A stretch of 64,000 nucleotides of DNA from the NCBI GenBank assembly GCA_020724805.1, contig DYGI01000001.1, positions 389,152 through 453,151 of the forward strand, in the 5' to 3' direction. Under the pieces are notes generated by a model that was not told the DNA's origin, searched no databases, and worked only from the letters and a program-made list of their open reading frames with translations. Positions 1 to 64,000 of the stretch are shown here, piece after piece (positions within the stretch are counted from its first letter, which is position 1; every line of letters starts with the position of its first letter). Position numbers and translations under genes: made by a program. The stretch is from Candidatus Microgenomatus sp. (GTDB taxonomy: Bacteria; Patescibacteriota; Minisyncoccia; UBA6257; GWB1-50-10).

Positions 1-792
1 GGAAATCCGGCATACATTTTGGAAAAGGATGCGTCTGGGAAACTGAACGTGAAGGAATATCTTGGCGGAAAAGCAACTGGTGGCGATGATGTGAAGAGTT
101 CGTATGAATATGAATGGAAAAAGCCGGCATATTCCGCGGAAGTAGTGGCGCGCGCAAAGGCAGCCGCCGAGGGGATACCGGAGATGATTCCTTCCGTGCG
201 TGAGATTGCGGAGATGCCGATGAAGTTAGAGCGGGTGCCGGTTACTGAGTTGGCGCCGGCAAAATTCCCGGAATGGCTCAACGAGAGATTGGAATATTCC
301 AAACTTGCGGAGACACTTCCCGAGAAGACCGCGAATTTGGAGCATGTGAGCGATCAATTCGATACCTATTCGCTCCGCGTGCAGGAAGATGCTATTAAAG
401 AACTCGCCTCATTTGAAAAGCAGTTGGATTACCTTGAAAAGCACGCGGATACGCTGGGACTCACCCCAAGTCAGGAGGATTTTGTGGAAATGTCCAAAGA
501 GTCCATTGAGGACATGAAGGAGGCATTTGTTGAAGCGCAGGAGGAATTCAAGGAACAACTCGCTGATGTGGGGGTAGCCCCTGCGGCGTACGAAAAGGCA
601 GTCGCCAAACCTGGCCTCACCGTAAAACAACTTTTCGAAATGGCGGAGAAGAAGGAGTTGGATATGAAAAAGTGGGGCAAATTTGCCTCATGGGTTCACG
701 CGTTGAAGCCCACCGCAATTGAGCAAGAAATGAAAGTGGATGCATTTTTGAAGTCGGTCACCCCGGACAAATTCGTTCTCGCACAGTTTTGA
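1..792 (+). CDS. hypothetical protein, 5' partial (frame open to window edge)
   Basis: Track start at 19 is a TTG. The frame has no stop back to nt 1, so the gene likely continues upstream. No recognisable motifs. Confidence 0.5.
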   Translation, partial: GNPAYILEKDASGKLNVKEYLGGKATGGDDVKSSYEYEWKKPAYSAEVVARAKAAAEGIPEMIPSVREIAEMPMKLERVPVTELAPAKFPEWLNERLEYSKLAETLPEKTANLEHVSDQFDTYSLRVQEDAIKELASFEKQLDYLEKHADTLGLTPSQEDFVEMSKESIEDMKEAFVEAQEEFKEQLADVGVAPAAYEKAVAKPGLTVKQLFEMAEKKELDMKKWGKFASWVHALKPTAIEQEMKVDAFLKSVTPDKFVLAQF

Positions 793-847
793 CCGCGCCG
801 CTTTTTTGTGGTAAAAAAATCCCAGCTCATCACATAGGGAGGTTATT

Positions 848-1270
848 ATGCATACAAAACAGGTGCGGATTCCATTACGACTCAACGCGACGCTTCGCTT
901 GGCTTGCAAAGAGGGCGAATCAAGCATCGCACTCGATGCCGTGCGTCTTGCGCCTCTTTACTCGAGAGCGCGCCGGAGAGCGTTGAATGCGGCGCTTCGT
1001 CTTGCGAAAACGCCTTATGAGTTTCGGATGATTTACCGCTTTGCGGAGCCCGGCTCTCGCCTTGAACATCGCGTAGTGGCGAAATGGGCGCGGCTCGTAG
1101 AAGCGGAAGGAGAGCTCCTTGAGCTTCTCAAGGTGGTGCGGGCATTGAAGCGAAGCGGGAGATTGGAGCGACTCGTGCTCCGGAAACTTCGCCGTTTCGG
1201 CTATCGCGATTGGTGGGAGCCGATGCGCGACCTTGTCCGCTCCTGGTTCCCTTTGCGGAAGTTCGCGTAG
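848..1270 (+). CDS. hypothetical Arg-rich protein
   Basis: ATG at 848 preceded by GGGAGG 6 nt upstream; 140 aa, no known motif. Confidence 0.45.
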   Translation: MHTKQVRIPLRLNATLRLACKEGESSIALDAVRLAPLYSRARRRALNAALRLAKTPYEFRMIYRFAEPGSRLEHRVVAKWARLVEAEGELLELLKVVRALKRSGRLERLVLRKLRRFGYRDWWEPMRDLVRSWFPLRKFA

Positions 1271-1343
1271 ATGTCTTATGTATGTTGCTGCCCTCGGTGG
1301 TTACCAAAACACCGAGGGTTTTTCTTTGGTAGAATGCTCTGGT

Positions 1344-2360
1344 ATGAAGCGTGTAAAAATATTGAGCGTTTTTTTCCGCGCCATACTTGGCATCGTGATA
1401 TTTGTCGCGGTGGGTGCGGGAGTGCGCGCATTTCTCGAGCGGCTTCCATGGACGCGTACCGTAACGTATCGCGAGCCCGATATGGTGGAAGTGCTTCCTG
1501 CGCCCACTTCGTCGATGCCCGTTCTCGAACCGGAAACCATTATCGAAGAAGAGGAGACTGTGTCTGCTCCGACCGTCCTGCTCTCACTCAACTCCGCGGA
1601 ACAATCCGATGTGTTTTCGGTGATGCTACGCGATGTTCCCTCGAGCGTGTTGCCGCGGGTGACGTGGCATGGGCGCACCTACGATCTTTTAAAGACCGGC
1701 GAGCGATGGATAGGTTTTCTTGGAGTGGATGCAAAGCAGGCGCCTAGCACCTACACGCTTACCGTGTCCATCGGTACCACGACGCTTTCCCGACAAGTAA
1801 CCGTCACAAAAAGAAGCTTCCCGGTCACCGTGCTTGCGGTGACGCCCGCGCTTGAGGAACAGGGCTACACGCCGCCCGCCATTCAATCCAATGTGGCCAT
1901 AGAAAATGAGCGCCTCAACGCTGCTCTAATCTATCGTCCAGAGCACCTATTTTCCGGTACTTTTACCGAGCCCTTGAGCCGTATAACGGTGGTCGGTGCC
2001 TACGGAAACATACGGAGAAGCGGGTCGGTGGAACTCCAGCACCTTGGGGTTGATCTGGATGCGGCAGAAGGAACGCCGGTCTATGCGGTGAATGACGGCG
2101 TGGTAAATCTTGCCGAAGAATTTGTGAACTACGGCAAAACAATCGTGGTGGACCATGGCCTCGGCATCTTTTCGTACTATCTTCATCTTGATGAATTCGA
2201 GGTGGAAAAAGGGGACAGAGTCACGCGGGGAGAAGTTATTGCGAAAAGCGGGAATACTGGGTACTCCATCGCACCGCATCTTCATTTCTCCATACGCATT
2301 CGTAATGCAAGCGTGGACCCGCTCCGCTTCATTGAAGCGGCGAATGAAGCATTGCGTTGA
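1344..2360 (+). CDS. M23/LytM family metallopeptidase
   Basis: C-terminal HxxxD (VVDHGLG) and HLHF motifs typical of peptidase M23. N-terminal TM/signal MKRVKILSVFF. Start chosen at the internal ATG 1344. Confidence 0.8.
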   Translation: MKRVKILSVFFRAILGIVIFVAVGAGVRAFLERLPWTRTVTYREPDMVEVLPAPTSSMPVLEPETIIEEEETVSAPTVLLSLNSAEQSDVFSVMLRDVPSSVLPRVTWHGRTYDLLKTGERWIGFLGVDAKQAPSTYTLTVSIGTTTLSRQVTVTKRSFPVTVLAVTPALEEQGYTPPAIQSNVAIENERLNAALIYRPEHLFSGTFTEPLSRITVVGAYGNIRRSGSVELQHLGVDLDAAEGTPVYAVNDGVVNLAEEFVNYGKTIVVDHGLGIFSYYLHLDEFEVEKGDRVTRGEVIAKSGNTGYSIAPHLHFSIRIRNASVDPLRFIEAANEALR

Positions 2361-2424
2361 CATCATTGAGGGTAGGGAGTAGAAAAAGAGCGGAACATTC
2401 ACTCACGTCTTCGAGGAGGTATGT

Positions 2425-2817
2425 ATGGACCACGCTGGTCTCATATCGGACATACTCCGCCTTTCCCTCTACGCGCTTTCATTCGGCATGGGTTATATCG
2501 GTGCGGTGGTGGTGGAACGGCGGAAGTATCACGAATTGTTGTTTGCGACGGAATTATCCGTCATGCGGCGACTTGGCCTTATCGCGCTCATCTCGGTAGC
2601 GACGTTCACCTGCCATTTCCTTGGTGTGGCGATCGGGGGCCTCATGGCGTTTCTCTGCAGCGTCGGTCTTCTGGACATGATGGGGGTATCCTATTTTGTC
2701 CGCGAATCCATAGGAATTGGCATCATCTTCATCATCTCGGGAGTCTGCGCATGCTACGGAGCAGGGGATACCATTGCCTCAATGTGGCAGAAATACCGGC
2801 TTCAGAAGGCCTCTTGA
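2425..2817 (+). CDS. small membrane protein (hypothetical)
   Basis: GAGGAGG SD 5 nt upstream; 3-4 predicted TM helices. Confidence 0.5.
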   Translation: MDHAGLISDILRLSLYALSFGMGYIGAVVVERRKYHELLFATELSVMRRLGLIALISVATFTCHFLGVAIGGLMAFLCSVGLLDMMGVSYFVRESIGIGIIFIISGVCACYGAGDTIASMWQKYRLQKAS

Positions 2818-2829
2818 CACGGATTCGCG

Positions 2830-3385
2830 TATGCCTATAATGGGTTTCACCTGCGCTGGGAGTGCTTTCCCCAATCGGCACCCCCTCTCGCAAGGGAGGG
2901 AGTCGGAAAGGGTAGAGCGAGAGCCTACCGCAGAACCGCACCTTTACAAGGTGAATCGCGACCACACGGGGACCGAAAGGTTTTCGTGCGAAGAGATCTC
3001 GGGGGTGACTAGGTTAGCCTCTCGGCGCCCGCACTCCTTAAACTGTGGATGGTACTGAAGAGAGATTCGTCTTCTGATTATCTTCACGCTTCTCTGAACG
3101 TGGTGTTGAGCTACGCTCGGAGGACGGTACGTGCAGGTATCATGCTGACGATAGACCCGAGGGCCTTTGAGCCCCAGTGTCGAAATAGAGGTGAGCCGCA
3201 AGGCCTTCTCTACTCCTTCGGTCCGGTCTGCACAGGGTTCCGCGAGACTCAATCTTGCGAGACTCCGATCTCACTGACGAACGTGCGTGGAAGCTCCATA
3301 AGGGCATCCGCGTACGCCTCATCTAGCTGCCGCTCCTATCTCGGGAAATCCTGGGAGAACGAGCGGCGCTTTTTTATTTCCTATA
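2830..3385 (+). other. long noncoding stretch, candidate structured RNA of unknown class
   Basis: No credible ORF in any frame over about 560 nt. Ends in a stem (ccgctc...gagcgg) plus T-run terminator on the + strand. Contains GC-rich helical segments. Not RNase P (see 62620-62970). Confidence 0.3.
3336..3385 (+). terminator. intrinsic terminator
   Basis: Stem ccgctc / gagcgg followed by cgcttttttatt. Confidence 0.55.
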
Positions 3386-3387
3386 CA

Positions 3388-3425
3388 TTGACATTTTTAG
3401 ATTAATATGATATTTTGTACACACG
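3388..3425 (+). promoter_or_regulatory. putative sigma70-like promoter for the small membrane protein gene
   Basis: TTGACA at 3389, then an AT-rich TATGAT/TATTTT -10 candidate; GGAGG SD before the ATG at 3460. Confidence 0.35.
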
Positions 3426-3459
3426 CAGTTTCACAATCCGGTCATCACGTGGAGGCACT

Positions 3460-3708
3460 ATGGGAAGTTTTCCCGTGTTCATATTCATCGCGGTCTGCGC
3501 AGTCTTCGTGACGGGGATCACTCTCGTCGTACGAAATCAGCTCCGGTGGGAAAGTGAACAAGCGTCCACAGCACCCGAAGAGGTTCGGCAAATGAAGCGC
3601 CGGAACTATCGCATTGTGGTCAGCGTTCTTGCTGGGACCTTCGTGCTGTTCCTCGCGTCGGCGGCGCTCGTATTCACCATTGTGAATCACGCGGCGTCCA
3701 CGCCATAG
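3460..3708 (+). CDS. small membrane protein (hypothetical, 82 aa)
   Basis: GGAGG SD 5 nt before ATG 3460; two hydrophobic helices. Confidence 0.5.
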   Translation: MGSFPVFIFIAVCAVFVTGITLVVRNQLRWESEQASTAPEEVRQMKRRNYRIVVSVLAGTFVLFLASAALVFTIVNHAASTP

Positions 3709-3718
3709 CGAACGCCCC

Positions 3719-3758
3719 ATTCCAATACATCGGAATGGGGCGTTTCACTTTGAGTAGG
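3719..3758. terminator. bidirectional hairpin terminator
   Basis: aacgccccattcc ... ggaatggggcgtt perfect 13-bp stem between convergent genes. Confidence 0.6.
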
Positions 3759-3762
3759 GGAT

Positions 3763-4071
3763 CTAAAGCGCGAGTATGAGGAGCACCGCGAGCGTGATAA
3801 TGAGGAGGAAGCTCACCGTATAAACCGCAAGCGTCACCGCATCGGAACGTTTCCCTTCCATGTACCACGCGACCGGGCGGCCAAAGACCGCAAGTGCGAG
3901 AATCGCGGCCGAAGAAGAGAAGAGGAGCAAGAAGCCCATAGGCGCCACGATATCTCCCGCTTTGCCGGCGAACTGTTCCGCGCCGCTCATAATAGCGGCG
4001 ACAAGCGCCACATAACAGGATGCGATGGCGGCATTCCCGAGCGCGTAGAGCGCTATCTTGTTTTTATTCAT
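3763..4071 (-). CDS. small membrane protein (hypothetical)
   Basis: Three hydrophobic helices. Start at the internal Met (MNKNK); a TATGATATAAT-like -10 lies upstream on the minus strand. Confidence 0.45.
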   Translation of the reverse strand: MNKNKIALYALGNAAIASCYVALVAAIMSGAEQFAGKAGDIVAPMGFLLLFSSSAAILALAVFGRPVAWYMEGKRSDAVTLAVYTVSFLLIITLAVLLILAL

Positions 4072-4104
4072 ATGAAAAATTATATCATACAGGCACTTCA
4101 CCTC

Positions 4105-4246
4105 GCCCTTAATTATAGGCTGAAGGTACTGAGGTTTTACTTCGTCGTTCCTCCTCAGTACCTTCTTCGCTATTTATCCATCAGTGCCATAGGCCCTGAT
4201 GAACGAAGTGAAGAAGGGCTGCGGGGGCTGAACGATGTTCGAACCT
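4105..4246 (+). repeat. island-boundary element copy 1 (13-bp hairpin plus tRNA-Gln 3'-end-like core at 4216-4245)
   Basis: About 100 nt of homology, with indels, to 53260-53400 in inverse orientation. Reverse complement of the core reads GGTTCGAACATCGTTCAGCCCCCGCAGCCC, resembling a tRNA-Gln T-loop and acceptor 3' end. Confidence 0.7.
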
Positions 4247-4252
4247 ACTTTA

Positions 4253-4912
4253 TCACGTCGTTATGGTTCCGAACAGTGATTCTGAAGTCGCGATTTGAGC
4301 GAGAATGCTAGTGTGCAGTTTTTTCACAGCGCTCACTATACGATGATCGCCAACGTATTGTTTAACTTGAGCTCTCACTTTATGGATCAAATCGTTCGCG
4401 ATTCCGAAACGACTCCACATATTCAATTCATCGTCTAGCGTGAGAGTTTCCGGGTTTTTATAAAGATTTGCAATGCACTCATAGTATTCGCGCATAACCG
4501 CTTTAGGTTCACCGTTTGGGGTTTCAATATAGGTGAGTGAATCACGTGCTATTTGCATATCGAAGTTTCTTACGTCCTCGATATCTTGCAGTATCTTTAC
4601 CGCAGTTCTTTTTATCCACATTTCTTCTCCCTGGTCACGCATTCCTTCATCTATACCTGGTATTGTCTCACTGATAGCGCTCGCTTGAACATCATCGTAG
4701 AGAAGATGTGAAAACCATCCCTTGCGAAAATCGCTGGTTCTGAATGAAAGATCTGTTTGGTATCCCTTTGGGTGTGTGGCGAGTCTGTTAATTTTTGTCA
4801 CATATCGGCTATCTGGGTATATTGAGCCGGAAATGTACGCGTCAGCATCTTTGACGGAGAGTAGATCCTTAACATCAAGAGCAAACCTTATATGTGATCC
4901 TTGGAGCGCCAT
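4253..4912 (-). CDS. hypothetical protein (219 aa), island cargo
   Basis: Long ORF in AT-rich DNA; bracketed within 8-9 nt at each end by the direct repeats at 4216-4245 and 4921-4948. No recognisable motif. Confidence 0.5.
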   Translation of the reverse strand: MALQGSHIRFALDVKDLLSVKDADAYISGSIYPDSRYVTKINRLATHPKGYQTDLSFRTSDFRKGWFSHLLYDDVQASAISETIPGIDEGMRDQGEEMWIKRTAVKILQDIEDVRNFDMQIARDSLTYIETPNGEPKAVMREYYECIANLYKNPETLTLDDELNMWSRFGIANDLIHKVRAQVKQYVGDHRIVSAVKKLHTSILAQIATSESLFGTITT

Positions 4913-4920
4913 AAACTTTT

Positions 4921-4948
4921 TGCTGCGGGGCTTAAACGACGTTAGAAC
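4921..4948 (+). repeat. island-boundary element copy 2 (partial, core only)
   Basis: tgctgcggggcttaaacgacgttagaac, about 75% identical to 4216-4245. Its reverse complement ends CCCCGCAGCA, like the tRNA-Gln(CTG) 3' end. Confidence 0.6.
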
Positions 4949-5021
4949 TTATTTCCTTTCGACAAGTACCATTCATTAATAAAAATGGGTTCTACCCAAT
5001 TAGGGACATTGATTCTAATTA

Positions 5022-5528
5022 CTAAAAGACATAAATAACCTTTCCTATAATATCGTCTACCTGTTTAACGCCCAATATCGAATTCTCGTTATCACCTTTT
5101 TGGAACACCTCTCCATCGTTGAGATCAAAGCGTAAGATGGTGTCTGGTTTTATAATGTCCAACTCCGAAGCTGAAGAGTTTGGGAAAAGCGTTTTTTCTC
5201 CATTAACTGTGATAGTTTTATTTTCATCTATCACCACTTGATCGCCGGCGACACCGATAATCCTATGTATCCAGGGATCATAAACTGTTTCCTTCGTTAG
5301 CTTGTTTATAAGTGGCGTACCAAACATTACTATGTCGTTTCGTCTGACATTTGATAATAAGTAATGGATTCTACTTACCATCACGTAGCTTCCCTTATCA
5401 ATGGTTGGTTCCATTGAATCTCCTGCTACGTAGTGTATTGGGAAAAAAATTCTCACAAATAATCCAAGAAGAAAGAGAACCCCAATTACGTAGAAGGTGA
5501 ATCTTTTCCAAGGCTTTTTGGTCTGCAT
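5022..5528 (-). CDS. lepB: signal peptidase I (S26 family)
   Basis: N-terminal TM, catalytic Ser motif GDSMEPT, RIIGVAGD box. Confidence 0.8.
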   Translation of the reverse strand: MQTKKPWKRFTFYVIGVLFLLGLFVRIFFPIHYVAGDSMEPTIDKGSYVMVSRIHYLLSNVRRNDIVMFGTPLINKLTKETVYDPWIHRIIGVAGDQVVIDENKTITVNGEKTLFPNSSASELDIIKPDTILRFDLNDGEVFQKGDNENSILGVKQVDDIIGKVIYVF

Positions 5529-5549
5529 TGCTAGTTCTGCTTTATTTGA

Positions 5550-5819
5550 TTATAGGAAAAAATACGAAACGAAAGCCGAAAAGCTTGCCAGTAAATAACC
5601 AACTCCAGCAATGAAATTGATTGCCCGATTATCTTGGTTGAGAGTATCGAGGTATGCGTTAAAATCATTGATAAATTCTTCAATACCAAGTGGCACACCA
5701 TTAAAGGTTTTTACCCCTCCTTTATTTGAAAAGGGAGCGATTTTTTGAAAACTTCTCCAGAAATGATAAATCGCCAAAGCAAGAAATGAAAATGTAAATA
5801 TTATCCAAATGTACTTCAT
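5550..5819 (-). CDS. small membrane protein (hypothetical)
   Basis: Internal start MKYIWIIF; two TM helices. Confidence 0.4.
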   Translation of the reverse strand: MKYIWIIFTFSFLALAIYHFWRSFQKIAPFSNKGGVKTFNGVPLGIEEFINDFNAYLDTLNQDNRAINFIAGVGYLLASFSAFVSYFFL

Positions 5820-5972
5820 GGCTGGGAGGCTTGGGAGCGAACAACGCTCGTATTCACTCGCGTTCACAAAACCCTCGGTTTTGTGTCCACTATCGTTCAA
5901 TCCGACACGGAAGGGACACAAAAGGTTTCCCTTCCGACCCATCCCTCACTTAAATCGTCAGATTTAAGTCCA

Positions 5973-6002
5973 GATTCATGGCTTCAAAGGCCGCTGTCCT
6001 AT
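5973..6002. repeat. tRNA-Gln fragment (anticodon-arm region) duplicate
   Basis: agattcatggcttcaaaggccgctgtcctat matches tRNA positions 6068-6100 with one mismatch. Confidence 0.7.
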
Positions 6003-6046
6003 AGACAAGGGAGTGAGGAAATGGAAAGCGTCACTCCTGCGCACCG

Positions 6047-6117
6047 CTGGGAGGCTTGGGATCGAACCAAGATTCACGGCTTCAAAGGCCGCTGTCCTAC
6101 CATTAGACGACCTCCCA
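6047..6117 (-). tRNA. tRNA-Gln (anticodon TTG)
   Basis: Cloverleaf: acceptor TGGGAGG/CCTCCCA, D-arm GTCT/GGAC, anticodon loop CTTTGAA, T-arm CTTGG-TTCGATC-CCAAG, discriminator G. U1-A72 is typical of bacterial tRNA-Gln. Confidence 0.85.
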
Positions 6118-6193
6118 GCGGTGCGCACGAATGTGTAATTGTCGAGGAACGTTTTCTATTTCCGAGCGAGCGCCGTATGTATGGCGAAACCAT

Positions 6194-6212
6194 ACCATTA
6201 GACGACCTCCCA
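6194..6212. repeat. tRNA-Gln 5'-end fragment duplicate
   Basis: accattagacgacctccca identical to tRNA positions 6099-6117. Confidence 0.7.
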
Positions 6213-6237
6213 ATGCCATTTCTTTATACTGTAACTG

Positions 6238-6861
6238 ATGGAATTCGCAACTTGGCTTATGGTGGAACTTCCGGTGATAGGGGAATGGGTGCTCGCGCTC
6301 GCTGCGGGAGCCATCTATTTTTCTTTTTCTCGTCGTGCTCCCGCGCATAACGTAACGCGTATGCGGCAAGTATTCATCGCGGCCGTCGCGGTGATTTTCG
6401 GGGTCGCCGCGCTTTCCACGTTCCTGCAGTATTCGGTTTGGAAAGCCGACCAATTCTCACAAAACTTCCTTCCCCCGCATCAGTCGATTCTGTATTTTGC
6501 AAAGTATGCCGGCACGCACTTCTGGCTCACCCCGGTCCTTTCGCTCGTCATTGCCGGCGCGTTTTTTTTGTTCCTCCACGTGCTCGCGCGAAAAAACGAA
6601 AGGTTCTTCGAAGAGGGTGAAATTGAGCTGGGCGCTCTCGCCGCTTTGCTTGCAGGATGGCCTGGGTTCGTGATTTTTCTTCCCGCTGTCTTTCTTGCAG
6701 TCGTCGTCATTTCCGGGGCAAAACTGATGCTGCAAAAAAGCGCTTACACCACGCTAGGACTTCCGCTTCTTGTCGGACTTTTTGTGGCGTTGGTGTGGGG
6801 AGACGCCACCCTCCGTCTCGTGGGACTTGGGCTTCTCGCGGTTATTCCCGGCGCGCGCTAA
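6238..6861 (+). CDS. polytopic membrane protein, possibly divergent prepilin-peptidase-like (A24)
   Basis: 6-7 TM helices. EIELGALAALLAGWPG resembles the GxGDVKLLAALGAWLG block of PilD-type peptidases, but the Asp is replaced, so the call is weak. Confidence 0.3.
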   Translation: MEFATWLMVELPVIGEWVLALAAGAIYFSFSRRAPAHNVTRMRQVFIAAVAVIFGVAALSTFLQYSVWKADQFSQNFLPPHQSILYFAKYAGTHFWLTPVLSLVIAGAFFLFLHVLARKNERFFEEGEIELGALAALLAGWPGFVIFLPAVFLAVVVISGAKLMLQKSAYTTLGLPLLVGLFVALVWGDATLRLVGLGLLAVIPGAR

Positions 6862-7975
6862 GTCCCTCGATAATCGCCACCTCAAGCGGAATAAGAGGGA
6901 ACTGACTGTAACGCATCTGGCTGTAGGCGCGGATGAACGTTTTGATGAGCTCAAGGTGTTCCGGCGCGAAAAGCTTGGCGTGCGTAAGAAGGGTTTTCAT
7001 GTGTTCGTCGGTAAGCTCGGCTGCAAATTTCTTCTCCATCGCGGGTTGATAGGAAAGCACCGCCACTCGACGGAGATATTGCACCACGTCCTTGGTGAAC
7101 TGCAGCAAACTGTAGCCGCCGTCTTGAATTTCCTCCACGCGCGCAAGCGCGTCGTCGAGATTCTTGCGGAGTAGGAGTTCGACGAATCCCGACAGCTTTG
7201 TGAACGCCACCTTTCCTATCATTTTCTCCACATCTTCCACCGAAAGTTCTTTCCCGCGGAATGTAATAAGTTGGTCGAAAAGAGATTCGGCATCGCGGAA
7301 ACTTCCTTCTGCCGCCGAGGCGATAAGGTCAAGTGCTTCCTCGCTCGCTTTCACACTCTCGGCTTTCGCCACCATCGCAAGTTTCTCGGCTATCTCATCG
7401 CGAGTCACCGAGCGAAAATGGAACGTTTGAGTGCGCGAGGTGATGGTGGGCGGAACCTTTTCCACCTCCGTGGTGGCAAGAATGAGAATCACTTGTGCCG
7501 GCGGTTCTTCCAGCGTCTTCAAAAGCGCGTTCCACGCATCTTTCGAAAGTTGATGCGCCTCATCGAAGATTATTATCTTGTAGCGCCCCATTGAAGGCGC
7601 GGCGCGGAGATTTTCTTTGAGCTCACGGATGTCGTCGATGCCGCGGTTCGAGGCCGCATCGATCTCCATTACGTCCAAAAAGCGTCCCTCGTCTATTTCA
7701 CGGCACGCGGTGCACTGATTGCACGGCTCACCCTTCGCGCGGAACTTCTCATCCTTCGTTCGTGTTTCGCAATTCGCAATCTTTGCGATAAGGCGCGCGG
7801 TGGTGGTTTTTCCGGTGCCGCGAGGACCCGCGAAGAGATACGCGTGCGCTAAGTTACCCGTCTTCGCCGCCTCCTTCAGTATCCGCACGGTAAGCTCCTG
7901 GCCCAAGAGCGCATCGAATGTCGCCGGCCGATATTTTCGGTAGATTGCGAGTGCCATCGGTTTCATTATACGCAT
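6842..7975 (-). CDS. dnaX: DNA polymerase III subunit gamma/tau
   Basis: Walker A GPRGTGKTT, Zn-module CNQCTACREI, DEAH-like IFDEAHQLS, SRTQ sensor. Confidence 0.9.
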   Translation of the reverse strand: MRIMKPMALAIYRKYRPATFDALLGQELTVRILKEAAKTGNLAHAYLFAGPRGTGKTTTARLIAKIANCETRTKDEKFRAKGEPCNQCTACREIDEGRFLDVMEIDAASNRGIDDIRELKENLRAAPSMGRYKIIIFDEAHQLSKDAWNALLKTLEEPPAQVILILATTEVEKVPPTITSRTQTFHFRSVTRDEIAEKLAMVAKAESVKASEEALDLIASAAEGSFRDAESLFDQLITFRGKELSVEDVEKMIGKVAFTKLSGFVELLLRKNLDDALARVEEIQDGGYSLLQFTKDVVQYLRRVAVLSYQPAMEKKFAAELTDEHMKTLLTHAKLFAPEHLELIKTFIRAYSQMRYSQFPLIPLEVAIIEGLSARRE

Positions 7976-8069
7976 GTTTTTTGCATCGGCGCACGGATTG
8001 ACGATTTTGCCGCTTTGTTATACGAAATAGGTAGCACCCACCATCAACGTACGAAAGGAGACGTCCATT

Positions 8070-8558
8070 ATGAAAATCGGGGCCGATTTCGAACCTTTTT
8101 TTCGTGAAGAGCAGGTCATGACCCTCACCGTGGACTACGACCAGCCCGTGTCAGAGTATTTTCTGCGCGGCAAGTATGAGGAAACACCCCATTATCCCGA
8201 CGCACGGATTCCCAACACCTACCGTGGTGTGGGCACCGCGGTGAAGCCAATCCTGCTTCTCAAACTCAAGGCGCCCGCGACCACCGAGACGATACTCGCG
8301 GAAATGGAGCGTTTTCGACTCCGGCCGGTCGGCGCGCATGAACTTCTTTCCATCGGCGCCCACGACCCGATAATCCAGGTGAAGAACCAGATCGTCGGAC
8401 TCGGAGCTATCTGGAATGGGAGTTTAGAAGGGCCGTATGCGCTTGCGCTCGCGTTCTATCTGGCGCGACGCCGCGTGGTCTTTACGTGGCCTCACCGCTC
8501 GGTGCGGCACGAATGGCAAACCAACGTGCTCTTTGCGGCGACTCCGCTTGCCGCATAG
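8070..8558 (+). CDS. hypothetical protein
   Basis: 162-aa ORF, no motif recognised. Confidence 0.4.
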   Translation: MKIGADFEPFFREEQVMTLTVDYDQPVSEYFLRGKYEETPHYPDARIPNTYRGVGTAVKPILLLKLKAPATTETILAEMERFRLRPVGAHELLSIGAHDPIIQVKNQIVGLGAIWNGSLEGPYALALAFYLARRRVVFTWPHRSVRHEWQTNVLFAATPLAA

Positions 8559-8640
8559 GCATCAGCATATTCAGCACATCCCGTACGTTCTTCGGAGCGT
8601 ACGGGATTTCCTTTTGGACGCGAGACCTTATAATGAATGC

Positions 8641-9105
8641 ATGGAGCGAACCGATTTCGTATTGAAGAGCACCGCGTTCAAGGACGGAGGACCGATCCCC
8701 GCAAAATACACCTGCGAAGGAGACGATGTGAGCCCATTTTTGGAGATAAAAAACCCGCCGGAAGGGACGGTATCGTTCGCGCTCATTGTGGATGATCCTG
8801 ACGCCACACGCGGGGTGCCGTTCGACCACTGGCTTCTGTGGAATATTCCACCGAACACACAATACATTTCGGAAGACAGTATTCCGCAGGGCGCCGTGCA
8901 GGGAATGACGGATTTTGGAACCGCAAAATGGGGAGGTCCATGTCCTCCCGCAGGAAGCACACCTCATCGGTATGTATTCACGCTCTATGCGCTTGATACG
9001 AGCATTTTGCTCTCAACGGGTGCGACGAAGGAGGAGCTGATTAAACTTATGGAAGGCCACATTCTCGGGAAGGCCGAGCTCACCGGACTGTATCAGCGGA
9101 AGTAA
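8641..9105 (+). CDS. PEBP/YbhB-YbcL family protein
   Basis: DDPDA...GVPFDHW and GGPCPP...HRYVFTLYAL motifs of phosphatidylethanolamine-binding-protein family; start at the internal ATG 8641. Confidence 0.75.
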   Translation: MERTDFVLKSTAFKDGGPIPAKYTCEGDDVSPFLEIKNPPEGTVSFALIVDDPDATRGVPFDHWLLWNIPPNTQYISEDSIPQGAVQGMTDFGTAKWGGPCPPAGSTPHRYVFTLYALDTSILLSTGATKEELIKLMEGHILGKAELTGLYQRK

Positions 9106-9107
9106 CA

Positions 9108-9446
9108 ATGCGTCTCCCAAAAAACGATGCGCGCTACGCGTGGACACATCACGCGATATTGAAAATGCAGCAGTATGGCATCGGCGAAGGGCGCATAAAA
9201 CGCATCATCCGTTACCCGAAGCGCACCGAGGAAAGTGTGGCGGGACCGGGAACGGTTGCGGTGATGCAACCTGCGGGCACCAAGCGTTATCAGGAAATGT
9301 GGGTAATGTACAAAGTGGCACAAGGACGAGCAAACCCGAAGGCAAAACAGCTCCTCATCATTACCGCGTGGCGCTACCCCGGCGAAAGCCCCGCACGCGA
9401 CCCGGTACCCAAAGAAGTTATGGACGAGGTCCGCACCTTGCTTTAA
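9108..9446 (+). CDS. hypothetical protein
   Basis: 112-aa ORF immediately after the PEBP gene. Confidence 0.4.
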   Translation: MRLPKNDARYAWTHHAILKMQQYGIGEGRIKRIIRYPKRTEESVAGPGTVAVMQPAGTKRYQEMWVMYKVAQGRANPKAKQLLIITAWRYPGESPARDPVPKEVMDEVRTLL

Positions 9447-9455
9447 GGTAGTAAT

Positions 9456-10451
9456 GTGAAACTCTCAATCGGTATTGTGGGACTTCCGAACGTGGGGAAA
9501 TCCACGCTCTTCAAGTTGCTCACCAAGCAGAACATCCATATCGCAAACTATCCTTTTGCGACCATCGACCCGAATGTCGGCGTAGTGCCGGTGCCGGACG
9601 AACGCGTGGAGAAGCTTACCGAGCTTTCCAAGTCGAAAAAGAAAATACCCGCGGTCGTGGAGTTCTACGACATCGCGGGGCTCGTGAAAGGAGCAAATAA
9701 AGGCGAAGGCCTCGGGAATCAGTTCCTTGCGAATATCCGCGAGTGTAAGGCGATTGTGCAGGTAGTGAGGTGTTTTCCCGATCCCACCGTCATCCATGTG
9801 GATTCTTCGGTGGACCCCATCCGCGATATTGAAACGATAAAGATGGAGCTCGCGCTTAAAGATGTGGAGACGGTGGATAAACGGCTCCATTCGATTGAGG
9901 CGGAAGTTCGTGGCGGGACGAAGGGGGCCAAAGAAAAGCAGGAAGTATTGGAAAGCGTAAAAAAAGCGCTTCTCGCAAACCAATACCTCACCGCGTACGC
10001 GCACGAGGAAGTGGTGAGGGAGTTGCAGCTTCTCACCGCAAAGAAACAAATATTTCTTTTGAACGGCGTGGAGACGGACGTGACCGAAGGAGTGAGGGAT
10101 TATATCCGCACACTCGGTGCCGACTTTGTGGTGATGGATCTTTCGGAGGAGCCGTCCGTAGCACCTCTCATCAAGAAATCATATGAAGTACTCGATCTCA
10201 TCAGTTTCCTGACGACGGGTGAGGATGAAACACGCGCATGGACCATTGAGAAGGGATGGAAAGCACCGCAGGCCGCGGGCACCATTCACACCGACTTTGA
10301 GAAAAATTTCATCCGCGCCGAAGTGGTGGCGTATAACGAACTTATGGCGAATAGCGGATGGCAAATGGCAAGGCAAAAGGGGAAGGTGCGACTTGAGGGG
10401 AAGGATTATGTCATGCAGGACGGTGACGTGGTGGTAATTCGCCACGGGTGA
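9456..10451 (+). CDS. ychF: ribosome-binding ATPase YchF (Obg-family GTPase)
   Basis: G1 GLPNVGKST, PFATIDPN, C-terminal TGS domain; GTG start. Confidence 0.9.
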   Translation: MKLSIGIVGLPNVGKSTLFKLLTKQNIHIANYPFATIDPNVGVVPVPDERVEKLTELSKSKKKIPAVVEFYDIAGLVKGANKGEGLGNQFLANIRECKAIVQVVRCFPDPTVIHVDSSVDPIRDIETIKMELALKDVETVDKRLHSIEAEVRGGTKGAKEKQEVLESVKKALLANQYLTAYAHEEVVRELQLLTAKKQIFLLNGVETDVTEGVRDYIRTLGADFVVMDLSEEPSVAPLIKKSYEVLDLISFLTTGEDETRAWTIEKGWKAPQAAGTIHTDFEKNFIRAEVVAYNELMANSGWQMARQKGKVRLEGKDYVMQDGDVVVIRHG

Positions 10452-10614
10452 CCCCATTCTCTTGACGGCATCACGAAGATGGCAAAAAATGAACTCAGCA
10501 ATTGAGTGTGTACGCACCGTCCGAATGCGATGAACGGCGCCAAAAACGCCACCTCCCTACGTGTTCGGACCATACCCCCCGTCCAAGGCCTCACGGTGCG
10601 CTTTGGGCGGGTTT

Positions 10615-10983
10615 TTATTGTCGTAGATCTTTCCTCGCGATGCGGTAAAGTACCGCGGCCATGACAAGGAGCCCTGCATCGCGGAAGGTCACCGCGTCAA
10701 TGCCGTAAAAGACGATGATGGCGGCAAGGTCCAGCGCCGCAATGGCGGACGCCACGCGGAGCATAAAACCTCCGGCGAGGGCCGCCCCGACGATTACTTG
10801 AACGATACCGTGAACGACGAGGAGCGTGGAAGGAACGGCGATGGCCTCCGTCCATTCGGGAAAGAACCCTATCCACGGGCGGGGGTCCGTGAATGACGAG
10901 ATGCCGGCGTAGAGGAACGTGAATCCGAGGCCGATGCCTAATACTCTCTCCACCGATAATTGCGGCAAATGAAATTTCACCAT
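10615..10983 (-). CDS. DoxX-like membrane protein
   Basis: Four TM helices, size and pattern typical of the DoxX family. Confidence 0.4.
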   Translation of the reverse strand: MVKFHLPQLSVERVLGIGLGFTFLYAGISSFTDPRPWIGFFPEWTEAIAVPSTLLVVHGIVQVIVGAALAGGFMLRVASAIAALDLAAIIVFYGIDAVTFRDAGLLVMAAVLYRIARKDLRQ

Positions 10984-11012
10984 ACGATGTATACACTATA
11001 GCAAATCTTTCT

Positions 11013-11771
11013 ATGGCGACAGTCCGTTATGAGCTCAAAACCGCACGTTACCAGGGACCCATCGAGGCGCTGGTGACGCTGATTGAGGAGAAACAACTTC
11101 CCATTCTCGAGGTTAGCTTGGCGGAGGTGACCGCCGATTTTCTTTCATATGTGGAGGGACTCGAGGCGCGGATACAGGAAGAGGGGGATGAAATGCTTGC
11201 GGAACTTCTCGCGGATTTTCTCCTTGTGGCATCACGGCTTATTCTCATCAAATCGAAGGCGCTCATGCCTTCGCTTGTTCTTACCGGCGAGGAGGAAGAG
11301 GATATCAAAGATTTGGAAGCGCGGGTGCGTCTTTACCGCGAACTTAAAGGTATACAGCCGCTTTTGAAAGGCGCATGGAGCGACATGCCGCAGACGCTCA
11401 CCCGGGAATTTTTACTTTCCGAAGAAGTGGTATTTTATCCGCCGGCAAAACTCGTATTCGGTGACCTTGCCGCCGCGGTGGCGCGCCTTGCCGGAGAGCT
11501 CGAACGCATTGCGCGCCCCATCGAAAAAGTGCGAGGAACCATCATCCATCTCAAAGAAAAGATTGAGGAAATATTCGAGCGGGTAAAAGGAGGAACATTC
11601 TCATTCGGTGAACTTTCCAAGAGTCGGTCGCGCGGCGAAGCGGTGGTATTGTTCCTTGCCATGCTTCATCTCATCAAATCCCAGCTAGTCCGCGTCACCC
11701 AATCGTCGCACTTTTCCGACATCAATATTGCGAAGCGGGAAAAGGAAGACGATAATGAAACCAATGGATAA
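11013..11771 (+). CDS. scpA: segregation and condensation protein A
   Basis: Kleisin N-terminal pattern, followed by the overlapping scpB. Confidence 0.8.
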   Translation: MATVRYELKTARYQGPIEALVTLIEEKQLPILEVSLAEVTADFLSYVEGLEARIQEEGDEMLAELLADFLLVASRLILIKSKALMPSLVLTGEEEEDIKDLEARVRLYRELKGIQPLLKGAWSDMPQTLTREFLLSEEVVFYPPAKLVFGDLAAAVARLAGELERIARPIEKVRGTIIHLKEKIEEIFERVKGGTFSFGELSKSRSRGEAVVLFLAMLHLIKSQLVRVTQSSHFSDINIAKREKEDDNETNG

Positions 11772-12333
11772 TCGGGAAGCCGCCTGTGAAGCGATACTTT
11801 TTTACTATGGCGCACCGCTCGCAATTCCCAAGCTTGCGAAGCTCCTTGGATGTACGCCGAAAGAATGCCGGGAAACGCTCGATGCGCTTTCCGCGCGATA
11901 TGTTGCCGATGCGGCGCGAGGACTTTTTCTCCTGATACACAATGAAGAAGCCACGATAGGAACAAAACCGGAGCTGAAAAGTTTTCTCGAATCCCTCATG
12001 AAGGAAGAGTTTCAGGAATCGCTCACTCCCGCCGCGCTCGAAGCGCTTTCACTGGTGAGCTACCTTGGTCCGGTCACGCGCGCAACCATCGACTACATTC
12101 GGGGCGTGAACTCCACGTTCACACTCCGAAACCTCCTTCTCCGAGGTCTTATCGATCGCGCGCCGGCGGAAAAGGGTGGGGGATACGAATATCGTGCCAG
12201 CGTGGAATTTTTGAAGCATATGGGAATTGCGCGAGTGGAAGAACTTCCCGAATACGAGAAATATCGCACGTTTTACCGTGACTTCGAGCTCGCAGGCGCT
12301 CCGAGCAAAACGCCGGCTGCACCCCAAATATGA
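11755..12333 (+). CDS. scpB: segregation and condensation protein B
   Basis: Tandem winged-helix pattern (EAILF..., ...LSLVSYLGPVTRATIDYIRG). Confidence 0.8.
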   Translation: MKPMDNREAACEAILFYYGAPLAIPKLAKLLGCTPKECRETLDALSARYVADAARGLFLLIHNEEATIGTKPELKSFLESLMKEEFQESLTPAALEALSLVSYLGPVTRATIDYIRGVNSTFTLRNLLLRGLIDRAPAEKGGGYEYRASVEFLKHMGIARVEELPEYEKYRTFYRDFELAGAPSKTPAAPQI

Positions 12334-13277
12334 CCGCACGCGTATCGGCACTACTACTTGCGGCGCTCATTATGGTTTCTGCGGCGCTCACGCGAACCGG
12401 CGGAGAGGGAGCGTTACCGGTGGAACGCGCTCCCGAGGCAAGCGCGGAAGCGCAAACTCCTCCTTTGTACTATTCGTTTCAGGCGAATGCGTTTTCCGCG
12501 GGCACAGGAGCCGGACGCGGACCGTCCCGCGACTGGAATGTACTCGACCCTCGCGTGGATGCGGCGGCAGCGCTTGTGTATTCGCTGGACGATGAAGTGA
12601 TACTCCTCGGTGCGCGCACGTATGCGCGTTGGCCCATGGCATCACTCACCAAACTTCTCACCTCGGTAGTGGTCGCGGAAAATATCGGGTACCACAAACG
12701 CGTGCCCATGACGGAGACCGCGATAGCGACGGAAGGAAACGGCGTGATGTTCAATCCCAACGAAGAATTTGCCGCACGCGATCTCGCGCGGATAATGATA
12801 ATGGCCTCGTCGAACGACGCCGCGGTCGCTTTCGAAGAGCATGTGGGAGGAAGGGAAGAGTTTTTGAAATTGCTCCGTGGCGCGGCGACAAAACTCGGCA
12901 TGGACCAGACCACACTTTCGGATGCCGCAGGTCTTTCCGCCGCCAATGAATCGTCCGCGAGCGACCTTATGAAGCTTGTGAAATATCTTGCCTCTTCGCG
13001 TCCGGAGATACTCGAATGGACGCGCCACGCGACATTCATCTTTCAACCCACCAATGACCCCACGAGCCGCACCGTGGCGAACATCGTACCGTTCGCCGAC
13101 GACCCCCGGTTCCTTGGCGGAAAAACGGGTACGCTCCCCGAAGCGCGGGAGAATTTTGCGGGACTATTTTCACTCGGCGGACGTCGGGTGGTGGTGGTTA
13201 TTCTCGGAAGTCGCGACCGGGTGCGCGAGGTGAATGAACTTCTTGATTGGACCATGCGTGCATACCACTTCAATTGA
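12330..13277 (+). CDS. D-alanyl-D-alanine carboxypeptidase (S11, PBP5-like)
   Basis: Signal peptide; SxxK (ASLTK), SxN (SSND), KTG (KTGT) motifs. Confidence 0.8.
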   Translation: MTARVSALLLAALIMVSAALTRTGGEGALPVERAPEASAEAQTPPLYYSFQANAFSAGTGAGRGPSRDWNVLDPRVDAAAALVYSLDDEVILLGARTYARWPMASLTKLLTSVVVAENIGYHKRVPMTETAIATEGNGVMFNPNEEFAARDLARIMIMASSNDAAVAFEEHVGGREEFLKLLRGAATKLGMDQTTLSDAAGLSAANESSASDLMKLVKYLASSRPEILEWTRHATFIFQPTNDPTSRTVANIVPFADDPRFLGGKTGTLPEARENFAGLFSLGGRRVVVVILGSRDRVREVNELLDWTMRAYHFN

Positions 13278-13283
13278 GGATAT

Positions 13284-13410
13284 GGATCCCGTTAGAAGCA
13301 AAAAACAACATTTCACCGTACTATGATAACTTTCTATATTTATTCTGTAGGTCGAGCAAGGCCGCATGCTACGGGTGTGCGCGTGGGCACACCCTGCTTC
13401 TAACGGGATG
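13284..13410 (+). promoter_or_regulatory. inverted-repeat leader element A (15-bp arms ATCCCGTTAGAAGCA / TGCTTCTAACGGGAT) enclosing the mraY start codon
   Basis: Fills the entire dacA-mraY intergenic region. The right arm contains the ATG at 13408. Homologous to 17074-17195, with a compensatory arm substitution between the two copies. Confidence 0.6.
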
Positions 13411-14454
13411 GAAATTTTCGAAGCGATTCGCATTCTCATACTCTTCGCGTTCGCATTCGTGGTGGCGCTTCTTCTCACGCCTTTTGTGCTTCATCGTCTT
13501 GTGGCATGGAATGTGCGCAAACGGAACATCCGAGACGCTACCTCCGCGCCCGTTTTCCACAGTTTGCATAAGGATAAGGGGAACACGCCGACCATGGGCG
13601 GCATCATCATTTGGGCTACCGTGCTTGGGCTTGCGGCGCTCTTTTTTCTCGCGAATCAGTTTTTTAACGGGTTCGCATCATATTTCGATTTTGTGAATCG
13701 CGCGGAAACCTATCTTCCGCTTGCCGCACTCGCGTTCGCGGCGGTGGTAGGTTTGGTGGACGACCTTTTCGGAATTCTCGGCAAAGGGCCGCACGGAGGC
13801 GGACTCACCGTGCCCCAGAAGCTCGTGCTCTACACCGCCGTGTCCGCCATCGGTGCGTGGTGGTTCTTCGTGCGCCTCGGGTGGGACACCATTTTTGTGC
13901 CGTTCGTTGGCCACGTGGTGGTCGGATGGTGGTATGTTCCCATTTTCATGTTCATCATCATCGCGTCGGCATTCTCCACGAACGAAACGGACGGTTTGGA
14001 CGGACTTGCAGCGGGAGTACTCTTTTTCGCATTCGGTGCGTTTGCGGTAGTTTCTTTCATTCTCCATCGCTACGACCTTGCGGCGATGAACGCGGTTATT
14101 TTGGGAGCGCTCCTCGCGTTTCTTTGGTTCAATATTTATCCCGCGAGGTTTTTTATGGGCGATACCGGGAGTATGGCGCTCGGGATAACCTTGGGGGTTA
14201 TGGCGATGCTCACCAACACGGTGTTCTTCCTCCCGTTTTTCGGTGCGATACTGGTTTTTGAATCGTTTTCGGTCATCATACAGCTCATTTCCAAGAAAAT
14301 TCGAGGGAAAAAGATATTTCTCTCGACTCCCATTCACCATCACTTCGAAGCGTTAGGATGGCCGGAAACGCAGGTCACCATGCGCTTTTGGTTCGTTTCA
14401 GCGGTGGCAACGATTCTTGGATTGGTGCTTTTTTTCCTCGCGCGATTCATTTGA
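13408..14454 (+). CDS. mraY: phospho-N-acetylmuramoyl-pentapeptide transferase
   Basis: 10 TM helices; NETDGLDGLA and FMGDTGS motifs. Confidence 0.9.
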   Translation: MEIFEAIRILILFAFAFVVALLLTPFVLHRLVAWNVRKRNIRDATSAPVFHSLHKDKGNTPTMGGIIIWATVLGLAALFFLANQFFNGFASYFDFVNRAETYLPLAALAFAAVVGLVDDLFGILGKGPHGGGLTVPQKLVLYTAVSAIGAWWFFVRLGWDTIFVPFVGHVVVGWWYVPIFMFIIIASAFSTNETDGLDGLAAGVLFFAFGAFAVVSFILHRYDLAAMNAVILGALLAFLWFNIYPARFFMGDTGSMALGITLGVMAMLTNTVFFLPFFGAILVFESFSVIIQLISKKIRGKKIFLSTPIHHHFEALGWPETQVTMRFWFVSAVATILGLVLFFLARFI

Positions 14455-14473
14455 TAGGTATAATAAAGGCGTC

Positions 14474-15946
14474 ATGACGACGCTCATTCAGGGCGGGATG
14501 GTGTACGACGGTACCGGCGGCACGCCGTATGAGGCGGACGTGTTGTTGCACGGAAAAACCATCACGCGCATCGGTCGACGCCTTTCGGTCAGGGCAAATC
14601 ACATCATCGAAGCGCGCGGCGGGCTCGTAACTCCGGGATTTGTGGATATCGCAAGTTACGCCGACCATTATCGAGCGCTCTTTGCCGATCCCGCAGGCAC
14701 CGAGTCATTGATTCGCGGTATCACCTCGCTTGTGGTGGGCCACGGCGGCGCTTCCATAGCGCCACTTTTTGCATGGAGCATTCTTCCGGAACGTTGGTGG
14801 GGGAATACCATCTCTCCCGCCGCCCACGCGGCCATGGTAAGCGAAGTATTTTCGTTGCTCCAAGGAAGAATAGGAGTGAATGTGGGAACACTCGTAGGGC
14901 ACGCGACGGTGCGCGAGGGAATTACCCACGGAACGCCGCGCGATCTCACCGAGCGTGAACTCGAACTTCTTTCCTACACTCTTCGCCATGCGCTTAAGGA
15001 AGGCGCACTCGGCATCTCCGTGAACTTGGAATATCCACGTACCACGCAAGTGCCGCGAAAAGAATTGATGCGCGTGGCGCATATTGCCGAGGAATTTCAT
15101 GCGGTTCTCTCGCTTCGACTTCGTTCGCGCACCGATCATGTGAAAGAGTCCCTCGCGGAAGTGCTTGCGCTTTCGGATGCGACGGAGGTAAATCTTCTTC
15201 TCACCGACGTTGAGCCTCACTCGACCGAAGAGGCGGCATACCGTGCGCTCATGAACCAAGTTACTCGCGCGTCAGCGGATCACCATGTGCACTTTACCAC
15301 CTCGGGAAGCGGTGTTGCCGCGTTCCCTCTTCCACTGCTTCTCCCGTCACATTGGCACGAGAAGGAATGGGATACCATGCGGGCGCGCCTCACCGACCGC
15401 GCGATGCGTGAGGAACTTCGTTCGCATCTTGTACGCTATCGCGACATTCCGATGTATGTGGCCGCCGTGGCGGACCCTTCGCTTAAACTTTTTGAAGGCA
15501 CGCCTTTCGCAAAGTGGTCTCTCCATGAGCACGTGCCTTTCGAAGAAGCGCTCATGCGACTCATGGAAGTTACCGGATTTCGGGCGGTGCTTGCGATGAA
15601 CGTGGGAGAGCCGGAGCTTGCTCGTGTCTTCGCGGCTCACGATCGCGCATTGATCGCTTCCGGTGAAGCGGCGGCGCCGGCTCTCGAATCTTCCGCGCAT
15701 TTAAAACTGCTCGCATTCAAAGATGGAGGTACATTCCCGCTCGAGCAACGCATCGCGAAAATGACGGGTGCGCCTGCAAAAAAGTTGGGCCTCTCCCGCC
15801 GCGGCATCCTTAAAGAAGGGTACTATGCCGACGTGCTCGTCATTGAAAAAGGAACGGTTCGCGAGACATTCGTGAATGGCGTTCGGGCCATTGCCGCCGG
15901 CGCGCCGACCGGCGAGCGGAGCGGGACGATACTTACGCGCGCATGA
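14474..15946 (+). CDS. amidohydrolase-superfamily protein, D-aminoacylase-like, with degenerate metal-binding motif
   Basis: N-terminal GGxVxDGTG...VxPGFVD block, but the HxH is replaced by ASYADH. C-terminal ...GYYADVLVIE...FVNG... is typical of N-acyl-D-amino-acid deacylases. Occupies the murD position. Confidence 0.6.
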   Translation: MTTLIQGGMVYDGTGGTPYEADVLLHGKTITRIGRRLSVRANHIIEARGGLVTPGFVDIASYADHYRALFADPAGTESLIRGITSLVVGHGGASIAPLFAWSILPERWWGNTISPAAHAAMVSEVFSLLQGRIGVNVGTLVGHATVREGITHGTPRDLTERELELLSYTLRHALKEGALGISVNLEYPRTTQVPRKELMRVAHIAEEFHAVLSLRLRSRTDHVKESLAEVLALSDATEVNLLLTDVEPHSTEEAAYRALMNQVTRASADHHVHFTTSGSGVAAFPLPLLLPSHWHEKEWDTMRARLTDRAMREELRSHLVRYRDIPMYVAAVADPSLKLFEGTPFAKWSLHEHVPFEEALMRLMEVTGFRAVLAMNVGEPELARVFAAHDRALIASGEAAAPALESSAHLKLLAFKDGGTFPLEQRIAKMTGAPAKKLGLSRRGILKEGYYADVLVIEKGTVRETFVNGVRAIAAGAPTGERSGTILTRA

Positions 15947-17073
15947 CGTCCGGAGGACTTTTTCGTACGCGTCCTCGCGGACTTCCAGATTTTGCGTTCG
16001 TCGGCGCGGTCGCCGCGCTCGTTATTTTCGGTCTCGTGATGCTCGCATCCGCCTCTTCCGACCTTGCACAAAAGCAGTATGGCGAAAGCTATTATCTTCT
16101 TCTCCACCAAATCACGAACGGCCTTTCGGTTGGCATCGTGGGTTTTCTTGCGGGCGCTTTCATTTACTATCGGACATGGGATAAGTTCTCTGTTTATATT
16201 CTCGCGGCGGGACTTATCGCGCTCCTTTTGATTTTCACGCCACTCGGAATTGCGCAGAAAGGAGGGGAGCGATGGGTGAATCTCGGTGCGTTCTCGTTCC
16301 AACCAGGTGAATTGGCGAAGCTCGCGCTCATCATTTATCTCGCGAGCTGGCTTGCGCGCACGCCGCTTCGCGCGAAGAATTTCATGGAAGGATTCATGCC
16401 ATTCCTTGTGCTCGTCGGCGCGGTCGTGGGGCTACTCCTCGCGCAACCCGCCACATCCACCGCCATCATTATCGTGGTGGGCGCGCTTACGTTGTATTTT
16501 ATGGGCGGCGCACGTATCCGATTTTTTGCACTCGCTGCGCTTCTTGTGGTCGTCGGATTCTCGCTTCTTTTCGCAGTGGGAGGGAAAGATGATTACCGCG
16601 TGCGGCGCATTATGACGTTTTTTAATCAAGAGGCAACCGACCCGCTGGATGAGGGATATCATATCGATCAGACGAAGTTCGCCATCGGCGCGGGAGGACT
16701 TACAGGTGTTGGCTTCGGCCAGTCCGTGACAAAACTTTATTCGCTTCCGGAGCGCATCGGCGATTCCATTTTTGCCATCATCGGCGAAGAATTCGGTTTC
16801 GTAGGATCCGTCGCGCTCATCGCGCTATTCGCGGTGTACGTGATTCGTGGATTCGCCATCGCGAAGCGGGCGCCGGATTCGTTTGGGCGTCTTACGACCA
16901 TCGGTTTCGTCACCATCATCGGATTCCAGGCGTTCGTGAACATCGCCGCTATCTCGGGACTCGTTCCGCTCACCGGCGTGCCGCTTCCGTTCATTTCGTA
17001 CGGCGGCACCGCCCTCGCGGTTTTTTTGACGATGTCGGGTATCGTCGTTAACATTTCAAGACATTCCCGATGA
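15943..17073 (+). CDS. ftsW: SEDS-family peptidoglycan glycosyltransferase FtsW/RodA
   Basis: 10 TM helices, conserved PGELAK and GGTA motifs, dcw context. Confidence 0.85.
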   Translation: MTSGGLFRTRPRGLPDFAFVGAVAALVIFGLVMLASASSDLAQKQYGESYYLLLHQITNGLSVGIVGFLAGAFIYYRTWDKFSVYILAAGLIALLLIFTPLGIAQKGGERWVNLGAFSFQPGELAKLALIIYLASWLARTPLRAKNFMEGFMPFLVLVGAVVGLLLAQPATSTAIIIVVGALTLYFMGGARIRFFALAALLVVVGFSLLFAVGGKDDYRVRRIMTFFNQEATDPLDEGYHIDQTKFAIGAGGLTGVGFGQSVTKLYSLPERIGDSIFAIIGEEFGFVGSVALIALFAVYVIRGFAIAKRAPDSFGRLTTIGFVTIIGFQAFVNIAAISGLVPLTGVPLPFISYGGTALAVFLTMSGIVVNISRHSR

Positions 17074-17195
17074 ATCCCGTTAGAGGCAACTAAATTACTA
17101 TCCAATGATTTACCGTATCAACAACGCACTATCAAATCAAAAGGTCTCGCGGCACAACTACGGTTGCCTTGTGGCGACCTGCCTCTAACGGGATG
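17074..17195 (+). promoter_or_regulatory. inverted-repeat leader element B (arms ATCCCGTTAGAGGCA / TGCCTCTAACGGGAT) enclosing the murG start codon
   Basis: Fills the ftsW-murG intergenic region. Right arm contains the ATG at 17193. Shares internal motifs with element A (ttYaccgta, ctat, ggtc, ctacgg). Confidence 0.6.
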
Positions 17196-18317
17196 AACAC
17201 CTTTCGCATCGCACTTACGGGAGGAGGTACCGGCGGACATGTATTTCCGCTCGCCGCGGTTGCCGATGAATTGCTGCGCATGGGGCAGGGGACCGTGGAA
17301 CTTCGCTACTACGGGCCTACGAGCGTATGGAATGAGATGCTCGCGGCGCGCGACATTCGCACTTCGCATATCGCGGGCGCAAAGCTCCGCCGCTATGCGT
17401 CGTTGCAAAATATTATCGACATCCCAAAGTTTTTTATCGGCCTACTCGAGGCGTTCGTAAAGCTCTATTTCTGGATGCCGGACGCGGTGTTTTCAAAAGG
17501 AGGTCCGGGCGCGTTGCCGGTTGTGTGCGCGGCCGCATGGTATCGAATTCCCATCGTGGTCCATGAATCGGATGCAGTGCCGGGACTCACGAACCGCATC
17601 TCGGCAAAATTCGCGAAAAAGATTTGTATAGCGTGGCGAAACGCTGCGGCATATTTCCCTGCGCGGAAAGTGATGGTCACCGGAAACCCGATACGTGCCG
17701 CGCTTGCGACTACCATGTTGGAGCGGCGTGCGGCAAAATCGCAACTCGGCGCGGACCCGGATACGCCTCTCCTCCTTGCGCTTGGAGGTTCGCAGGGCGC
17801 AAAAATATTGAACGACTTTGTGGACGCGGCGCTCCCGATGCTTCTTGCGCTCTGCCAGGTGTATCACCAGACCGGGAAGGGGAACGTGCCTTCCGTGAGC
17901 GACCATATGGGCGCTCGTCCCGCCGCACCTTCGCGGTATACCGCGCGGGATTTTATGGATGAACGGGAGCTTGCCACTGCGCTTCGTGCCGCCGACCTCG
18001 TGCTCACGCGGGCAGGTGCAGGCGCGATCTATGAATGTGCGGCTGCGGGCGTTCCCGCCATTCTTGTACCGCTCGCAAATGGCGCGAACGATCACCAAAG
18101 AGCGAATGCGGCCGAGTATGTCGCTTCGGGCGCCGCATTGGTCATTGAAGAAAACAATCTTACTCCGAACCTCGTGGCGGGAGAAATAAAAAAACTTCTC
18201 GCGGGCGGCGAGAAGTTGAAAATGATGGGGGAGAGGGCGCGCGCATTTTTTAAACCAAGCGCCGCAGAGGAAATCGCACGCGCAATCGTTACGGCGACCG
18301 GTGCTCAAATCAAATAA
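17193..18317 (+). CDS. murG: undecaprenyldiphospho-muramoylpentapeptide beta-N-acetylglucosaminyltransferase
   Basis: N-terminal GGGTGGHVFP motif, GT28 family architecture. Confidence 0.9.
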   Translation: MNTFRIALTGGGTGGHVFPLAAVADELLRMGQGTVELRYYGPTSVWNEMLAARDIRTSHIAGAKLRRYASLQNIIDIPKFFIGLLEAFVKLYFWMPDAVFSKGGPGALPVVCAAAWYRIPIVVHESDAVPGLTNRISAKFAKKICIAWRNAAAYFPARKVMVTGNPIRAALATTMLERRAAKSQLGADPDTPLLLALGGSQGAKILNDFVDAALPMLLALCQVYHQTGKGNVPSVSDHMGARPAAPSRYTARDFMDERELATALRAADLVLTRAGAGAIYECAAAGVPAILVPLANGANDHQRANAAEYVASGAALVIEENNLTPNLVAGEIKKLLAGGEKLKMMGERARAFFKPSAAEEIARAIVTATGAQIK

Positions 18318-18378
18318 AAGTGTAGTTCTGTCAATATACCCAAATTCCGCCAAAAATGGGGTATAATGGGCATGGACT

Positions 18379-19821
18379 ATGGACAAGGTACGTGTACGAT
18401 TTGCGCCGTCTCCCACGGGCCCTTTTAGCTTAGGAAATGCCCGTACGGCGCTCTATAACTGGCTTTTTGCCCGCCACGAAGGCGGGGAATTCTTCTTGCG
18501 TGTCGAGGACACCGACAAGGAGCGATCTAAAAAGGAGTACGAGGACGACATTCTTGAAGGTCTGAAATGGCTCGGTCTCACCTGGGATAACGCCGAGGTC
18601 ATGCGCCAGAGCGAGCGCGGGAAGATATACGAAGAAGCGCTCACCAAGCTTTTGAATGAAGGGCGCGCGTATTACTGCTTTTGCACACCGGATGAACTCG
18701 AAGCGGAGCGGCAGGCGCAGATGAGCCAGGGAATTCCTCCGAAGTACGGCGGGAAATGTCGCCACTTCACCAAAGAAGAGGCATCCGCGCAATTAGGGAA
18801 GAAATCCGCGGTCATTCGGTTTGCAATGCCGCCGCGCGAATTGGAATTCGAAGATATGATACGAGGCAAGGTGCGCGTGGATACGTCGCTTATCGGAGAT
18901 ATTGTCATTGCGCGGAACCTCCGTGACCCCCTTTATAACTTTTCCGTGGTGGTGGACGACGCCGCAATGGCAATCACGCACGTTATTCGCGGCGAGGACC
19001 ACCTCTCGAACACGCCGAAGCAGATTATGATAGCGGAAGCGCTCGGATTCACTTCGCCGCAGTTTGCACATCTCCCTCTCATCCTTGGTCCCGACAAGAA
19101 AAAACTTTCAAAGCGCAACCTTGAAGGTTCGCTGAACGACTACCGGAAGCAGGGTTATCTTCCCGAAGCGGTGTTGAATTTTTTGGTCCTTCTCGGATGG
19201 CACCCCGTAAAAGACCGCGAGATCCTTTCACGCGACGAGATGGTCGCCGAATTCAATTTGAAGCGCGTGCAGAAAGGCGGCGCGGTGATGAACGAGGAAA
19301 AACTTTCATGGCTCAATCTTCAACATCTGCGCGCGCTCCCGGTGGAAACCGTAATGGAACATCTCTCGCCATTCATTCCCGCGGAATGGAGAAAACGGCC
19401 CGCGTTTCTCCGCCGCGTAGTGGAAGTCGAACGAAATCGGATGAAAACGCTCCAGGAATTCGTCGAACTTGCGGACCCGTTTTTTGAGCTTCCCGAATAT
19501 CCCGCAACGCTTCTTATCTGGAAGGAAACGCCGAAAGAAATTGTGATAAAAAACCTTGAGGACGCCGAAGGCATCATTGCGGCGGCGCCCGAGAAAAAGC
19601 TCGTGGCCGCGGAGCTTGAGTCGCAGCTCTTTGAGATGGCAAATCGCACCGGGCGCGGCGAATTTTTGTGGCCGCTCCGCGTTGCGCTTTCCGGGCGCGA
19701 AGCATCGCCCGGGCCACTCGAACTCATCGAGGTTTTGGGAAAAGAAGAGGCGCTCCGTCGGATACACCACGCGCTCGAACTTCTCACTGGAGGCACCTTG
19801 GCGCCGGAAGTACGTTCGTAA
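18379..19821 (+). CDS. gltX: glutamyl-tRNA synthetase
   Basis: HIGH-type motif PSPTGPFSLGNARTA, KMSKS variant KLSKR, class I catalytic core. Confidence 0.9.
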   Translation: MDKVRVRFAPSPTGPFSLGNARTALYNWLFARHEGGEFFLRVEDTDKERSKKEYEDDILEGLKWLGLTWDNAEVMRQSERGKIYEEALTKLLNEGRAYYCFCTPDELEAERQAQMSQGIPPKYGGKCRHFTKEEASAQLGKKSAVIRFAMPPRELEFEDMIRGKVRVDTSLIGDIVIARNLRDPLYNFSVVVDDAAMAITHVIRGEDHLSNTPKQIMIAEALGFTSPQFAHLPLILGPDKKKLSKRNLEGSLNDYRKQGYLPEAVLNFLVLLGWHPVKDREILSRDEMVAEFNLKRVQKGGAVMNEEKLSWLNLQHLRALPVETVMEHLSPFIPAEWRKRPAFLRRVVEVERNRMKTLQEFVELADPFFELPEYPATLLIWKETPKEIVIKNLEDAEGIIAAAPEKKLVAAELESQLFEMANRTGRGEFLWPLRVALSGREASPGPLELIEVLGKEEALRRIHHALELLTGGTLAPEVRS

Positions 19822-19830
19822 TATATAACC

Positions 19831-21141
19831 ATGCCGCGCATTTTCACATCTTTGGTCGTTATCGCTTTGGTGGCAACCGGAGCGCCACTCGTGGTGGCGC
19901 AAGAAACGCCGATTTCCGGCAGTGCTTCGGTTACCGCGGAAAACAACGAGCTCAAGACAAAGATAAACGAGAAAGCCACCATTCTTGAGGCGATTGAGGC
20001 CCAAAAAGCGGCAATACAGCAGAACCTCGAAGAGGTGGAAGGGTCCGCACGCACGCTTTCACAGGAAGTAAAATCCATTGATACGAACATTCGCCAACTT
20101 GACCTCACCATCCAATCAAATGAGGTGCTTATCGAGAAGCTTGGGCTCGAGCTTGAATTCCTCGGGGACGAAATTCCTCGCATCGAGGACTCAATAAAAA
20201 ATGCGAAACTTACCATTAAAAAACTTTTTGTGGAACTTCAGGAACGCGAGCGGGAGAATTTACTCGTGATGTTCCTTCGCAATCAGAGCCTTTCGGAAAG
20301 CGTCGGCGAACTTCAAACACTCACCGCGCTCAACAATCGCCTCACTATCCAAATAGAGGAGTTCCGTACACTACAGGAAGCGCTCGCAAATCGCATCAAT
20401 GAAACGTCCCGCACAAAGTCGCGTGCGCAGGTGGAAATCACAAATCTCGCAAGCCGCCAAGTGATCGCGGCGGAAGTGAAATCGGAGAAAGAACGGCTTC
20501 TTGAAGCCACGAGAAGCCAGGAGGAGCTCTACTTGCGCCAACTCGAACAATTGAAAGCGCTTCAGGCCGAAATTTCCAAAGAAATCGATGCAATCGAAAC
20601 CGAGCTTCGGCGCACCATCGACAAAAATCTTTTACCGCTCCCGCGCCCAGGCGTGCTTCTGTGGCCGGTGGGCGGCGGACGTCTTACTCAGGAATACGGG
20701 TACACCACGTTCGCGGCGCGCAATTACGGGAGTAAGTTCCATAACGGCGCGGACATTGGTGCGCCAATCGGGACCGAAGTGTACGCTTCGGAAAAGGGAA
20801 TCGTAATCAATGTGGGAAACCAGGACGCGTATCGCGGCTGCTATCGTGCGGGATATGGAAGGTTCATTGTGGTAAAACACGAGAACGGCCTAACCACCCT
20901 CTACGCGCACCTTTCGAGGCAGATAGTGAAGGTGGGCGATGAGGTGGAACGCGGAGAGGTCATCGGATATGTGGGGCGTACGGGATGGGCCACGGGACCT
21001 CACCTCCATTTCACGGTCTTCGCCACGCAGACCATCACGCCAGCGCGCGGAAACCTCCCGGAGGGCACGGTGCAATCACGTTCCTGCGGTCCGATGCCGG
21101 TCGGCGGTGATATGAATCCGTTGCAATATTTGGATGTTTGA
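19831..21141 (+). CDS. M23 peptidase with N-terminal coiled-coil (EnvC-like)
   Basis: Signal peptide and long coiled-coil. C-terminal HxxxD (GADIGAP) and HLHF motifs. Confidence 0.8.
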   Translation: MPRIFTSLVVIALVATGAPLVVAQETPISGSASVTAENNELKTKINEKATILEAIEAQKAAIQQNLEEVEGSARTLSQEVKSIDTNIRQLDLTIQSNEVLIEKLGLELEFLGDEIPRIEDSIKNAKLTIKKLFVELQERERENLLVMFLRNQSLSESVGELQTLTALNNRLTIQIEEFRTLQEALANRINETSRTKSRAQVEITNLASRQVIAAEVKSEKERLLEATRSQEELYLRQLEQLKALQAEISKEIDAIETELRRTIDKNLLPLPRPGVLLWPVGGGRLTQEYGYTTFAARNYGSKFHNGADIGAPIGTEVYASEKGIVINVGNQDAYRGCYRAGYGRFIVVKHENGLTTLYAHLSRQIVKVGDEVERGEVIGYVGRTGWATGPHLHFTVFATQTITPARGNLPEGTVQSRSCGPMPVGGDMNPLQYLDV

Positions 21142-22048
21142 AGAACGTTCATTGCTTCAATCAAAAGCGTGGGCGCGATTACAGGAACAAGTCGGCCGCC
21201 GAGTACGCCACATGCCCGATACTGGAATATTTCTCGTTGAAATGCCTCTCCGGCTCGGTTTGCGATATGAGTATGCGCCGCACGGACCGTCGGGAGGTGC
21301 GCTGAACGGTTCGATACTCCACGATATTGCCGAACATACCCATGGCGCGGATACGGTTTTTGTGCGTATTGAGCCGCGCGTAGCGGACACGCCCGAAGCG
21401 CGGGGAGTCCTCATGCACGCAGGGTTCAGGAAAGTTCCGGACGTCCAACCGAGCGAAACGCGGATTATCGATCTCACCAAAAGCGAGGATGAATTGCTTC
21501 GTGATATGGAACACGATACGCGTTATGCGATACGCACCGCGGAAAAGAGGGGAGTGAATATTGAAGTGATACGAGACGAGGGGAAAGGCCCGGCATTCGC
21601 GAAGTTTTGGGAATTATTCGAGCACACGAACATGCGCCACGGTCTCCATGCGTACGGGAAATCCTATTACCAAGCGGTGGCGAACTTGAGCGGCGAATGT
21701 TCTGCGGAAATATTTTTAGCGAACCGTGAGGGGGGAGCCATCGCGAGCGCTATTACCGCATATTTTGGAACACACGCATATTATCTCTACGCCGCATCAC
21801 GTCCCGGACAGGGAAAATACAATGCGCCATCTCTCCTTCTCTGGGAGATCATTCGCAGCGCGAAGGCTCGCGGATGTAAAACGTTGGACCTCTGGGGCAT
21901 TTCCGAGACCAAAAAAGAGTGGCACGGCGTGACCGCTTTTAAGAAAAGTTTCGGCGGCGCTTCGATCCGGTTTGTCGGCACATGGGATTATGTGTATAGG
22001 CCGCTATGGTATCTCGGTTATCGATTTGCACGACGTATGTTGCGATAG
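21134..22048 (+). CDS. FemAB-family aminoacyl-tRNA-dependent peptidoglycan peptidyltransferase-like protein
   Basis: C-terminal block ...HAYYLYAAS...NAPSLLLWEII...GCKTLDLWGI... is typical of FemAB (PF02388). Confidence 0.65.
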   Translation: MFEERSLLQSKAWARLQEQVGRRVRHMPDTGIFLVEMPLRLGLRYEYAPHGPSGGALNGSILHDIAEHTHGADTVFVRIEPRVADTPEARGVLMHAGFRKVPDVQPSETRIIDLTKSEDELLRDMEHDTRYAIRTAEKRGVNIEVIRDEGKGPAFAKFWELFEHTNMRHGLHAYGKSYYQAVANLSGECSAEIFLANREGGAIASAITAYFGTHAYYLYAASRPGQGKYNAPSLLLWEIIRSAKARGCKTLDLWGISETKKEWHGVTAFKKSFGGASIRFVGTWDYVYRPLWYLGYRFARRMLR

Positions 22049-22060
22049 AAAAACGACCAC

Positions 22061-22357
22061 TCACTGAGCGGTCGTTTTTGACACGGTATATCGAGAATCG
22101 CGCGGAGGCGACTCGAGCAGCTTGATGAGCACCACAAACCAGGAGAGGCCGCCGATTACTCCAACGAGCGGTGCCCTCATGAGATGTGCTGCGAGGAGAA
22201 GCCCCGCGAGCGTGAAAAGAGTGCTCACAATCTGAAGATTCCTCGGGTCACGGACACGAACGTGGTTGTCGACCGCTCGGATAATTATCACGAGCGCGAG
22301 CACGATAACCACCGTAACGACCTCCCTCCAAAGCACTATCGAAGCGATGAATTCCAT
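22061..22357 (-). CDS. small membrane protein (hypothetical)
   Basis: Three TM helices. Confidence 0.4.
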   Translation of the reverse strand: MEFIASIVLWREVVTVVIVLALVIIIRAVDNHVRVRDPRNLQIVSTLFTLAGLLLAAHLMRAPLVGVIGGLSWFVVLIKLLESPPRDSRYTVSKTTAQ

Positions 22358-22461
22358 GGCACACCTCCGTGTGGATTGTGATGGGTGCTTTCAAGTAGCG
22401 CTACCACGAGCGTACTACTTGTCATGGAGTGGGTCAATGTGGCGTGATATACTGACGGTGA

Positions 22462-22770
22462 ATGGATAAGTTGCCTCAAAACCCGGATGAGTTACTTCAG
22501 ATCATGCAAGTGCCGCTCGACCTTTTGGAGCGGGCGGGAATTACTATTGATCTCTCAACCGTGATCTCCGATTTTGCGAATCAAGCCCCAGAAGGCGTGA
22601 GCGGCGTATTCCCATGGCTTCAAGAACTGTGGGCAAAGGCAGAAAGTGTGGTGAGCGGAGGAAATGTATTTGGGAGTATTTGGGAACTCATTAAAGAACT
22701 TTTAAATGTGATGGTAGGACTTTTGGGCGCACTCGTTGATCTTCTACGTTCTCTTATTGGCGCATTCTAA
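22462..22770 (+). CDS. hypothetical protein
   Basis: 102-aa ORF, helical, no motif. Confidence 0.35.
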   Translation: MDKLPQNPDELLQIMQVPLDLLERAGITIDLSTVISDFANQAPEGVSGVFPWLQELWAKAESVVSGGNVFGSIWELIKELLNVMVGLLGALVDLLRSLIGAF

Positions 22771-22853
22771 GTTCTTGTTTCTTCATTGACACGGTAGGGG
22801 AGTGTGTGTTATTTTATTTGCAGGACATCATACATACCAACAGGAGGGTTCCT

Positions 22854-23444
22854 ATGAAACTCATCGTGGTCAGACACGGAAAAACTGCGTCGACGATCGC
22901 GGGGAAGCTGCAAGGGTGGAACAATGAACCACTTTTGTCCGAAAGCGAGGCGGAAGTGGTGGCCGTCGCGGAACAACTGAAAGACGATGGCATTACTGCT
23001 ATTGTCGCGAGTCCATCGCAACGGGCGAAGCAAACCGCGGCTATCATTGCAGGCATTCTCGGAATGCGTGCCGAACAGATTCTCGCGGATCCTCGGTTCA
23101 TGGAGCGGAATTTCGGGACGCTCACCGGACTCACGTGGAGCGAGGTGGAGCGTGAGACAGGTCAAAACCTGATGCTCATTGATCGGGTTCTGCGGTATGA
23201 CTACACCCGTTTCGAAGGCGAATCGCACAAAACTGTGCGAGAACGCATCCGCGCGGGAGTGGACAACCTCGTCACTTCGTTTGCCCCGAACGACACGCTT
23301 CTTCTTGTCACACACGGCGGCGTCATCCGGCACCTCCGTGAGCTCTACGGGTCAGAAGAAGAGCAGGACCCAACGAGTATCGACTCCATCAACCGGTTCG
23401 TCGTGAACGCCACGTTCCACGGACCAACGGACGCCCAGCTATAA
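22854..23444 (+). CDS. histidine phosphatase family protein (phosphoglycerate-mutase-like)
   Basis: RHG catalytic motif (VVRHGKT) and a downstream His (VTHGGVIRHL). Confidence 0.8.
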   Translation: MKLIVVRHGKTASTIAGKLQGWNNEPLLSESEAEVVAVAEQLKDDGITAIVASPSQRAKQTAAIIAGILGMRAEQILADPRFMERNFGTLTGLTWSEVERETGQNLMLIDRVLRYDYTRFEGESHKTVRERIRAGVDNLVTSFAPNDTLLLVTHGGVIRHLRELYGSEEEQDPTSIDSINRFVVNATFHGPTDAQL

Positions 23445-23465
23445 CGGGCGTCTTTATTTTTTCTG
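23437..23465 (+). terminator. intrinsic terminator
   Basis: gacgccc...gggcgtc stem followed by tttatttttt. Confidence 0.6.
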
Positions 23466-24062
23466 TAAAAGGAGTAGGGTAGTGGAAGAACGTTTTGTGA
23501 GGGGCGCCACAAAAGACACAGCCGGGAGCATAATGCTTCCGCGCCGATACCTCAGTCAAAAACCTTTCCCTGCTCGAACAGGGAAAATCCAGGAGAGGTT
23601 TTCCACTGGTTGATGATGCTCCTGCGGCGCACAAAAGGAAGGAAAACTTTCGCGTTCGCACATGCGATGTTAGTCGATGGTGGTAGCGGGACCTCGTCCA
23701 AACTTTCTCCCTCGCTGATTTATGAACGTTCCAGCTCCGACAAATCATCGTCGGAGCTTTTGTTTTTTCATGACATAAGACCATTTCGCGATAAAAGAAT
23801 ACATCTGACGCAAAATAGCTCTTGTGCGACAGATGACCTAGGAGGAAAAGGGTCATAAACCACGCTCCCCTAGGCCATTTTGAGAGCAATATTACGGTGT
23901 CTTTATAAGGGTTTCTTTGGTTGGTTTCTCCCGGTGGGAAAAGTTATACCAGAGGTACGGAAACGCCCCTATAAACGCGTTTTAGGGGGTATTCCGCAGG
24001 TTCTAAAACCCTCCTCCGCTCCCCTCTTTTTCGCTAGAAAGGGGAGGTGAAAACCGCTATTA

Positions 24063-24839
24063 TTGGTGGCACAAATGAATTTCTACAAAACGGTTGATGA
24101 GTTCAAGGAGCAGTCCGGTTATGAAATAGACGGAGTATGGTATCCGCGCGTCACAAAGATCGTGGAGATAAAAGCAAAGCCGGCGCTATACCGGTTCTAC
24201 GGGAGAATGGGAAGTTTTGCGGCGGCAGAACAAGTGAAGAAAAATTCCGCGACCGAAGGTACGCTCATCCACGAAACCGTGGAAAAAATATTGACCGGCG
24301 AGAAACCCGGCATCCCGCCGTCGGTTGAACCTTCCATCCGCGCCTTTCTCGAATTTTTGGTGGAAAATAACATCCACGTGGACCCGGCGTACGTAGAACA
24401 CCGCCTCGTGAATTTTGAGCACCGCTATGCGGGCACTCTGGATGCCATCGCGATGATCGGCGGCAAGCTTGGTATCTTGGACATCAAGACTTCGCAGGAA
24501 ATCTATCGCGATTACAATCTTCAGACCTCGGCTTATCTCGCCGCAATGAAAGATGTGGTAAATGGCCTTGAGACGCGTTGGATACTCCGCATCGACCAAA
24601 GCCGCCCATGCATCCACTGCGGTGCATTTTTGCGTTCAAAAGGAGGGCGCGACCAGGTAAAAACCGTGTGGGGCAATCCATTCATGCAGGCGTGTCAGCA
24701 TGAATGGGGTCCAATAGAGGGGAAGATAGAACTCAAAGAATTCCCCTACTGGCACGAGGATTTCGCCGCATTCCTTGGGGCGAAAAAACTGTGGGAATGG
24801 GAGAACGAAGATTGGCTGAAGAAAGCGGGATATCTTTAA
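24063..24839 (+). CDS. PD-(D/E)xK nuclease-superfamily protein with inserted Cys-rich segment
   Basis: GTLDAIAM...ILDIKTS fits a D...(D/E)xK core. CIHCGAF Cys cluster. Confidence 0.5.
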   Translation: MVAQMNFYKTVDEFKEQSGYEIDGVWYPRVTKIVEIKAKPALYRFYGRMGSFAAAEQVKKNSATEGTLIHETVEKILTGEKPGIPPSVEPSIRAFLEFLVENNIHVDPAYVEHRLVNFEHRYAGTLDAIAMIGGKLGILDIKTSQEIYRDYNLQTSAYLAAMKDVVNGLETRWILRIDQSRPCIHCGAFLRSKGGRDQVKTVWGNPFMQACQHEWGPIEGKIELKEFPYWHEDFAAFLGAKKLWEWENEDWLKKAGYL

Positions 24840-24850
24840 TTCCCCTCCCA

Positions 24851-25195
24851 CTACCTCAATTCAAACGATATGATGCCGTGCTTTTTTAATTTCGCGCGGT
24901 ACCCGGGAAACGAGAAATACATCGTTGCCAATTCTTTCGCGGTCCGGCATGTCGGATTGATGGCGGAAGGTTTGTAGACACGCAAAAGTCCGCGAATAGT
25001 TCGGAACACGCGAACGTTTTTGACGCTTCTGGTGAATTTGGATTTGCCGCAGACAAAGACCGCTCTGTCCCCTACTTTTATGTTCCGATAGCGAGTAGTT
25101 GCCGCGCGCGTTTCCACTTTCTTTTTTCCGCGTTGAATCGCCAAGAAAATATCTCGGTTCACCGCCCGGAACCGTAGAACGTGGCTACGATTCAT
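24851..25195 (-). CDS. ASCH (PUA-like) domain protein
   Basis: FLAIQRGKKKVETR...IKVGDRAVFV pattern of ASCH domains. Start at the internal Met to remove the overlap with the upstream gene. Confidence 0.5.
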   Translation of the reverse strand: MNRSHVLRFRAVNRDIFLAIQRGKKKVETRAATTRYRNIKVGDRAVFVCGKSKFTRSVKNVRVFRTIRGLLRVYKPSAINPTCRTAKELATMYFSFPGYRAKLKKHGIISFELR

Positions 25196-25487
25196 CAAGT
25201 ATGATGCGCTTCTTAAACACTCCCCTTTCCTCGGCTTTTTTGGCGCGTATTTTCGCGACCTCGTCAGGGTCAAATTCCTTGTAGTCCGCGATAGCCGCGA
25301 TAACTTCCAAAAGATCCGCGAATTCCTCCGCGCTTTCATCCTTGCTGAATTCCTCCATCTCTTCCAGAAGTTTCTCCTTCAGTTTTGCCCAGTATTCCGC
25401 TTCGTCAGCAATGTGCGTAACGGGCGTGCCGCCTTTCTTTTTAATAACTTCCGGAATTTCATCGCGAACCAGCTTGTTGTATTTCAT
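25185..25487 (-). CDS. MazG-like nucleotide pyrophosphohydrolase (small all-alpha NTP-PPase)
   Basis: N-terminal MKYNKLVRDEIPEVI and acidic EEMEEF / EEFADLLEV metal-binding helices. Confidence 0.65.
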   Translation of the reverse strand: MKYNKLVRDEIPEVIKKKGGTPVTHIADEAEYWAKLKEKLLEEMEEFSKDESAEEFADLLEVIAAIADYKEFDPDEVAKIRAKKAEERGVFKKRIILDES

Positions 25488-25571
25488 CTCTCTATTTTAC
25501 GCTCCGTGACACTTTACATTCGCACTGCTGCGCTCAGTATTTCGTCGCCTTCGCTCCTCATTTGCGCGTTG

Positions 25572-28067
25572 TTATGCACCATGACAACGCTTGAATTTCT
25601 TTCCGCTCCCGCACCAACAGGGGTCATTGCGACCCAAATTCTTCGCTTCGGGTGGTGCCATTTTTTTCTCCGCTTCCACTTTTACTTTTTCCAAATCCAC
25701 CTCGAGTATTTGGAAAATGCTCCCCGCAACCATCGTCTCGAATTGGCTCTCAAGTCGCTTAAAAAGTATGTGCGCTTCACGACGGTATTCCACCAGTGGC
25801 TCGTGCTGGGCGTATGCGCGGATATTCACCGTTTCGCGAAGCCCCTCAAGGTTTTCCAGGTGGTCCACCCAAAGCATATCCAAAAGGCGCACCAAGTGTT
25901 GGGCGGCGAATTCCACCCGGTCGGCATCTAAAACCTCGGGAAGTTTCGAGATTCGTTCTTCGAGCGCCGCGAACGATTTTTCCGCCTCCGTATGGTCGTG
26001 CCCGTCCTCTGCGGGATGTGCCGCGAGCGCCTTCCTCCCCTCCCCTACGAACTTTTCAAGCAACTCTTTCACAGCTTCGATAAGTTCCGCGCCGTTCGCT
26101 TTCAGGAATTTCTCGCGCTTCGCATAGAGCGCGGAACGCTGCTTGTTCAGCACGTCGTCGAAATCAAGCAAGTGTTTGCGAATATCAAAGTTCATCCCTT
26201 CCACTTTTTCCTGCGCTTGGTTCACTGCTTTCGTTACGAGCCCCGATTCTATCGGCATATCGTCCGGTACATCCAACGTCTCCATCATTTTTTTGATGCG
26301 TTCGCCGCCGAAAATACGAAGAAGGTCGTCCTCAAGCGAGAGGAAAAATTGTGTTGACCCCGGGTCTCCCTGACGGCCGGAGCGTCCACGAAGCTGGTTG
26401 TCGATGCGCCGGGCTTCGTGCCGTTCGGTACCGATAACGCAGAGGCCTCCCAACGCCCTCACCTCCTCGGCGTCCGCTGCAACCGGAGGATTACCGCCCA
26501 ACACAATGTCCACGCCGCGCCCTGCCATGTTCGTTGCAACCGTCACCGCTCCTTTCCGCCCCGCCTGTGCGATAATCGCACCTTCGCGTTCATTGTTCTT
26601 TGCATTCAGCACTTCGTGAATGATGCCTGCTTTCGCAAGGCGCGCCGCGATTTCTTCGTTCTGTGCAATGGAAGTGGTACCGAGAAGCACCGGCTGCCCT
26701 TTTTCCTGGCGCGCCTTCACCTCGGCCACTACCGCGTCGTACTTTGCATCCTTTGTTTTATAGATGATGTCCGACACATCTTTCCGGGCAAGCGGGCGGT
26801 TTGGCGGCACAGGGACCACATCAAGGTTGTACACCTTATGGAATTCTTCCGCGGACGTTGCCGCGGTACCCGTCATACCCGCGATCTTCTGATAAAGGCG
26901 GAAATAGTTTTGGATGGTCACTTGCGCGTAGGTGCGGTTCTCTTCGCGAACCCTGACCCCTTCTTTCGCCTCAATGGCTTGGTGGAGTCCGCCCGAATAA
27001 CGCCGACCGTGGAGAATGCGCCCGGTGAACTGGTCTACAATGAGTACCTCTTCGTCTTTTACCATGTAGTCACGGTCCCGCGTGAAGAGCGCTTTTGCTT
27101 TGAGCGATTCCTGAAGATAGTGAACCAGCCGTCCGTGCTCGGGGGCATAGAGATTCGGTATTTTCAAAAGTTTTTCCACCTTTTCTATCCCTTCATTCGT
27201 AATATTCACCGTCCGCTGTTTTTCATCGGTCACATAATCGGTTTCGGGTACCAGGTCCGCGACCACGCGTGCAAATACCTTATAAAATTCGCTCGATTGT
27301 ACATCGGGCGCCGCAATAATGAGCGGAGTACGTGCTTCGTCTATCAAAATAGAGTCCACTTCGTCGATGATGGCGTAATGGTGACCGCGCTGTACACGGT
27401 CGGTGAGGCGGAGCGCAAGATTGTCGCGGAGAAAATCGAACCCAAACTCATGATTCGTACCGTAGGTAATGTCGGCCGCGTACGCCTCCTTCCGCGAGAT
27501 TGGCCGCAAAAATTCCTCGAATACCTTGAAGCTTCCGAGCGTGTCCCGTTCTTTATCGATATCCCCTTTCTCGGCGGTGTACGAAGGGTCGTACCGATAC
27601 GCGGCGTCGTGGGAAATGCACGCGACACTGACCCCGAGCGCGTCGTAGATCTGTCCCATCCATACCGTATCACGTTTTGCAAGGTAATCGTTCACCGTGA
27701 CCACATGCACCCCTTTTCCGGTAAGCGCGTTCAGGTAGGCGGGCGCTGTGGCGGCCAAGGTCTTCCCTTCTCCGGTCATCATCTCGGCTATCTTCCCTTC
27801 GTGAAGCGCCAGGCCTCCCATAAGTTGGACATCGTAGTGGCGCTGCTTCAAGGTTCGCTTCGCCGCTTCACGGGCAAGCGCGAACGCGCGCGGAACGACC
27901 GTGCCGGTCTCTCCTTTAAGAATCCTTTCCCTAAGTGCCGCGGAATCCTTTTTCAGCTCATCGTCAGAAAGCGAAGAAACCGCCGATTCCTCGGCGTTTA
28001 TCTGTTCTACCGCACGGCGAAGCCGGCCGTAGATACGGTTTTCGAATAGTTGGGTGAAAAATGACAC
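25572..28067 (-). CDS. secA: preprotein translocase ATPase SecA
   Basis: DEAD motor motifs (MMTGEGKTL, DEVDS), C-terminal Zn finger CWCGSGKKFKRCHG. Confidence 0.95.
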   Translation of the reverse strand: MSFFTQLFENRIYGRLRRAVEQINAEESAVSSLSDDELKKDSAALRERILKGETGTVVPRAFALAREAAKRTLKQRHYDVQLMGGLALHEGKIAEMMTGEGKTLAATAPAYLNALTGKGVHVVTVNDYLAKRDTVWMGQIYDALGVSVACISHDAAYRYDPSYTAEKGDIDKERDTLGSFKVFEEFLRPISRKEAYAADITYGTNHEFGFDFLRDNLALRLTDRVQRGHHYAIIDEVDSILIDEARTPLIIAAPDVQSSEFYKVFARVVADLVPETDYVTDEKQRTVNITNEGIEKVEKLLKIPNLYAPEHGRLVHYLQESLKAKALFTRDRDYMVKDEEVLIVDQFTGRILHGRRYSGGLHQAIEAKEGVRVREENRTYAQVTIQNYFRLYQKIAGMTGTAATSAEEFHKVYNLDVVPVPPNRPLARKDVSDIIYKTKDAKYDAVVAEVKARQEKGQPVLLGTTSIAQNEEIAARLAKAGIIHEVLNAKNNEREGAIIAQAGRKGAVTVATNMAGRGVDIVLGGNPPVAADAEEVRALGGLCVIGTERHEARRIDNQLRGRSGRQGDPGSTQFFLSLEDDLLRIFGGERIKKMMETLDVPDDMPIESGLVTKAVNQAQEKVEGMNFDIRKHLLDFDDVLNKQRSALYAKREKFLKANGAELIEAVKELLEKFVGEGRKALAAHPAEDGHDHTEAEKSFAALEERISKLPEVLDADRVEFAAQHLVRLLDMLWVDHLENLEGLRETVNIRAYAQHEPLVEYRREAHILFKRLESQFETMVAGSIFQILEVDLEKVKVEAEKKMAPPEAKNLGRNDPCWCGSGKKFKRCHGA

Positions 28068-28299
28068 CTGAGATTTTTGAAGGGGTAGCGGTGGTTGACT
28101 CCGATTTTTGTTGTTGTTAAACGAGTGCGCAAGCCGCTACCCCACAATTATGGTAGGCCAGATAAGCCCAAAAAGAAACCCACCCCTTGCGGGGTGGGAA
28201 TCGGGTTTTTCATGGGATTTCCTCGCGAGCCGAAGCTCTTGAGGACCATGAAAACACTCTCGTTTAACATTGGAAGTGTAGCACACATCTAGAAAAATG

Positions 28300-28345
28300 T
28301 AAAGCCCCAAAAAATAAAACCGCTCCAGTATTGCTACTGGAGACG
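28300..28345 (-). terminator. intrinsic terminator
   Basis: ctccagtagcaatactggag stem then T-run on the minus strand, just after the stop at 28354. Confidence 0.6.
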
Positions 28346-28353
28346 GCCACTAC

Positions 28354-28965
28354 TTAGTACCATTCGGATATCGGCGCTTTGATCCTGATGCGATGAAGAA
28401 TGAGCGGCAAAGTGATGACAAAGGATCCGAAGAACATATAGAGCGGCAGAATGTAGTTCGCCGCAGTATGTTCGGAGATTGCGAAGATCGCGAGCCCATA
28501 TCCCACTGCGAAGAGACTCCATGCGAACGGGCGCTCCTCTGACGGCGATCTCCACACGAAGAGAATAGTGGGTATTGCAGCGCACGCATCGGCGATAATC
28601 GCCACATAAAGCGCGTACTGTACGAGCCGTGGATTTTCGTGCATCTGCCACCACATGCCGAGCGCGAGAAGCCCGAGCACGAAGCAAAGCTTCTCGTACC
28701 ACTCGAACTTCTTCCATTGCTCGCGGTTCTTCAATACGAGCATGGTGATGATGAGTGGGTTCGTGAATCCAAACACCGCGGGCCAGACGTTATCACCGGC
28801 TCCCGCACTCTCGTAGGTCACGAGAAGTGCAAATCCGATGAGTGTCCACAATATCCAACTGGTAGGGTTCGGGTGTGCTTTCCCTTGCCACGTGCGTATA
28901 CAGTAAGGAACGGCGCTCAGGATCACGATGATGCCCGAGAGCATTCCAATCGTCGAGTTGTCCAC
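28354..28965 (-). CDS. polytopic membrane protein (hypothetical)
   Basis: About 6 TM helices. Confidence 0.45.
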   Translation of the reverse strand: MDNSTIGMLSGIIVILSAVPYCIRTWQGKAHPNPTSWILWTLIGFALLVTYESAGAGDNVWPAVFGFTNPLIITMLVLKNREQWKKFEWYEKLCFVLGLLALGMWWQMHENPRLVQYALYVAIIADACAAIPTILFVWRSPSEERPFAWSLFAVGYGLAIFAISEHTAANYILPLYMFFGSFVITLPLILHRIRIKAPISEWY

Positions 28966-29064
28966 CGGGCACCTCCCTCAAGACGTGAGTGAAATCGTTC
29001 TGCATCAAAGTTACCATAAAATTCGCATTATGTCAATATAATGTTTTTATAAACAAAAAACCGC

Positions 29065-29709
29065 CTATGAAAGCGCGGTTTTGCGATAACGCCGATACAG
29101 TATGAGAGCTGTAGCGAGTACCAGAAAGGATATCAGGTTGAACACCACGAAGATCCATTGGCCGGTCGTGAGCCCGTAGGTGAACCAGAAGATGTTCGCG
29201 ACCATGAAGGTCACCACGAACTTTGGTTCGACCGAGCCCGAAGACTTCGCGCGATACATCTCTCTCACCTGCCCGACGAGTGGGATAATAATGCCGAAAA
29301 GGCCAGTCAGAACGAACATGTCCTGCCATGCACCTTCAAGCATCACGACCACGGGAATCATGAGGAGCGAGAGCACGAGTGCAACCCAGTCCCCTCCTTG
29401 GAATCCCTTGAACCGATAGAGCGCGAGCACAATCGGTATGTAGGGAATTCCCAGGCATCCATTGAACATGAAGGCGATGCTGTTCTTCGTGATCCCGTAG
29501 ACCAGGAACATGAAGAAATAGCAGCCAGTGTAGATGAAGAACGTCGTCGACAGGGATTCGCCGGAGCGATTCCTGCGGATCGTGGCGTTCTGCGCGAAGA
29601 GTGACCATCCCTGCAGACACGTGAAGAACACGGTCACAAGAAAGCTGAACGTGGCGGCGTTGGCGCCCCAGTTCTGGTACTCGACGGTGCGTCCGAGGAA
29701 TTCTTCCAC
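29065..29709 (-). CDS. polytopic membrane protein (hypothetical)
   Basis: About 6-7 TM helices; hairpin terminator at 29033-29064. Confidence 0.45.
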   Translation of the reverse strand: MEEFLGRTVEYQNWGANAATFSFLVTVFFTCLQGWSLFAQNATIRRNRSGESLSTTFFIYTGCYFFMFLVYGITKNSIAFMFNGCLGIPYIPIVLALYRFKGFQGGDWVALVLSLLMIPVVVMLEGAWQDMFVLTGLFGIIIPLVGQVREMYRAKSSGSVEPKFVVTFMVANIFWFTYGLTTGQWIFVVFNLISFLVLATALILYRRYRKTALS

Positions 29710-29796
29710 GGCGACCTCCTATGCAATTGGGAACGGTTAGTGGTTTACTACCTCTGATTACATTATAGCACAAATTGTGGCTAAATGTCAATACGT

Positions 29797-30852
29797 CTAT
29801 TCCTCCCCCACCTCCGCAACATCGCGGGGGCTTTCTATTTCCATCGGCTTGATGCCTGCAGCATCTCCCGTAATGCGGAGCACATCCTTATCGATTTTCC
29901 CAAGTTCCTTCGATGCTTTGTTATAGGAAGACACGGTCATACCGAGATTCTTCCCTACTTTTCCGATGTGCTCCTGGTATGCGAGGAGGTGTTTCCTTAA
30001 TTTCTCAACCTGGCCGATTATTTCGTTCGCCTGCTCGGATATTTTTTGGTACCGGAGGCCCTGCAAAACCGTTTGGAGGTATGCAAGGAACGACGTGGGC
30101 GACACAATGACCACCTTCTTCGCTCCCGCGTAGGTGACGAGCGAATTGGTGTCATCGGTAACCGCACCCACTTTATTGATGAGGAGGTCGTAGTACACCG
30201 CCTCGGACGGGATGAACATAAAGGCAAAATCCATTGTTCCCTCCTCCGGCTTCACATACTTCGAGGTTTCATCAATGCGGTTCTTGAGGTCTTGAACAAA
30301 AGCGGTTTCGTATCTTTTTCGGTCTCCAGGGTCGCGCGCTTCCAGAATGCGGTTGTAGTTCTCGAGCGAAAACTTGGAATCTACCGGGATAATGCGCTTA
30401 TCCACTTTGACCACGGCATCCACGATGACGCCGTCGGAAAATGCATATTGCATTTCATACGCCCCCGGCGGGAGCACGTTCTTCAAAACCGTTTCCAAAT
30501 AGTATTCGCCCAAAATCCCACGCTGCTTCGGATTTTTCAAAATATCCTGCAAACTTTTCAACTGGTCGGCGAAGCTCACCACCTGCTTGTTGGTTTCCTG
30601 GAGGCGCGTGAGGTTTTCGGTGACGTCCTTTACAATCTTCGCGCTCTCGCTGAACTGCTCGCGAATTGCTTTGGTGGATTCGCCGAGCTTCATGTCTAGC
30701 GTACGCCGAAGCTCCGAAAGTTGATTCTGGAGAAGTACCATCGCCTGCCCTTCGTCGGGTTTCTTTTGTGCGGTAAGCGTGCGCCACAACATATAAAAAC
30801 CTCCCGCAAACACCACTGCGAGAACAATGAGAAGTATTTCTGAAAGGTTCAC
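29797..30852 (-). CDS. rmuC: DNA recombination protein RmuC
   Basis: N-terminal TM, coiled-coil, C-terminal AFMFIPSEA...VVIVSPTSFLAYL block of the RmuC family. Confidence 0.8.
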   Translation of the reverse strand: MNLSEILLIVLAVVFAGGFYMLWRTLTAQKKPDEGQAMVLLQNQLSELRRTLDMKLGESTKAIREQFSESAKIVKDVTENLTRLQETNKQVVSFADQLKSLQDILKNPKQRGILGEYYLETVLKNVLPPGAYEMQYAFSDGVIVDAVVKVDKRIIPVDSKFSLENYNRILEARDPGDRKRYETAFVQDLKNRIDETSKYVKPEEGTMDFAFMFIPSEAVYYDLLINKVGAVTDDTNSLVTYAGAKKVVIVSPTSFLAYLQTVLQGLRYQKISEQANEIIGQVEKLRKHLLAYQEHIGKVGKNLGMTVSSYNKASKELGKIDKDVLRITGDAAGIKPMEIESPRDVAEVGEE

Positions 30853-30871
30853 GGTTATATGTTACCAGTTA

Positions 30872-31210
30872 TTAGTTAACTGATACGATGGTGCCGATCG
30901 CGATGAGAAGCACGAGCATAAGAAGCACATTCATCCCTCCGAAGAGGAATGAAAGTTCGCGCGAGCGGTCGTAGAAAACTTGAGCGAGGAACGCGTTCAC
31001 TGTCATGACCGCGGCGCCCAAGGCCCACACGAGCGCCACATCCATGCGGTCGCCGAAAAGGTCGGCGCCTTGAAGCGGCGCAAAGTGCAACACCACGCGC
31101 GAAGGAAATTCACTCCAGTGGAGCGCAAGCGTAAGCCCGGCGATGAGAAGCAAAAGAGCGCTTGCGGCGGTGAGCGCTATAAGCGGTTTTGAGGCGAGAA
31201 ATGCTTTCAT
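30872..31210 (-). CDS. small membrane protein (hypothetical)
   Basis: Three TM helices. Confidence 0.4.
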   Translation of the reverse strand: MKAFLASKPLIALTAASALLLLIAGLTLALHWSEFPSRVVLHFAPLQGADLFGDRMDVALVWALGAAVMTVNAFLAQVFYDRSRELSFLFGGMNVLLMLVLLIAIGTIVSVN

Positions 31211-31239
31211 GATGGGATTGCTATAATGATATCATCCAT

Positions 31240-31938
31240 ATGCTATCGGATGAAATTCTTCTTTTATTCGTTTCCGTCATTGACCTTGCGTTCGTTTTCT
31301 ACCTCTACCACCAATTCGGGAAGGAGGGACTCGTGGCCGGCCTTATTGGGAATCTTTTTCTGGTCAGCATGCTGGGAGCAGAACTAGTGGAGGTATTCGG
31401 TTTTACTACCAACATCGCAAACGTGTTCTATGCCCCGGCTCTCATTACGTTCGCCATCGCTATCGAGAAGGGAGTGAAAGCGCCGACGCGGCTCGTGTGG
31501 ATAGGTTTTTTTGGTCTTCTCCTTGTTATTACACTTTCCGGTATCGTGCAGAATTTCCATGGTGCGGAGGCATCCCAAACATTCAACGACGCCATTCAGC
31601 TTGTTCTTATCCGCATACCACGCGTCGCCTTTGCGAGTTTGGCCGCTTATCTGCTTGCTTCATATCTTTTCATCTCTCTCTACGCGCGATTCCGGCGCCG
31701 CGTAGGCGATGCAGGGCTATGGTTCCGCTTGCTTGCGGTTAGTTTTTTGGCCCAGGCGATCGACAGTATCATTTTCTTTGCCATTGCATTCGGCGGGCTC
31801 ATCGGGAGCGAGACTCTTTTCCAGACCATGTGGGCAGGTCTTGCACTTAAAGTTTTTGTGGTAGCGCTTAGCATCCCCTTTTTTTACGCGAGCAACGCAA
31901 TACGCATTGCGCCGAATCCGGACGACGCGCGTCTCTGA
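31240..31938 (+). CDS. YhhQ/DUF165-like membrane protein (putative queuosine-precursor transporter family)
   Basis: 6 TM helices; overall pattern resembles the Vut_1/YhhQ family. Moderate. Confidence 0.4.
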   Translation: MLSDEILLLFVSVIDLAFVFYLYHQFGKEGLVAGLIGNLFLVSMLGAELVEVFGFTTNIANVFYAPALITFAIAIEKGVKAPTRLVWIGFFGLLLVITLSGIVQNFHGAEASQTFNDAIQLVLIRIPRVAFASLAAYLLASYLFISLYARFRRRVGDAGLWFRLLAVSFLAQAIDSIIFFAIAFGGLIGSETLFQTMWAGLALKVFVVALSIPFFYASNAIRIAPNPDDARL

Positions 31939-31982
31939 AATTGAACCTTGCCGAAAGATATGGTATATTCCACCCGCCGATT

Positions 31983-32066
31983 GCGCGGGTGGTGGAACTG
32001 GCAGACACACTACCTTGAGGTGGTAGCGCCCGCAAGGGCTTGGAGGTTCGAATCCTCTCCCGCGCA
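31983..32066 (+). tRNA. tRNA-Leu (anticodon GAG)
   Basis: Acceptor GCGCGGG/CCCGCGC, anticodon loop TTGAGGT, long variable arm, T-arm GGAGG-TTCGAAT-CCTCT, discriminator A. Confidence 0.85.
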
Positions 32067-32099
32067 CAGATGAAATATTCAATACCCTCGTGGTATTGG

Positions 32100-32232
32100 A
32101 TATTTTATTTTGGTGCGAGGATTCGAACAGGGAAGGGGTCGGGAAACCGTAGAAGAGAGGTTTCCCGTGCCGGAAGTACTGAAACCGAAGGGTTTCAGGG
32201 AGCGAGTGGATGAGAGCGACGTTCGATTCCCT
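32100..32232. repeat. tRNA 3'-end-derived fragments (recombination scar)
   Basis: 32100-32121 is the reverse complement of a T-loop plus acceptor 3' end (ccctgttcgaatcctcgcacca). 32205-32232 (gttcgattccctctcccgcgcacca) repeats the tRNA-Leu 3' end including CCA. Two 8-bp hairpins lie between. Neither fragment has a matching 5' acceptor or D-arm. Confidence 0.55.
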
Positions 32233-32263
32233 CTCCCGCGCACCATTTCGTTATAATGTGCCT

Positions 32264-33223
32264 ATGGCCGAAATGCACCGTTATGCAAGGTTTGTCCGAG
32301 CGCTTGTAACTACGGCATTCGTGCTTATACCCCTCGCAATTTTCGCGGGCATTTTTGTTTTTCAAAATGGGCAGCTCGCAAAAGAACGCGCACTCATAGA
32401 AGCCGAACGTCTTTCAAATGTCATCGCAGCGCAACAAATGCAACAATTCACGAATATTCGCAACCTCCTTATTAGTATCGCAAGCTACGCGGAAGTGGAG
32501 AATCGCGATGCGGAAGGTTGCAACCGCACGCTCGCTCTTCTTTTGGAACACGTTAATACTCCGACCTACACCTATCACAACCTTGGCATCGCGGATTCAA
32601 ACGGTCAGGTGTTCTGCAGCGCACTTCCCGCGGAACGTTCTGTAAACACGGCTGATCGGTATTATTTTCAGCGCGCGATGCAGACGCGCAGCTTTTCCAT
32701 CGGCGAGTATCAGATTGGGCGCATTACCGGAAAAGAATCGATAAATTTTGGCTACCCCGTACTTGATGAAAAGGGTGCGGCGACGTTTGTTATCTTTGCC
32801 GCAGAAAGTCTTGATGCTATTCACGAGCGCGCGAACCGCGTGCGCGGGGAGGGATATCCTATACTCATCATCACTGACCGAAACGGCACAATTTTGGTCC
32901 ACCCCGAATACCGGGAAGCGGTTGGAACACATTTCACCGAACATGAACGCATGCACAATGCTCCTTCCGGATCATTCTCGGCTATAGGTCCGGACGGCAC
33001 CGCCTATCTTTTTGGTTTCGCCACCCCCACCGTCGCCACTCAAGGCGACCACATCCATTTCATCATCGGAATCCCCCTTGTTCGTATTTCCGCATATCTC
33101 GATGATCAAATTGCCCGCTATGCTGAGTACTTTTTCGGGGCGATAGCGCTCTTCGGTGCGCTCGGTTGGTTTGTGAGTGATCGGTTGGTGCGGCGACTCC
33201 TCGCGCATAAAACTGTCAGTTAA
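32264..33223 (+). CDS. Cache-type extracytoplasmic sensor domain membrane protein without output domain
   Basis: N- and C-terminal TM helices flank a periplasmic domain of about 280 aa with a double PAS/Cache-like pattern. No kinase, MCP or GGDEF follows. Confidence 0.45.
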   Translation: MAEMHRYARFVRALVTTAFVLIPLAIFAGIFVFQNGQLAKERALIEAERLSNVIAAQQMQQFTNIRNLLISIASYAEVENRDAEGCNRTLALLLEHVNTPTYTYHNLGIADSNGQVFCSALPAERSVNTADRYYFQRAMQTRSFSIGEYQIGRITGKESINFGYPVLDEKGAATFVIFAAESLDAIHERANRVRGEGYPILIITDRNGTILVHPEYREAVGTHFTEHERMHNAPSGSFSAIGPDGTAYLFGFATPTVATQGDHIHFIIGIPLVRISAYLDDQIARYAEYFFGAIALFGALGWFVSDRLVRRLLAHKTVS

Positions 33224-34946
33224 GATCTTTTTTGATCTCTTCGAGCTCTTCTTCTACCGCAGTTTCGGCGGCATCCACGTCGTGTTTGAGATGAATGAGG
33301 ATTTTTTCTTCCTCTATCGTAAGTGCGCGTTTAGTTTTCGCACTTTCAAGAAGACGAAGGTGTTTCTTCATGGAAGCGCGTAATTTTTCGAATTCTTTTT
33401 TCACATCCCGTTCCGCGTCTTTAATGTCGCGCTGCACTTTTTTCTTGAATCCAAACATATTCCGCCACGCGAACCAGCAGATGCTCGCGAGGAACACGAG
33501 GAGTGCAATAATGGAAACAATAACCGTGAGAAGATTGATGGCGTAAGAGCCAATGCGGATGATGCTCGGACTTTCCACCGCGACGGTATAACGTGCACTC
33601 GGTGCGGTTTTGGCACCACGCGCATCCACCGCGTCTGCCCACAGTTCGTATACTCCCGCCGGAATTTCTCTATCGCCCGCGACAACGTAGTTCCCTTGCG
33701 CATCACTTGTGCCGTTGTAGAAGCGCGGCGTAATGCCCTCTCTCTCCAACCATACCGTCACGGTCGCATTCGGCACTGTGCGTCCGCGCACCGTAAGAAT
33801 ACCTCCAGGCTCGAGCGTTGAAGGATATGTGGTAATAACCGGCGCGGGGAGCTGTTGAATCACCACTTCCGAGAGCGCCGCTTGGTAATTCCCGGCACGA
33901 TCGAATGCTTGTACCAAAAGCGTTTGGGTCCCTCCTACAGTCGAAGGAAGTGTGTAGGGATTGTGCTCAACCTGTTCCGAAGAAACCACCACAAAATCCT
34001 GGTCGCCTATTTTTACCTTGTAGTATTCGATGCCAGATTCAGTGTCACGCGTATTGAACAGCACCACAGGGTTCGGGTTTGTGGAATCTTCTCCTTCTGC
34101 GAGCCTTATTTCGAATCGTTCAGGTGGTGTGGTATCCACTTGAAAACGGAAATGCGCCACTGCTCCCCAACCATTCGCGTTTCGGAATTGTGCGTGCAGG
34201 TAGTATGCACCATCGGAAACATCTTCTATTTTTTTCTCCGATATTGGTGGGTCATAGAGTACAGTTGGCGTCGTAAGTGGCGAAGTGTTGTAGAGAAGAC
34301 GTACTGCTGTCACGCCGCTCGGAACCTCCCACGTAAACTGTGGAGTCTTATTTGCATACCAGCGATCAGGATTGGGATGAGTCGGCGAAACGATACGGGG
34401 TGCGAGTGGCGCACCGGGCGGCGTGGGACTTGTGACATCTCCCGCGGTCGTACCGCCGATAGTGTATCCACCAGTGCCGAGCGAGGCGAGAATGTTCGTC
34501 CCCTGCCCATCGTTTGCGAGCACGCTCCCGCTCGTGAAACGAAGGTTTGCGACGCCATTTGCTTTTGTGCGGAACACAACGGTAATTACAGTACCATTCG
34601 CCCCGGCGTATCCGGGATTCAACACCACTCCTTCGAAGCTCACAGTCCCGGCTTCATTCGAAAACGACGGCTCCTGCACCCAGAGATTTACGATGGATCC
34701 AGTCTTCGATATAGACACAACCTCAAGGAGCGAGACGGGGAAAGATACCGTTCCGGACACCGCATTCATCGCCTGATCTGATGAATCAACCGCCACTCGC
34801 ACCGAAAACGTTTGACCCGCGGTGAACCCCCCGCTCCCCGGCACAAGCGTAAGCGTCGCCGCCTCCGCGGTTGGAAGTAGAATTATGGGCGAAACGAGCG
34901 CGAGCGCAATCCCTAATCCGCGCGCGAGCGATATTTTCTTTGCCAT
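33216..34946 (-). CDS. cohesin-like domain surface protein, C-terminal TM anchor and charged tail
   Basis: Signal peptide. The segment TLTLVPGSGG...VNAVSGTVSFPVSLLEVVSI...VFRTKANG... matches a cohesin beta-sandwich pattern. Ig-like repeats follow, then a TM and KK/EE-rich tail. Confidence 0.55.
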   Translation of the reverse strand: MAKKISLARGLGIALALVSPIILLPTAEAATLTLVPGSGGFTAGQTFSVRVAVDSSDQAMNAVSGTVSFPVSLLEVVSISKTGSIVNLWVQEPSFSNEAGTVSFEGVVLNPGYAGANGTVITVVFRTKANGVANLRFTSGSVLANDGQGTNILASLGTGGYTIGGTTAGDVTSPTPPGAPLAPRIVSPTHPNPDRWYANKTPQFTWEVPSGVTAVRLLYNTSPLTTPTVLYDPPISEKKIEDVSDGAYYLHAQFRNANGWGAVAHFRFQVDTTPPERFEIRLAEGEDSTNPNPVVLFNTRDTESGIEYYKVKIGDQDFVVVSSEQVEHNPYTLPSTVGGTQTLLVQAFDRAGNYQAALSEVVIQQLPAPVITTYPSTLEPGGILTVRGRTVPNATVTVWLEREGITPRFYNGTSDAQGNYVVAGDREIPAGVYELWADAVDARGAKTAPSARYTVAVESPSIIRIGSYAINLLTVIVSIIALLVFLASICWFAWRNMFGFKKKVQRDIKDAERDVKKEFEKLRASMKKHLRLLESAKTKRALTIEEEKILIHLKHDVDAAETAVEEELEEIKKDLN

Positions 34947-35827
34947 AGAAGCGGAGTACATGCGAGTACTATCAGTATAGCGAATCCGATGAGTGCGTCG
35001 CGCCACCCGTAAGAACCGCGTTCTGGCAATATCCCCACCACGCGTTCATTTCCCGCGCCATCCACCGCGCGAAGATAGACGTAGCTCCGCCGCGCCTGAT
35101 CACGGAGCACATACGGACTCGTTGCCGACTCCCACTCATCCTCGGAGATTGCTTTCCGTACGCGCGGCGATTCGAACACGGTGAAATATGAAATTCCTGT
35201 TTCTTTGTCGTGCGCATTCCATACCAGCATCCATTTTCCGTCCTCCGTATCCGCATCGCGCACGATCTCCGGGATGAACGCCTCCGGCGGATTACGATCA
35301 GAAATGCGAACCTCCGCATGATAAGGGGCTTCGTCGCTTACCATAACGGTCATGGAGCCGTTTGTCACGGCATCCTTTGTCCCAACACCGTCATGGAGAA
35401 GAACCGTGCCACTTTGCAGCGCCAACACGCCCTCACCTTCCTGGAGGGTTTGGAATTGTATCGTGAAAAGCCTCCCGGGTGTCGCATCGACTTGATATGG
35501 ACCCAGGATGCCGCTGAAACCACCAGGCATGATGCCACTCCAAAAGAGCTTTCCCGCCTCCACCACTCGCGGGCGTTCCACCCATACGCCCATAATGGAG
35601 TCCCGCTCATAAAACGCCTTCACCGAAAATAGATTTGGTGGAAACATTAGTTCGCCTTGTATGGCGTTCACTTCCCGTCCTTCCGCGTCTAAGACTACAT
35701 CCACCATGAACGTATCACCGGTCCGCACTTCTTGTAAAGTTCCAATTACGGAAATTACCGATGCCATTGTGGAGAATGGAGTCACGAATGCCAACGCAAG
35801 AAAAAATATGAGAAGATTTTTTCGCAT
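34913..35827 (-). CDS. cohesin-like domain surface protein (paralog), C-terminal TM anchor
   Basis: Signal peptide. VNAIQGELMFPPNLFSV...TIQFQTLQEGEG parallels the upstream cohesin-like domain. C-terminal TM. Confidence 0.5.
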   Translation of the reverse strand: MRKNLLIFFLALAFVTPFSTMASVISVIGTLQEVRTGDTFMVDVVLDAEGREVNAIQGELMFPPNLFSVKAFYERDSIMGVWVERPRVVEAGKLFWSGIMPGGFSGILGPYQVDATPGRLFTIQFQTLQEGEGVLALQSGTVLLHDGVGTKDAVTNGSMTVMVSDEAPYHAEVRISDRNPPEAFIPEIVRDADTEDGKWMLVWNAHDKETGISYFTVFESPRVRKAISEDEWESATSPYVLRDQARRSYVYLRAVDGAGNERVVGILPERGSYGWRDALIGFAILIVLACTPLLWQRKYRSRAD

Positions 35828-35829
35828 GA

Positions 35830-36845
35830 TTATCCCGTCCAGTAATATGCGAGAATACTGAAGTCAATGAGATCAATTTTCCGATCGGTGTTCAGATCGA
35901 CGTGCGTCGGTGGGGCGACACGTCGGTACCAATAGGCCATGACCGAAAAATCAACAAGGTTCACCCTCCGGTCGGCGTTTATATCACCCTTCGCCGAGGC
36001 CTCCCCGGTCTTCGCGAGCACATTCTTGGTGCCCACCGTAAAACCAGCCGCCCGACTGTAGCTCGAGAGGAGTTGATTTAAAAGGGTAGCTTTTGATTTT
36101 GCACTATGGGAACCATAGTCAAGCTCGCTCGTATCGAAATAATAGAGATAGGCGCCACCGGTATCCGCTTTTGTCTTCACCACTATTTCCTCTTCGGAAC
36201 CGACGGTGATGAGAATATCCGCGGCGGGTGCGCTTTGGCCGAATATAGTGATGGTGTCCCCACGTTTTACCTCTTCCTTATCCACCGCAATGGTCGGCGC
36301 GATAAAAATACCGCTTACATTCGTGGTGGCTCCCGCAGTGATGGAAACTGGGAAGGTGTGCAAACTAGAACGGTTGCCGTTTTTGTCCTCGCTGTAGAGA
36401 GAAAAAATATAATTTCCCGATGAGAGCCCTGAAACAGAAAGTGAGAATGAGCCATCGCTTCCTGCCGCGGCACTCGATACCACCGCCGCGTCTTTAAGAA
36501 GAGTGACTGCCCTTCCCGGATACGCGCGCCCGGAAAGCGTCACGCTCGCCGCCGGAGCAATATATCCTCCTCCCCCCCCTCCTCCCCCCCCCCCCCCCCC
36601 CCTCCGCCAGGCGGAGGCGTGGGAGGCGGTGGATCGGTTTCATCGTCATCCGCATACGAAGAACATCCGGGGTCGTTCGGATAATCTATTTCCCCGTCGC
36701 TGTCGTTATCAACACTATCACTGCACTCTGTCACCAGCACAGTCACCGATACGTTCGACGTTTCGGCGCGCACCGGAAACGGTGCATAAACAAGTGAAAA
36801 CCCGAAAAGGAGAATGAGGATTGTCGCGAACGCTCCTCTCTTCAT
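35830..36845 (-). pseudogene. dockerin-containing secreted protein split by a frameshift in a poly-G/poly-C homopolymer
   Basis: 36540-36845 encodes a signal peptide, an acidic region and a Pro/Gly linker. 35830-36543 (other frame, GTG pseudo-start) encodes an Ig-like domain plus two dockerin Ca-binding repeats (GDINADRRVNLVDFSVMAYW, VDLNTDRKIDLIDFSILAYYW). The frames join only across the C tract. Confidence 0.7.
36572..36602. repeat. homopolymeric tract (8 C, then cct, then 19 C)
   Basis: Directly counted; encodes poly-Gly on the minus strand; it is the site of the frame disruption. Confidence 0.9.
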
Positions 36846-37717
36846 TACCCTCGTGAGTATTTCTTCTTGATGAAAATGGCGATACCGCCGACCACCACCA
36901 ACCCCGCTGCGATGGTCGTTATTTCAAAGAAACCAAACGAACGTGCTACGACATTGAATACAGTCTTGAGCTCTCGTACTGACTGTCCGTTACGGTACAG
37001 CTTTGCGTCAGCCCAGTATTCCCCTATACCAAGCTTGATGTCTATCGGAAACTTGAGGGTAATGGTCTTCGTCTCGAACGCCGGCACTTCGGGAATATCC
37101 TCCGTCTGCGAGAACGCGAGCCTGATATCACCGAATTTATCGTAAAGATCGAAGGTAGCTCGCTCAGGCGCAATCGGGACATTTCCGGTATTCTCCAGTA
37201 CAAATTCTATCGCGGGAGGACTACCTTCTTCGATGTCGAGTATCTCCACTTTTTTTATCTGGAAATCGGCCACCACACCTTCTCCTACCGTAAGATTGAT
37301 ATCCACCCGCGCGCCCACAGAAATGGTCACCTGTTCTCCCGCTTCACGCGTAGGAATCGTGTTGATACGAAGATATCCCTGATAAATGCCGAAATCCGCG
37401 TCTTGGGGAACCTGCACGGTGACTACAATCGGAAATTGTTGAATGCCGGCCGGAATGGTGAATTCATTCCCTTTGTCTATCACAAACCACTTACTTATCT
37501 TCTCCGGCACATCAAGCGTTGCCTTGATATCCAAGTCTTCTTTTGGCTGGCCCTGCACCAAATAAATGGTCGTGTCAAACCTCGCTCCCGGCACTAACCG
37601 GTCGCTCCGAATGAAAGGCGGCGAGATACCGAATGCCGAAACGGAAAGGGGTACACCTATGGCCGCGATGGCAAAAAAAATAAGGGAGGAAATCGTTTGC
37701 CAAACTCTCGATTTCAT
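36845..37717 (-). CDS. cell-surface protein with signal peptide and C-terminal TM anchor (DUF916-like architecture)
   Basis: Signal peptide, beta-rich ectodomain, TM plus KKKYSRG tail. Confidence 0.45.
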   Translation of the reverse strand: MKSRVWQTISSLIFFAIAAIGVPLSVSAFGISPPFIRSDRLVPGARFDTTIYLVQGQPKEDLDIKATLDVPEKISKWFVIDKGNEFTIPAGIQQFPIVVTVQVPQDADFGIYQGYLRINTIPTREAGEQVTISVGARVDINLTVGEGVVADFQIKKVEILDIEEGSPPAIEFVLENTGNVPIAPERATFDLYDKFGDIRLAFSQTEDIPEVPAFETKTITLKFPIDIKLGIGEYWADAKLYRNGQSVRELKTVFNVVARSFGFFEITTIAAGLVVVGGIAIFIKKKYSRG

Positions 37718-37750
37718 TTCCCTTATCGTACTCCTCCCCGTGCCGTTTTA

Positions 37751-38701
37751 CTAGTCTCCGAAGATAGCGGTGAACGTGTTCGAACCGGTGTAACTTCCAG
37801 TCGGTTGGCCGCCAGGAACCGCGATACCCCAGTAGGTCGTGCTTGCCGTCTGGCTGGTGGAAGTAGTGGTCCTCCCGACATTGATGTTCCGCGCAGTCGG
37901 CGACGTGGAAAGGGTGTGGGTGAGCGAGGCGTATGCAGCAGAAGACGTACCGTACTTTTGTTGGCTCGCGAGAAGTGTGTCTCCGCCCGATGCCATGTTG
38001 GTACCGGAAAATTCAATATCAATGTTGTAATTTCCGGTGTTCGTTGTGGTTGCTACTTGGTTTGTGGAACCGGTGTCGGTGTTGGCGGGAACCGCTCCAT
38101 AGTTGATACTTGCAGTGACATCCAAAGCGTAGAGCGAGTTCAGTTCTACGGTTGCGGAAGATGTGGCGTTGCCGGTCGCAGCCGATTCATCGGTTGCGAG
38201 GACATAAGCGGCCCACCATTCGCTAGGAAACGTGGAACTCGCATCGGTCGCATCCGCAAAATACCACACCTTGATGGTACCGGATGCCGTTCCCGACGTA
38301 TCCGCACCGCCGGTGCAGGTGCCGCCTGCGTCCGCCATCGTAATGTTCCGATAACAATTCAATGCGTTATTACTGCATGAAGAGGTTCCTGACACGCCGG
38401 TGCGGTAAAGAACCGCGGAGAGAGTGCCGCTCGTAAACACGTCGCCGCAACCGTTCGCGTCGGTGATGTCCGCGGTAATGGTAATGGTGGTAGAGGTATT
38501 CTCGGTAAGTACGATGGGGTTGGGTGTTATTGCAACGTTCGCCACGGTCGGCGCGGCATTCCCTACGTCCACCGCAGTCGAAGCGGCATCGGCAAGAACC
38601 TGGGGTGATTCAAGAACGGCAAGCGAGATGCCAAGAAAAGCCCCCACGATGAGGGACGCTAGAATATAAGACCGCACAACAGAACCGAAGGCACTTTTCA
38701 T
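37751..38701 (-). CDS. secreted Thr/Ser-rich protein, paralog of the C-terminal ~300 aa of the giant protein
   Basis: Shares ...ENTSTTI...LNSLYAL..NTDTG...NTGN..ID... and the C-terminal PxGSYTGSNTF(T/E)AI(F/A)GD with 38761-43698. Confidence 0.5.
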   Translation of the reverse strand: MKSAFGSVVRSYILASLIVGAFLGISLAVLESPQVLADAASTAVDVGNAAPTVANVAITPNPIVLTENTSTTITITADITDANGCGDVFTSGTLSAVLYRTGVSGTSSCSNNALNCYRNITMADAGGTCTGGADTSGTASGTIKVWYFADATDASSTFPSEWWAAYVLATDESAATGNATSSATVELNSLYALDVTASINYGAVPANTDTGSTNQVATTTNTGNYNIDIEFSGTNMASGGDTLLASQQKYGTSSAAYASLTHTLSTSPTARNINVGRTTTSTSQTASTTYWGIAVPGGQPTGSYTGSNTFTAIFGD

Positions 38702-38760
38702 ATGGTTTATATTATCTTAGTTACACTATACCAAACCGATCTTCTCTTCCTTGTGTATAA

Positions 38761-41700
38761 CTAGTCCGCAATGGCCTCGAACGTGTTGCTACCAGTATAA
38801 CTTCCCGGTATCTTCCCGCTCGGTACGAAAAGTCCCCAGAATACATCGTCGGTCACTGGTGTTTCCGAAGTCGGTTTGGCAAGATCTATCTCGAGCCGCG
38901 TGAGCGCGCCCGAAAGTGTGGCGCACACCGTGCAAGAAGAATAAGTGAAGGTGGAGGTCGCATATTTTTGATTGTCTGCGGTGATGGTAAATCCGCCGTT
39001 CGCCATGCTTGTACCGGAAAGATTTACGTCGATGGCGGCATTCCCCGTATTCGTCACGGTAGTAGTTTGCGTAGCCGCACCAGTGTCGGTATTGGGATTG
39101 AGAGATCCATAGCTTATCGCGCCGGTAACGTTCAGCGCATAGAGCGTGTTAAGCTCCACGCCACTCGCGGTCGACGAGGCGCCGGTGTCGCCTATCACAT
39201 CCCCCACCGTCATGTGACCTTGCCAGTTTTGAGCGCTGAAGGAACCTACGTCGGTCGGGTCTGCGAAATACTGGATTTTCGCGGAACACGTAAAGTCGCA
39301 GCTGTTCCCGGAACAGTTTGATTTTGCGCAACTCGTGGACGCTATACGATAGCAACTATTCTGGTCCGCGGTACATGACGCTCCTACGCCCGATCGGTAG
39401 ATAACCGAGGTGGCATACGCGATGTCAGCATTGCCGTCCACGTCGGTTGCGGTGCCGGTGAGATCGATAGTGGTGGAGGTATTCTCGATGAGCGTAATGG
39501 AGCTCCCGCCGTTCAGCGTAATTGCCGAAGCGGTGGGCGCCGCATTGGACGCCTCAACGACCGCGATGGAAGGATACCCACACACCGCGTCAGAACAATC
39601 ATTCGAACCGTCGGCATCTTGCTCGCGGAACACAGGAGTGAGTTGGTCGTTATCGTACGCACGGAAATAGTATGTAAGGCCGGACGTCGCATTTTCTGCT
39701 TTCAAAGGATAGTCATATTCCACGAGCGCGAGTGCGTTGTGATCCATGTTCGCGCCCGCCGCCGCATCTTTGTCGGAAAGATAAGTACCGCTCTGCGTGC
39801 TTCCCGTAAGACGCTGTGCGCCGATTGCAGTATTGTCGCTACAATTCGCACACGTTTCTCCCGCCGTCGCATAACGCCAAATCGCGCCGCTTTCAGCGGT
39901 ATCGCCCACATCGGTCCACGTAGAAGTGGCGATATCAGGATTATCGGTGGTCCACTGGAGTTTTTTTCTAGCGTCGGTCTGAGCGATGCCTGCAAGTTCG
40001 GCGAATTGGAAACGTAATCGCACAAAGTCGTCGAGCGAAACGTTGGGAGTCGCATTCTCCGCCACACCGAGCGCGTCGGACGAGTTATCGGGATCGTTCT
40101 CGGCGATGTCGCCATAAAAGCGCCAATTTCGTGACCACGGCGAATAGGGTTTTGCCACGACCCAAAATGGTCGCCCCTCGCCGACGGTGCCATTTGAAAT
40201 AGTAAGCGGTGCGAGCGCATCTTCGCCCGCCGAGCTGCATCCGGTCGTATCCCACCCGGTAAAGCCCCCACCGCCCCACGCGCCGCCGTTACAGTCCGAG
40301 TCGCTATCGCGACCGGTCGCAAAAATTTCATTCGTATTTGGATGCGGGGTAAGTTGTATTGCGAGCGCATCGTCGCCCATATTTGTGGCGATGTCGGTGA
40401 TTGCGGAAAATCCCGTTCCTTCTATCCAGGTCTGCCACGCACTCGCATCGCTCGCAGAACTCAGCGAGCCAATATAGAAAGCTTGCACGTTGGTATTGAG
40501 CGATTCCATACCTACATTCGCGTGCTGCGCCCACACCGGGTCCGATGATGCCCACTGGTTCCCGATGGTCATGGTTGGTGAAGCGCCGCCGGTCCAGATG
40601 TATGGTTGAATGCGACAGTTGGTGCCGGTTGAACAGTTATTGCCCACCGTCGTCGCGGAGTTGCCAATGATGGCGATATGGTCCTTTCCGCTCACCGGCG
40701 CCGCTTTTGCCGCCATCCAATGACCGATACTTGAGAGCGCAATCGCGGGAAGTGCGGTGCCGGTGGAATCCCAGGAGAGAGTCGAACGCGTCCAGCGCTT
40801 ATAGCGGTAGGGTGTAGTGGTTGCGGTCGTACCTTCTGACCATACGATAAGCGCATTACCGGTAGTTTCTTCCCATGCGCCATCAAAATTTTGCGTCTGA
40901 AAAGTGGAAGCGGTCGCAGTGATTGAGGTGGTTGCCGTCCATGAGGAACCGTTCCAAATACCCGCGAAGATATCGGAGTTTGCATCCGAAGTGATGACGA
41001 GTACTTCGTCCGAGCGGCTCCCTTTCAGCATCTCACCGCGCGGAATGAGGCGGACCCACCGGATGGCGCCGCTCCCGCCAGTGGACATAGTGCTCGGCGC
41101 GGAGCTTGTGGCTGGTGACCAGCTCGTGCCGTCCCATGTGCGATAGGCAAGGCGTCCCGCCGTCGTGCTCGCGAATGCGACTATTGCCTCGCCGGAAAGC
41201 TGCTCGTACGCAATATCGAACGCACCCCAGCACGAACCGAATGTAGTCGCATCACAGGTTTGTGCGGTGGTGACCGCCGCGTTATCAAATTGGAGCGCCG
41301 CATCTCCTGCAGCATCTTGCCCTCCGATTATTTTTGATATTGCAACCGCGCCGTCTGCTTTAATGACACCCGCAATGATCTCGTCCCGGGTCGGCGCATG
41401 TGCGCCTTTTACGAACCCGACCGCGGAAGCGGTTCCTACCGGTCCTAAAAGTTCACCGCCAGTGGTGTTCGAGGCGCCGGTCGCCCACAAAAGGCGCCCT
41501 TGGTTGTTGGTGGCACCATAAAATGTCCGTGCTGAAAGTGATGCGACCGCATCCGCAGCAATCTGCCATCGACGCGTTTCACGAAAATCTCCCACCCGGA
41601 GCGGTCCTAAAAGGTAGAACTGTGGACTTATCTCGGGAGCTAGATAATCGTATGAGAGAGTAACCTTCTCCCCTTCCGCAAGAGTGAGCACCCACCGGAT

Positions 41701-43698
41701 TATGCGTTCGCCGCCACGATCTACCACAACGCCTCCATGCGAAATGTGTTTTACCTGGAACGAGCTTGGCACTCGCTCTTCCACGTCTCCTGAGAACGCT
41801 TCCGTGGCACCCACGGTAATGTGCACCGGATACGGTACGGGAGGATAAATGCGCGTCGCCGATACGCGCGCGACATCGAAAGGCACCGACTCGCGGACTT
41901 CGAAAGAGTCATAGACGGTATGGGCGCCGTTCGCGGTCGTGGCAGTGAGCTTTGTTTTATAGACGCCTGTCTCTTCCACCGCGTATGAAGTCTCATAATC
42001 CGGCTTTTCCGTATAGGCTTTTATGCGGCACTCAGGATTCACCGAAATGTTTCCACCGGAGGTTGTCAGCACTCTCACCTCTCCCGCAGGCGTAGTGATG
42101 CTCAACTCGACATTCGCATCGCAGACCATGTTCCCGCCATCATCCAGAACCGCGATACCTATCAAAGAGGTTTCCCCCGGCAGATAGACGGACTTGTCAG
42201 GGTTCATTGCGAGAACTCCCCACGTGAATTCATTTTCGGTGTAATACACCACTCCATTGCGCCACACCCACACCCGGAGAGAATATTTCCCAGGCACAAA
42301 CTGGTCGGAAGGTTGGGGCACGTTCACGCGCAATCGATTGTTCGCAAGTAAAACTTGTGGACGTATGTCAGCTTCCTCGTCTCCGCGACTGAACACTTTT
42401 GCCACTACGGGATTCGCCGCCGTAGGGAGCGGCGGCGTTTCCGTTTCGGTTTCCTGCGCGTGAACGAATTTTCCGATACCAAGCCAACGCATGATACGGG
42501 TAGCAAGGGAAACTTGAGGGGGAGGCGGACGGAAAGAGGATGGAGAAATTTCGTTTTCTTGAACGGGGGTGAGCGCGTCAAGGTCCAGTTCAAAACTTGG
42601 CGCTTCATCCGCGGTGAACGAGGGAACCTCTCCTTCTCTTAGTATCACGTCGATTGCGGCGGCTGGAACCACAGGAGTTGCGCTCTCCGATGCCGACACT
42701 GGATTCTCCGTTTGGTTTGCATCGCTCGTAATGAGGGGAGGTATTTCGTAATGAACCTCGAGAAGCATTCCGTCCAAAAGCACCTTGGGAAGCATAGGAA
42801 GTGCCGCAGAGATTCCCTCGATGCCAATCTGAACGCGGGCGAGGTCCTCCCACGCGGTGAGAGGCAACGGAACGGTAAGGTGCGGGACCATTTCTTCGGA
42901 AACGTCTGCGAGTGCGAACCAATTAGTGCCGTCTAAGCTATAACTCACACGTAAAAATGCCGGTGAAGGTGGAGGAAGCGAAGCGGTAATCTCTTCGGAA
43001 AGAACACTTTCCTCAGTTGATGAAGAAACGGCATTTTCCTGGGTGATGGGCGTTGTTGTTTCTTCTGCGACGGTCGAAGTGGGAGCATCAGAGGAGATGG
43101 GTGATTCCGGTTCGACCGCGATTGGCTCAGGTTCCGCAACTGTCGGTGCCGACTCAGGTTTGGGAGAAACTTCTTCTTGCGCATACACTATGTCAAAAAT
43201 GGGAAAACGAAATGCTCCACTCGATGTGGATGAAGCAACTTCGTTCTCCGAGGTTGTCGCCTCTTCCATGAGCGGCACCTCGGAAAGTGCGGCTTCAGTG
43301 CTCCATACGAGCGTAAGCCCCACATTTGTGATGGCTCCCTCCCCTTTAAATTCCTCCGGAATGAAATTTCCACAGAATATCTGGCTTGTGGCACCGGTGA
43401 ACGTCGCGGAGACATTAGTGGTGAGTGGTACGTCCGTACCGAAGGTCTCGGGAATTCCCTGCGCGAACGAAGGATTATCCCACGTGCCAAGACATGTCGT
43501 TGCATAAAAATCGGAGATTTCCGCGCGAGTAAAGAGAGTTTGCGTGCCAAAAGTGATAAGAATTACCAACACAACACCAACGCCCGCAATAAACGGGAAC
43601 CGTCGATGGACCGGGGGTCGCAGGTTCACCACTTCATGTTTTCCACGATGAACCTCAACGACACCTCTCCGCCCCGCATTTCGCCATGAGGTGTGCAT
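38761..43698 (-). CDS. giant (1645 aa) N-anchored extracellular protein
   Basis: Single N-terminal TM, Glu/Pro/Thr-rich linker, multiple beta-rich domains, C-terminal module shared with 37751-38701. Confidence 0.6.
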   Translation of the reverse strand: MHTSWRNAGRRGVVEVHRGKHEVVNLRPPVHRRFPFIAGVGVVLVILITFGTQTLFTRAEISDFYATTCLGTWDNPSFAQGIPETFGTDVPLTTNVSATFTGATSQIFCGNFIPEEFKGEGAITNVGLTLVWSTEAALSEVPLMEEATTSENEVASSTSSGAFRFPIFDIVYAQEEVSPKPESAPTVAEPEPIAVEPESPISSDAPTSTVAEETTTPITQENAVSSSTEESVLSEEITASLPPPSPAFLRVSYSLDGTNWFALADVSEEMVPHLTVPLPLTAWEDLARVQIGIEGISAALPMLPKVLLDGMLLEVHYEIPPLITSDANQTENPVSASESATPVVPAAAIDVILREGEVPSFTADEAPSFELDLDALTPVQENEISPSSFRPPPPQVSLATRIMRWLGIGKFVHAQETETETPPLPTAANPVVAKVFSRGDEEADIRPQVLLANNRLRVNVPQPSDQFVPGKYSLRVWVWRNGVVYYTENEFTWGVLAMNPDKSVYLPGETSLIGIAVLDDGGNMVCDANVELSITTPAGEVRVLTTSGGNISVNPECRIKAYTEKPDYETSYAVEETGVYKTKLTATTANGAHTVYDSFEVRESVPFDVARVSATRIYPPVPYPVHITVGATEAFSGDVEERVPSSFQVKHISHGGVVVDRGGERIIRWVLTLAEGEKVTLSYDYLAPEISPQFYLLGPLRVGDFRETRRWQIAADAVASLSARTFYGATNNQGRLLWATGASNTTGGELLGPVGTASAVGFVKGAHAPTRDEIIAGVIKADGAVAISKIIGGQDAAGDAALQFDNAAVTTAQTCDATTFGSCWGAFDIAYEQLSGEAIVAFASTTAGRLAYRTWDGTSWSPATSSAPSTMSTGGSGAIRWVRLIPRGEMLKGSRSDEVLVITSDANSDIFAGIWNGSSWTATTSITATASTFQTQNFDGAWEETTGNALIVWSEGTTATTTPYRYKRWTRSTLSWDSTGTALPAIALSSIGHWMAAKAAPVSGKDHIAIIGNSATTVGNNCSTGTNCRIQPYIWTGGASPTMTIGNQWASSDPVWAQHANVGMESLNTNVQAFYIGSLSSASDASAWQTWIEGTGFSAITDIATNMGDDALAIQLTPHPNTNEIFATGRDSDSDCNGGAWGGGGFTGWDTTGCSSAGEDALAPLTISNGTVGEGRPFWVVAKPYSPWSRNWRFYGDIAENDPDNSSDALGVAENATPNVSLDDFVRLRFQFAELAGIAQTDARKKLQWTTDNPDIATSTWTDVGDTAESGAIWRYATAGETCANCSDNTAIGAQRLTGSTQSGTYLSDKDAAAGANMDHNALALVEYDYPLKAENATSGLTYYFRAYDNDQLTPVFREQDADGSNDCSDAVCGYPSIAVVEASNAAPTASAITLNGGSSITLIENTSTTIDLTGTATDVDGNADIAYATSVIYRSGVGASCTADQNSCYRIASTSCAKSNCSGNSCDFTCSAKIQYFADPTDVGSFSAQNWQGHMTVGDVIGDTGASSTASGVELNTLYALNVTGAISYGSLNPNTDTGAATQTTTVTNTGNAAIDVNLSGTSMANGGFTITADNQKYATSTFTYSSCTVCATLSGALTRLEIDLAKPTSETPVTDDVFWGLFVPSGKIPGSYTGSNTFEAIAD

Positions 43699-43762
43699 TC
43701 AAACATAATTCTAACACTTCATTGTGCCTCGCGTGACCGTAAGACTGGGGAAAACTGTCTCG

Positions 43763-44710
43763 TTATTGGGAAGAGATGTACTGATACGCTTTCTCTGCCA
43801 CTAAATGCATGAATTCTTTTACTTTTTCTTCTTCACCTTCGGTTCCCTCTCCCCCCACGGCTACCGATATGAGAAAAGGGCGCCCTTCCACATAAACAAT
43901 CCCGGAATCGAGGTAGGCGTGACGCTCGCGATCGATACCGAACTTGTGCGGAAAAGGAACCTCACGAGGAATTCCTCCCGCAAGAAATTCTCGGTAATTC
44001 GCCGCCGCGAGCATGGAAAGAATAAGCTCGGAGTTCTCACGCTTCAAAAAACTTGAAGTGTAGAGAGATCGAAAGAGCCGTGAATATTCTTTCGCACTTA
44101 CGAGTCCGTCGATGGTGAAAAGCTCATCGAGGCCAAGCTCTCCAATGACCGCCTCCAACTCTCGGCTATCGATTCGGCGAAGAAAAGCGCGGTAGGCGGT
44201 ATTATCGGAATCCTTGAGCATGGCCTTTAAAAGCTCTTCTACGGTAAAAACCGTTCCCGCCGGCACGCCGGCGAGTCTTCCATAACGCGAATCGCGGTCA
44301 TCTTCTTGGATCGAGAATTTATCGGTGAGTTCCCATTCTCCCCGCTCGATCTTTTTCGCTACCGCAAGCGCCATCGGCACCTTCGGGAGAGATGCGGGCC
44401 AGACGCGGACGTCTTGGTTAATAGAAATGTTTGCACCGCTGTTCAGAAATTCAAAGTAGAGAGAAACCTGGCGAGGGTGTTCCCACCGCACGAGATCTCG
44501 CAGTTCTTCGCGTAATGGCTGGAGGTTCACAATAAAGTTCTCTTGCGCGATGAAGTTGCGGGCCGGGTCAATGAGCGGGTATTCTTCGAGCGCATCATTA
44601 ATGGAAAGAGAACTAGTCGCCCATCCTATTGCGACGCCCGCGAACGCCAACCCTAAGAACAAAGTTGCCACCTTCCAACGATTTATGGATAGGAATGACA
44701 TAATATCCAA
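43763..44710 (-). CDS. class A beta-lactamase-related serine hydrolase
   Basis: N-terminal TM/signal, SDN loop (KDSDNTA), candidate SxxK (SLPK); the KTG box is degenerate (KFG). Confidence 0.45.
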   Translation of the reverse strand: MDIMSFLSINRWKVATLFLGLAFAGVAIGWATSSLSINDALEEYPLIDPARNFIAQENFIVNLQPLREELRDLVRWEHPRQVSLYFEFLNSGANISINQDVRVWPASLPKVPMALAVAKKIERGEWELTDKFSIQEDDRDSRYGRLAGVPAGTVFTVEELLKAMLKDSDNTAYRAFLRRIDSRELEAVIGELGLDELFTIDGLVSAKEYSRLFRSLYTSSFLKRENSELILSMLAAANYREFLAGGIPREVPFPHKFGIDRERHAYLDSGIVYVEGRPFLISVAVGGEGTEGEEEKVKEFMHLVAEKAYQYISSQ

Positions 44711-44880
44711 ATCTTATACGCCCATTCGTTCGGCTTCAATAATAATGGGCGTCGGCGAATCGTTGCATCCGAGAAAATAGCCGAGCGCAAAGCTTGCGGC
44801 AATTGCGAGGACAATAAGCGCGGCGAGAAGAGGTTTTTCCATTGACATACGATAGATTATACCTTACTATTTCCACCAAT

Positions 44881-45153
44881 ATGGCACATACCAAAGCCAA
44901 AGGCTCAACAAAACTCGGCCGCGAATCGGAATCGAAGCGGCTCGGCGTCAAGCGCTTCGCCGGAGCGACGGTGCGCGCGGGCGAGGTGCTGGTTCGTCAG
45001 CGCGGGACCAAATTCTTCGCGGGCGTGAACGTCCGACAGGGAAGCGACGATACTCTCTACGCAAAAAAGGCGGGCGTCGTAAAGTTCAGCACGAAAAAGC
45101 GCCCCCACTTTGACGGCACGAAAAAAGTGATGCGTGTGGTAAGCATAACGTAA
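44881..45153 (+). CDS. rpmA: 50S ribosomal protein L27
   Basis: [24 protein letters not shown]... L27 signature; short C-terminal extension. Confidence 0.9.
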
Positions 45154-45161
45154 GCGCTCGG

Positions 45162-45605
45162 CTATTTTTTCTCCGGAACGACGGTCACGGTGACCGTCGT
45201 TTTTGTTCCCTCGCCAAGATCAAGCGGGACGCGATGCTCTCCAAGTGTGCGAATTGATTTCGGCAGTTCAGCCTTGATACCGAGATATCCGCGCTTCGCG
45301 AGCGAGGCATCGATATCCTTTGCGGTGACAGACCCGAAAACCTCTCCGGCATCGCCCGCTTTCACCGGAAAAGAAAATGTGAGCATCGCAAGTTCCTCGA
45401 CCCACCTCTCCGCCTTCCGCCGGCGTGCAGCACGTTCCGCATCCCGCGCGTCGTCACGGGCCTTCTTTTCCGCAATAACATCGTCGGTTGCCGCTTCCGC
45501 AAGTCCCCGGGGAATAAGAAAATTGCGCGCGTATCCTTCACGCACTTCCTTTACGTCGCCCTTACGGCCGGTTCCGCGCACGTCCGTAAGCAGGAGCACT
45601 TTCAT
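45162..45605 (-). CDS. rplI: 50S ribosomal protein L9
   Basis: [21 protein letters not shown]...NFLIPRGLA signature. Confidence 0.9.
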
Positions 45606-46807
45606 TGTCCTGGGGTGTGCCCTACCGCTTTCCAAATGATCTCAAGCGCTTTTTCTAATTCCGGGTCCTCCCCTTCTTTGTCGCTTTCTTTCACCTCAAA
45701 ATCCGGTTTCAATCCTTCTCCTTCAATCTTGGTGCCGGCAGGGGTAATCCATTCCGCAATGGTCACTTTCACGGTTGCGCCATCGCGAAGATTTTCAATT
45801 TCCTGAACGCTTCCTTTCCCGAAGGTTGTCTGCCCTACCAGCATCGCGCCGCGATTATCACGGAGCGCACCCGCAATGATCTCGGAGGCGGATGCGGAAC
45901 CCTCGTTCACAATGACCACCACCGGCAATTTGGCGAGCGCCGCATTCCCGGAAGCGAGGAGTGGCTGTTCGTCGCCCCCGCGGAACCTTTCTTTCACCAC
46001 CACCTTCCCGCGCTCGAGAAACCATCCCGCGAGATGTGTCGCCACATCCAAAAACCCTCCCGGGTTGTTTCGAAGATCGAACACAATGCCTTTCGCGCCC
46101 TGGGTAAGCGCCGAGAAACCCATTTCATAAAAAAGTGCGGGCGCGTTCGCGTTGAAGTTGTAGAGATGCGCGTACATCACTTTCCCCTCCTTCATTTCAT
46201 AATCAAGGGTGGGTACTACAATGATGCGCCGAGTGATGACAAATTCTTTCGCCTCTTCAAAACCTTCGCGGAAAATAAGGAGCGTCACATCGGTGCCCGG
46301 CTCGCCACGGATGATCTTCACCGCTTCCTCCACCTGCATTCGCGCGGTCACCGTATCATCCACCTTCAAAATTTTATCGCCCGCCTTGAGTCCCACTTCC
46401 TCCGCGGGATTCCCTTTCAATGGCGCGACCACCAATAATTCTCCGTTCCGGTTCCCTATTTCCGCACCGATGCCACCAAACGCCCCTTCGAGGTCTTCTT
46501 CAAACTTCTTCGCGTCGCTGGGACTGAAAAACGTGGTGTAAGGGTCCTCAAGTGTAGCCAAGGCGCCGCGCACCGCGCCGTAAACCAATTCCTGGTCGTC
46601 GAATTCTTCGGGGTCCACATATTTGTCCTTGACCGCTTGCACGGATTCCCAAAAAAGCGAAAAATCGGCGTCCACCACGTCGCGGCTATCCGTGATTTGG
46701 ATAACTTTCGCGTCGCGCGCGTATTCCATGCCGCCATAGAACGCCGCGCCCGCAATGACGAGCGCGCCCATGAGCGCCCCTACGAGTTTTTTATTTGAGG
46801 TCATCAT
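45602..46807 (-). CDS. ctpA: carboxyl-terminal processing protease (S41)
   Basis: N-terminal TM, PDZ domain, S41 catalytic block [11 protein letters not shown]. Confidence 0.85.
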
Positions 46808-46825
46808 AATTCAACGTCTCTCTAT

Positions 46826-47323
46826 TCAAGCAGATTCGCCCGCTTTATGCACGTGCGTGGTCCGATCGGTGAACACCTTTCCGTCCAGATGGTCCACTTC
46901 GTGCTGAAATACTCGCGCCAAAAACCCCCAAGCGTTTATCTTTATCTTTTTACCGCGGAGATCGTACCCCACAAGTGTCACCCTCGCGCTCCGTTCCACG
47001 AGTCCATAAAGTTCGGGGACTGAGAGGCACCCTTCCTCCATCACAGCGTTCTCGGCGCTCTTTTTTATGAGTTCAGGATTCGCGATTGCATAGAATTTCA
47101 GCCGACCTTCGGCGTCCGGCACCTGCGCCACGAAAAAACGTTTTTCGATGCCTATTTGGTTCGCGGAAAGTCCTACACCATTAGCTTTTTTCATCGTGAC
47201 CCGCATTTCTTTTGCGAGCACTTTGAGACCTTTCAGCTCCTCTTTGGTAAGCGCGAGGGGGGGCAGCTTCCGCCGAAGCACTTTTTCTTCCTTTTTGTTT
47301 TTTATGAGATAGATTGGATTCAT
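46826..47323 (-). CDS. def: peptide deformylase
   Basis: GVGLSANQIG, EGCLSVP, HEVDHLDG motifs. Confidence 0.9.
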   Translation of the reverse strand: MNPIYLIKNKKEEKVLRRKLPPLALTKEELKGLKVLAKEMRVTMKKANGVGLSANQIGIEKRFFVAQVPDAEGRLKFYAIANPELIKKSAENAVMEEGCLSVPELYGLVERSARVTLVGYDLRGKKIKINAWGFLARVFQHEVDHLDGKVFTDRTTHVHKAGESA

Positions 47324-47532
47324 GTTTTTTTTGCTCTCTTTCTCCGAAGCGGAAGTTTTCTTTGGACATGTTTCGGGCTCGAAACGCGCCGCAGCGTTGC
47401 CTTGGTCTGCTGAAACCTCCTCATGAAATATGCGCCATAATTTGCGACATTCTTCCGCTCGGCGACATCCTTTGCAAGGGAGATAAGCGCACCGTTATCG
47501 TATTCCCGCGCCAATCTCAAGTAGAGGTGTTT

Positions 47533-47546
47533 ATGACCGCGGTCAT
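47533..47546. promoter_or_regulatory. perfect 14-bp palindrome ATGACCGCGGTCAT in divergent def/fmt intergenic region (candidate operator)
   Basis: Seen directly; lies between divergently oriented def and fmt. Confidence 0.3.
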
Positions 47547-47698
47547 GGAGTATATCGGCAAGCAAAAGCCCGGTCGCTTGCGAACTTCGTGAAATTGGTT
47601 TCGAACGGGCGCGTCTTTCCCGTAATGTTGCGAGGTATCCCTCCCCGAATCGGTCGCCCATGGTGACAGTATACGGGAGGAAGTATAAGGTATAAAGC

Positions 47699-48532
47699 AT
47701 GAAGTTTGCGTTCTTCGGCACACCGCAATTTGCGGCCGTCATACTCGAAAAACTCATTGCGAAGGGATTTATTCCCGACACGGTGATTACCAACCCGGAT
47801 CGTCCGGTGGGACGCCGGAAAATGGTTACTCCACCTCCGGTAAAACAGGTACTCATGGAGCAGGACGAGAGTATCCGCGAGCGAATTCTCCTCTTTCAGC
47901 CCGAACACAAGAAGAAACTTCCGCTCATTCCCGGCGGACCTTACGATTTTTTCGTCGTCGCGGCCTATGGTCTCATACTCCCGAAGGAATTGCTCTCGCT
48001 CCCCCGCCTCGGCACCATTGGTGTCCACCCATCGCTTCTCCCGCGTCACCGTGGCGCATCTCCCATTCAAACAACCATTCTTGAGGGAGACCGAGAAACT
48101 GGCGTGTCGCTTTTCCTTGTGGATGAGGGGGTAGACCACGGCCCGGTCATCGCGAGCGAAATATTGGACGGGTACGATATTACCTCGATGAGCTATCGCG
48201 AACTTCACGACGTTTTGGCAGAGCTTGGCGGCAACTTGCTCGTTCGCACGCTTCCTGACTTCATTGAAGGAAAATTGGAGTCTAAACCGCAGAGTGAGGC
48301 ACACGCCACGCTTACTAAAAAATTCACCGCGGACGATGCGCGCGTAGACCTTGAAAAGGACGCGCCGGAAGAAGTGTGGCGTAAGGTGCGTGCGCTTACC
48401 CCCGAACCTGGTGTGTGGACCCTGAAAGACGGAAAACGGATGAAAATTTTAGAGGCCGACTACCGCGACGGAAAATTGTTTCTCCGCCGCACACAAGTTG
48501 AAGGCGAACTCCCTAAAGAAGTTAAGGGTTAA
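47699..48532 (+). CDS. fmt: methionyl-tRNA formyltransferase
   Basis: N-terminal MKFAFFGTPQFA, formyltransferase core HPSLLPRHRGASPI, C-terminal domain. Confidence 0.9.
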   Translation: MKFAFFGTPQFAAVILEKLIAKGFIPDTVITNPDRPVGRRKMVTPPPVKQVLMEQDESIRERILLFQPEHKKKLPLIPGGPYDFFVVAAYGLILPKELLSLPRLGTIGVHPSLLPRHRGASPIQTTILEGDRETGVSLFLVDEGVDHGPVIASEILDGYDITSMSYRELHDVLAELGGNLLVRTLPDFIEGKLESKPQSEAHATLTKKFTADDARVDLEKDAPEEVWRKVRALTPEPGVWTLKDGKRMKILEADYRDGKLFLRRTQVEGELPKEVKG

Positions 48533-48984
48533 TTGTTGGTCGTGTTATATTCGAGTCTGATATCCTGTCCATCTTTTAAGATAAGTGTTGCAGGGTCCTC
48601 TACCTGTACGCCGTCCGCAGTGGCCGTAAGCGTACGCCCCTCCCGGACAAGTGATTTGTTCCACACGCTCATAAAATCACCGAGCACGTAAACGCGCCTA
48701 TCTTGCGATTCCACGTGTACTATGCCTTGAGAGGCATCGTCGTGGGTGTGCACGGCGCGCTCGCATTCGGCGAGACCTATGTTCGCGGGAATTTCTTCAC
48801 GTACACCATCCACGGTGATGGTGAGCACCGGGTGAATATGTTGCGTAAGAGGCACGTTCGGCACAAGGCACGGCACGCCGGACCCGATACTCCCACTGCG
48901 ATTTCCCCCGAGGCGCGGATATACGAAAAGCACGCCCAGGACCACCACAACTCCAATAACCCACATCCATGTTTTCGCTTTCAT
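48529..48984 (-). CDS. N-anchored hypothetical protein
   Basis: N-terminal TM then soluble domain of about 120 aa. Confidence 0.4.
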   Translation of the reverse strand: MKAKTWMWVIGVVVVLGVLFVYPRLGGNRSGSIGSGVPCLVPNVPLTQHIHPVLTITVDGVREEIPANIGLAECERAVHTHDDASQGIVHVESQDRRVYVLGDFMSVWNKSLVREGRTLTATADGVQVEDPATLILKDGQDIRLEYNTTNN

Positions 48985-49053
48985 GTTCGTTCAATCGTAT
49001 CACACCGCTTCGAAAGTTGAAAAAACCTCGCGCTTGAGGCACATTAAGCGTAT

Positions 49054-49124
49054 TGCGGGATCGTCTAATGGTAGGACGTCTGGCTCTGAACCAGAAAATT
49101 GGGGTTCGATTCCCTGTCCCGCAG
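49054..49124 (+). tRNA. tRNA-Gln (anticodon CTG)
   Basis: Acceptor TGCGGGA/TCCCGCA, D-arm GTCT/GGAC, anticodon loop CTCTGAA, T-loop TTCGATT, discriminator G. Confidence 0.8.
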
Positions 49125-49261
49125 CATTAGGACTAAATAGTCCTAAAATACCCACCGGAGAGGTGGGGTTCGCGTTTTAGTACGACTCCGTGTACGTTTT
49201 TTCCCTTTTCGGCATTCCTACCCCCGTTATATTCTCCTCTCGGCACTCTTAGAGTCTGAAG

Positions 49262-49477
49262 GTGAACAGGTTCCCGTACCAAATCACCAATACGCTTAGA
49301 GAACATAGGAAGGCTGTAGGATTGAGTCAGCAGAAGGTGGCGGCTGCCTTGGGGATACAGGACAACACTCTTATTTCTCGATGGGAGCGGGGCGCAGCTC
49401 TCCCCTCTCTCGTGAGCGTATACCGACTCATGGAGCTCTATAGGGCTACGTTTGAGGAGTTGTTTCCGAAGGTCTAG
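49262..49477 (+). CDS. XRE-family helix-turn-helix transcriptional regulator
   Basis: LSQQKVAAALGIQDNTLISRWERG is a classic Cro/C1 HTH. Confidence 0.75.
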   Translation: MNRFPYQITNTLREHRKAVGLSQQKVAAALGIQDNTLISRWERGAALPSLVSVYRLMELYRATFEELFPKV

Positions 49478-49593
49478 TAAAGCGATGATTTTACGATTTC
49501 TTGAACAAAACCACTAGTTGCAAAAATGCTTGATAACCCTTATCTTTTTCTAAATCCTAAAGCACAATTTGCTATAGTTAGAAATGAAATCTG

Positions 49594-50280
49594 ATGACGG
49601 AAAAAATCTTCGTTCAAAGATTAAAAAAGATTTTTAAGCAGGACGGATACCTCGTTAGAGAGGAAATCGGTGTGGGGCACGGTATAGCAGATTTAGTTTT
49701 AATTAGGGGCAGCAGGATCAACCAACGACACGTCGAGCTAAGAAAAAGCTATCGCCAGTTGTCTCCTCTGCTTAAGGAAGAGTATTTCCGCACGCTAAAT
49801 GTAATACCCGATCAGCCAGGGAAAGCATCGCTAGATCTAATTGTAAAAAAAACCCACTTATCCAAGCCTTATCTGAAATACTCCATCCTTAGAACGCTTG
49901 AGAAAAAGGGATATATCAAGTCGAACGGAGAGAACCATTATTTTAAGATTAACGGTTGGGTTCCACTAACAAGCGAACTAATTGCAGTGGAAGCAAAACT
50001 AAAGGACTGGAAAAGAGGACTCATCCAAGCGAATCGATATAAGATCTTTGCAAACAAAGTTTATTTGGCAATTCCTTCCTCTCATGCTCACCTCGTGGAC
50101 AGAAAGATGTTGAGAAAACATGGAATCGGACTAATCACATTAGATATAGTGAGCGGGAAGAAAAATATCCCACTCCGTGCAAGTCATAATATACCCGCGA
50201 ATTTACCTCGCAGTAACTTTGCAGTTGAACATTTCTGGGGAAAACAGATCTACAAACGAGCAGAGGCGCGGCCAATCTAG
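49594..50280 (+). CDS. hypothetical protein, possible PD-(D/E)xK-fold nuclease with central wHTH
   Basis: GHGIADLVLI ... IAVEAKLKDW fits a D...ExK arrangement; weak. Confidence 0.35.
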   Translation: MTEKIFVQRLKKIFKQDGYLVREEIGVGHGIADLVLIRGSRINQRHVELRKSYRQLSPLLKEEYFRTLNVIPDQPGKASLDLIVKKTHLSKPYLKYSILRTLEKKGYIKSNGENHYFKINGWVPLTSELIAVEAKLKDWKRGLIQANRYKIFANKVYLAIPSSHAHLVDRKMLRKHGIGLITLDIVSGKKNIPLRASHNIPANLPRSNFAVEHFWGKQIYKRAEARPI

Positions 50281-50714
50281 GATATTTTCGAAAACGCTTG
50301 AGTAAACTTTTCGGGAGATATTGTGCGCACGTCTCCAAACCTTCCTATATCAAGTAAATCTCTATCGCGGGTGATGATAATTTTTGCGGCGCAAGTCCTC
50401 GCAACTCTTACGTATTCATCATCGTCAGGGTCCCTCTGAATGTAGCGTGCTAACTTCTCAGTGGAATTCGGCTCTACCATATTTACGAATGCTCTATAGT
50501 CCAAGATAATTTTTTCAGGACTAAATATTTGCCTTTTCAGATATTTCTGAAGCCTACCAATCTGAATTTTTTCGCAGAACTCTTGGTAGGTCGCCGAACT
50601 GCCGAATATTAATATTCTTTTTTCTAGCGCCCAATTAATAATTCTTCTTGTTGGGCCAGGCGTCCCCAACATACCCGAAATGAGAATGTTCGTATCCGGC
50701 ACTACCTTGATCAT
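50277..50714 (-). CDS. PIN-domain nuclease (TIGR00305-like toxin family)
   Basis: N-terminal VVPDTNILISGML and conserved acidic residues (..ARTCAAKIIITRDRDLL). Start overlaps the stop of the TGT-like gene by 4 nt. Confidence 0.7.
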   Translation of the reverse strand: MIKVVPDTNILISGMLGTPGPTRRIINWALEKRILIFGSSATYQEFCEKIQIGRLQKYLKRQIFSPEKIILDYRAFVNMVEPNSTEKLARYIQRDPDDDEYVRVARTCAAKIIITRDRDLLDIGRFGDVRTISPEKFTQAFSKIS

Positions 50715-51880
50715 GAGTCAAGCTCGGATAGTAACGTTTTCAGTTCGTCATCATCACCAGGAAACTCCCATGTCTTTGCCAAATCTAGAACAGCCTTCCA
50801 ACGAGGAAGGTAGGCTGTCTTTACCCCAATGGCGCGAGACCGCAACTTCGAAGTTAACTGAATAGCATCATCGACCCGCTTAGACAGGACACTTATCCGT
50901 TTCTCTTTCGTTAAATTTTGAAGAGATTGAACACTTGATAATCTCGTGTGAAGAAAGTGTAGCTTTTTAGCCGCCACTTCTTTGGGGTATGACCCACCAC
51001 ACGCCGGACAATTACAGGAGTATTTTATCTTCTTCAGATCTTGATCGTTGAGATAATCAAAAATCTCCGGCACGTATGTTTTTTCGATTCGCTTACTCCA
51101 TCCCTTAGGCGTACTTTGAAGATTCTTCACGACGAACATTTCTCCCGCTGCCAGACCGCTTCCAAAGCCGCTTGCACCTACTGCACAAAGAACCTCACCA
51201 AATGGACCGATTTTATTGGCAAAGACCACACTCCCCTCCGAGAGACGGAATGCTAAGCGGGCAAATTCTAAGAGTGAGTCTTGGTCGGCACTTTCACAAT
51301 CTAGATCATTTATCACAACTATATAACCGTCTAACGAGTCACGAAAATCCTCTTTATACCTATCAATGATGTAATTGATGACCGTGGGTCGATTAAGAAT
51401 AGAGCTTCCCAATTTCAGCATCGCAAAAACCGGAATTTCTTGTTTTGTCTCCTGAAGATAGCGCAACGTTTCTGACAGCATGGAAATATTAACACCAAAT
51501 TTTAGGTCGTCGGTATCTTCACAAAAAAAATAAGGAGCTATCATTACTGATGCCTGTTTACGGAACTGGTCTTGTACGGCAATCTGAACAATCTTCTCCT
51601 TACGAAAACCGGGGTCACTGTAAACTTTTTCCGCGTTAACTTCATTTGGATATCCCAGTCTTTTAAAATTCTCCCCTTCACTCGCATCCTTGAATAGCAG
51701 GATGTCTGTCGAGGGGTCTATGATAAATACGTCTGATATCGCCCTTAATTTCTCAGCGACTTTTGGACGCCACTCCGAATGTCTTGTATCCATAAGCACG
51801 GCAGGAAAGCGGAATCCTAGTGATTCCAAGTGTCCGTCCTGTGCATTCGGCAAAAAGATTGGTGTTTTCGGTATCAACAT
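50711..51880 (-). CDS. tRNA-guanine-transglycosylase (TGT) superfamily-like zinc-binding protein (DpdA/TGT-like); catalytic Asp possibly missing
   Basis: N-terminal KTPIFLPN resembles TGT ETPCFMPVGT. LDGYIVVINDL resembles FDGYAVGGLAVGE. C-terminal CNCPAC-(13 aa)-HFLH resembles the TGT zinc site CDCYTC...YLHHL. The GIDMFDCV nucleophile region aligns to GEMFVVKN. Confidence 0.45.
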   Translation of the reverse strand: MLIPKTPIFLPNAQDGHLESLGFRFPAVLMDTRHSEWRPKVAEKLRAISDVFIIDPSTDILLFKDASEGENFKRLGYPNEVNAEKVYSDPGFRKEKIVQIAVQDQFRKQASVMIAPYFFCEDTDDLKFGVNISMLSETLRYLQETKQEIPVFAMLKLGSSILNRPTVINYIIDRYKEDFRDSLDGYIVVINDLDCESADQDSLLEFARLAFRLSEGSVVFANKIGPFGEVLCAVGASGFGSGLAAGEMFVVKNLQSTPKGWSKRIEKTYVPEIFDYLNDQDLKKIKYSCNCPACGGSYPKEVAAKKLHFLHTRLSSVQSLQNLTKEKRISVLSKRVDDAIQLTSKLRSRAIGVKTAYLPRWKAVLDLAKTWEFPGDDDELKTLLSELDS

Positions 51881-52005
51881 TCTTCGTTCTTTCTATTAGA
51901 GAAGATTGTCGGTACAAAATATACAATAAAATTCCTTGCTTGGAAAGCGTTATGTATCGCCGCTATTTAGAACACCCCCTCGGTAGGGGGTGTTCTGTCT
52001 GGCGC

Positions 52006-52275
52006 TTAGGTATCTTTGCTGATCGCCTGTATGGTTTCGGCTGCTGGGCCTAAAGCGTTTACTATCTCTATTTTTTCCTTTCCATAATGATCCCTCAAGC
52101 CCTTTAAGAGTTCGTCAGCATAAGAAGGCGTTAGGACCTCTACGCCAGAAAAGTCTAAAACAATATTCTCCTTGTCCGCTGAGCCGTTGATAATCTGTCG
52201 CAGACGCAAAAGCGCCTCCCTACCGGTAGGTCTACCATTCAGCACAGTTCCAAATTTTTGCATCATTACCGTCAT
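52006..52275 (-). CDS. STAS-domain protein (anti-sigma-factor-antagonist-like, DUF4325-type)
   Basis: ...ENIVLDFSGVEVLTPSYADELL... is the typical STAS beta-alpha core; 89 aa. Confidence 0.55.
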   Translation of the reverse strand: MTVMMQKFGTVLNGRPTGREALLRLRQIINGSADKENIVLDFSGVEVLTPSYADELLKGLRDHYGKEKIEIVNALGPAAETIQAISKDT

Positions 52276-52281
52276 ATGATT

Positions 52282-53124
52282 TCACTTGTATTCTATCACA
52301 ACTGACGCCAGCGTCCCTAAGATACGATTCACTACGGATGACTTTTGCCCTTGTTCATCCACGACTACTAATCCCTCCCCAGAATGCACTCTGACTTTAC
52401 CATTAAACTTGTTAATTGTCCAGTCCTGAACGAGCCTCAACCCATTGCCGCGTTTCTCCCCCACTCTTCCCGTTACACCTGTTAGTCCAAGCTGTATCGC
52501 ATCGACATCGTTAGCTAGATTAGGATCACGAACCTTTAAGGAACCGAGGAAGCCAATCCCCGGGTCTGCAATGGCAATCTCAATGAACTTCTTCTCAGGA
52601 TAATTCTGTGCGACCATGATCGCCCCGCCAACATTCGTTGGCCACACTCCTTCATTGTGATCAAAAACATTGTTTCCGAGCTCACCGATAAGCGAGGTAA
52701 CCCGTTGTTCATCTTCCCCACGCAGGCCGAAGTTCCTGAGCATTAAGCGGATATTAGAAGAAAGACGCGCATTGAATTCATCCCTGTAGGTGCAGTGGAG
52801 TATCTCGTGTAGGTTTAGGTTCGGATGCTCGACCATTGGAAGAGAGTTCAATGGCGCAAGAAACGCACCGTATCCCATTGCGTCCATAAACTGAGGGAAG
52901 TGAATTCTCTTCAAATACGTCAAGACATCGTGGTGCTTAGGCAATACGAGTTCTTTCTTTGGTTGATCTTTTAGCTCAATCGCCCTTAAACAAATCATGC
53001 CAACGCCCCAGGGCTCGCACCACCCCGCTTTACTCAAATCAATAACATCCCCGTTAAACCATCCAGCATCCCGGCTGTAAATCTCACCAAATCCAAGTCT
53101 CATGATGGCTAAAGTATAAGCCAT
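52282..53124 (-). CDS. GHKL-family ATPase (RsbW/SpoIIAB-like kinase fold) with N-terminal extension
   Basis: N-box ELGNNVFDHN, G1 DPGIGF, G2 GLTGVTGRVGEKRGNGL. Pairs with the adjacent STAS gene. Confidence 0.55.
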   Translation of the reverse strand: MAYTLAIMRLGFGEIYSRDAGWFNGDVIDLSKAGWCEPWGVGMICLRAIELKDQPKKELVLPKHHDVLTYLKRIHFPQFMDAMGYGAFLAPLNSLPMVEHPNLNLHEILHCTYRDEFNARLSSNIRLMLRNFGLRGEDEQRVTSLIGELGNNVFDHNEGVWPTNVGGAIMVAQNYPEKKFIEIAIADPGIGFLGSLKVRDPNLANDVDAIQLGLTGVTGRVGEKRGNGLRLVQDWTINKFNGKVRVHSGEGLVVVDEQGQKSSVVNRILGTLASVVIEYK

Positions 53125-53259
53125 CTGAAACCGCTGCGTAAATGAACGGCATGGCTAGAACTTGTCTAATCCGGCAACTTCTCCCTCCTTGCCGTCCCCT
53201 TCCGCTCCCCTATACTGGACGCGTAGTCAATTGAGGAATATCTTCCTCGGCATACAAAA

Positions 53260-53400
53260 GGTTCGAACATCGTTCAGGCCCCGCAGCCCTTCTTCGCTTC
53301 GCTCATCAGGGCCTATGGCATCTCTTGAGCGAAGAAGGCACTGAGGAATCCTGAGTATGAACGAAGGACGACGAAGTGATAAAATTCGCTTGTGAGTCAC
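53260..53400 (-). repeat. island-boundary element copy 3 (tRNA-Gln 3'-end-like core 53260-53292 plus conserved hairpins)
   Basis: GGTTCGAACATCGTTCAGGCCCCGCAGCCC then ccttcttcgc...gaagaagg hairpin. About 93% identical over 64 nt to the reverse complement of 4190-4246. Confidence 0.7.
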
Positions 53401-53640
53401 TTCGTTTATATTCTCACATGTGCCGATGGTTCACTGTACGTGGGATGTACCAATAACCTTGAACGTAGAATAAAGCAACACAACGATTCTAAGTGGGGCG
53501 CACACTATACAAAACTAAGACGCCCCGTAGCACTTGTGCACCAAGAAGAATTTCCAACCTTACGTGAGGCGCGACGACGAGAAACTGAAATCAAAGGTTG
53601 GCGCCATGAGAAGAAACTAACACTCATTAATAAGACCTAA
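53392..53640 (+). CDS. GIY-YIG nuclease domain protein
   Basis: FVYILTC...SLYVGCTNNLERRIKQH; GTG start; low GC. Confidence 0.7.
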   Translation: MSHFVYILTCADGSLYVGCTNNLERRIKQHNDSKWGAHYTKLRRPVALVHQEEFPTLREARRRETEIKGWRHEKKLTLINKT

Positions 53641-53685
53641 TTTATCTTTTACCGCGGATATATCTCGGTATGCTCTAAAAATATT

Positions 53686-54645
53686 ATGTTTATCGACGAC
53701 GTTACCATAAGGGTTTTCGCTGGAAATGGCGGGAAGGGCGCAGTTGCGTTCAATAAAAACCTCATGTCCTTGGGCCCCGCGGGCGGGAGCGGCGGCAAGG
53801 GAGGCAGTGTGTATGCCGAGGGCGTTTCCAACCTGAGCGCCCTTCAGCAATTCAGATACGAAAAATCCATCCAGGCGGAGCACGGCATGGACGGTCGCGG
53901 CCAATTTAAGGATGGCCACGATGGAAAAGACCTTACGCTCAAAGTTCCGGTGGGCACTATTATTCACAACCTCACGAACGGACACGATGTGGAAATTACG
54001 AAGATAGGCGAACGCGTGCTTCTCGCGAAAGGTGGCAATGGAGGCAAAGGGAATTTTCACTTCCGCTCGCCGAAGCTCACCACGCCAAAACGTTTCCAAC
54101 CGGGACTTCCGGGAGAAACGTTCCAATTCCGGCTTGAGCTGAAACTTACCGCGGACATCGGGTTCGTAGGACTTCCTAATGTTGGGAAATCCAGTTTACT
54201 GAACGTCCTCACGAACGCCAAAAGCAAGGTGGCGAACTATCCCTTTACCACACTTGAACCAAACCTCGGCGCGTACTACGAACTCATTCTCGCTGATATC
54301 CCGGGCTTGATTGAGGGCTCGTCGCGCGGCAAGGGGCTCGGCATCAAATTCCTCCGCCACATTGAGCGGACGCGCATTCTTTTTCACTTCATTTCGGCAG
54401 AATCCCCTTCTCCGAAAAAAGATTACGACACCATCCGTAAAGAGCTGGGGAATCACAATAAAAAACTTCTGGAGAAACCGGAATATCTTTTCCTCACGAA
54501 AAGCGATGAAGCGTCGCCCGCGGAATTAAAAAAGAAGCTCGCGGTGTTAAAGAAGATTAATCGCGCCACTATGGCGATTTCGCTCTATGACGACGAGAGC
54601 ATACATGCGGTCAAAAAACTCCTCAACAAAATAAAGAGCGAATGA
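53686..54645 (+). CDS. obg: GTPase Obg
   Basis: Gly-rich Obg fold (GGKGGSV, GGNGGKGN) then G domain GLPNVGKSSLL, DIPGLIEG. Confidence 0.9.
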   Translation: MFIDDVTIRVFAGNGGKGAVAFNKNLMSLGPAGGSGGKGGSVYAEGVSNLSALQQFRYEKSIQAEHGMDGRGQFKDGHDGKDLTLKVPVGTIIHNLTNGHDVEITKIGERVLLAKGGNGGKGNFHFRSPKLTTPKRFQPGLPGETFQFRLELKLTADIGFVGLPNVGKSSLLNVLTNAKSKVANYPFTTLEPNLGAYYELILADIPGLIEGSSRGKGLGIKFLRHIERTRILFHFISAESPSPKKDYDTIRKELGNHNKKLLEKPEYLFLTKSDEASPAELKKKLAVLKKINRATMAISLYDDESIHAVKKLLNKIKSE

Positions 54646-55229
54646 GCTATCGCACTCATCTCCTCCGCGCGGACAAGGTGATGGCACGCCTAGTGAGGCG
54701 CTATTCCCTCAAAGCCATTGCGCCCGCAAAGAATCCACTTGAAGAGCTCGTGGGGTCCATCATATCCCAGCAACTTTCGGTGAAAGCGGTCGAGACCATC
54801 GCCGCACGTTTTTTTGCGCTTTACGACGGCCGCATGCCTTCGGCGGAACGCATCGTGCGGACTCCCATTCCACGAATGAGGACATGTGGGATTTCAAATG
54901 CAAAAGTGCGGTATATCAAAAACGTTGCCCGCGCTTTCATCGCGGGACGTCTGAACCGGGCGCACCTCATGCGTATGAGCGACGCGGAAGTTCACCACCA
55001 CCTCATCGCCATAAAAGGTGTGGGGCCGTGGACCGTGGAAATGTTCCTTATATTCGCGCTCGGGCGCCCCGACATATTTTCTCCTGGGGATGTAGGACTT
55101 CAAAACGCGATTCGCGTCCACTACGGCAAAAAACCGACGCCCACGTTCATGAAAAAACTTTCCGCGCGTTGGGCCCCATACCGGAGCTACGCCTGCCGCT
55201 ACCTCTGGAAATCCTTGGATAACGAATAA
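54642..55229 (+). CDS. HhH-GPD base-excision DNA glycosylase (AlkA/OGG-like)
   Basis: Helix-hairpin-helix LIAIKGVGPWTVEMF followed by a catalytic Asp (PGDVGLQ). Confidence 0.75.
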   Translation: MSYRTHLLRADKVMARLVRRYSLKAIAPAKNPLEELVGSIISQQLSVKAVETIAARFFALYDGRMPSAERIVRTPIPRMRTCGISNAKVRYIKNVARAFIAGRLNRAHLMRMSDAEVHHHLIAIKGVGPWTVEMFLIFALGRPDIFSPGDVGLQNAIRVHYGKKPTPTFMKKLSARWAPYRSYACRYLWKSLDNE

Positions 55230-55239
55230 AACTGTTCGC

Positions 55240-56487
55240 TTATCTGAACTTTCTGCGCGGAGAAAACCGGCGCGGACCACCGAAGTGCGGTGGACGCGGT
55301 CCTCGCGGAGCAAAACGCGAAGGGCGACGCGGTGGATGTGAAGATTCTTCTATTACCGGTGCGCCGCGATGCGGCGGGAGTGCAGGCAATTTGGAAAGCG
55401 GGAGTGCTTGGCGTATGAGCCTCTCGATACCGCGCACATCCCCACGCTGATCCGGAGTGGCGAATGAAATAGCGTGCCCTTTGCCGCCCGCACGCGCTGT
55501 GCGCCCGATGCGATGTACATAATCTTCCGCGGTGCTCGGGAGATCATAATTTACCACTACCTCGATTCCCTTCACATCGATGCCGCGCGCCGCAATGTCG
55601 GTCGCGATAAGCACACGATACTTCCCGTTTTTGAACCCATCCAGTGCCTCGCGGCGTTGTGAAAGCGAACGGTTCGCATGGAGTTCGGCGGCCGGATGAC
55701 CCATAGCGCGCACCGAAGCAGCTATTTTTTTCGCTCCAAATTTCGTCCGTGAAAACACCAGCACAGAACCTCGATATTCTCCGAGCACTTTTTCCAAAAG
55801 CCGCGGTTTGTCGGGACGCGCCACGACAAAAAGTTCCTGGGTTACTTTCGCTGCGGTAGTTCCCGGCGGTGCGATTTCCACACTGAGCGGCAATTTCATG
55901 CTCGTCCGCGCGATATTCACGATATCCTGCGGCATGGTGGCGGAGAAAAGCATGGTTTGGCGCTCTTTCGGCACTGCGGCGAGAATTCGGTTCAGTTGCG
56001 GTGCAAAACCCATATCCAACATCCGGTCCGCTTCGTCGAGCACAAGCATTCCCACCGCCGAGAGCGATACGGTTTTTTGGGTAAGGTGGTCAATGATGCG
56101 CCCCGGGGTCCCTATGACAATCATGGGGTCTCGTCGCAATGCGCTTATCTGCCTGCCGACGGACTCTCCTCCGATGAGAAGTACGGTTCGTATGCGAAGC
56201 GCGCCACCGATTTTTTCCAACGTATCTTGAACTTGGAGCGCAAGTTCGCGCGTGGGAAGCACCACAAGCCCTCGGGTTCCCCGCAGCGCCGCTTGTATCA
56301 TCGGGATGCCGAACGCGAGCGTCTTCCCCGTTCCTGTTTGCGCGATGCCGATAAGATCCTTCCCTTCCAATGCGGGAGGAATGGATTTCTGCTGTATCGG
56401 CGTCGGCGTCTTAAAATTCAGGCGATCAATGGTTGCAAGAATGTTCGGCGCGATACCAAGGCCATAAAAACCGGATTGAGGTTCCAT
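55240..56487 (-). CDS. DEAD-box ATP-dependent RNA helicase
   Basis: Q motif, AQTGTGKT, PTRELA, DEAD, SAT, HRIGRTAR; Arg-rich C-terminal tail. Confidence 0.9.
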   Translation of the reverse strand: MEPQSGFYGLGIAPNILATIDRLNFKTPTPIQQKSIPPALEGKDLIGIAQTGTGKTLAFGIPMIQAALRGTRGLVVLPTRELALQVQDTLEKIGGALRIRTVLLIGGESVGRQISALRRDPMIVIGTPGRIIDHLTQKTVSLSAVGMLVLDEADRMLDMGFAPQLNRILAAVPKERQTMLFSATMPQDIVNIARTSMKLPLSVEIAPPGTTAAKVTQELFVVARPDKPRLLEKVLGEYRGSVLVFSRTKFGAKKIAASVRAMGHPAAELHANRSLSQRREALDGFKNGKYRVLIATDIAARGIDVKGIEVVVNYDLPSTAEDYVHRIGRTARAGGKGHAISFATPDQRGDVRGIERLIRQALPLSKLPALPPHRGAPVIEESSHPPRRPSRFAPRGPRPPHFGGPRRFSPRRKFR

Positions 56488-56494
56488 GCCTTTA

Positions 56495-58315
56495 TTATGC
56501 GCTTTCCTTTTCCTCCTTTTTCGCTTTTTTGCGGTCGTTCTCGCTTAAATAGATTTTCCGGATGCGGATGCTTTTCGGCGTGATTTCCACCATCTCATCA
56601 TCGCCGATGTAGGCAAGCGCATCTTCAAGTGAGAGCGTGAGAGGCACATCGAGCGATTCGGCAACTCCTTCATTTTTGGAGCGGAAGTTTGTGAGCTCCT
56701 TCGCTTTGCATACGTTCACCACCACGTCTCCCGACTTCGCGTTTTGCCCCACTACCATGCCTTCATAGACCGGCACGCCGGGACCGATGAAGAGTTTACC
56801 CCGTCCTTGGGCTGTAATAAGACCGAAGCTGTTTGAAGTGCCCGTTTCGGTGGCTACGATGGACCCGCGCGACTCGGCACGTATCTCGCCTTTATATTCC
56901 TCGTACCCAAGGAAAATGCTGTTCATGATGCCAAGCCCTTTCGTATTGGTGAGAAATTCACCCCGCGAACCGATAAGACCGCGCGTGGGGATTACAAAAT
57001 CCATATAAGTATTCCCCCCGTCCACTTTCATGTCCTTCATCACACCCGAGCGCTTCCCCATCATTTCAATGACGGTGCCGGCATACTGTTCTGGCACTTC
57101 CACCGATACAAGCTCCATCGGTTCTTTTTTCTTGCCATCAATTTCCTTGAAGATGACTTGGGGCTTCGAAACCTCGAGCTCGAATCCTTCCCGTCGCATT
57201 TTCTCGACGAGGATTGCGAGGTGAAGTTCGCCGCGCCCGGCTACAATCCAGCGGTCCGCGGACGCGGTCGGCGCCACCATGAGCGCCACGTCCGTTTCGA
57301 GTTCGCGTTCAAGCCGCTCTTTTAGGTTGCGCGAAGTGGTGTATTCCCCTTCCTTCCCTTTGAACGGGGATGTATTCACGCCGAACGTCATTTTAACCGT
57401 CGGCTCGTCGATATGAATGACGGGGAGCGCCACCGGATTTTCCGGATCGGCAATGGTCTCTCCTATAGAAATGTCGGGGATGCCCGCAATCGCCACAATG
57501 TCGCCCGCGTACGCCTCTTCCACATCTACCCTATTCAATCCCTCAAAAAGCATAACGCCGGTAACGGTGCCACGCGCCGATTCTCCCGCACGATTGATGT
57601 GGGTGATTGCCATTCCTTTTTTGAGCGTACCCGCGTAGACCCGCCCCACCGCAAGTTTTCCTTTGTAGTTGTCGTAGGCAAGGTTCACGGTGAGCATTTG
57701 GAGCGGCTCATGCGGGCGCGCTTCCGGCGCGGGAATATATTTCACAATAGCGTCGAAGACCGGCGTAATATCCTTCATCTCAGGAAGTTCATGCGTAAGC
57801 CCCGCCTTTCCCATCGTTGCGGACGCGTAAAGCACTGGGAATTCTATCTGCGCCTCCGTGGCGCCAAGCTCGAAGAAAAGGTCGTACGTGGCGTTCAACA
57901 CCCACGCGGGGCGCGCTGCCGGCTTGTCAATCTTATTGATAACCACGATGACCTTGTGCCCCGCCTCAATGGCTTTCCGCAGCACGAATTTCGTCTGCGG
58001 CATCGGCCCTTCTTTCGCATCCACAAGCAAAAGCACGCCGTCCACCATGCGCATGATGCGCTCCACCTCGCCGCCAAAATCAGCATGACCCGGTGTATCC
58101 ACGATATTTATCTTTATGTCGCCGTGCCGAATGGAAGCATTTTTGGAAAAAATGGTGATACCGCGCTCCCGTTCGAGCTCGTTCGAGTCCATAATAAGTT
58201 CCTGCGCCGCATCGGCTTTAAGCCGAAAGCGGTCGGATTGCTTTAAAAGCGCGTCCACCAAGGTGGTCTTCCCATGGTCAACGTGCGCGATGATTGCGAT
58301 ATTTCTCAGTTCCAT
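56495..58315 (-). CDS. typA: translational GTPase TypA/BipA
   Basis: AHVDHGKTTL, DTPGHADF, NKID, and a BipA-specific C-terminal domain. Confidence 0.9.
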   Translation of the reverse strand: MELRNIAIIAHVDHGKTTLVDALLKQSDRFRLKADAAQELIMDSNELERERGITIFSKNASIRHGDIKINIVDTPGHADFGGEVERIMRMVDGVLLLVDAKEGPMPQTKFVLRKAIEAGHKVIVVINKIDKPAARPAWVLNATYDLFFELGATEAQIEFPVLYASATMGKAGLTHELPEMKDITPVFDAIVKYIPAPEARPHEPLQMLTVNLAYDNYKGKLAVGRVYAGTLKKGMAITHINRAGESARGTVTGVMLFEGLNRVDVEEAYAGDIVAIAGIPDISIGETIADPENPVALPVIHIDEPTVKMTFGVNTSPFKGKEGEYTTSRNLKERLERELETDVALMVAPTASADRWIVAGRGELHLAILVEKMRREGFELEVSKPQVIFKEIDGKKKEPMELVSVEVPEQYAGTVIEMMGKRSGVMKDMKVDGGNTYMDFVIPTRGLIGSRGEFLTNTKGLGIMNSIFLGYEEYKGEIRAESRGSIVATETGTSNSFGLITAQGRGKLFIGPGVPVYEGMVVGQNAKSGDVVVNVCKAKELTNFRSKNEGVAESLDVPLTLSLEDALAYIGDDEMVEITPKSIRIRKIYLSENDRKKAKKEEKESA

Positions 58316-58378
58316 AAAAAATGCCCGCCCCGCGGGTGAGCAACTTCACCATACCACCGATGATGTATACTGTCCAAT

Positions 58379-59242
58379 ATGAATATCAAAATAGTGGTCG
58401 GCGTCATTATCGCGCTCGTTGTAGTTGGTATCGCGGGTAGTTACCTTGAACCGCGCGATTCTATCCGCGCAATTGTGGACCCCCTAAACGCCTCTTATGA
58501 CATCGACGGCGCGCTTGTCACGCTCGCGAGCGGCCATGCTACCCAACGCATGGTATCCGAATCCTCTTCCACGATGGAGGTGAGCGTGTTTGGCAAACCC
58601 ACGTTAGGAGATGTAGATGCCGACGGTGACGATGATGCGGTAGTAATACTGATGGTGAATTTCGGTGGCACTGGAACTTTTTATTACGTAGCGGTAGCCA
58701 CGAATGGAGACACCGGCACAAAAGGTACGAACGCGCTGCTTCTCGGCGATCGCATCGCCCCACAGAACGTGGAGATCAAGAACGGTATTGTCATCGCAAA
58801 CTACGCCGACCGCGCTCCCGGAGAGCCTTTCATAACCCGTCCCTCGGTTGGAACTTCAAAATACGCTGCGCTCCGCAACGGCATGCTCGTGGATCTCTGG
58901 CCGGCGACAAAGCGTGACCTTATTGAGGTTGCTACCATCCATCCGGGCGATATTATTTCCTCGCCGCTTCTCGTCGCGGGCCGTGCGCGCGGCACATGGT
59001 ATTTCGAGGCGAGCTTCCCGGTACGCCTCATAGACCACGATGGGAACAATATTCCTCTTACCCCTCCCTACATCACTGCGAATGGAGAGTGGATGACGAC
59101 CGAGTTTGTCCCTTTCTCCGACACGCTGACCTTCACTCCCCCGCCTTCGGGTACCCGCGGCACCCTCATTTTCCAAAAAGACAACCCCTCGGGCCTCCCA
59201 GAACATGGCGATTCTCTCGAAATTCCCGTCATCTTCCGCTAA
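58379..59242 (+). CDS. N-anchored protein with Gmad2-like Ig domain
   Basis: N-terminal TM. C-terminal GTWYFEASFPVRLIDHDGN...ANGEWMTTEFVPF pattern of GerMN/Gmad2 domains. Confidence 0.5.
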   Translation: MNIKIVVGVIIALVVVGIAGSYLEPRDSIRAIVDPLNASYDIDGALVTLASGHATQRMVSESSSTMEVSVFGKPTLGDVDADGDDDAVVILMVNFGGTGTFYYVAVATNGDTGTKGTNALLLGDRIAPQNVEIKNGIVIANYADRAPGEPFITRPSVGTSKYAALRNGMLVDLWPATKRDLIEVATIHPGDIISSPLLVAGRARGTWYFEASFPVRLIDHDGNNIPLTPPYITANGEWMTTEFVPFSDTLTFTPPPSGTRGTLIFQKDNPSGLPEHGDSLEIPVIFR

Positions 59243-59295
59243 AAGTTATACACCTCCTCGGCGGTACTCGGAGTGTTATACTGTCTCCGTAAAAT

Positions 59296-60057
59296 ATGTT
59301 TGACCTCACAGGAAAGGTGGCATTGGTAACCGGCGCGCGCCGAGGGATGGGCAAGGCGGATGCGCTCGCACTCGCCACGCAGGGAGCGAAGGTAGTGGTC
59401 ACCGATATTGACCTTGCGGAATGCCAATTGGTCGCCGATGAAATTGTGGCGAAAGGCGGTGAGGCGCTCGCCTTAAAAATGGATGTTGCGAACGCCGCAG
59501 ACGTAAATGCAGGGTTCGATGCCACACTCGCAAAGTTCGGCCGCCTCGACATTCTGGTGAATAACGCCGGCATTTTCTCACCCAAATCCTCACTTGAGAT
59601 GACGGAAGCAGATTGGGATCGCACCATCAATATCAACCTTAAAGGCCAGTTCCTGTGCGCTCAGCGTGCCGCGAAGGAAATGGCGAAGAATAAGTGGGGT
59701 CGCATTATAAACATCGCTTCCATCGCCTCGGGCCAGGTGGGAGTGGGCGTCATGGGTGCCGCACACTATACCGCATCCAAAGGCGGCATCATCGGAATGA
59801 CAGAAACGCTTGCAATTGAGTGGGCTCCGCTTGGCATCACCGTGAACGTCATCGGTCCCGGCGCAATAGATACGCCGATGATATCGGGGGCAGGATTTTC
59901 ACAAGAAGCGCTGGCGGAGTTGCTTGCGGGCGTCCCATTGAAACGTATGGGTACGCCGGAGGAAATTGCGGCCGCAGTGGTCTTCCTTGCATCAAACGAA
60001 GCAAGCTACGTGACCGGCGCCACATTCTTTGTGGACGGCGGCTGGCTCGCTCAATAA
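59296..60057 (+). CDS. SDR-family oxidoreductase (FabG-like)
   Basis: TGARRGMG Rossmann motif, NNAG, catalytic YTASK. Confidence 0.85.
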   Translation: MFDLTGKVALVTGARRGMGKADALALATQGAKVVVTDIDLAECQLVADEIVAKGGEALALKMDVANAADVNAGFDATLAKFGRLDILVNNAGIFSPKSSLEMTEADWDRTININLKGQFLCAQRAAKEMAKNKWGRIINIASIASGQVGVGVMGAAHYTASKGGIIGMTETLAIEWAPLGITVNVIGPGAIDTPMISGAGFSQEALAELLAGVPLKRMGTPEEIAAAVVFLASNEASYVTGATFFVDGGWLAQ

Positions 60058-60069
60058 CAAAAACTAGCG

Positions 60070-60100
60070 AAACAAAAAACCGCCTTCGGGGCGGTTTTTT
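60070..60100. terminator. bidirectional intrinsic terminator
   Basis: aaaaaaccgccttcggggcggtttttt between convergent genes. Confidence 0.7.
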
Positions 60101-60129
60101 CTACTGGTGCCACCGACAGGCGACCGGTT

Positions 60130-61035
60130 CTATAGCTGAAGATATCGCCGCGTTGCGATAACCGAGGAAACGATACCGAGCACGATGCAGAAAAGAAGCT
60201 GATAGAGGACAAGTGAAAAGAAATTCGCCTGAAAATAGTCCGAAAGCACGAGCTCCGGGATGAAACGTCCTACATAAGGCGAGAGGAAACTGATGACCGG
60301 AACAAGAATGAGAAATCCTATGATGCCTGCAATGATACCGTATATGATGCCTTCCACCACGTAAGGGCCGCGGATGAACACGTTCGAGGCGCCTACAAGC
60401 CTCATGATGCCGATCTGTTCGCGGTTCGAAAAAATAGCGAGACGAATGGTGTTGAATGTCACCGTGACCGCAAGAAATGCGAGAAATACCGTAAGCGTGA
60501 TACCTCCCTTCTTCATCGTATCAATCAACCCCACAAGGCGATCGATGACCACCTGATTCTGCGCATAGGTCACCTTTTCCACGGTATCGCCGAGGTTCTC
60601 ATTCTCAAGATACGAAGCAATGGCTTCATACTGACTCGGGTCGTTCGCTTTTATGTTGAGTGAAGCAAGCAACGGGTTCTCGTCGAGTTCCGCGAGGGTC
60701 TGCGTGATAGTCTCCTCTCCTTCGTGACGCGCTTTGAATTCCTCGAGGGCCTGCTCGCGCGAAACATATTCCACGCTTTTTACCTCTTCAAGGCCTTCGA
60801 GCGACCGCTTCATATTCAGGATGGTGTCTTCGTCCACTGTACTTTTGAAATACACGCTGATGTCTATCTTCTCCTGAATTGACCCGAGCGCGGTTTTCCC
60901 CATCACGTTGAAAAGAATAAGGCCTTCGAAAACAAGTGCCGCGAGGATCATGATGCTTATCGTGGAGAGCGAAAGCCACCCGTTCCTAAGGAACGCTTGC
61001 CAACCGTATTTCAGTATGCGCGAAAGGGTAACCAT
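60130..61035 (-). CDS. ftsX: cell-division ABC transporter permease FtsX
   Basis: Four-TM FtsX topology, follows ftsE. Confidence 0.8.
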   Translation of the reverse strand: MVTLSRILKYGWQAFLRNGWLSLSTISIMILAALVFEGLILFNVMGKTALGSIQEKIDISVYFKSTVDEDTILNMKRSLEGLEEVKSVEYVSREQALEEFKARHEGEETITQTLAELDENPLLASLNIKANDPSQYEAIASYLENENLGDTVEKVTYAQNQVVIDRLVGLIDTMKKGGITLTVFLAFLAVTVTFNTIRLAIFSNREQIGIMRLVGASNVFIRGPYVVEGIIYGIIAGIIGFLILVPVISFLSPYVGRFIPELVLSDYFQANFFSLVLYQLLFCIVLGIVSSVIATRRYLQL

Positions 61036-61038
61036 AAT

Positions 61039-61719
61039 TTATTCTAAAATGAATCTTCCGTGCTCCTCGTCCTTTATGACGGCTCCGTCATCGAGCGTAA
61101 TAACGCGCTGCCCGATAGTGTTCACCACTTCCTTGTCATGTGTTGCCAGAATGACGGTGCTGCCAAGCTCGTTAATCTTCAAAAGCAATTTTACCACCTC
61201 CCACGTGTTCATGGGGTCCAGGTTCCCGGTAGGTTCATCGGCGATTAAGACATCGGGATGATTTATCATCGCACGCGCGATAGCAACCCGCTGACGCTCC
61301 CCTCCCGAAAGCTCCGCGGGGAACCGCGAGGCCTTTTCCTTGAGCCCCACCATATCCAACACCTGCGGTACGAACTCCATAATGTCCCGCTCGGGCCTCC
61401 CCGCCACCTCGAGCGCAAACGCCACGTTCTCAAAAACCGTTTTCCCTTGGAGAAGGCGGAAATCCTGGAATATGACACCGATGTGACGGCGGAACTCTGG
61501 CAACTCCTTCGGAAGGAGCTTATTCACCTCAAAGGAGCCGAAGAATATCTGACCCTTCGTCGGCTTTTCCTCGCCAATGAGCAATTTGACGATAGTGGAC
61601 TTCCCTGCTCCCGAGCGTCCCACCACGGAGACAAATTCGCCTGGTTGTATCTTAAAGCTGACCTTGTCCAACGCATTGGACTTTCCGTACAGCTTGGTAA
61701 CGTTCTGAAAGATAATCAT
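61039..61719 (-). CDS. ftsE: cell-division ABC transporter ATP-binding protein FtsE
   Basis: Walker A GRSGAGKST, signature LSGGERQRV, Walker B LIADEPT. Confidence 0.9.
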   Translation of the reverse strand: MIIFQNVTKLYGKSNALDKVSFKIQPGEFVSVVGRSGAGKSTIVKLLIGEEKPTKGQIFFGSFEVNKLLPKELPEFRRHIGVIFQDFRLLQGKTVFENVAFALEVAGRPERDIMEFVPQVLDMVGLKEKASRFPAELSGGERQRVAIARAMINHPDVLIADEPTGNLDPMNTWEVVKLLLKINELGSTVILATHDKEVVNTIGQRVITLDDGAVIKDEEHGRFILE

Positions 61720-61778
61720 GGCACCTTACAAATCAAAACTTCCGAAGTTCGGAAGCTTACCCGACCATAATACCACAT

Positions 61779-62477
61779 TTACGTTTTTTCCTCGAGAAGG
61801 TCTAATTCTCCTTCCAGAACCTGCTCCACACGCGAGATTTTCCTGCCCGTTTTGTGGTCTTTTACCTGCTTGTAGGGATGAAGCACGTACGAACGTATTT
61901 CGTGCCCCCACTCAGGCGTCACTTTTGTGGTGAGGTTTGCAATGGATGCTTCATGCTTTTCTTCCATAAGTTTCACGAGTTTGGCTTTCAAAAGTGCGAG
62001 CGCCTTTTCGCGGTTTGCGGCCTGTGAACGCTCCGCACGCGAGGAGGACACAATGCCGGTCGGTAAATGCACGATGCGCACCGCGGTTTCCACCTTATTC
62101 ACGTTCTGGCCACCGGGGCCGCCCGCCCGCGAAAAATCAACCTTCAAATCCTTCTCCGGTATCGCAATATTCCGCGCCTCCATTTCGGGAAGTCCCGGAA
62201 GGACTTCCACTGCCGCGAATGAGGTGTGACGAAGTTTCTTTGCGTCAAAAGGCGAGATTCGTACGAGCCGGTGCACGCCGTTCTCCCCTCTCAAGCGTTC
62301 GTAAGCGCCCTCGCCGCGAATTTCGACCGCGTTGTCGTCTATGATTATCTGTTTCCAATTTTTGAGTTGTGCAAAGCGCCCGTACATCCGGAGGAGCATC
62401 TGTGCCCAATCTTTTGCGTCATCTCCGCCTGCGCCGGCCAATACTGACACGGTCGCTATATTATTGTTGACGTTCAT
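61779..62477 (-). CDS. prfB: peptide chain release factor 2 homolog lacking the N-terminal domain 1
   Basis: SPF motif (RISPFD) and GGQ motif (GGPGGQNVN) with RF2 spacing. The ORF begins about 130 aa into the RF2 fold. An in-frame stop lies 13 codons upstream and tRNA-Thr sits 5 nt away. Confidence 0.7.
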
Positions 62478-62481
62478 AATG

Positions 62482-62552
62482 AGCCAGTGAGAGGAATCGA
62501 ACCTCCGTCTTCGCTTTACGAAAGCGTTGCTCTGCCATTGAGCTACACTGGC
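62482..62552 (-). tRNA. tRNA-Thr (anticodon CGT)
   Basis: Acceptor GCCAGTG/CACTGGC, D-arm GCTC/GAGC, anticodon loop TTCGTAA, T-arm GGAGG-TTCGATT-CCTCT, discriminator T. Confidence 0.8.
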
Positions 62553-62596
62553 GCGTTCCCATCCTATCCAATCCCATTCACTTTTTCAAACAACAC

Positions 62597-62620
62597 CGCC
62601 CCGATTTGCATCGGGGCGGG
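62597..62620 (-). terminator. hairpin 3' of RNase P RNA
   Basis: ccgccccgat ttgc atcggggcgg perfect 10-bp stem. Confidence 0.5.
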
Positions 62621-62970
62621 AGAAGTATGACATAAGCCGGGTTCTGTCTACGCGACAATTCATCTGGGACCGCGATTGCTCGCGGACTCGAGCGGCACTT
62701 CCTCCGGTTTCCCTCGGGACACGGCCTTGCACTCGGGTAAGGATTTAGCCGTTTCATCTCCGCGTTTCTATCCCTATCGCGGATATGGACCTTTTGGCCT
62801 GGGATCAGGTCCTCCTTCGCCTTTCGACTCGGGACGTTTCTGCTCGCACCTCTATCCTCACGGACGACGGGTGTTACCCGCTACCTTGCTCCTCCATTGC
62901 TGAAGGGAGTGCCCGGACTTTCCTCACTCACGACTTAACGTCGGAGCGCTGTCGCTTGTCATACTTCTAC
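62620..62970 (-). ncRNA. rnpB: RNase P RNA (bacterial rnpB)
   Basis: On the minus strand the P4 strands read GAGGAAAGTCCGGGCACTCCC and ACAGAACCCGGCTTA. P1 pairs GAAGTATGACA with TGTCATACTTC at the two ends. Confidence 0.85.
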
Positions 62971-63025
62971 CCACATCCTACCACAAACTTCTCGAAAAAT
63001 CAACTGTCTTATTTTTATGAACCGT

Positions 63026-63544
63026 TTAATTCACCAAAACGCCGACAAGAACACCGACCGCGACGGCAGCACCTCCAATAAGAAACATGCGAAGAGCTTC
63101 ACGAAGCATAGGCACCCGTGATACGCGAGCAGAAACGGCGCCAAGCGCGAAGAGGGCAAGGAGCGACGCCGCAACCGAAACATAAAGTGCGGTGACTCCT
63201 TCCCAGATCAGATAAGGCACTAGGGGAACAAAACCAGAAACGAAATAGGACACAAACATGATGGCGCCCGCAAGACGCGAATCTCGGTCGCTCGCCACGC
63301 CATGCATATGAAGCACCGCTTCTTCCGCGGAATGCTCCGCAAGAAATGTGCCGACCGACATTGAGAACGCCTCCACAAAGATAAGTACCACTCCGGTGAG
63401 AACGATAGTAGCGCTTGGCGTTCCCACTATGGCAATGCCCGAAAGAAGTCCGACGGTAGAAACCAAACTGTCTTCCACGCCGAACACGAAGTTCCGCATT
63501 ATGAGCATGCGGTGCTCTTTTCTCTCAAAACCCGCTTCGTTCAT
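63026..63544 (-). CDS. VIT1/CCC1-family iron/manganese transporter
   Basis: EDSLVSTVGLLSG block and a C-terminal TM cluster typical of the VIT family. Confidence 0.7.
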   Translation of the reverse strand: MNEAGFERKEHRMLIMRNFVFGVEDSLVSTVGLLSGIAIVGTPSATIVLTGVVLIFVEAFSMSVGTFLAEHSAEEAVLHMHGVASDRDSRLAGAIMFVSYFVSGFVPLVPYLIWEGVTALYVSVAASLLALFALGAVSARVSRVPMLREALRMFLIGGAAVAVGVLVGVLVN

Positions 63545-63793
63545 TTATGATTCGAGTGCTTTCCTTTTTTCCTCGTACTCTTTTTTCTCTATCTCCCCTT
63601 TCGCGTATCGTTCTTTCAGAATATCCATCGCGGACCCCTTGCTGCCACCACAACAATCCCCGTGCCGGTGAGAAAACCAGCGAATTGCCGCGATCACAAG
63701 CCAGATAACCACGAGCCACCAGACCACCATTCCAATCCACCCGAGCCAACCACCGTCCCAACCATATCCTCCCCAATGCATCATGCCGAGCAT
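63545..63793 (-). CDS. SHOCT-domain membrane protein
   Basis: Trp/Gly-rich TM region, then ILKERYAKGEIEKKEYEEKRKAL (SHOCT motif). Confidence 0.7.
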   Translation of the reverse strand: MLGMMHWGGYGWDGGWLGWIGMVVWWLVVIWLVIAAIRWFSHRHGDCCGGSKGSAMDILKERYAKGEIEKKEYEEKRKALES

Positions 63794-64000
63794 AATAATG
63801 TGTATTTATCGCGGGAGCCGACTAAAACTCCCGGTTAACCGAACCATTTCTGAAGCGAAGGGCACATCGCGCTCCAACGCGACACCACCCCCACACCATC
63901 CACTCCCCACACTCTCCCCGCACGCACCGCCGCGAGGAAAAGGAGCGCCGCAGCATAGATGAGGTGTTCGTCCACGATAAAAGCATGGGTGTTCGGATAC

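Follow-up and report, generated by a model that had tools for sequence, protein, structure and literature searches.

The locus behind the tRNA-Gln(UUG) gene of this Candidatus Brennerbacteria (Patescibacteria) contig raises the question of how low-GC DNA, repeats and pieces of the tRNA itself came to lie together there. Within the window (the whole 64,000-nt stretch that was analysed) GC content is 37-45% across ~4100-5850, which we call island A, as against 52-59% on both sides, in agreement with the earlier note's view of an island. At the entry site it adjoins DnaX and a membrane protein of 207 aa without a Pfam match, and its distal boundary lies at ~4089, on the upstream side of a 102-aa gene that has three different upstream neighbours in three relatives. 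The relatives' contigs break on that side, their similarity to the region of the 102-aa gene starting only at ~4072-4088, and those compared there have no sequence in common with 4089-6045. Taken together, the analyses shown here suggest that the region 4089-6212 is probably a composite insertion hotspot at tRNA-Gln(UUG), put together by at least three kinds of event.

All three ORFs of island A lie on the minus strand, in the same orientation as the tRNA, and start 0-9 nt past a core, and they fall into two candidate cassettes. The first gene of cassette 1 (5550..5820 in the ORF list, GC 37-40%) encodes a 90-aa protein with two hydrophobic segments, for which Pfam gives a sub-threshold DUF2871 match only; the 130-aa ORF called from the ATG at 5942 crosses the structured module described below and is probably too long. 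The second gene (5022..5528, GC 38%) encodes a 168-aa signal peptidase I (MEROPS S26), with a Peptidase_S26 match in Pfam (E = 3.8e-20, 72.9 bits against a cut-off of 22.9) and a GDSMEPT motif containing the catalytic Ser, so that the extra signal peptidase and small membrane protein of the earlier note are both present. Its box-D position has IHRIIG, in which His replaces the Lys of P-type enzymes, a pattern that we take to be of the SipW/ER type. A terminator scan places a terminator-like hairpin after it (4998-4986). Cassette 2 (4253..4912) encodes a 219-aa all-alpha protein belonging to a Patescibacteria-wide family of ~210-aa proteins, the genes of its homologues lying in unrelated chromosomal contexts; in fold it may be a distant relation of zinc-dependent phospholipase C and the S1/P1 nucleases. 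A Pfam scan of all island A ORFs found no integrase, transposase or recombinase domain, and no integrase or transposase was evident when the ORFs of the window were inspected by eye. Three public contigs carry the 219-aa gene, all identical to the window, with no empty-site or circular-junction contig among them; pattern scans of metagenome and genome collections, which do not include the source contig, gave no hit, and the case for cassette mobility is thus wholly comparative.

The 219-aa gene is bracketed by a direct repeat, R1 (4218..4250, minus strand; in tRNA sense AAGTAGGTTCGAACATCGTTCAGCCCCCGCAGC) and R2 (4922..4954, minus strand; AATAAGTTCTAACGTCGTTTAAGCCCCGCAGC), which we read as the distal and cassette junction sites, respectively. 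They share 26 of 33 positions, a score above any obtained from 200 first-order shuffles of 3400-7000, in which the top direct match between 33-mers averaged 22.1 and peaked at 25, and lie 2 nt from the stop codon and, in the case of R2, 9 nt upstream of the ATG, which confirms the bracketing described in the earlier note. Its further proposal that the repeats resemble a tRNA-Gln 3' end holds for the last 9-10 nt only, and for the CTG isoacceptor rather than the adjacent TTG gene. The match is to the CTG type at 49116-49125 (G.CCCGCAGC), with 10 of 11 positions shared between the R2 core GCCCCGCAGCA and the tRNA-Gln(CTG) 3' end GTCCCGCAGCA. We rejected R as a tRNA 3' half, since GTTCGAAC is out of register with the T-loop and no T-arm can form. 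R also folds at only -1 kcal/mol, which is poorer than its shuffled versions (z = +1.7 to +1.8; +1.7 for R2). The 8-mer CCCGCAGC alone has three further chance occurrences in the window, so the tRNA resemblance of R rests on context and on conservation over five copies. Moreover, CTG-type cores at a TTG locus require either cross-use of two similar tRNA-Gln ends or later rearrangement.

R is a recurring site of ~30 nt (27-33 nt), with five copies in two genomes, each lying behind a tRNA-Gln gene in low-GC DNA that varies. The left two-thirds (GTTC[T/G]AAC[G/A]TCGTT..) are common to the cassette family, and the right 9-10 nt equal the tRNA-Gln 3' end. In the 64-kb window the R1/R2 consensus finds exactly one further site (R3, 53261-53287, other strand; expected 0). 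Two more copies lie behind the tRNA-Gln(CTG) of the related contig L064, each with an ATG 0-1 nt further on, and there R separates single genes (CYTH, methyltransferase), one copy and its neighbour bracketing the CYTH gene alone; the array has the same co-oriented layout as island A, with ORFs starting just past the core, and a Pfam scan of two of its ORFs gave no recombinase domain. R3 and its flank (53256..53391, plus strand) form the distal end of a second low-GC island, island B (49126 to ~53650, downstream of tRNA-Gln(CUG)), and are followed by an 82-aa GIY-YIG gene (53392-53640; Pfam E = 4e-19); here, where a short HTH-like ORF also lies at 49270-49477, the Pfam scan covered five larger ORFs and the GIY-YIG ORF and found no recombinase domain in them. 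R1 itself is not a free-standing 30-mer and instead forms the end of a ~96-nt repeat common to both islands (4152-4247 against 53259-53347, 82/96 identical, E = 2e-26). The ORF-free flank after R1 (4089..4217, minus strand), homologous to the sequence after R3 (53288 to ~53347), is predicted to fold (z = -4.8 in island A and -2.1 in island B), and it is not conserved host DNA here, since the similarity of relatives begins only at ~4072-4088.

Comparison with relatives shows that what lies behind these tRNA genes changes from genome to genome. In L063 the order is tRNA-Gln(CTG), a 171-aa gene and obg, with no R3, flank or GIY-YIG gene. At tRNA-Gln(TTG) the cargo is low in GC in each of three related genomes and differs between them: the small membrane protein, signal peptidase and 219-aa gene in the window; a GNAT gene in L005, flanked by a 54-nt direct repeat beginning within the tRNA's final 6 nt; and in the sister species L004 a low-GC NYN-like ORF, behind a tRNA whose T-loop is fused to a foreign 3' end of Gln(CTG)-like type. 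This difference in cargo supports the cassette reading. The suggestion of serial integration or a cassette-like unit therefore gains from R3, the recurrence in L064 and the variable cargo, and is weakened by the lack of an integrase or excision product among the sequences searched.

A second set of observations concerns the tRNA-Gln(UUG) gene itself (6046..6117, minus strand; called by ARAGORN, 62.8 bits with the Rfam tRNA model). It is intact but does not encode CCA, the discriminator G being followed by CGG, and a 23-nt inverted repeat (I1, 6032-6054 and 6111-6133, 91% complementary) lengthens its acceptor stem. The earlier note had described duplicated pieces of its anticodon arm and 5' end, and both are real. 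Fragment B (5972..6001, minus strand; 29/30 identical to 6070-6099) corresponds to about positions 19-48, that is the 3' side of the D arm, the anticodon arm and the variable loop, and fragment C (6193..6212, minus strand; 20/20 identical to 6098-6117) to positions 1-20, that is the 5' acceptor strand and D arm. We also found a fragment that had been overlooked, fragment A (5821..5842, minus strand; 21/22 identical to 6046-6067, the lone mismatch at T-loop position 58), which is a displaced copy of positions 53-73. In tRNA sense it is followed by a CCA overlapping the ATG of the next ORF (CCCAG-CC-ATG), a layout that is native in relatives at the tRNA-Leu of L062 and the tRNA-Gln(CTG) of L064. 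Fragments B and C have the dinucleotide TA in common and so join exactly, and A, B and C tile one whole second tRNA-Gln(TTG). Fragment C is followed by a hairpin (GTATGG-TTTCG-CCATAC) and, with a 75-nt spacer, is 89% conserved in L004 at 18010-18161; the pair is not found upstream of the tRNA-Gln(TTG) of L005. From its retention in L004 and absence from L005 it follows that the event behind C predates insertion of the module. The fragments thus do not simply record repeated recombination at this tRNA as had been suggested: C marks an older event, and A and B flank one specific structured mini-element. A 44-nt spacer (6002..6045, minus strand) separates the intact gene from fragment B, and behind the tRNA-Gln(TTG) of L004 and L005 nothing corresponds to it; it is presumably part of the inserted mini-element, which would also have supplied the tRNA from the T-loop onward.

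The core of this mini-element is a structured module of ~130 nt, newly catalogued here and without an Rfam family, that we read as a miniature integrase-less integrative element. The copy at tRNA-Gln (5843..5971, minus strand) has a degenerated left inverted-repeat arm (IR-L) and has lost the closing helix; it matches our covariance model at 5827-5963 with 107.6 bits, folds with z = -5.3 and is identical at 51 of 55 positions to a copy beside tRNA-Gly on the same contig. A copy downstream of tRNA-Leu(GAG) (31983-32067) was found with the same model (32111..32245, plus strand; 100.3 bits over 32114-32236) and consists of IR-L (32111-32128), the core, and a displaced tRNA-Leu 3' end with CCA (32221-32245), and its core is 93/97 identical to a copy at tRNA-Ser(GCT) in metagenome contig L058. 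At each of these three tRNAs of this genome the module lies between the intact tRNA and a displaced 3' end of the same tRNA, and in metagenomes it occurs at other tRNAs and once at rpmG. The sample comprises only nine sequences from eight distinct loci (three copies on the contig and six loci that fitted the pattern in the metagenome scan, where L056 and L059 represent the same locus in two strains). A copy that had no part in training the model scores 77 bits. Across the sample 90% of cells are paired and 17 of 35 pairs show compensatory changes, values reached by none of 500 shuffles. With every target, IR-L is the reverse complement of the beginning of the displaced copy of that target. The displaced tRNA ends have a native look, with CCA and then ATG as in L062; the ends of the intact genes have no CCA. 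In the rpmG case, 9 of 56 nt distinguish the functional 3' end from the displaced one and every change is synonymous, which is the mark of an element that brings in a surrogate end for the gene from a different lineage. The module is not present at the tRNA-Gln(TTG) of L004 or L005 or at the tRNA-Leu(GAG) of L062. Scans with Rfam 15 (cmscan) of the window at 3000-8000 (E <= 5) and of L055, L057, L058 and L060 (E <= 1) returned tRNA and chance matches only. The module would explain two (A and B) of the three tRNA fragments.

In the sequence of events that we favour, two low-GC cassettes, the small membrane protein with signal peptidase I and the 219-aa protein, possibly phospholipase C/P1-nuclease-like, would have inserted successively where the tRNA sequence ends on its 3' side, leaving R sites as junctions. 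With their ORFs 0-9 nt past the core, copying the native CCA/ATG overlap, the cassettes should be readable from the tRNA transcript. Later a mini-element of ~225 nt may have entered the T-loop, supplying a replacement tRNA 3' end, the spacer and the module, and pushing what had been the 3' end (fragment A), together with the attached cassette array, ~225 nt downstream. Fragment C would be the residue of an older event. What the data show directly are the repeats and how they recur, the covariation of the module, the differing cargo of relatives and the limits of the islands; both this order and site-specific recombination by a recombinase encoded elsewhere are our inference from these comparisons. 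Two further points count against the scheme: a circle of ~200 nt is small for recombinase-mediated integration, and fragment B has no parallel within the other module copies.

Other readings of the same data must be weighed here. R could be a conserved 5' leader or promoter-proximal element of the gene to its right, with the bracketing of the 219-aa gene a by-product of two such neighbours. Consistent with this, each copy lies 0-9 nt before an ATG or before the shared flank that leads to a gene, a promoter-like TTGCCG-16 nt-TATACT precedes R3 and one L064 copy, and the terminator-like hairpin stands between the signal peptidase gene and R2. However, R has neither a Shine-Dalgarno sequence nor RNA structure, its 3' end is that of tRNA-Gln, and all its copies sit behind tRNA-Gln in variable DNA of two genomes. 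Native genes here also begin directly after real tRNA ends, so the look of a leader is expected from a tRNA-end junction too, and although we judge the leader reading unlikely as a replacement for junctions, the two are compatible. We likewise think it improbable that the module is immobile, a small RNA gene passed on vertically to the benefit of the host (for example to mimic a tRNA end, or for processing or regulation), with the tRNA fragments as functional parts. Strong covariation on the tRNA-sense strand, intrinsic terminator-like hairpins right after the displaced fragment in L058 and L060, which fit a discrete transcript, and module copies at three of the five tRNA genes seen on the contig all speak for it. 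Against it are the module-free tRNA-Gln(TTG) and tRNA-Leu(GAG) genes of relatives, a 96%-identical core at tRNA-Leu here and tRNA-Ser in another contig with the arms exchanged, the synonymously diverged duplicate at rpmG and the loss of the closing helix in the Gln copy. An element that is mobile and also encodes a structured RNA fits the observations on either side.

There is also the reading that no dedicated element was involved, and that the tRNA fragments and R arose by local duplication, slippage and illegitimate recombination at a fragile tRNA locus. Fragments C and B around the intact gene do have the look of a nested duplication, L058 has an analogous nested tRNA-Glu, and the genes around both tRNA-Gln genes stand in a rearranged order from one relative to another. 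Such events would not place the same ~130-nt core at unrelated tRNAs and rpmG in different organisms or one R site in two genomes, and they leave the foreign low-GC cargo unaccounted for. Recurrence across genomes largely refutes this reading, and we regard it as very improbable.

The composite hotspot that we prefer has parallels among known systems. Among these are islands that target tRNA genes, with tandem accretion at tDNA (Reiter 1989; Williams 2002; Islander database; reviewed in PMC9897764). Similar to these, the locus has an intact tRNA gene with a displaced partial 3' copy (fragment A, 21/22), compositionally deviant foreign DNA with cargo that varies among relatives, junctions between successive insertions that repeat the tRNA end, and crossovers at the known T-loop and 3'-end sublocations. 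Unlike islands of the tyrosine-integrase type, no integrase gene was found among the scanned ORFs of either island here, the units are tiny (~0.7 kb with a single gene, ~0.9 kb with two, ~200 nt with none), and the identity segment of the cassette site is only ~10 nt and matches the other tRNA-Gln isoacceptor. The mostly single, co-oriented ORFs, each just past a short recombination core and arrayed behind one fixed entry site that allows transcription, recall integrons (IntI, attI, attC). However, no intI is adjacent here, the entry site is a tRNA gene end, and R (27-33 nt, unfolded, with no RYYYAAC/GTTRRRY cores) differs from attC sites, which are imperfect palindromes of 57-141 bp that fold single-stranded, so the locus is integron-like in its working but falls outside that family. 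Cis-mobilisable or miniature integrative elements (CIMEs, as of ICESt1/ICESt3) are bounded by attL- and attR-type repeats, carry no recombination genes and use a recombinase supplied in trans, as the module family would have to; the latter differs in its ~200-nt size and strongly covarying internal structure. To our knowledge, neither these features nor a target-complementary arm that changes with the target have been described for CIMEs.

The module also resembles the RNAs of RNA-guided recombination, a likeness that we take only as a lead. The bridge or seek RNAs of IS110/IS1111 elements (PMC11208160) and the omega RNAs of TnpB/IscB are scaffolds of 100-180 nt at the edge of a mobile unit, and like them the module combines a conserved scaffold with a short copy-specific segment complementary or identical to the insertion target. 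In contrast to IS110-type insertion, the module's target is duplicated, over 16-56 nt, and its complementary arm forms a closing helix with the flanking target copy and is not an internal loop as in bridge RNAs. No DEDD/RuvC-type recombinase or TnpB-like gene is seen beside any of the nine module copies, nor any ORF as large as a DEDD-type recombinase, the neighbours being tRNAs, rpmG and ordinary genes. It is nevertheless conceivable, though we hold it doubtful, that the module is the guide-and-scaffold RNA, or a folded single-stranded DNA, of a new protein-less miniature element with IR-L as its programmable part, and that copies of tRNA ends serve as cassette entry sites. The left arm would then be the complement of its target, either the stretch of a tRNA from T-loop to acceptor or the rpmG end, the surrogate 3' end would keep an essential target gene intact, and a recombinase encoded elsewhere in the very small genome would move the element.

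Patescibacteria have tiny genomes, and their gain of genes is poorly understood. Small integrase-less cassettes stacked behind tRNA-Gln, with start codons exactly where native genes abut tRNA ends, suggest a simple platform for gene capture, and for expression by way of the tRNA transcript. If the element is mobile as proposed, it would be a new small model of target-programmed insertion, and if it is not, the module still accounts for tRNA fragments otherwise annotated as pseudogenes or generic att scars. Should the guided-element reading be true, there would be nucleic-acid-guided insertion unrelated to IS110 bridge RNAs and OMEGA RNAs, and an integron-like capture of genes based on tRNA ends in Patescibacteria.

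The window is part of a metagenomic contig of 570,864 bp (JGI 3300029893, Ga0246236_1000004). By DnaX, the nearest genomes to that of the window are MAGs of Candidatus Brennerbacteria, L004 (JAZDNP01, 88%) and L005 (JACPEK01, 83%); an exact-protein search with DnaX gave no match. Four tRNA genes lie in the window, those for Gln(UUG) (6046-6117, minus strand), Leu(GAG) (31983-32067, plus strand), Gln(CUG) (49054-49125, plus strand) and Thr(CGU) (62481-62552, minus strand). Island A, the region at tRNA-Gln(UUG) from 4089 to 6212, is low in GC, with 37-45% at about 4100-5850 compared to 52-59% outside. Read in the sense of the tRNA, it starts with a copy of the tRNA 5' end (fragment C) and a spacer, followed by the intact tRNA-Gln(UUG), 44 nt, an anticodon-arm copy (fragment B), the core of a structured module and a 3'-end copy (fragment A); then come genes for a small membrane protein and a signal peptidase I, the repeat R2, the 219-aa gene, R1 and a structured flank, with the 102-aa host gene next. 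The ORF at 5022-5528 (minus strand) is a Peptidase_S26 signal peptidase. Bacterial P-type signal peptidases have a catalytic Lys at box D; the island protein has IHRIIG at this position, with His in place of the Lys, which is the SipW/ER-type pattern. At 2818-3459 about 640 nt are without a called gene or convincing ORF, while the genome is otherwise compact, and this stretch has no Rfam match; msrA adjoins the 102-aa gene in relatives, and a degraded msrA here was ruled out, as tblastn shows no remnant.

The direct repeat around the 219-aa gene that the earlier note described is real: R1 (4218-4250) and R2 (4922-4954) share 26/33 identities, a number reached by 0 of 200 shuffles, and the ORF (4253-4912, minus strand) lies 2 nt and 9 nt away from the two copies. 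A search of the window with the R1+R2 consensus found one further site where none is expected by chance, R3 (53261-53287), sited at the distal end of another low-GC island, one that starts at the tRNA-Gln(CUG) 3' end. Moreover, R1 is the start of a repeat of about 96 nt that had been missed (4152-4247 and 53259-53347, 82/96 identities, E = 2e-26), whose second copy lies 49 kb off on the opposite strand. In L064, a relative obtained via the 151-aa protein adjoining tRNA-Gln(CTG), two more R copies stand downstream of that tRNA, directly 5' of the ATG of a CYTH gene and of a methyltransferase gene (so identified in a precomputed Pfam table), and the CYTH gene is bracketed by R just as the 219-aa gene is in the window. 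L065, compared with L064 for strain-level polymorphism, has the same sequence. Exact-pattern scans for R in metagenome and genome contig collections, which do not contain the source contig, gave no match, and the flank adjoining R was not found in viral contigs. The shuffles and the additional copies rule out a chance repeat.

The five copies have the consensus GTTC[T/G]AAC[G/A]TCGTT[C/T]Annc[C/T]CCGCAGC. The likeness to a tRNA-Gln 3' end proposed earlier stands for part of R only: when the copies are right-aligned, the final 10-11 nt are the tRNA-Gln(CTG) 3' end (10/11 in R2), but in the remainder the GTTC motif is in the wrong register for a T-loop and a T-arm is impossible. With no T-arm register, and no tRNA at these sites by ARAGORN or Rfam, R is neither a genuine 3' half of a tRNA nor a pseudo-tRNA. 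An integron attC is excluded as well by the short length of R and by its failure to fold as RNA (z = +1.7 to +1.8). A clue to what R might be comes from native tRNA genes in these genomes, in several of which the tRNA end is overlapped or closely trailed by the ATG of the next gene: tRNA-Leu of L062 ends ...GCGCACC-ATG (5279-5370), tRNA-Gln(CTG) of L064 ...GCAGCC-ATG (3417-3410) and a tRNA of L063 ...GCAGCCCTT-ATG (1526-1515). This layout is matched by R followed by ATG, and by fragment A followed by CC-ATG (5821-5815), and we therefore read R as a hybrid junction, with a cassette-family arm on the left and a tRNA-end core on the right. Each cassette ORF would then sit where a native gene would be read off the tRNA transcript. 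As a separate observation, protein genes in these genomes often begin on or a few bases after the encoded tRNA 3' end, and no Shine-Dalgarno sequence was found at those starting there in L062, L064, L063 and the window, a layout that suggests tRNA-mRNA co-transcripts which may be processed into near-leaderless mRNAs.

Comparison with relatives bears on whether the islands arose by insertion; for island A, the earlier note had suggested serial integrations at one att site or a cassette-like mobile unit. At tRNA-Gln(TTG), L005 has an intact tRNA and then a low-GC GNAT gene set between the copies of a 54-nt direct repeat (74% identical), the start of which falls within the tRNA's last 6 nt. In L004 (18107-18175) the tRNA-Gln(UUG) is a chimera whose 5' part runs, from the T-loop on, into a foreign 3' end, TTCGAATCCAGGTCCGGCAG; this acceptor is Gln(CTG)-like and cannot pair with the 5' part. 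ARAGORN calls nothing here as a tRNA, and downstream lies an NYN-like ORF of low GC. A small GIY-YIG gene of L004 ends 20 nt upstream of its fragment C homologue. The two tRNA-Gln ends are alike (AAGCCTCCCAGC vs CTGTCCCGCAGC, with R2 reading AAGCCCCGCAGC), and CTG-type R cores at the TTG locus are awkward for a cassette reading, but L004 is direct evidence that recombination can bring an element end of the Gln(CTG) type into the TTG gene. On the other side of island A, similarity to the 102-aa membrane-protein gene sets in among relatives only at about 4072-4088; upstream of this gene, L066 has obg, L067 a divergent typA, and L068 and L069 other sequence. The contigs of these relatives tend to break there, and L005 and L068, which come from one genome, are contigs that end on either side of the island A locus.

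At tRNA-Gln(CTG), L063 has the tRNA, a 171-aa gene and then obg, and is without island B, R3, the flank and the GIY-YIG gene. In the window this second low-GC island follows tRNA-Gln(CUG) directly (49126-53650) and holds a short HTH-like ORF (seen by eye), a 228-aa ORF, a PIN_3 protein, a 389-aa ORF and a DUF4325 (STAS-like) protein paired with a 280-aa ORF, then R3, the flank and an 82-aa GIY-YIG gene; its gene content looks defence-like. The structured flank after the last R is common to both islands (4089-4217 and 53288-53391, inverted, 49 kb apart). It is not conserved host DNA of either locus, as relatives have nothing in common upstream of the 102-aa gene and L063 lacks the flank downstream of tRNA-Gln(CTG). 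Beyond its two copies lie the 102-aa gene on one side and GIY-YIG/obg on the other; since obg is directly followed by the 102-aa gene in L066, a chromosomal rearrangement with breakpoints at the R-plus-flank sites is also possible. Members of the family of the 219-aa gene occur across Patescibacteria; in other genomes they stand in a VanY...SdrD_B neighbourhood, or directly behind a deoxyribosyltransferase-like gene, or directly behind an MFS transporter gene, and none of the genes called around them is a tRNA. Pfam shows no recombinase domain in the island A ORFs, the scanned island B ORFs or the two L064 array ORFs, and every public contig with the 219-aa gene is identical to the window, so mobility of the cassettes is inferred from comparison alone. 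Serial integration, or a cassette reading of the islands, is supported by these comparisons, but neither a recombinase nor an excision product was found.

The tRNA fragments point to a further element. The copies of the anticodon arm (fragment B, 5972-6001, 29/30) and of the 5' end (fragment C, 6193-6212, 20/20) are as earlier reported, and there is a third, overlooked until now, fragment A (5821-5842), with 21/22 matches to the tRNA 3' end. Fragment C and its 75-nt spacer are shared with L004 (89% identity), so that C predates insertion of the module. The sequence past fragment A, in the tRNA-upstream direction, recurs at tRNA-Gly(CCC) on the same contig (L001 18929-19131, about 4-5 kb past the window start), where it lies between the tRNA and a displaced copy of its 3' end to which it is fused; the ATG of a 215-aa gene with normal GC follows 4 nt after this copy. 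A further occurrence lies downstream of tRNA-Leu(GAG) (32068-32247, plus strand), with a terminator hairpin, a left inverted-repeat arm (IR-L, 32111-32128), the core and, fused to it, a copy of the tRNA-Leu 3' end that is displaced and carries CCA (32221-32245); about 17 nt on begins the next ORF. The module is thus present at 3/5 tRNA genes seen on this contig. The pattern from these three copies matched six metagenome contigs, two of which, L056 and L059, are strains of one locus where the upstream tRNA has decayed, while the other four matches follow a tRNA gene (Trp, Glu-CUC, Ser-GCU and Glu-UUC). The order is constant: an intact tRNA with its own 3' end (X1); a short spacer, often with a terminator hairpin; IR-L, the reverse complement of tRNA positions ~54-69; a core of two hairpins, a variable hairpin and the motif CGAGTGnATnnGAGCGnnGTTCG; and X2, which repeats the same tRNA in sense orientation from about position 59 on, as far as the discriminator. 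The cores of the Leu copy and of the copy at tRNA-Ser(GCU) in L058 are identical at 93/97 positions, with arms that vary with the tRNA. The Gln copy of the window has a decayed closing helix, and fragment B, a 30-nt tRNA piece, sits in its spacer.

RNAalifold applied to an alignment of eight module sequences gives a consensus of 35 pairs, 17 of them with compensatory changes; 90% of the cells are paired compared to 80% in shuffles and 35-52% in slid controls, and the observed covariation was reached by 0/500 shuffles. The module has no match in Rfam 15, its three patterns were not found in viral contigs, and we found no prior description of such elements in the literature. A covariance model regains all copies and one outside the training set (L055 1037-1171, 77 bits), which sits behind rpmG rather than a tRNA. 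Behind this module the final 56 nt of rpmG are present a second time; the two ends have 9 differences, all synonymous, and where the second copy starts, its sequence is the reverse complement of IR-L. Elsewhere on L055 (1410-1680, minus strand), a tRNA gene with anticodon CAU, not called by ARAGORN, is apparently interrupted in or next to the anticodon loop by about 220 nt that could be a group I-type intron.

An origin of the displaced ends by reverse transcription drew on CCA following the discriminator in 3/8 fragments and on a homology break at T-loop position 58, as in tRNA-primed cDNA. We reject it, since CCA is encoded in 7/28 native tRNA genes of these genomes, a CCA overlapping an ATG is the native layout in L062, and the rpmG copy cannot be tRNA-primed. 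Nor is the module an insertion-bearing T-loop from a second copy of the tRNA, since IR-L reaches into the acceptor-strand complement in L060 and the Leu copy and so is a true inverted repeat. A hammerhead or other known ribozyme is excluded too: Rfam gives no match, and the GAUGAG-like motif is not conserved. X2 of the Gln, Leu and Ser copies has CCA, like the module-free tRNA-Leu of L062, whereas the 3' ends within the intact genes next to the module lack it, so that the displaced ends look native; no module accompanies tRNA-Gln(TTG) in L004 or L005, or tRNA-Leu in L062. L056 and L059 are 95% identical as far as the final base of X2, beyond which they carry differing, mostly low-GC stretches of 1.5 kb and 7.5 kb before they converge, the same pattern of variable DNA attached to a displaced end as in island A. 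An intact tRNA nested in its own broken copy is common to C-tRNA-B of the window and to L058, where a tRNA-Glu copy (620-830) is split in the anticodon loop by about 135 nt holding an intact tRNA-Glu(UUC) between the inverted repeats CACCCCGCACCTTTT and AAAAGGTGCGGGG; the window tRNA-Gln is likewise flanked by an inverted repeat (6032-6054 and 6111-6133).

Taken together, the most economical reading is that the module is part of a miniature integrative element of about 200 nt, which would carry a surrogate 3' end for its target together with the structured module and would insert at the T-loop, pushing the original 3' end away. The cassette array of island A is joined to fragment A rather than to the intact tRNA, as it should be if the element entered the T-loop of a tRNA that had the cassettes behind it by then. 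In place of the repeated recombination at this tRNA to which the earlier note put down the fragments it described, we read A and B as flanking a copy of an uncatalogued family of structured mini-elements, a more specific and also more interesting account of the two. Within this family the feature of greatest note is that the target-complementary arm changes with the target while the core stays constant.

Follow-up and report, generated by a model that had tools for sequence, protein, structure and literature searches.

The locus raises the question of what kind of sequence is held in common by two islands, each of which lies beside a tRNA-Gln gene in the window (the whole 64-kb stretch of DNA that was analysed). 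The first-pass annotation of the window had described an element present in both islands and had offered two accounts of it, either an attachment (att) arm encoded by the island or a small RNA made from the island end. The answer that we consider probable, on the strength of sequence comparison, is that the element is an end piece of a large serine recombinase (LSR) gene together with adjoining DNA, and that it stands at the border farther from the tRNA in islands inserted next to the two tRNA-Gln genes.

Setting of the element in two tRNA-Gln islands

Each island lies between a tRNA-Gln gene and one copy of the element and is distinguished by a GC content of 39-47%, compared with approximately 54% elsewhere in the window. 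The ORFs of island 1 and island 2 carry no recombinase domains, and no tyrosine integrase gene is present among the genes of either. The components of the two loci, including several displaced pieces of the tRNA-Gln genes, are the following.

4254-6045, no strand: island 1, 39-44% GC, no recombinase gene
4253-4912, minus strand: 219-aa gene of island 1
5022-5528, minus strand: S26 signal peptidase gene of island 1
5550-5942, minus strand: small membrane ORF of island 1
5821-5842, minus strand: displaced 3' end of tRNA-Gln(ttg), a copy at 95% identity, with ...GCGAAC as its last letters on the plus strand
5972-6001, minus strand: displaced copy of tRNA-Gln(ttg) from anticodon arm to T stem, 97% identity
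6046-6117, minus strand: tRNA-Gln(ttg), the proximal anchor of island 1
6193-6212, minus strand: nt 1-20 of tRNA-Gln(ttg) repeated exactly, upstream of the gene
49054-49125, plus strand: tRNA-Gln(ctg), the proximal anchor of island 2
49126-53180, no strand: island 2, 43-47% GC, no recombinase gene, with genes for an XRE HTH protein, a 228-aa ORF, a PIN protein, a 389-aa ORF, a DUF4325/STAS-like protein and a 280-aa ATPase-like protein
49154-49172, plus strand: partial copy of tRNA-Gln(ctg), 79% identity, stopping inside the T loop (…GGGGTTCG)
53189-53216, plus strand: promoter-like site TTGCCG-16-TATACT, pointing through element copy 2 into the GIY-YIG and obg genes

Copy 1 of the element (4133-4253, plus strand) aligns with copy 2 (53252-53383, minus strand), and BLASTN within the 64-kb window finds a 96-nt alignment between them with 2 gaps and 85% identity (E=1e-26), which confirms that an element is common to both islands; identity over the full length (121 and 132 nt) is only 73% because of three indels. 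The 17- and 19-mers of the element occur exactly twice each in the window, relative to a chance expectation of 0.03-0.1. The element divides into a 37-nt core, of which a third copy is found inside island 1, and a hairpin-forming flank.

4122-4165, no strand: perfect 13-bp inverted repeat GAAGGTACTGAGG / CCTCAGTACCTTC, copy 1 only, from the repeat search
4133-4216, plus strand: hairpin-forming flank of copy 1, a CCTTCTTC...GAAGAAGG stem around GCCATAGGCCCTGATGA plus the ACTTCGTCGT block, from alignment and folding
4217-4253, plus strand: core of copy 1, GGCTGCGGGGGCTGAACGATGTTCGAACCTACTTTAT, nhmmer core profile E=1.2e-11, matched to the LSR C-terminus by tblastn and HMM
4921-4957, plus strand: core copy 3 (core only, inside island 1), TGCTGCGGGGCTTAAACGACGTTAGAACTTATTTCCT, translating as (L)LRGLNDVRTYF(L), nhmmer E=1.7e-10, HMM E=1e-3, from the repeat search
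53252-53288, minus strand: core of copy 2, translating as (G)LRGLNDVRTF(C), nhmmer E=9.5e-11, from alignment
53289-53383, minus strand: hairpin-forming flank of copy 2, extending to the GTG start of the GIY-YIG gene (53392), from alignment and folding

The cores of copies 1 and 3 form a direct repeat, 704 nt apart, that brackets the 219-aa gene. A fourth, inverted core at approximately 5892-5903 was considered and dropped (nhmmer E=24). Among the collections scanned with the core, these 37 nt are the sole part of the element that recurs outside the source genome.

Both copies of the element stand downstream of their tRNA-Gln gene in identical relative orientation. The placement at the distal island border that was first given to them is thus correct as to orientation and to position beyond the low-GC islands, with the exception that copy 2 is not flush with island 2, since a conserved segment containing the promoter-like site lies between the two. 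In a close relative (L024) a counterpart of this segment (53183-53239), conserved at 88%, stands upstream of obg. By the similarity of its Obg protein, at 93% identity, the source organism belongs to the Patescibacteria (CPR), near a Ca. Brennerbacteria MAG. The genes found between tRNA-Gln/GIY-YIG and obg differ among L022, L024 and L025 and, judged by gene content, the site is a hypervariable hot spot. Around obg in the relatives L022-L025 we found neither a core nor a third copy of the hairpin, with the contig of L025 beginning inside GIY-YIG.

The core as the probable end of a recombinase gene

The cores of copies 1 and 3, on the plus strand, and of copy 2, on the minus strand, all encode LRGLNDVRT(Y/F), with the coding strand antisense to the tRNA-Gln genes; the full reading for copy 1 is (G)LRGLNDVRTYF(I). 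Between copies 1 and 3, eight of the 33 core positions are different, and in one frame all eight changes are synonymous, an outcome reached by none of 200,000 random sets of eight substitutions in this core. The other five frames would incur 2-6 amino-acid changes or stop codons. A 60-nt block (GCCATAGG...GTTCGAACC) compared between copies 1 and 2 holds three differences, each of them at a third codon position and synonymous, and the indel near this block is of 6 nt. The unbiased evidence for synonymous change comes only from these comparisons within the window, as the core matches from metagenomes were ascertained with a pattern degenerate at third positions. By this record of substitutions the core is shown to have diverged under protein-level selection. 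In the LSR frame the element also includes ...PQ[YC]LLR...AIGPDERSEEGLRGLNDVRTYF.

Other identities for the element were considered and rejected. As a promoter (TTGCTG-17-TAGAAC), the core loses its spacing in the recombinase-encoding contig L011, and the -10 hexamer is missing in copies 1 and 2. The consensus features of a dif/Xer-like site are missing from the element, as are the RYYYAAC/GTTRRRY boxes of an integron attC site, the nearest words (GCTGAAC and GTTCAGC) breaking the consensus.

A degenerate scan for LRGLNDVRT[YF] returned five metagenome contigs, one of which (L011) carries the motif at the close of a 608-aa ORF whose domains, Resolvase, Recombinase and Zn_ribbon_recom, are those of a large serine recombinase. 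Searching with the C-terminal region of this protein yielded fragments that share the architecture ...GSNLTLKDKK...(F/L)EPKK...IPALLRGLNDVRTYF, and a C-terminal profile of the family matched 3071 cluster representatives (50% identity) among 1.84 billion. Full-length members are 540-656 aa long with the profile match at the C-terminal ~240 aa; the core motif is common among them, and some end in ...IPALLRGLNAIRTYF plus a tail. The nearest NCBIfam families are XisF and CcrB/A/C, all of them sub-threshold. An LSR with Resolvase, Recombinase and zinc ribbon domains is encoded in the related loci L011, L012, L014, L017, L018, L019 and L026. With these comparisons the core is shown to be homologous, at both the DNA and the protein level, to the C-terminal motif ...(IPAL)LRGLNDVRTYF of a large LSR family.

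When the L011 recombinase was compared by tblastn with the 64-kb window, three C-terminal motif fragments were the only matches and no LSR body was found, so the link between the element and a recombinase rests on the 37-nt (11-14-aa) motif and its context. Detached LSR ends longer than the core are also seen elsewhere: L015 has a 91-aa fragment without a recombinase body, and L014 has both an intact LSR and, on the other strand, a fragment of 52 aa. The degenerate core scan of GTDB representative genomes gave one chance match (L006) and nothing real, and the source genome is evidently not among these representatives. In viral contigs, exact scans gave four chance matches for the loop block and none for the core, and the degenerate scan for the core was also empty; phage genomes compared with the LSR C-terminus by tblastn had no match. 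The metagenome contigs that bear the core carry no taxonomic placement.

The reason that a recombinase gene end should resemble a tRNA end becomes apparent from the family itself. In eight members (P0022, P0023, P0035, P0042, P0053, P0058, P0071 and P0140), the sequence after LLRG becomes the translation of an antisense tRNA (RDSNPRY, QDSNLEP or EDLNLRPSGYEPDELPDCSTPR, in the contexts LRRGRDSNPRY, LRGQDSNLEP and LLRGEDLNLRPSGYEPDELPDCSTPR). In L017 the LSR ORF (6554-8326, plus strand) is convergent with tRNA-Ser(gga) (8260-8345, minus strand) and the two overlap by 66 nt, with the family profile match ending at ...allrg both here and in L018. These alignments show the part of the OR­F matching the core to be where family genes cross an antisense tRNA 3' end (acceptor and T arm). 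Because this part of the ORF elsewhere gives way to the antisense 3' end of a tRNA, or continues into it, the core looks like a tRNA end. The overlap of LSR 3' end and tRNA is present in family members, and the window holds the homologous core only, in the same antisense orientation, which we would read as a non-tRNA version of the stretch where the ORF crosses a tRNA attachment site. The tRNA-end-like character first ascribed to the core (GGTTCGAAC...CCCCGCAG in the reverse complement of copy 1) is thus a genuine antisense resemblance, but the core is not a copy of the 3' end of either adjacent tRNA-Gln.

In P0011/L019 and in L012 the motif-bearing recombinase gene is internal to its element rather than at the border, so the layout in which the ORF spans the att site is not universal in the family. 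A distal repeat of the L017 tRNA-Ser was not found within its 8.8-kb contig. The recombinase gene contains three T-arm-like TCGAACC words, in three reading frames. The idea that the LSR 3' region was built from captured antisense tRNAs was rejected, the Rfam tRNA model having no match in the 3' region of L011.

Two observations bear on the position of the crossover. The likeness of copies 1 and 2 extends through GTTCGAACCT, beyond which each has sequence specific to its own island. In island 1, the displaced fragments at 5821-5842 and 5972-6001 make up a pseudo-tRNA whose two parts are separated at the T arm (antisense ...GCGAAC^C...) by 129 nt of inserted sequence, and at both loci the displaced tRNA-Gln fragments break at the T arm, a pattern suggestive of repeated insertion there. 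The T-arm breaks and the point at which copies 1 and 2 diverge would fit a crossover that probably lies in or beside the T-loop-like word GTTCGAAC^C.

In the mechanism that we propose, the recombinase ORF would span its own attachment site, as in the ssrA islands of Dehalococcoides, and because of this arrangement integration followed by cassette turnover would leave the end of the gene, with its att site, where islands and cassettes meet their surroundings. Either the window has lost the recombinase bodies or the islands would be non-autonomous. It would be odd for two independent remnants to end at the same point, and this counts against the LSR-end reading. As for the att arm proposed at the outset, that suggestion holds to the extent that the core corresponds to the stretch of overlap between LSR and tRNA att site and recurs as a direct repeat between cassettes, but it missed that the core is coding on the opposite strand (LRGLNDVRTYF).

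Core arrays, the hairpin flank and competing explanations

By nhmmer the cores fall into arrays: L007 has three, of which the third is weak (E=0.38), L009 and L010 have two each, and the window has two plus one. The cores of an array all have direct orientation and bracket one or two genes each, none of them a recombinase. Homology to LSR genes starts sharply at (TTG)CTSCGG, and the L007 cores and one of the two L009 cores are followed by their own terminator hairpin in cargo orientation. It is unlikely that several LSR genes, each decaying on its own, would have been reduced to an identical 37 nt, and the cores are better understood as att-type repeats than as random debris.

These observations bear equally on the strongest competing explanation, that the cores are live sites of an integron-like platform in which an LSR acting in trans moves small cassettes and the 37-bp site doubles as the 3' end of the LSR's own gene. 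Direct-repeat arrays around cassettes of one or two genes in L007, L009, L010 and the window are what such a platform would leave, and the sharp onset of homology, the terminator hairpin after each L007 core and one L009 core, and the implausibility of multiple LSR genes decaying at random to an identical 37 nt all speak in its favor. Against it, no LSR gene is seen beside any array on these short contigs, no population variants in the presence or absence of a cassette were found, and the arrays can equally be read as fossils of successive integrations. From sequence, a live platform seems to us a tentative possibility, and we retain the gene-end remnant as the preferred explanation.

The hairpin flank (~90 nt, with the block CCCTTCTTCRCTTCGYTCATCAGGGCCTATGGCA) is limited to copies 1 and 2 in the 64-kb window. 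Folding confirms that the ccttcttc/gaagaagg stem enclosing CAGGGCCTATGGCA forms in both copies, and the repeat search confirms the perfect 13-bp hairpin of copy 1, whose arms at 4122-4134 and 4153-4165 include one that overlaps the outer stem of the main hairpin. On the tRNA-sense strand the folding z-score is -5.2 for copy 1 and -2.3 for copy 2; on the opposite strand the values are -5.0 and -2.7. When the flank was aligned to two LSR family profiles, the motif alone aligned and the flank had no match; a tblastn match (E=0.014) and a BLASTP alignment to P0005 (E=0.34) are suggestive of a link to LSRs. The few differences between the two flanks are synonymous when read in the LSR frame, with no interruption of the ORF, and it is for these reasons that the flank may be lineage-specific recombinase coding sequence, from a hypervariable stretch upstream of the motif. 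Alternatively, it may be the flank of a former target. Copy 1 sits between two co-directional genes and copy 2 follows the promoter-like site, and the hairpin flank is probably transcribed as part of mRNAs.

The folding also bears on whether the element might be a structured non-coding RNA with the orientation of the tRNA, which as a 5' leader or as a small RNA would act on the genes downstream, which are a 112-aa membrane protein gene for copy 1 and GIY-YIG plus obg for copy 2. Both copies fold better than shuffled sequence on this strand, each is immediately upstream of a co-directional gene, a conserved promoter-like site is directed through copy 2, and the 3' arm of the main stem in copy 1 has an alternative, perfect 13-bp pairing partner. 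The folding is equally good on both strands, however, and on the other one the core demonstrably codes for recombinase sequence. In the only two copies, the inner stems lie in different registers and the outer stem does not vary, which leaves neither true covariation nor a single compensatory pair. Moreover, neither hairpin is followed by a U-tract, and the two sets of downstream genes are unrelated. When Rfam was searched with the whole window at gathering thresholds and with 3950-4400 at E<=10, there were only chance matches to microRNA-like hairpins. A hammerhead ribozyme (CUGAUGA...GAA) was also considered and rejected, as CUGAUGA pairs with CAUCAG and stem II would have just 2 bp. We therefore judge a structured RNA to be quite unlikely, and the small RNA first suggested for the island end finds no support in view of the lack of an Rfam match, of covariation and of further hairpin copies in the window and around obg in L022-L025, together with the codon-periodic substitutions. 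By the refuting condition set at the outset the outcome is mixed: further copies of the element do exist metagenome-wide, but of the core only and without structural covariation.

It could also be supposed that the open frames through the element, 4072-4311 (plus strand, 79 aa, P0001) and 53227-53400 (minus strand, 57 aa), are real small protein genes, as both frames are open through the entire element, the conserved part shows synonymous evolution, and P0001 is predicted by the gene caller and present in public protein sets. The N-terminal halves are nevertheless unconserved, the shared ACTTCGTCGT block falls in different frames in the two copies, and both starts overlap the starts of divergent neighboring genes. 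The ORFs have no Pfam match, and among 5.8 billion proteins they match only P0001 itself and the C-termini or fragments of LSRs; a protein collection searched with the three element ORFs alone returned only the window's own P0001. Genuine small proteins are, on this evidence, very improbable.

Just as hard to credit is a classical attR repeat of tyrosine-integrase type, in which the core would be the displaced 3' end of the neighboring tRNA-Gln. Core and tRNA do share their orientation, GGTTCGA and CCCGCAG are found in both the core and tRNA-Gln(ctg), and true displaced fragments of tRNA-Gln are close by, but the match of the core to either tRNA-Gln is confined to these two 7-mers, the core exceeds a real tRNA 3' end by 5 nt, and T-stem pairing is absent. 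A near-identical 37-mer also occurs in unrelated contigs without a nearby tRNA and within intact LSR ORFs, and the codon-periodic divergence of the core argues against a tRNA-end origin. This reading is already contradicted. With its excess length and only two 7-mers in common with the adjacent tRNA-Gln genes, the core does not point to its actual target (attB).

Relation to known systems and implications

The preferred explanation, a recombinase gene end carrying an att site, makes the element an ordinary kind of feature found here in a little-studied bacterial group and, by its layout, it is closest to dsiB/ssrA islands and to composite islands of the SCC type. The ssrA islands of Dehalococcoides encode the serine recombinase DsiB, a CcrB/XisF-like LSR, and dsiB converges on the target RNA gene so that the last part of dsiB lies across the att site, antisense to the 3' end of the tmRNA/tRNA (McMurdie et al., 2011; PMC3146451). 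These islands insert in the T loop and form tandem arrays downstream of the RNA gene with short att repeats between them; the authors suggest that dsiB is complete only with a 3' fragment held at the other end of the island, and report that DsiB alignments are divergent in the overlapping part (PMC3146451). The likeness to the present family is one of layout, in that the 3' end of the LSR ORF crosses the att site of an RNA gene in antisense, and that short direct repeats (4217-4253 and 4921-4957), not identical to the adjacent tRNA end, bound a cassette. The RNA genes differ, being tRNA-Gln in the window and tRNA-Ser in L017 rather than ssrA. The repeat in the window is a 37-nt sequence conserved across genomes and not a copy of the adjacent tRNA end, its overlap encodes a conserved peptide motif where DsiB is divergent, and the islands of the window lack a recombinase or integration module.

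Staphylococcal SCC elements are islands moved by LSRs (CcrAB/CcrC) that have direct repeats at the 3' end of rlmH/orfX, form composite tandem arrays, and include pseudo-SCC cassettes devoid of ccr. They resemble the arrays described here in having tandem cassettes separated by att repeats from a gene 3' end, some without a recombinase, and the best sub-threshold NCBIfam matches of our family include CcrB/A/C. The repeated gene end is here the recombinase's own, whereas in SCC it belongs to the host target rlmH, and hosts and targets differ as well. In SSV1-type archaeal viruses, attP lies inside the integrase gene, which is split by integration into a tRNA gene. The embedding of a tRNA-like att site in the integrase ORF and the parting of a gene fragment to the opposite end of the element are features held in common, but the SSV integrases are archaeal tyrosine recombinases and their split removes a large part of the gene, compared with at most the last ~15-100 codons here. 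Integrons rely on a tyrosine recombinase and on attC sites with RYYYAAC/GTTRRRY boxes that are conserved in structure. They share with our arrays the small cassettes in the same orientation, the repeated site after each and a hairpin nearby; they differ in that the core lacks the boxes and is conserved in sequence, the recombinase family is of the serine type, and there is no platform gene beside the arrays.

The result replaces a candidate novel structured RNA with a concrete account that can be checked, that of an att-bearing end of a serine recombinase gene, and the Dehalococcoides-type layout, with an ORF running across its att site, is common to members of a large LSR family (3071 representatives). 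Mobile elements are poorly charted in the genomes of Patescibacteria (CPR), where the 37-nt marker and the C-terminal protein profile are usable for mapping island and cassette borders. The aspects that seem most worthwhile are the cassette arrays and the triple TCGAACC word in the recombinase genes. Taken furthest, they would suggest that Patescibacteria, and possibly other bacteria, have an equivalent of the integron based on a serine recombinase, where a site of ~37 bp in the recombinase's own gene end, mimicking a tRNA 3' end, captures, stacks and exchanges tiny recombinase-less cassettes downstream of tRNA genes, and the triple TCGAACC would be a multi-subsite region of recombination or regulation coupling the integrity of the recombinase to the integrated or excised state; this is a speculative extension that we hold to be rather unlikely. 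If the core-flanked arrays of mini-cassettes are active, they would represent a serine-recombinase route to the accumulation of cassettes.

RNA genes of the window and the ORF over copy 1

The tRNA-Gln(ttg) locus adjoining island 1 (window 5821-6212) holds three partial tRNA copies. The two arms of a 23-nt inverted repeat, 6032-6054 and 6111-6133, bracket the intact gene and lengthen its acceptor stem by ~9 bp. The RNase P RNA, tRNA-Thr(cgt) and tRNA-Leu(gag) genes of the window are ordinary, and the order tRNA-Leu...tRNA-Gln...tRNA-Thr is also found in the Brennerbacteria-like relative L022.

RNA features of the window
5821-5842, partial tRNA-Gln(ttg) copy, 3' end
5972-6001, partial tRNA-Gln(ttg) copy, anticodon arm
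6193-6212, partial tRNA-Gln(ttg) copy, 5' 20 nt
31983-32067, + strand, tRNA-Leu(gag)
62481-62552, - strand, tRNA-Thr(cgt), adjoining the RNase P RNA
62618-62967, - strand, bacterial RNase P RNA class A (120 bits)

Across copy 1 of the ~130-nt border element runs a 79-aa ORF (4072-4311, + strand) that appears as protein P0001 in the public NCBI, JGI, Logan and GEM protein sets; most likely the call is spurious or that of a pseudogene.

Island 2 cargo and the region upstream of obg

The cargo of island 2 (window 49262-53124) comprises an XRE HTH gene, a 228-aa ORF, a PIN-domain gene, a 389-aa ORF, a DUF4325 (STAS-like) gene and a 280-aa ATPase-like protein, the last of which has no Pfam match and a PADLOC match to DrmA only, which is marginal. 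These genes may form a toxin-antitoxin or defence module that is as yet uncharacterised.

A 57-nt segment upstream of obg (window 53183-53239) is 88% conserved in L024 (4332-4388), a relative at 95% by Obg, and contains a sigma-70-like promoter, TTGCCG-16-TATACT; between this segment and obg the window and L024 are wholly unlike in sequence. The interval from fmt/tRNA-Gln(ctg) to obg is hypervariable in close Brennerbacteria-like relatives (L022:7650-10000, L024:3500-4700, L025:1-1210). The order in L022 is a 207-aa ORF, a LAGLIDADG-like ORF with a partial tRNA-Gln 5' copy (8437-8475) just before it, tRNA-Gln and an acetyltransferase. That in L025 is GIY-YIG, NlpC/P60 and obg.

Large serine recombinase (LSR) loci in other genomes

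An Acidobacteriota MAG (L012:2632-14184) carries an 11.4-kb island between 109-nt direct repeats of 95% identity, which include the first ~43 nt of tRNA-Lys(ctt) and its upstream region. The family LSR lies mid-island and is split into ORFs of 452 and 132 aa with a 4-nt overlap, reflecting either a frameshift or a pseudogene. In L014 (5186-7378) the family LSR is intact, with 551 aa on the - strand, and ~170-380 nt away the other strand carries a decayed LSR C-terminal piece distinct from this gene (P0010, 7220-7378). The T-arm-like word GGTTTGAATCG at position 7137, the expected place of motif 1, possibly marks integration into an older recombinase remnant.

TCGAACC words at the 3' end of the LSR gene

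Within its last ~300 nt the family LSR gene contains TCGAACC(T) three times (in seven loci with DNA extracted; in L018, motif 2 was read), frequently as the palindrome GGTTCGAACC, a tRNA T arm in antisense.

Regions with TCGAACC(T) words
L011:1472-1900, - strand
L012:8001-8399
L014:5186-5600, - strand
L015:6661-6936
L017:8080-8290
L019:11530-11750
L026:6180-6390

The intervals between the three words are fixed at 103 and 88 nt, and the reading frame differs among them, such that the conserved peptides encoded are GSN, (F/L)EP and (V/I)RT. The Ser codon of GSN is TCG in all seven loci with DNA extracted, the Arg codon is NGA wherever a copy has xRT, and in L017, whose LSR ORF overlaps tRNA-Ser(gga), the third position is a genuine tRNA-Ser T loop. 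This pattern suggests that the three words are under nucleotide-level constraint, for which multiple recombinase-binding subsites would be one example.

Follow-up and report, generated by a model that had tools for sequence, protein, structure and literature searches.

The window (the whole 64-kb stretch of DNA that was analysed) contains a dacA-like gene, mraY, ftsW and murG, the identities of which were confirmed by Pfam (S11 DD-carboxypeptidase, MraY, FtsW and MurG). Two elements of ~120 nt with perfect 15-nt arms, one before mraY and one before murG, had been described in the original prediction, and both were confirmed in the sequence. The left arm of Element 1, ATCCCGTTAGAAGCA, occupies positions 13286-13300 and its exact reverse complement positions 13395-13409, while in Element 2 the left arm, ATCCCGTTAGAGGCA, spans 17074-17088 and is matched exactly, as its reverse complement, by 17180-17194. 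Nowhere else in the window is there an exact match to the arm, the observed count of arm matches at up to three mismatches was reached by none of 100 shuffles, and neither a pattern search nor nhmmer found any copy in the window beyond the two elements. Both are bordered by a direct repeat, ATGGA for Element 1 and ATGAA for Element 2, and both have a G+C-rich subterminal hairpin immediately 5' of the right arm; the original prediction had missed these two features. The features of the two elements are as follows.

13275-13277: stop codon TGA of the dacA-like gene; the left ATGGA begins 4 nt after it
13282-13286, + strand: left ATGGA of Element 1, presumed target-site duplication (read from the sequence, and from the duplication statistics of the family)
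13287-13407, + strand: body of Element 1, 121 nt, TCCCGTTAGA...TCTAACGGG (nhmmer E 2.9e-12); the arms at the positions given above count in flanking A/T
13373-13394, + strand: subterminal hairpin of Element 1, GGGTGTGC-GCGTGG-GCACACCC (RNA fold)
13282-13326, + strand: uORF1 of Element 1, from the left ATG, 14 codons, stop TGA at 13324-13326
13323-13403, + strand: sORF2 of Element 1, ATG at 13323-13325 overlapping the uORF1 stop as ATGA, 26 codons, crossing the hairpin and the right arm to a TAA at 13401-13403, 4 nt before the mraY ATG
13408-13412, + strand: right ATGGA of Element 1, in which the ATG at 13408-13410 is the real mraY start
17070-17074, + strand: left ATGAA of Element 2, in which the TGA at 17071-17073 is the ftsW stop
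17075-17192, + strand: body of Element 2, 118 nt, with the arms given above (nhmmer E 2.1e-13)
17162-17179, + strand: subterminal hairpin of Element 2, GGTTGCC-TTGT-GGCGACC (RNA fold)
17070-17093, + strand: uORF1 of Element 2, from the left ATG, 7 codons, stop TAA at 17091-17093
17105-17188, + strand: sORF2 of Element 2, ATG at 17105-17107, 11 nt past the uORF1 stop, 27 codons, TAA at 17186-17188, 4 nt before the murG ATG
17193-17197, + strand: right ATGAA of Element 2, in which the ATG at 17193-17195 is the murG start

The ATG of the gene thus lies within the right arm in both cases, as had been predicted. The mraY gene call, from 13366, is 14 codons too long and runs into Element 1, and relatives of MraY begin at the Met equivalent to 13408-13410; for murG, MNTFRIALTGGGTGGH aligns with MKHILLTGGGTGGH of relatives. 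The hairpin of Element 1, with CTACGG before it and the right arm after it, serves as a polarity marker of its subfamily, and the same architecture recurs in five other loci (L008, L022, L036, L104 and L113).

An arm scan returned at least 120 loci, about half of the loci listed carrying full elements, and showed that the termini T-CCCGTTAGA ... TCTAACGGG-A bound elements of 46-166 nt in many CPR lineages. Full elements were found in Saccharibacteria, Nomura-, Kaiser-, Levy-, Kerfeld-, Moran- and Zambryskibacteria and Paceibacteria, among CPR lineages. The family was represented by 79 non-redundant copies at different genes, and because copies share descent the family counts are not those of independent events. 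The terminal 10 nt are 100% conserved across CPR phyla, an invariance that is hard to explain by an ordinary MITE and counts against a MITE-like mobile element, and the inner arm positions are variable yet complementary, with the outer helix 98.3% complementary over 59 copies. The interiors, in contrast, are largely unalignable (median identity 0.57) and conserved no further than subfamily motifs. The motifs said to be shared by the interiors of the two elements are present, but the identity of Element 1 to Element 2 there, 0.59, is only at this background. The longest ORFs in the copies are short ORFs (sORFs) of up to 55 codons, with no transposase gene inside. As regards an autonomous parent, in 1.6 Mb of loci, a limited sample, no gene was found lying between two orphan arms, and nothing corresponding to a parent or its transposase was found in IMG/VR. 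Searches of Rfam gave no match at the gathering threshold, nor at E values up to 10, and a search of the literature on the arm sequence, CPR MITEs and start-codon elements found no earlier description.

Several observations bear on how the elements came to lie where they do. Direct repeats of 4 nt or longer flank 53 of the 79 copies, and the two bases following the ATG are identical on the left and right in 45 of 50 copies, compared with 19.9 ± 2.5 when permuted (maximum of 29 in 10,000 permutations). In 96% of copies CCCG is preceded by T. The direct repeat of ATG and ~2 nt is compatible with target-site duplication over 5 bp and, equally well, with duplication of a 4-bp TGNN in which the terminal A of the element restores the ATG. 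The repeat is mostly of 5 nt, with 4, 6 or 7 nt also seen, and this variability, unusual for a transposase, counts against a mobile element. Empty sites were found for both elements in the closest relatives examined: at ftsW/murG, two loci with FtsW identity of 58-61% have an ATGA overlap (junctions ..AGATGAAACAT in L126 and ..AAATGAAAAAT in L131), and at dacA/mraY, in three loci (L128, L129 and L130), the dacA stop, TAA, directly abuts the mraY ATG. Since the left ATGAA of Element 2 contains the ftsW TGA, it is the ancestral ATGA overlap of ftsW and murG. Among the loci of FtsW relatives, 79 of 80 (646 kb) are without the element, and three independent assemblies of the source species stop 26 nt past ftsW, within the left arm. 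One genome (JAMCZC01) has four copies, 88-95% identical, at four different genes, a sign that the element spread there recently, and two loci (L012 and L083) contain tandem copies with one ATGAA in common. Elements 1 and 2 are thus very probably old copies of a mobile, start-codon-inserting family of non-autonomous, palindromic, MITE-like DNA that is widespread in Patescibacteria/CPR. The MITE-type alternative, which the original prediction had offered in second place, was in essence right.

The first choice of that prediction was a new cis-regulatory RNA coupling the cell-wall genes to a signal, a leader of the riboswitch or attenuator type that would gate translation by sequestering the AUG. 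The helix is certainly very stable and includes the AUG, the predicted folds of Element 1 (−50.7 kcal/mol, z −5.2) and Element 2 (−45.3 kcal/mol, z −5.7) being far more stable than those of shuffled sequences, and in canonical copies a local hairpin, GCAGATCG...CGATCTGC, competes with the long-range stem. The stem also covaries: the sole difference between the arms of the two elements is the reported A to G on the left, matched by T to C on the right, and across the family the same position is A-U in 40 copies and G-C in 16. This compensation had been taken as the mark of a selected RNA helix, which is expected to favour G-U among single-sided changes; in the outer helix we found 15 G-U against 10 A-C, and 7 against 10 when the flanking pair was left out. 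With no bias of G-U over A-C, the complementarity of the arms looks like that of DNA-level terminal inverted repeats. Furthermore, the genes served are unrelated and mostly housekeeping, the proteins downstream of the 79 members falling into 93 Pfam families that include RF1, aminoacyl-tRNA synthetases, TopA, GyrA, RRF, SSB and trigger factor; MurG is downstream in three members only, two of which come from loci picked for that junction. There is no conserved core of the ligand-binding type and no Rfam match, and insertion is shown by the duplications at the flanks, by the empty sites and by the nearly identical copies within one genome, with almost all related dcw loci lacking the element. 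A regulatory leader specific to cell-wall genes is therefore largely refuted, and we regard it as very improbable.

The placement of the copies is far from random. Of the by-catch copies, which are free of search bias, ~18 of 20 adjoin the ATG of a reading frame of 60 aa or more, although the sample is small, and a census with a polar HMM gave 68 of 78 matches facing such an ATG; of the remaining ten, six fall under truncation at the locus end, a variant arm or a tandem copy, three are partial matches and one is reversed. The polarity relative to the gene is 64:3. The element leaves the original start signals and a decoy ATG on its left side, and its right arm contains the real start codon. 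Many copies at random sites had been named beforehand as the sign of a plain MITE; the copies are indeed many, but almost all lie at start codons and in one polarity.

A selfish MITE with no device for expression could still produce part of this pattern, if its machinery prefers AT-rich pentamers resembling ATGRR and if, in gene-dense CPR genomes, only the insertions that regenerate a start codon survive. A few copies at AT-rich repeats that are not starts, ATAAA (L094), ATTTA (L054) and ATTGA (L003), are in line with such a preference, as are arms that act as inverted repeats at the DNA level. However, neutral intergenic ATGRR sites would be expected among the targets, whereas 90% or more of the copies lie against the start of a real ORF, and a symmetric element with an ATG on both sides should survive either way round, which the polarity contradicts. 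The AUG of essential host genes would also be trapped by a helix with a stability of −45 to −50 kcal/mol.

The arm TAA is invariably 4 nt before the ATG, and the frame that it closes stays open over a median length of 22 codons, compared with 12-13 in the two other frames. In 35 of 64 long copies the arm TAA is the stop of an sORF that begins with ATG and has 15 codons or more, while the same test gave 2 and 5 for the other frames and 6.2 ± 2.3 for shuffled interiors. In only 16 of 59 copies does a single uORF run from the decoy ATG through to the arm TAA, and an element length of 1 mod 3 is only mildly enriched (38 of 79, counted by hand), so that a uORF of this kind as a constant feature was rejected. 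The frame of the gene itself is the least open of the three upstream of the ATG, with an in-frame upstream ATG in 10 of 79. Not every copy is so equipped: 31 of 79 copies, or 20 of the 59 with an intact decoy ATG (~35-40%), have no upstream ORF ending at or adjoining the start codon, a Shine-Dalgarno motif is absent at many sORF starts, and the decoy ATG is conserved no better than the two bases after it, which gives no hint that the entry point of a relay is under selection. The copies without a coupled sORF and the decay of the decoy ATG as if it were neutral sequence both speak for the plain MITE, for which the open frame would be a relic, for example of the 3' end of the transposase gene of the parent; in many IS elements the transposase gene ends inside the right inverted repeat. 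Nevertheless, the interiors have diverged to background identity, yet this one frame is open at around six times the shuffle rate, which argues for continuing selection rather than a relic. We consider a plain MITE unlikely, while giving it appreciable weight.

Reinitiation requires a very short distance between stop and start, with ~20 nt almost abolishing it (PMC10666635), so that an insert of 118 nt in an ATGA junction would break the coupling unless it were restored. We suggest that it is restored, and the host gene kept expressed, by the short ORF that most copies carry. This ORF, with either the decoy ATG or one inside the element as its start, would be translated through the subterminal hairpin and the right arm and stop at the arm UAA, 4 nt before the AUG. 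In doing so, the ribosome would open the helix formed by the arms, and termination-reinitiation would then pass it on to the real start. For mraY, the proposed chain would lead from the dacA stop to uORF1, through the ATGA overlap to sORF2 and then, by way of UAA-CGGG-AUG, to mraY; for murG, it would lead from the ftsW stop in its ATGA to uORF1, over an 11-nt gap to sORF2 and again by UAA-CGGG-AUG to murG. That such a relay keeps the displaced start codon translated is suggested by the position and openness of the frame in the sequence, and we would put it at a little short of an even chance.

Expression might instead be secured at the level of the transcript, either by a promoter in the AT-rich interior that points outwards or by the stem acting as an RNase III site, as in the intercistronic regions of phage T7. 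The mRNA would then be without the left arm and its AUG free, and the polarity would be the direction of the promoter. Perfect stems of 14-25 bp are plausible substrates for RNase III. The AT-rich interior does contain motifs like TTAAAAT or TTATAAT, whose distance to the right arm is roughly constant, Element 1 has a sigma-70-like TTCACC-17-TATATT (13312-13340), and the right halves of the two elements, without the left arm, fold only weakly (−30 and −23 kcal/mol, z ~−2). On the other hand, a promoter scan gave no excess in the region, with 6 matches against 3.8 ± 2.0 expected, and none in Element 2, and the TTYACC-TAT spacing, judged by eye, varies in the subfamily between 12, 15 and 17 nt. 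Mini copies of 46-81 nt without any interior still occupy start codons, and the openness of one particular frame is left unexplained. We think this explanation improbable.

Ribosomes might also load at the original signals, loop out the hairpin and use the right AUG, in the manner of the matched take-off and landing codons of T4 gene 60 and the mitochondrial byp elements. The matched ATGNN on either side of a compact hairpin is suggestive of this, as is the AGGA or AGGT found 0-2 nt before the decoy ATG in several copies, among them Element 1, L023, L050 and L065, which looping out would place 5-7 nt from the right AUG. Most copies, however, have no upstream Shine-Dalgarno motif at all, the gap of 110-125 nt is more than twice that of the bypass cases generally known, no stop codon directly follows the decoy ATG, and neither the TAA-frame sORF nor the polarity is accounted for. 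Skipping of the hairpin thus appears very improbable, to the same degree as the regulatory leader. Taken as a whole, a mobile start-codon element combined with an sORF relay is the best explanation, and one that we hold to be somewhat better than evenly probable.

Among bacterial MITEs, Correia/NEMIS elements (Neisseria) and ERIC/IRU elements (enterobacteria, Yersinia) have long terminal inverted repeats and are transcribed together with the genes beside them. The CPR family resembles these generally known elements, on which PMC2229807 and PMC3184786 are reviews, in its size (~100-150 bp), terminal inverted repeats and target duplication, in its many copies per genome and lack of a transposase gene, and in the long hairpin in the mRNA and the shorter deletion derivatives. 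Those elements, however, duplicate TA and land intergenically regardless of start codon or orientation, whereas the CPR family duplicates ATG and ~2 nt, lies almost always at real ORF starts with a strict polarity, has a frame-specific sORF, and keeps identical 10-nt termini across phyla. Such a choice of start codons as targets, with strict polarity, was not found described for bacterial MITEs in the literature searched.

The Rickettsia palindromic elements (RPE) are, as is generally known, likewise palindromic, selfish and non-lethal in essential genes of reduced genomes, but they insert in frame inside the coding sequence and are translated with the protein, whereas the CPR element lies outside it. 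An in-frame insertion of the RPE type was rejected, since the frame of the gene is the least open and the element sits between the upstream stop and the next start. Similarities to REP/REPIN sequences, which are mobilised by RAYT, extend to the short extragenic palindromes or hairpin doublets, the DNA-level complementarity of the arms and the G+C-rich subterminal hairpin beside CTAC/TTAC (GTAG/GTAA on the other strand). REP sequences, in contrast, are mostly downstream of genes, do not duplicate their target and depend on a RAYT gene that they flank, and none of these features was seen in the CPR family; the REP/REPIN-RAYT identity, with its 20-40-nt palindromes tagged GTAG/CGTC, was rejected because a target duplication is present and no associated gene was seen, only the CTAC/TTAC being similar.

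The proposed relay is akin to known termination-reinitiation at ATGA/TGATG overlaps, with a stop a few nucleotides from the next start and a strong dependence on distance (PMC10666635), and to the coupling by a leader ORF in systems such as mok-hok (compare PMC6728339), where an upstream ORF is read through the structure sequestering the start. It would differ from these in that the putative coupling ORF rides on a mobile element and is placed at many unrelated genes. The T4 gene 60 gap and the byp elements of Magnusiomyces mitochondria are, again from general knowledge, mobile hairpin inserts between matched codons; they are found within the coding sequence, measure 27-55 nt and are skipped by the elongating ribosome, whereas the CPR element, of 46-166 nt, occupies the initiation codon and holds an ORF with its own stop.

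Three further identities were considered and rejected. Integron attC sites (RYYYAAC ... GTTRRRY, at the 3' ends of cassettes) have the reverse order to the GTTAGAR ... YTCTAAC found here on either strand, and the CPR element sits at the 5' ends of genes. The arm resembles a T-loop and acceptor, but the contexts are not tRNAs, and a mimic of a tRNA 3' end was rejected. A phage-borne element is not indicated, as IMG/VR holds no full copies and the four 16-mer matches there are chance matches in unrelated sequence. Excision of the bulge-helix-bulge or intron-like type appears improbable from the sequence, the flanks being unable to pair and no conserved ribozyme-like core being present.

The widest form of our proposal, in which a mobile family specialised for start codons and bringing its own relay has colonised essential housekeeping genes throughout the radiation, in one orientation and without silencing them, is one that we offer tentatively and hold to be less likely than not. 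If the proposal holds, the identity of the 10-nt termini in different phyla would indicate a conserved protein partner, and targeting of start codons implies either a mechanism linked to the initiation region or very strong selection. In practical terms, gene callers would over-extend N-termini into the elements, as for MraY here, and assemblies would break at them. Dozens of essential genes per CPR genome would then rely on reinitiation after a leader ORF, and the elements would provide a natural part for studies of reinitiation in CPR bacteria. A transposon that homes to start codons with a portable coupling device would, if confirmed, represent a new route by which selfish DNA is tolerated.

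The two palindromic elements proved to be built as originally described, each being an insert of about 120 nt with the start codon of the downstream gene in its right arm, and the 15-nt arms are exactly complementary in both. Element 1 separates a dacA-like gene from mraY and element 2 separates ftsW from murG, 3.8 kb apart, in surroundings that Pfam identifies as S11 DD-carboxypeptidase, MraY, FtsW and MurG. The original prediction had missed a G+C-rich hairpin directly 5′ of each right arm and a direct repeat bracketing each element.

Features of the two elements, all on the + strand (uORF, open reading frame from the left copy of the duplicated start codon, the decoy ATG)
Element 1:
13282-13286 and 13408-13412, bracketing direct repeat ATGGA
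13282 (ATG) to 13324-13326 (TGA), uORF of 14 codons, its ATG 4 nt after the dacA stop
13286-13300, left arm, ATCCCGTTAGAAGCA
13323 (ATG) to 13401-13403 (TAA), second ORF of 26 codons, overlapping the uORF stop as ATGA; TAA 4 nt before ATG 13408
13373-13394, G+C-rich hairpin
13395-13409, right arm, exact reverse complement of the left
13408-13410, mraY ATG, its AT being the final two bases of the right arm
Element 2:
17070-17074 and 17193-17197, bracketing direct repeat ATGAA
17070 (ATG) to 17091-17093 (TAA), uORF of 7 codons, its ATG overlapped by the ftsW TGA
17074-17088, left arm, ATCCCGTTAGAGGCA
17105 (ATG, 11 nt past the uORF stop) to 17186-17188 (TAA), second ORF of 27 codons; TAA 4 nt before ATG 17193
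17162-17179, G+C-rich hairpin
17180-17194, right arm, exact complement of the left
17193-17195, murG ATG

A pattern search of the 64 kb matched the arm exactly at these four sites only, and a profile search of the window found no third copy. Folded as RNA, elements 1 and 2 give −50.7 kcal/mol (z −5.2 against shuffles) and −45.3 kcal/mol (z −5.7), respectively. In the JGI record MraY is predicted automatically as a 362-aa protein beginning at an ATG within element 1, so that 14 spurious residues, MLRVCAWAHPASNG, are read from 13366-13407; wherever the element occurs, an artefactual N-terminal extension of this kind (...PASNGM) should be expected in annotations. Between mraY and ftsW, at the usual murD position, the ORF at 14474-15946 (+) encodes a divergent member of the amidohydrolase family (E 2.9e-13 in the best NCBIfam match, far under the cut-off), in which Pfam and NCBIfam found no Mur ligase domain. 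The window also holds an unrelated repeat of about 69 nt, with copies 91% identical at 4185-4253 (+, intergenic) and 53252-53320 (−) and a partial third near 4922-4953; its sequence includes a hairpin, ACCTTCTTCGCT...AGCGAAGAAGG, and a T-loop-like GTTCGAACC, and Rfam returned only noise for it. A 30-nt direct repeat (97%) at 5972-6001 and 6070-6099 lies around tRNA-Gln (6046-6117, −) and, because one copy overlaps that gene, represents a partial tRNA duplication, as an integration scar would leave.

Scanning one genome per species (596 Gb) for ATCCCGTTAGANGCA gave at least 120 loci. By arithmetic, about 4,400 matches to 14 specified bases are expected by chance in 596 Gb, and the isolated matches in Proteobacteria, Bacteroidota and others are chance noise. 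Among the matches listed, about half of the loci came from Patescibacteria/CPR (Saccharibacteria, Nomura-, Kaiser-, Levy-, Kerfeld-, Moran-, Zambryski-, Harrison-, Azam- and Yanofskybacteria, and Paceibacteria), where a complete element surrounds the arm and TCCCGTTAGA is perfectly conserved across phyla. This distribution, together with the JGI metagenome origin of the source contig, suggests that the window organism is a patescibacterium too. The usual element reads (ATGNN) T-CCCGTTAGAAGC-CGCGGTCGC, then 60-90 nt of AT-rich DNA, then GACCGCG-ACCT-GCTTCTAACGGG (ATGNN) and a long ORF. Both elements of the window fall in a subfamily with the motifs TTYACC and GGTCG, in which the inner stem gives way to (C/T)TACGG and, ahead of the right arm, a local hairpin; this form recurs in five of the numbered loci fetched from other genomes and metagenomes (L008, L022, L036, L104 and L113). 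Sizes among the matches listed peak at 109-124 nt, and deletion derivatives of 46-81 nt are hardly more than arms, as the fold of L120 illustrates. A bare arm palindrome with a single-base spacer (ATCCCGTTAGAGGCA-T-TGCCTCTAACGGGAT), away from start codons in L001 (4295-4325), may be a fully collapsed copy.

The sequences outside the arms indicate that these are very probably mobile palindromic elements inserted at start codons. T precedes CCCG in 96% of copies, so that the termini are T-CCCG ... CGGG-A, and in 53 of 79 copies direct repeats 4 nt or longer lie immediately outside TCCCG...CGGG, most often of 5 nt and ranging from 4 to 7 nt rather than strictly fixed. Where a left ATG stands three bases before CCCG, the two bases after the left and right ATG are identical in 45 of 50 copies (ATGAG/ATGAG, ATGGA/ATGGA, ATGCG/ATGCG and ATGTA/ATGTA, for example), against a permutation expectation of 19.9 ± 2.5 (maximum 29 in 10,000); direct repeats cannot arise from RNA pairing. 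The flanks fit a 5-bp ATGNN duplication and, equally, a 4-bp TGNN duplication with the element's terminal A rebuilding ATG. Copies L016 and L040, with GTGAA on the left and ATGAA on the right, give a hint of the 4-bp form. Empty sites were found in relatives: in the closest metagenome FtsW relatives (L126 and L131, 58-61% identity) TGA overlaps ATG at ftsW/murG without filler, and at dacA/mraY the dacA TAA directly precedes the mraY ATG in L128, whereas L129 and L130 read TGA-A-ATG. Since the left ATGAA of element 2 includes the ftsW stop, the site looks like an ftsW/murG overlap of the ATGA type that an insertion has split. The element was absent from 79 of 80 loci of FtsW relatives (646 kb), the exception (L135, 43% identity) carrying an independent copy at the ftsW/murG junction with different inner arms and ATGAG flanks. 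One metagenome-assembled genome (L056, L064) has four copies, 88-95% identical in their interiors, at four different genes, a sign of recent spread, and tandem copies in L012 and L083 have one ATGAA in common. The two window copies, with an interior identity of 0.59 against a family background of 0.57, must both be old. Assemblers typically end contigs at repeats, and three independent assemblies of the source species break 26 nt past ftsW, inside the left arm.

In eight copies, including L021 (7243-7373), L040 (6117-6247), L056, L064 and L087, the upstream gene ends at the left-arm TAG (..TCC CGT TAG), so that the insertion supplanted the C-terminal residues and stop codon with which this gene had once overlapped its neighbour. 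Fillers of other kinds, AT-rich inverted or tandem repeats about 120 nt long, occupy the ftsW/murG junction in L127 (5239-5358) and L134 (6096-6213), and another of that length lies upstream of mraY in L127 (about 2730-2866); apparently other repeat families occupy the same kind of site in CPR relatives.

Across the 59 copies aligned, the outer helix shows 98.3% complementarity and its first ten pairs are essentially invariant. Inner positions covary: 40 copies have A-U and 16 have G-C at pair 18/142, where the compensated substitution lies, 46 have G-C and 7 have A-U at pair 19/141, and one inner-stem position alternates between GC and AU (17 to 16). Selection for a helix in the sense RNA should permit G-U but not A-C. 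Single-sided changes give 15 G-U against 10 A-C, or 7 against 10 without the flanking pair, a symmetry that fits arms kept alike as DNA or merely differing between master copies. The compensatory A→G/T→C change is thus real and recurs in the family, but, with G-U not favoured, it is no hallmark of a selected RNA helix here. Proteins downstream of the 79 non-redundant copies among the matches listed match 93 Pfam families, including RF1, several aminoacyl-tRNA synthetases, topoisomerase I, GyrA, RRF, SSB, trigger factor and T2SS protein F; MurG follows only three, two of them from loci fetched on purpose. The copies thus show no association with cell-wall genes. This diversity, the insertion evidence, the DNA-like arm changes and the lack of any Rfam match, even at E up to 10, largely refute the proposed cis-regulatory RNA, or riboswitch, of cell-wall genes.

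Because the search pattern forced AT after CGGG, we examined by-catch copies in the same loci as a check: about 18 of 20 real ones adjoin the start codon, ATG, of an ORF that is 60 aa or longer, and the others are tandem copies or a variant with GTAC flanks. That variant (L058 7469-7574, L099 724-827, L102 7005-7106) has C/G rather than T/A as its outermost pair (C-CCCGTTAGAA...TTCTAACGGG-G), GTAC-type flanks instead of ATG, and is sometimes nested beside a normal right arm. Searching 1.6 Mb of loci with a polar profile HMM gave 78 matches, 68 of which face an ATG opening such an ORF; in four the ORF runs off the locus end, one is an arm variant, one the first of a tandem pair, three are partial, and L022 is the sole clearly reversed copy. 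Scored by an asymmetric bulge, polarity is 64 to 3. The right flank reads ATG-R(84%)-R(95%), a stronger bias than would be expected of second codons generally. A few copies lie at ATAAA, ATTTA or ATTGA, and AT-rich pentamers of this kind are probably the preferred target of the insertion machinery. Such a preference alone does not explain the lack of copies at neutral intergenic ATGRR sites, nor the polarity, both ends and both flanks being symmetrical.

The original prediction had offered a domesticated MITE as its other option and many further copies at random sites as the sign of a plain one. Copies are indeed many, with at least 79 that are non-redundant, but their sites are nearly all gene starts; inverted repeats, target duplication, multiple copies, small size and the lack of a transposase gene all agree with a MITE, although no autonomous parent with the same termini was found in the 1.6 Mb of loci or in IMG/VR. 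The element differs from Correia, ERIC, RPE and REPIN sequences in its start-codon target, polarity, coupled short ORF and identical 10-nt termini spanning phyla. Full-text searches of literature with incomplete coverage, on the arm sequence, CPR MITEs and start-codon-associated repeats, gave no prior description of the element.

The conserved right arm, ...TGC TTC TAA CGGG ATG, places a stop 4 nt before the gene start. Upstream of it the TAA frame stays open for 22 codons (median), against 12-13 in the other two; it exceeds both of them in 51 of 79 copies, and the frame of the gene itself is the longest in 8. ATG-initiated ORFs of at least 15 codons ending at this TAA occur in 35 of 64 long copies (control frames, 2 and 5; interior shuffles, 6.2 ± 2.3, maximum 13), and ORFs ending there or at the TGA of an ATGA start in 48 of 79, against 21 ± 3.6, the copies counted not being independent of one another. 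Among 59 copies with an intact decoy ATG, 16 have an ORF from it across the whole element, 23 a uORF stopping inside and a second ORF from an internal ATG, and 20 no such ORF. The peptides are unconserved and common nucleotide motifs occur in different frames; it is the openness of the frame that is kept, not a protein. A plain selfish MITE with a relic ORF seems rather unlikely, as it explains neither the polarity nor a frame still open in interiors otherwise diverged to background. That the element carries an internal promoter or RNase III site is unlikely: the AT-rich interior has −10-like motifs and element 1 one sigma-70-like match, but that match is not above expectation, element 2 has none, and mini copies lack any interior.

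Reinitiation drops steeply with the distance from stop to start, about 20 nt nearly abolishing it in E. coli and Haloferax (PMC10666635). On that basis murG should lose its coupling to ftsW, and its AUG should be buried, once a 118-nt hairpin interrupts their ATGA junction. A ribosome reading the short ORF of the element would open up the hairpin and the right arm and, by terminating 4 nt from the AUG, would restore a short-distance hand-over. Such a relay by termination-reinitiation, suggested by the reading frames, is a tentative proposal that falls somewhat short of probable: at least one third of copies have no ORF, the decoy ATG is conserved no better than its neighbouring bases, and many short-ORF starts have no Shine-Dalgarno motif. 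Skipping of the hairpin by an initiation bypass, for which the matched codons on either side are suggestive, is very improbable, because most copies lack an upstream Shine-Dalgarno motif and the short ORF would be left unexplained. The relay, if true, would account for the tolerance of insertions at the starts of essential genes, for the importance of polarity and for the persistence of one open frame.
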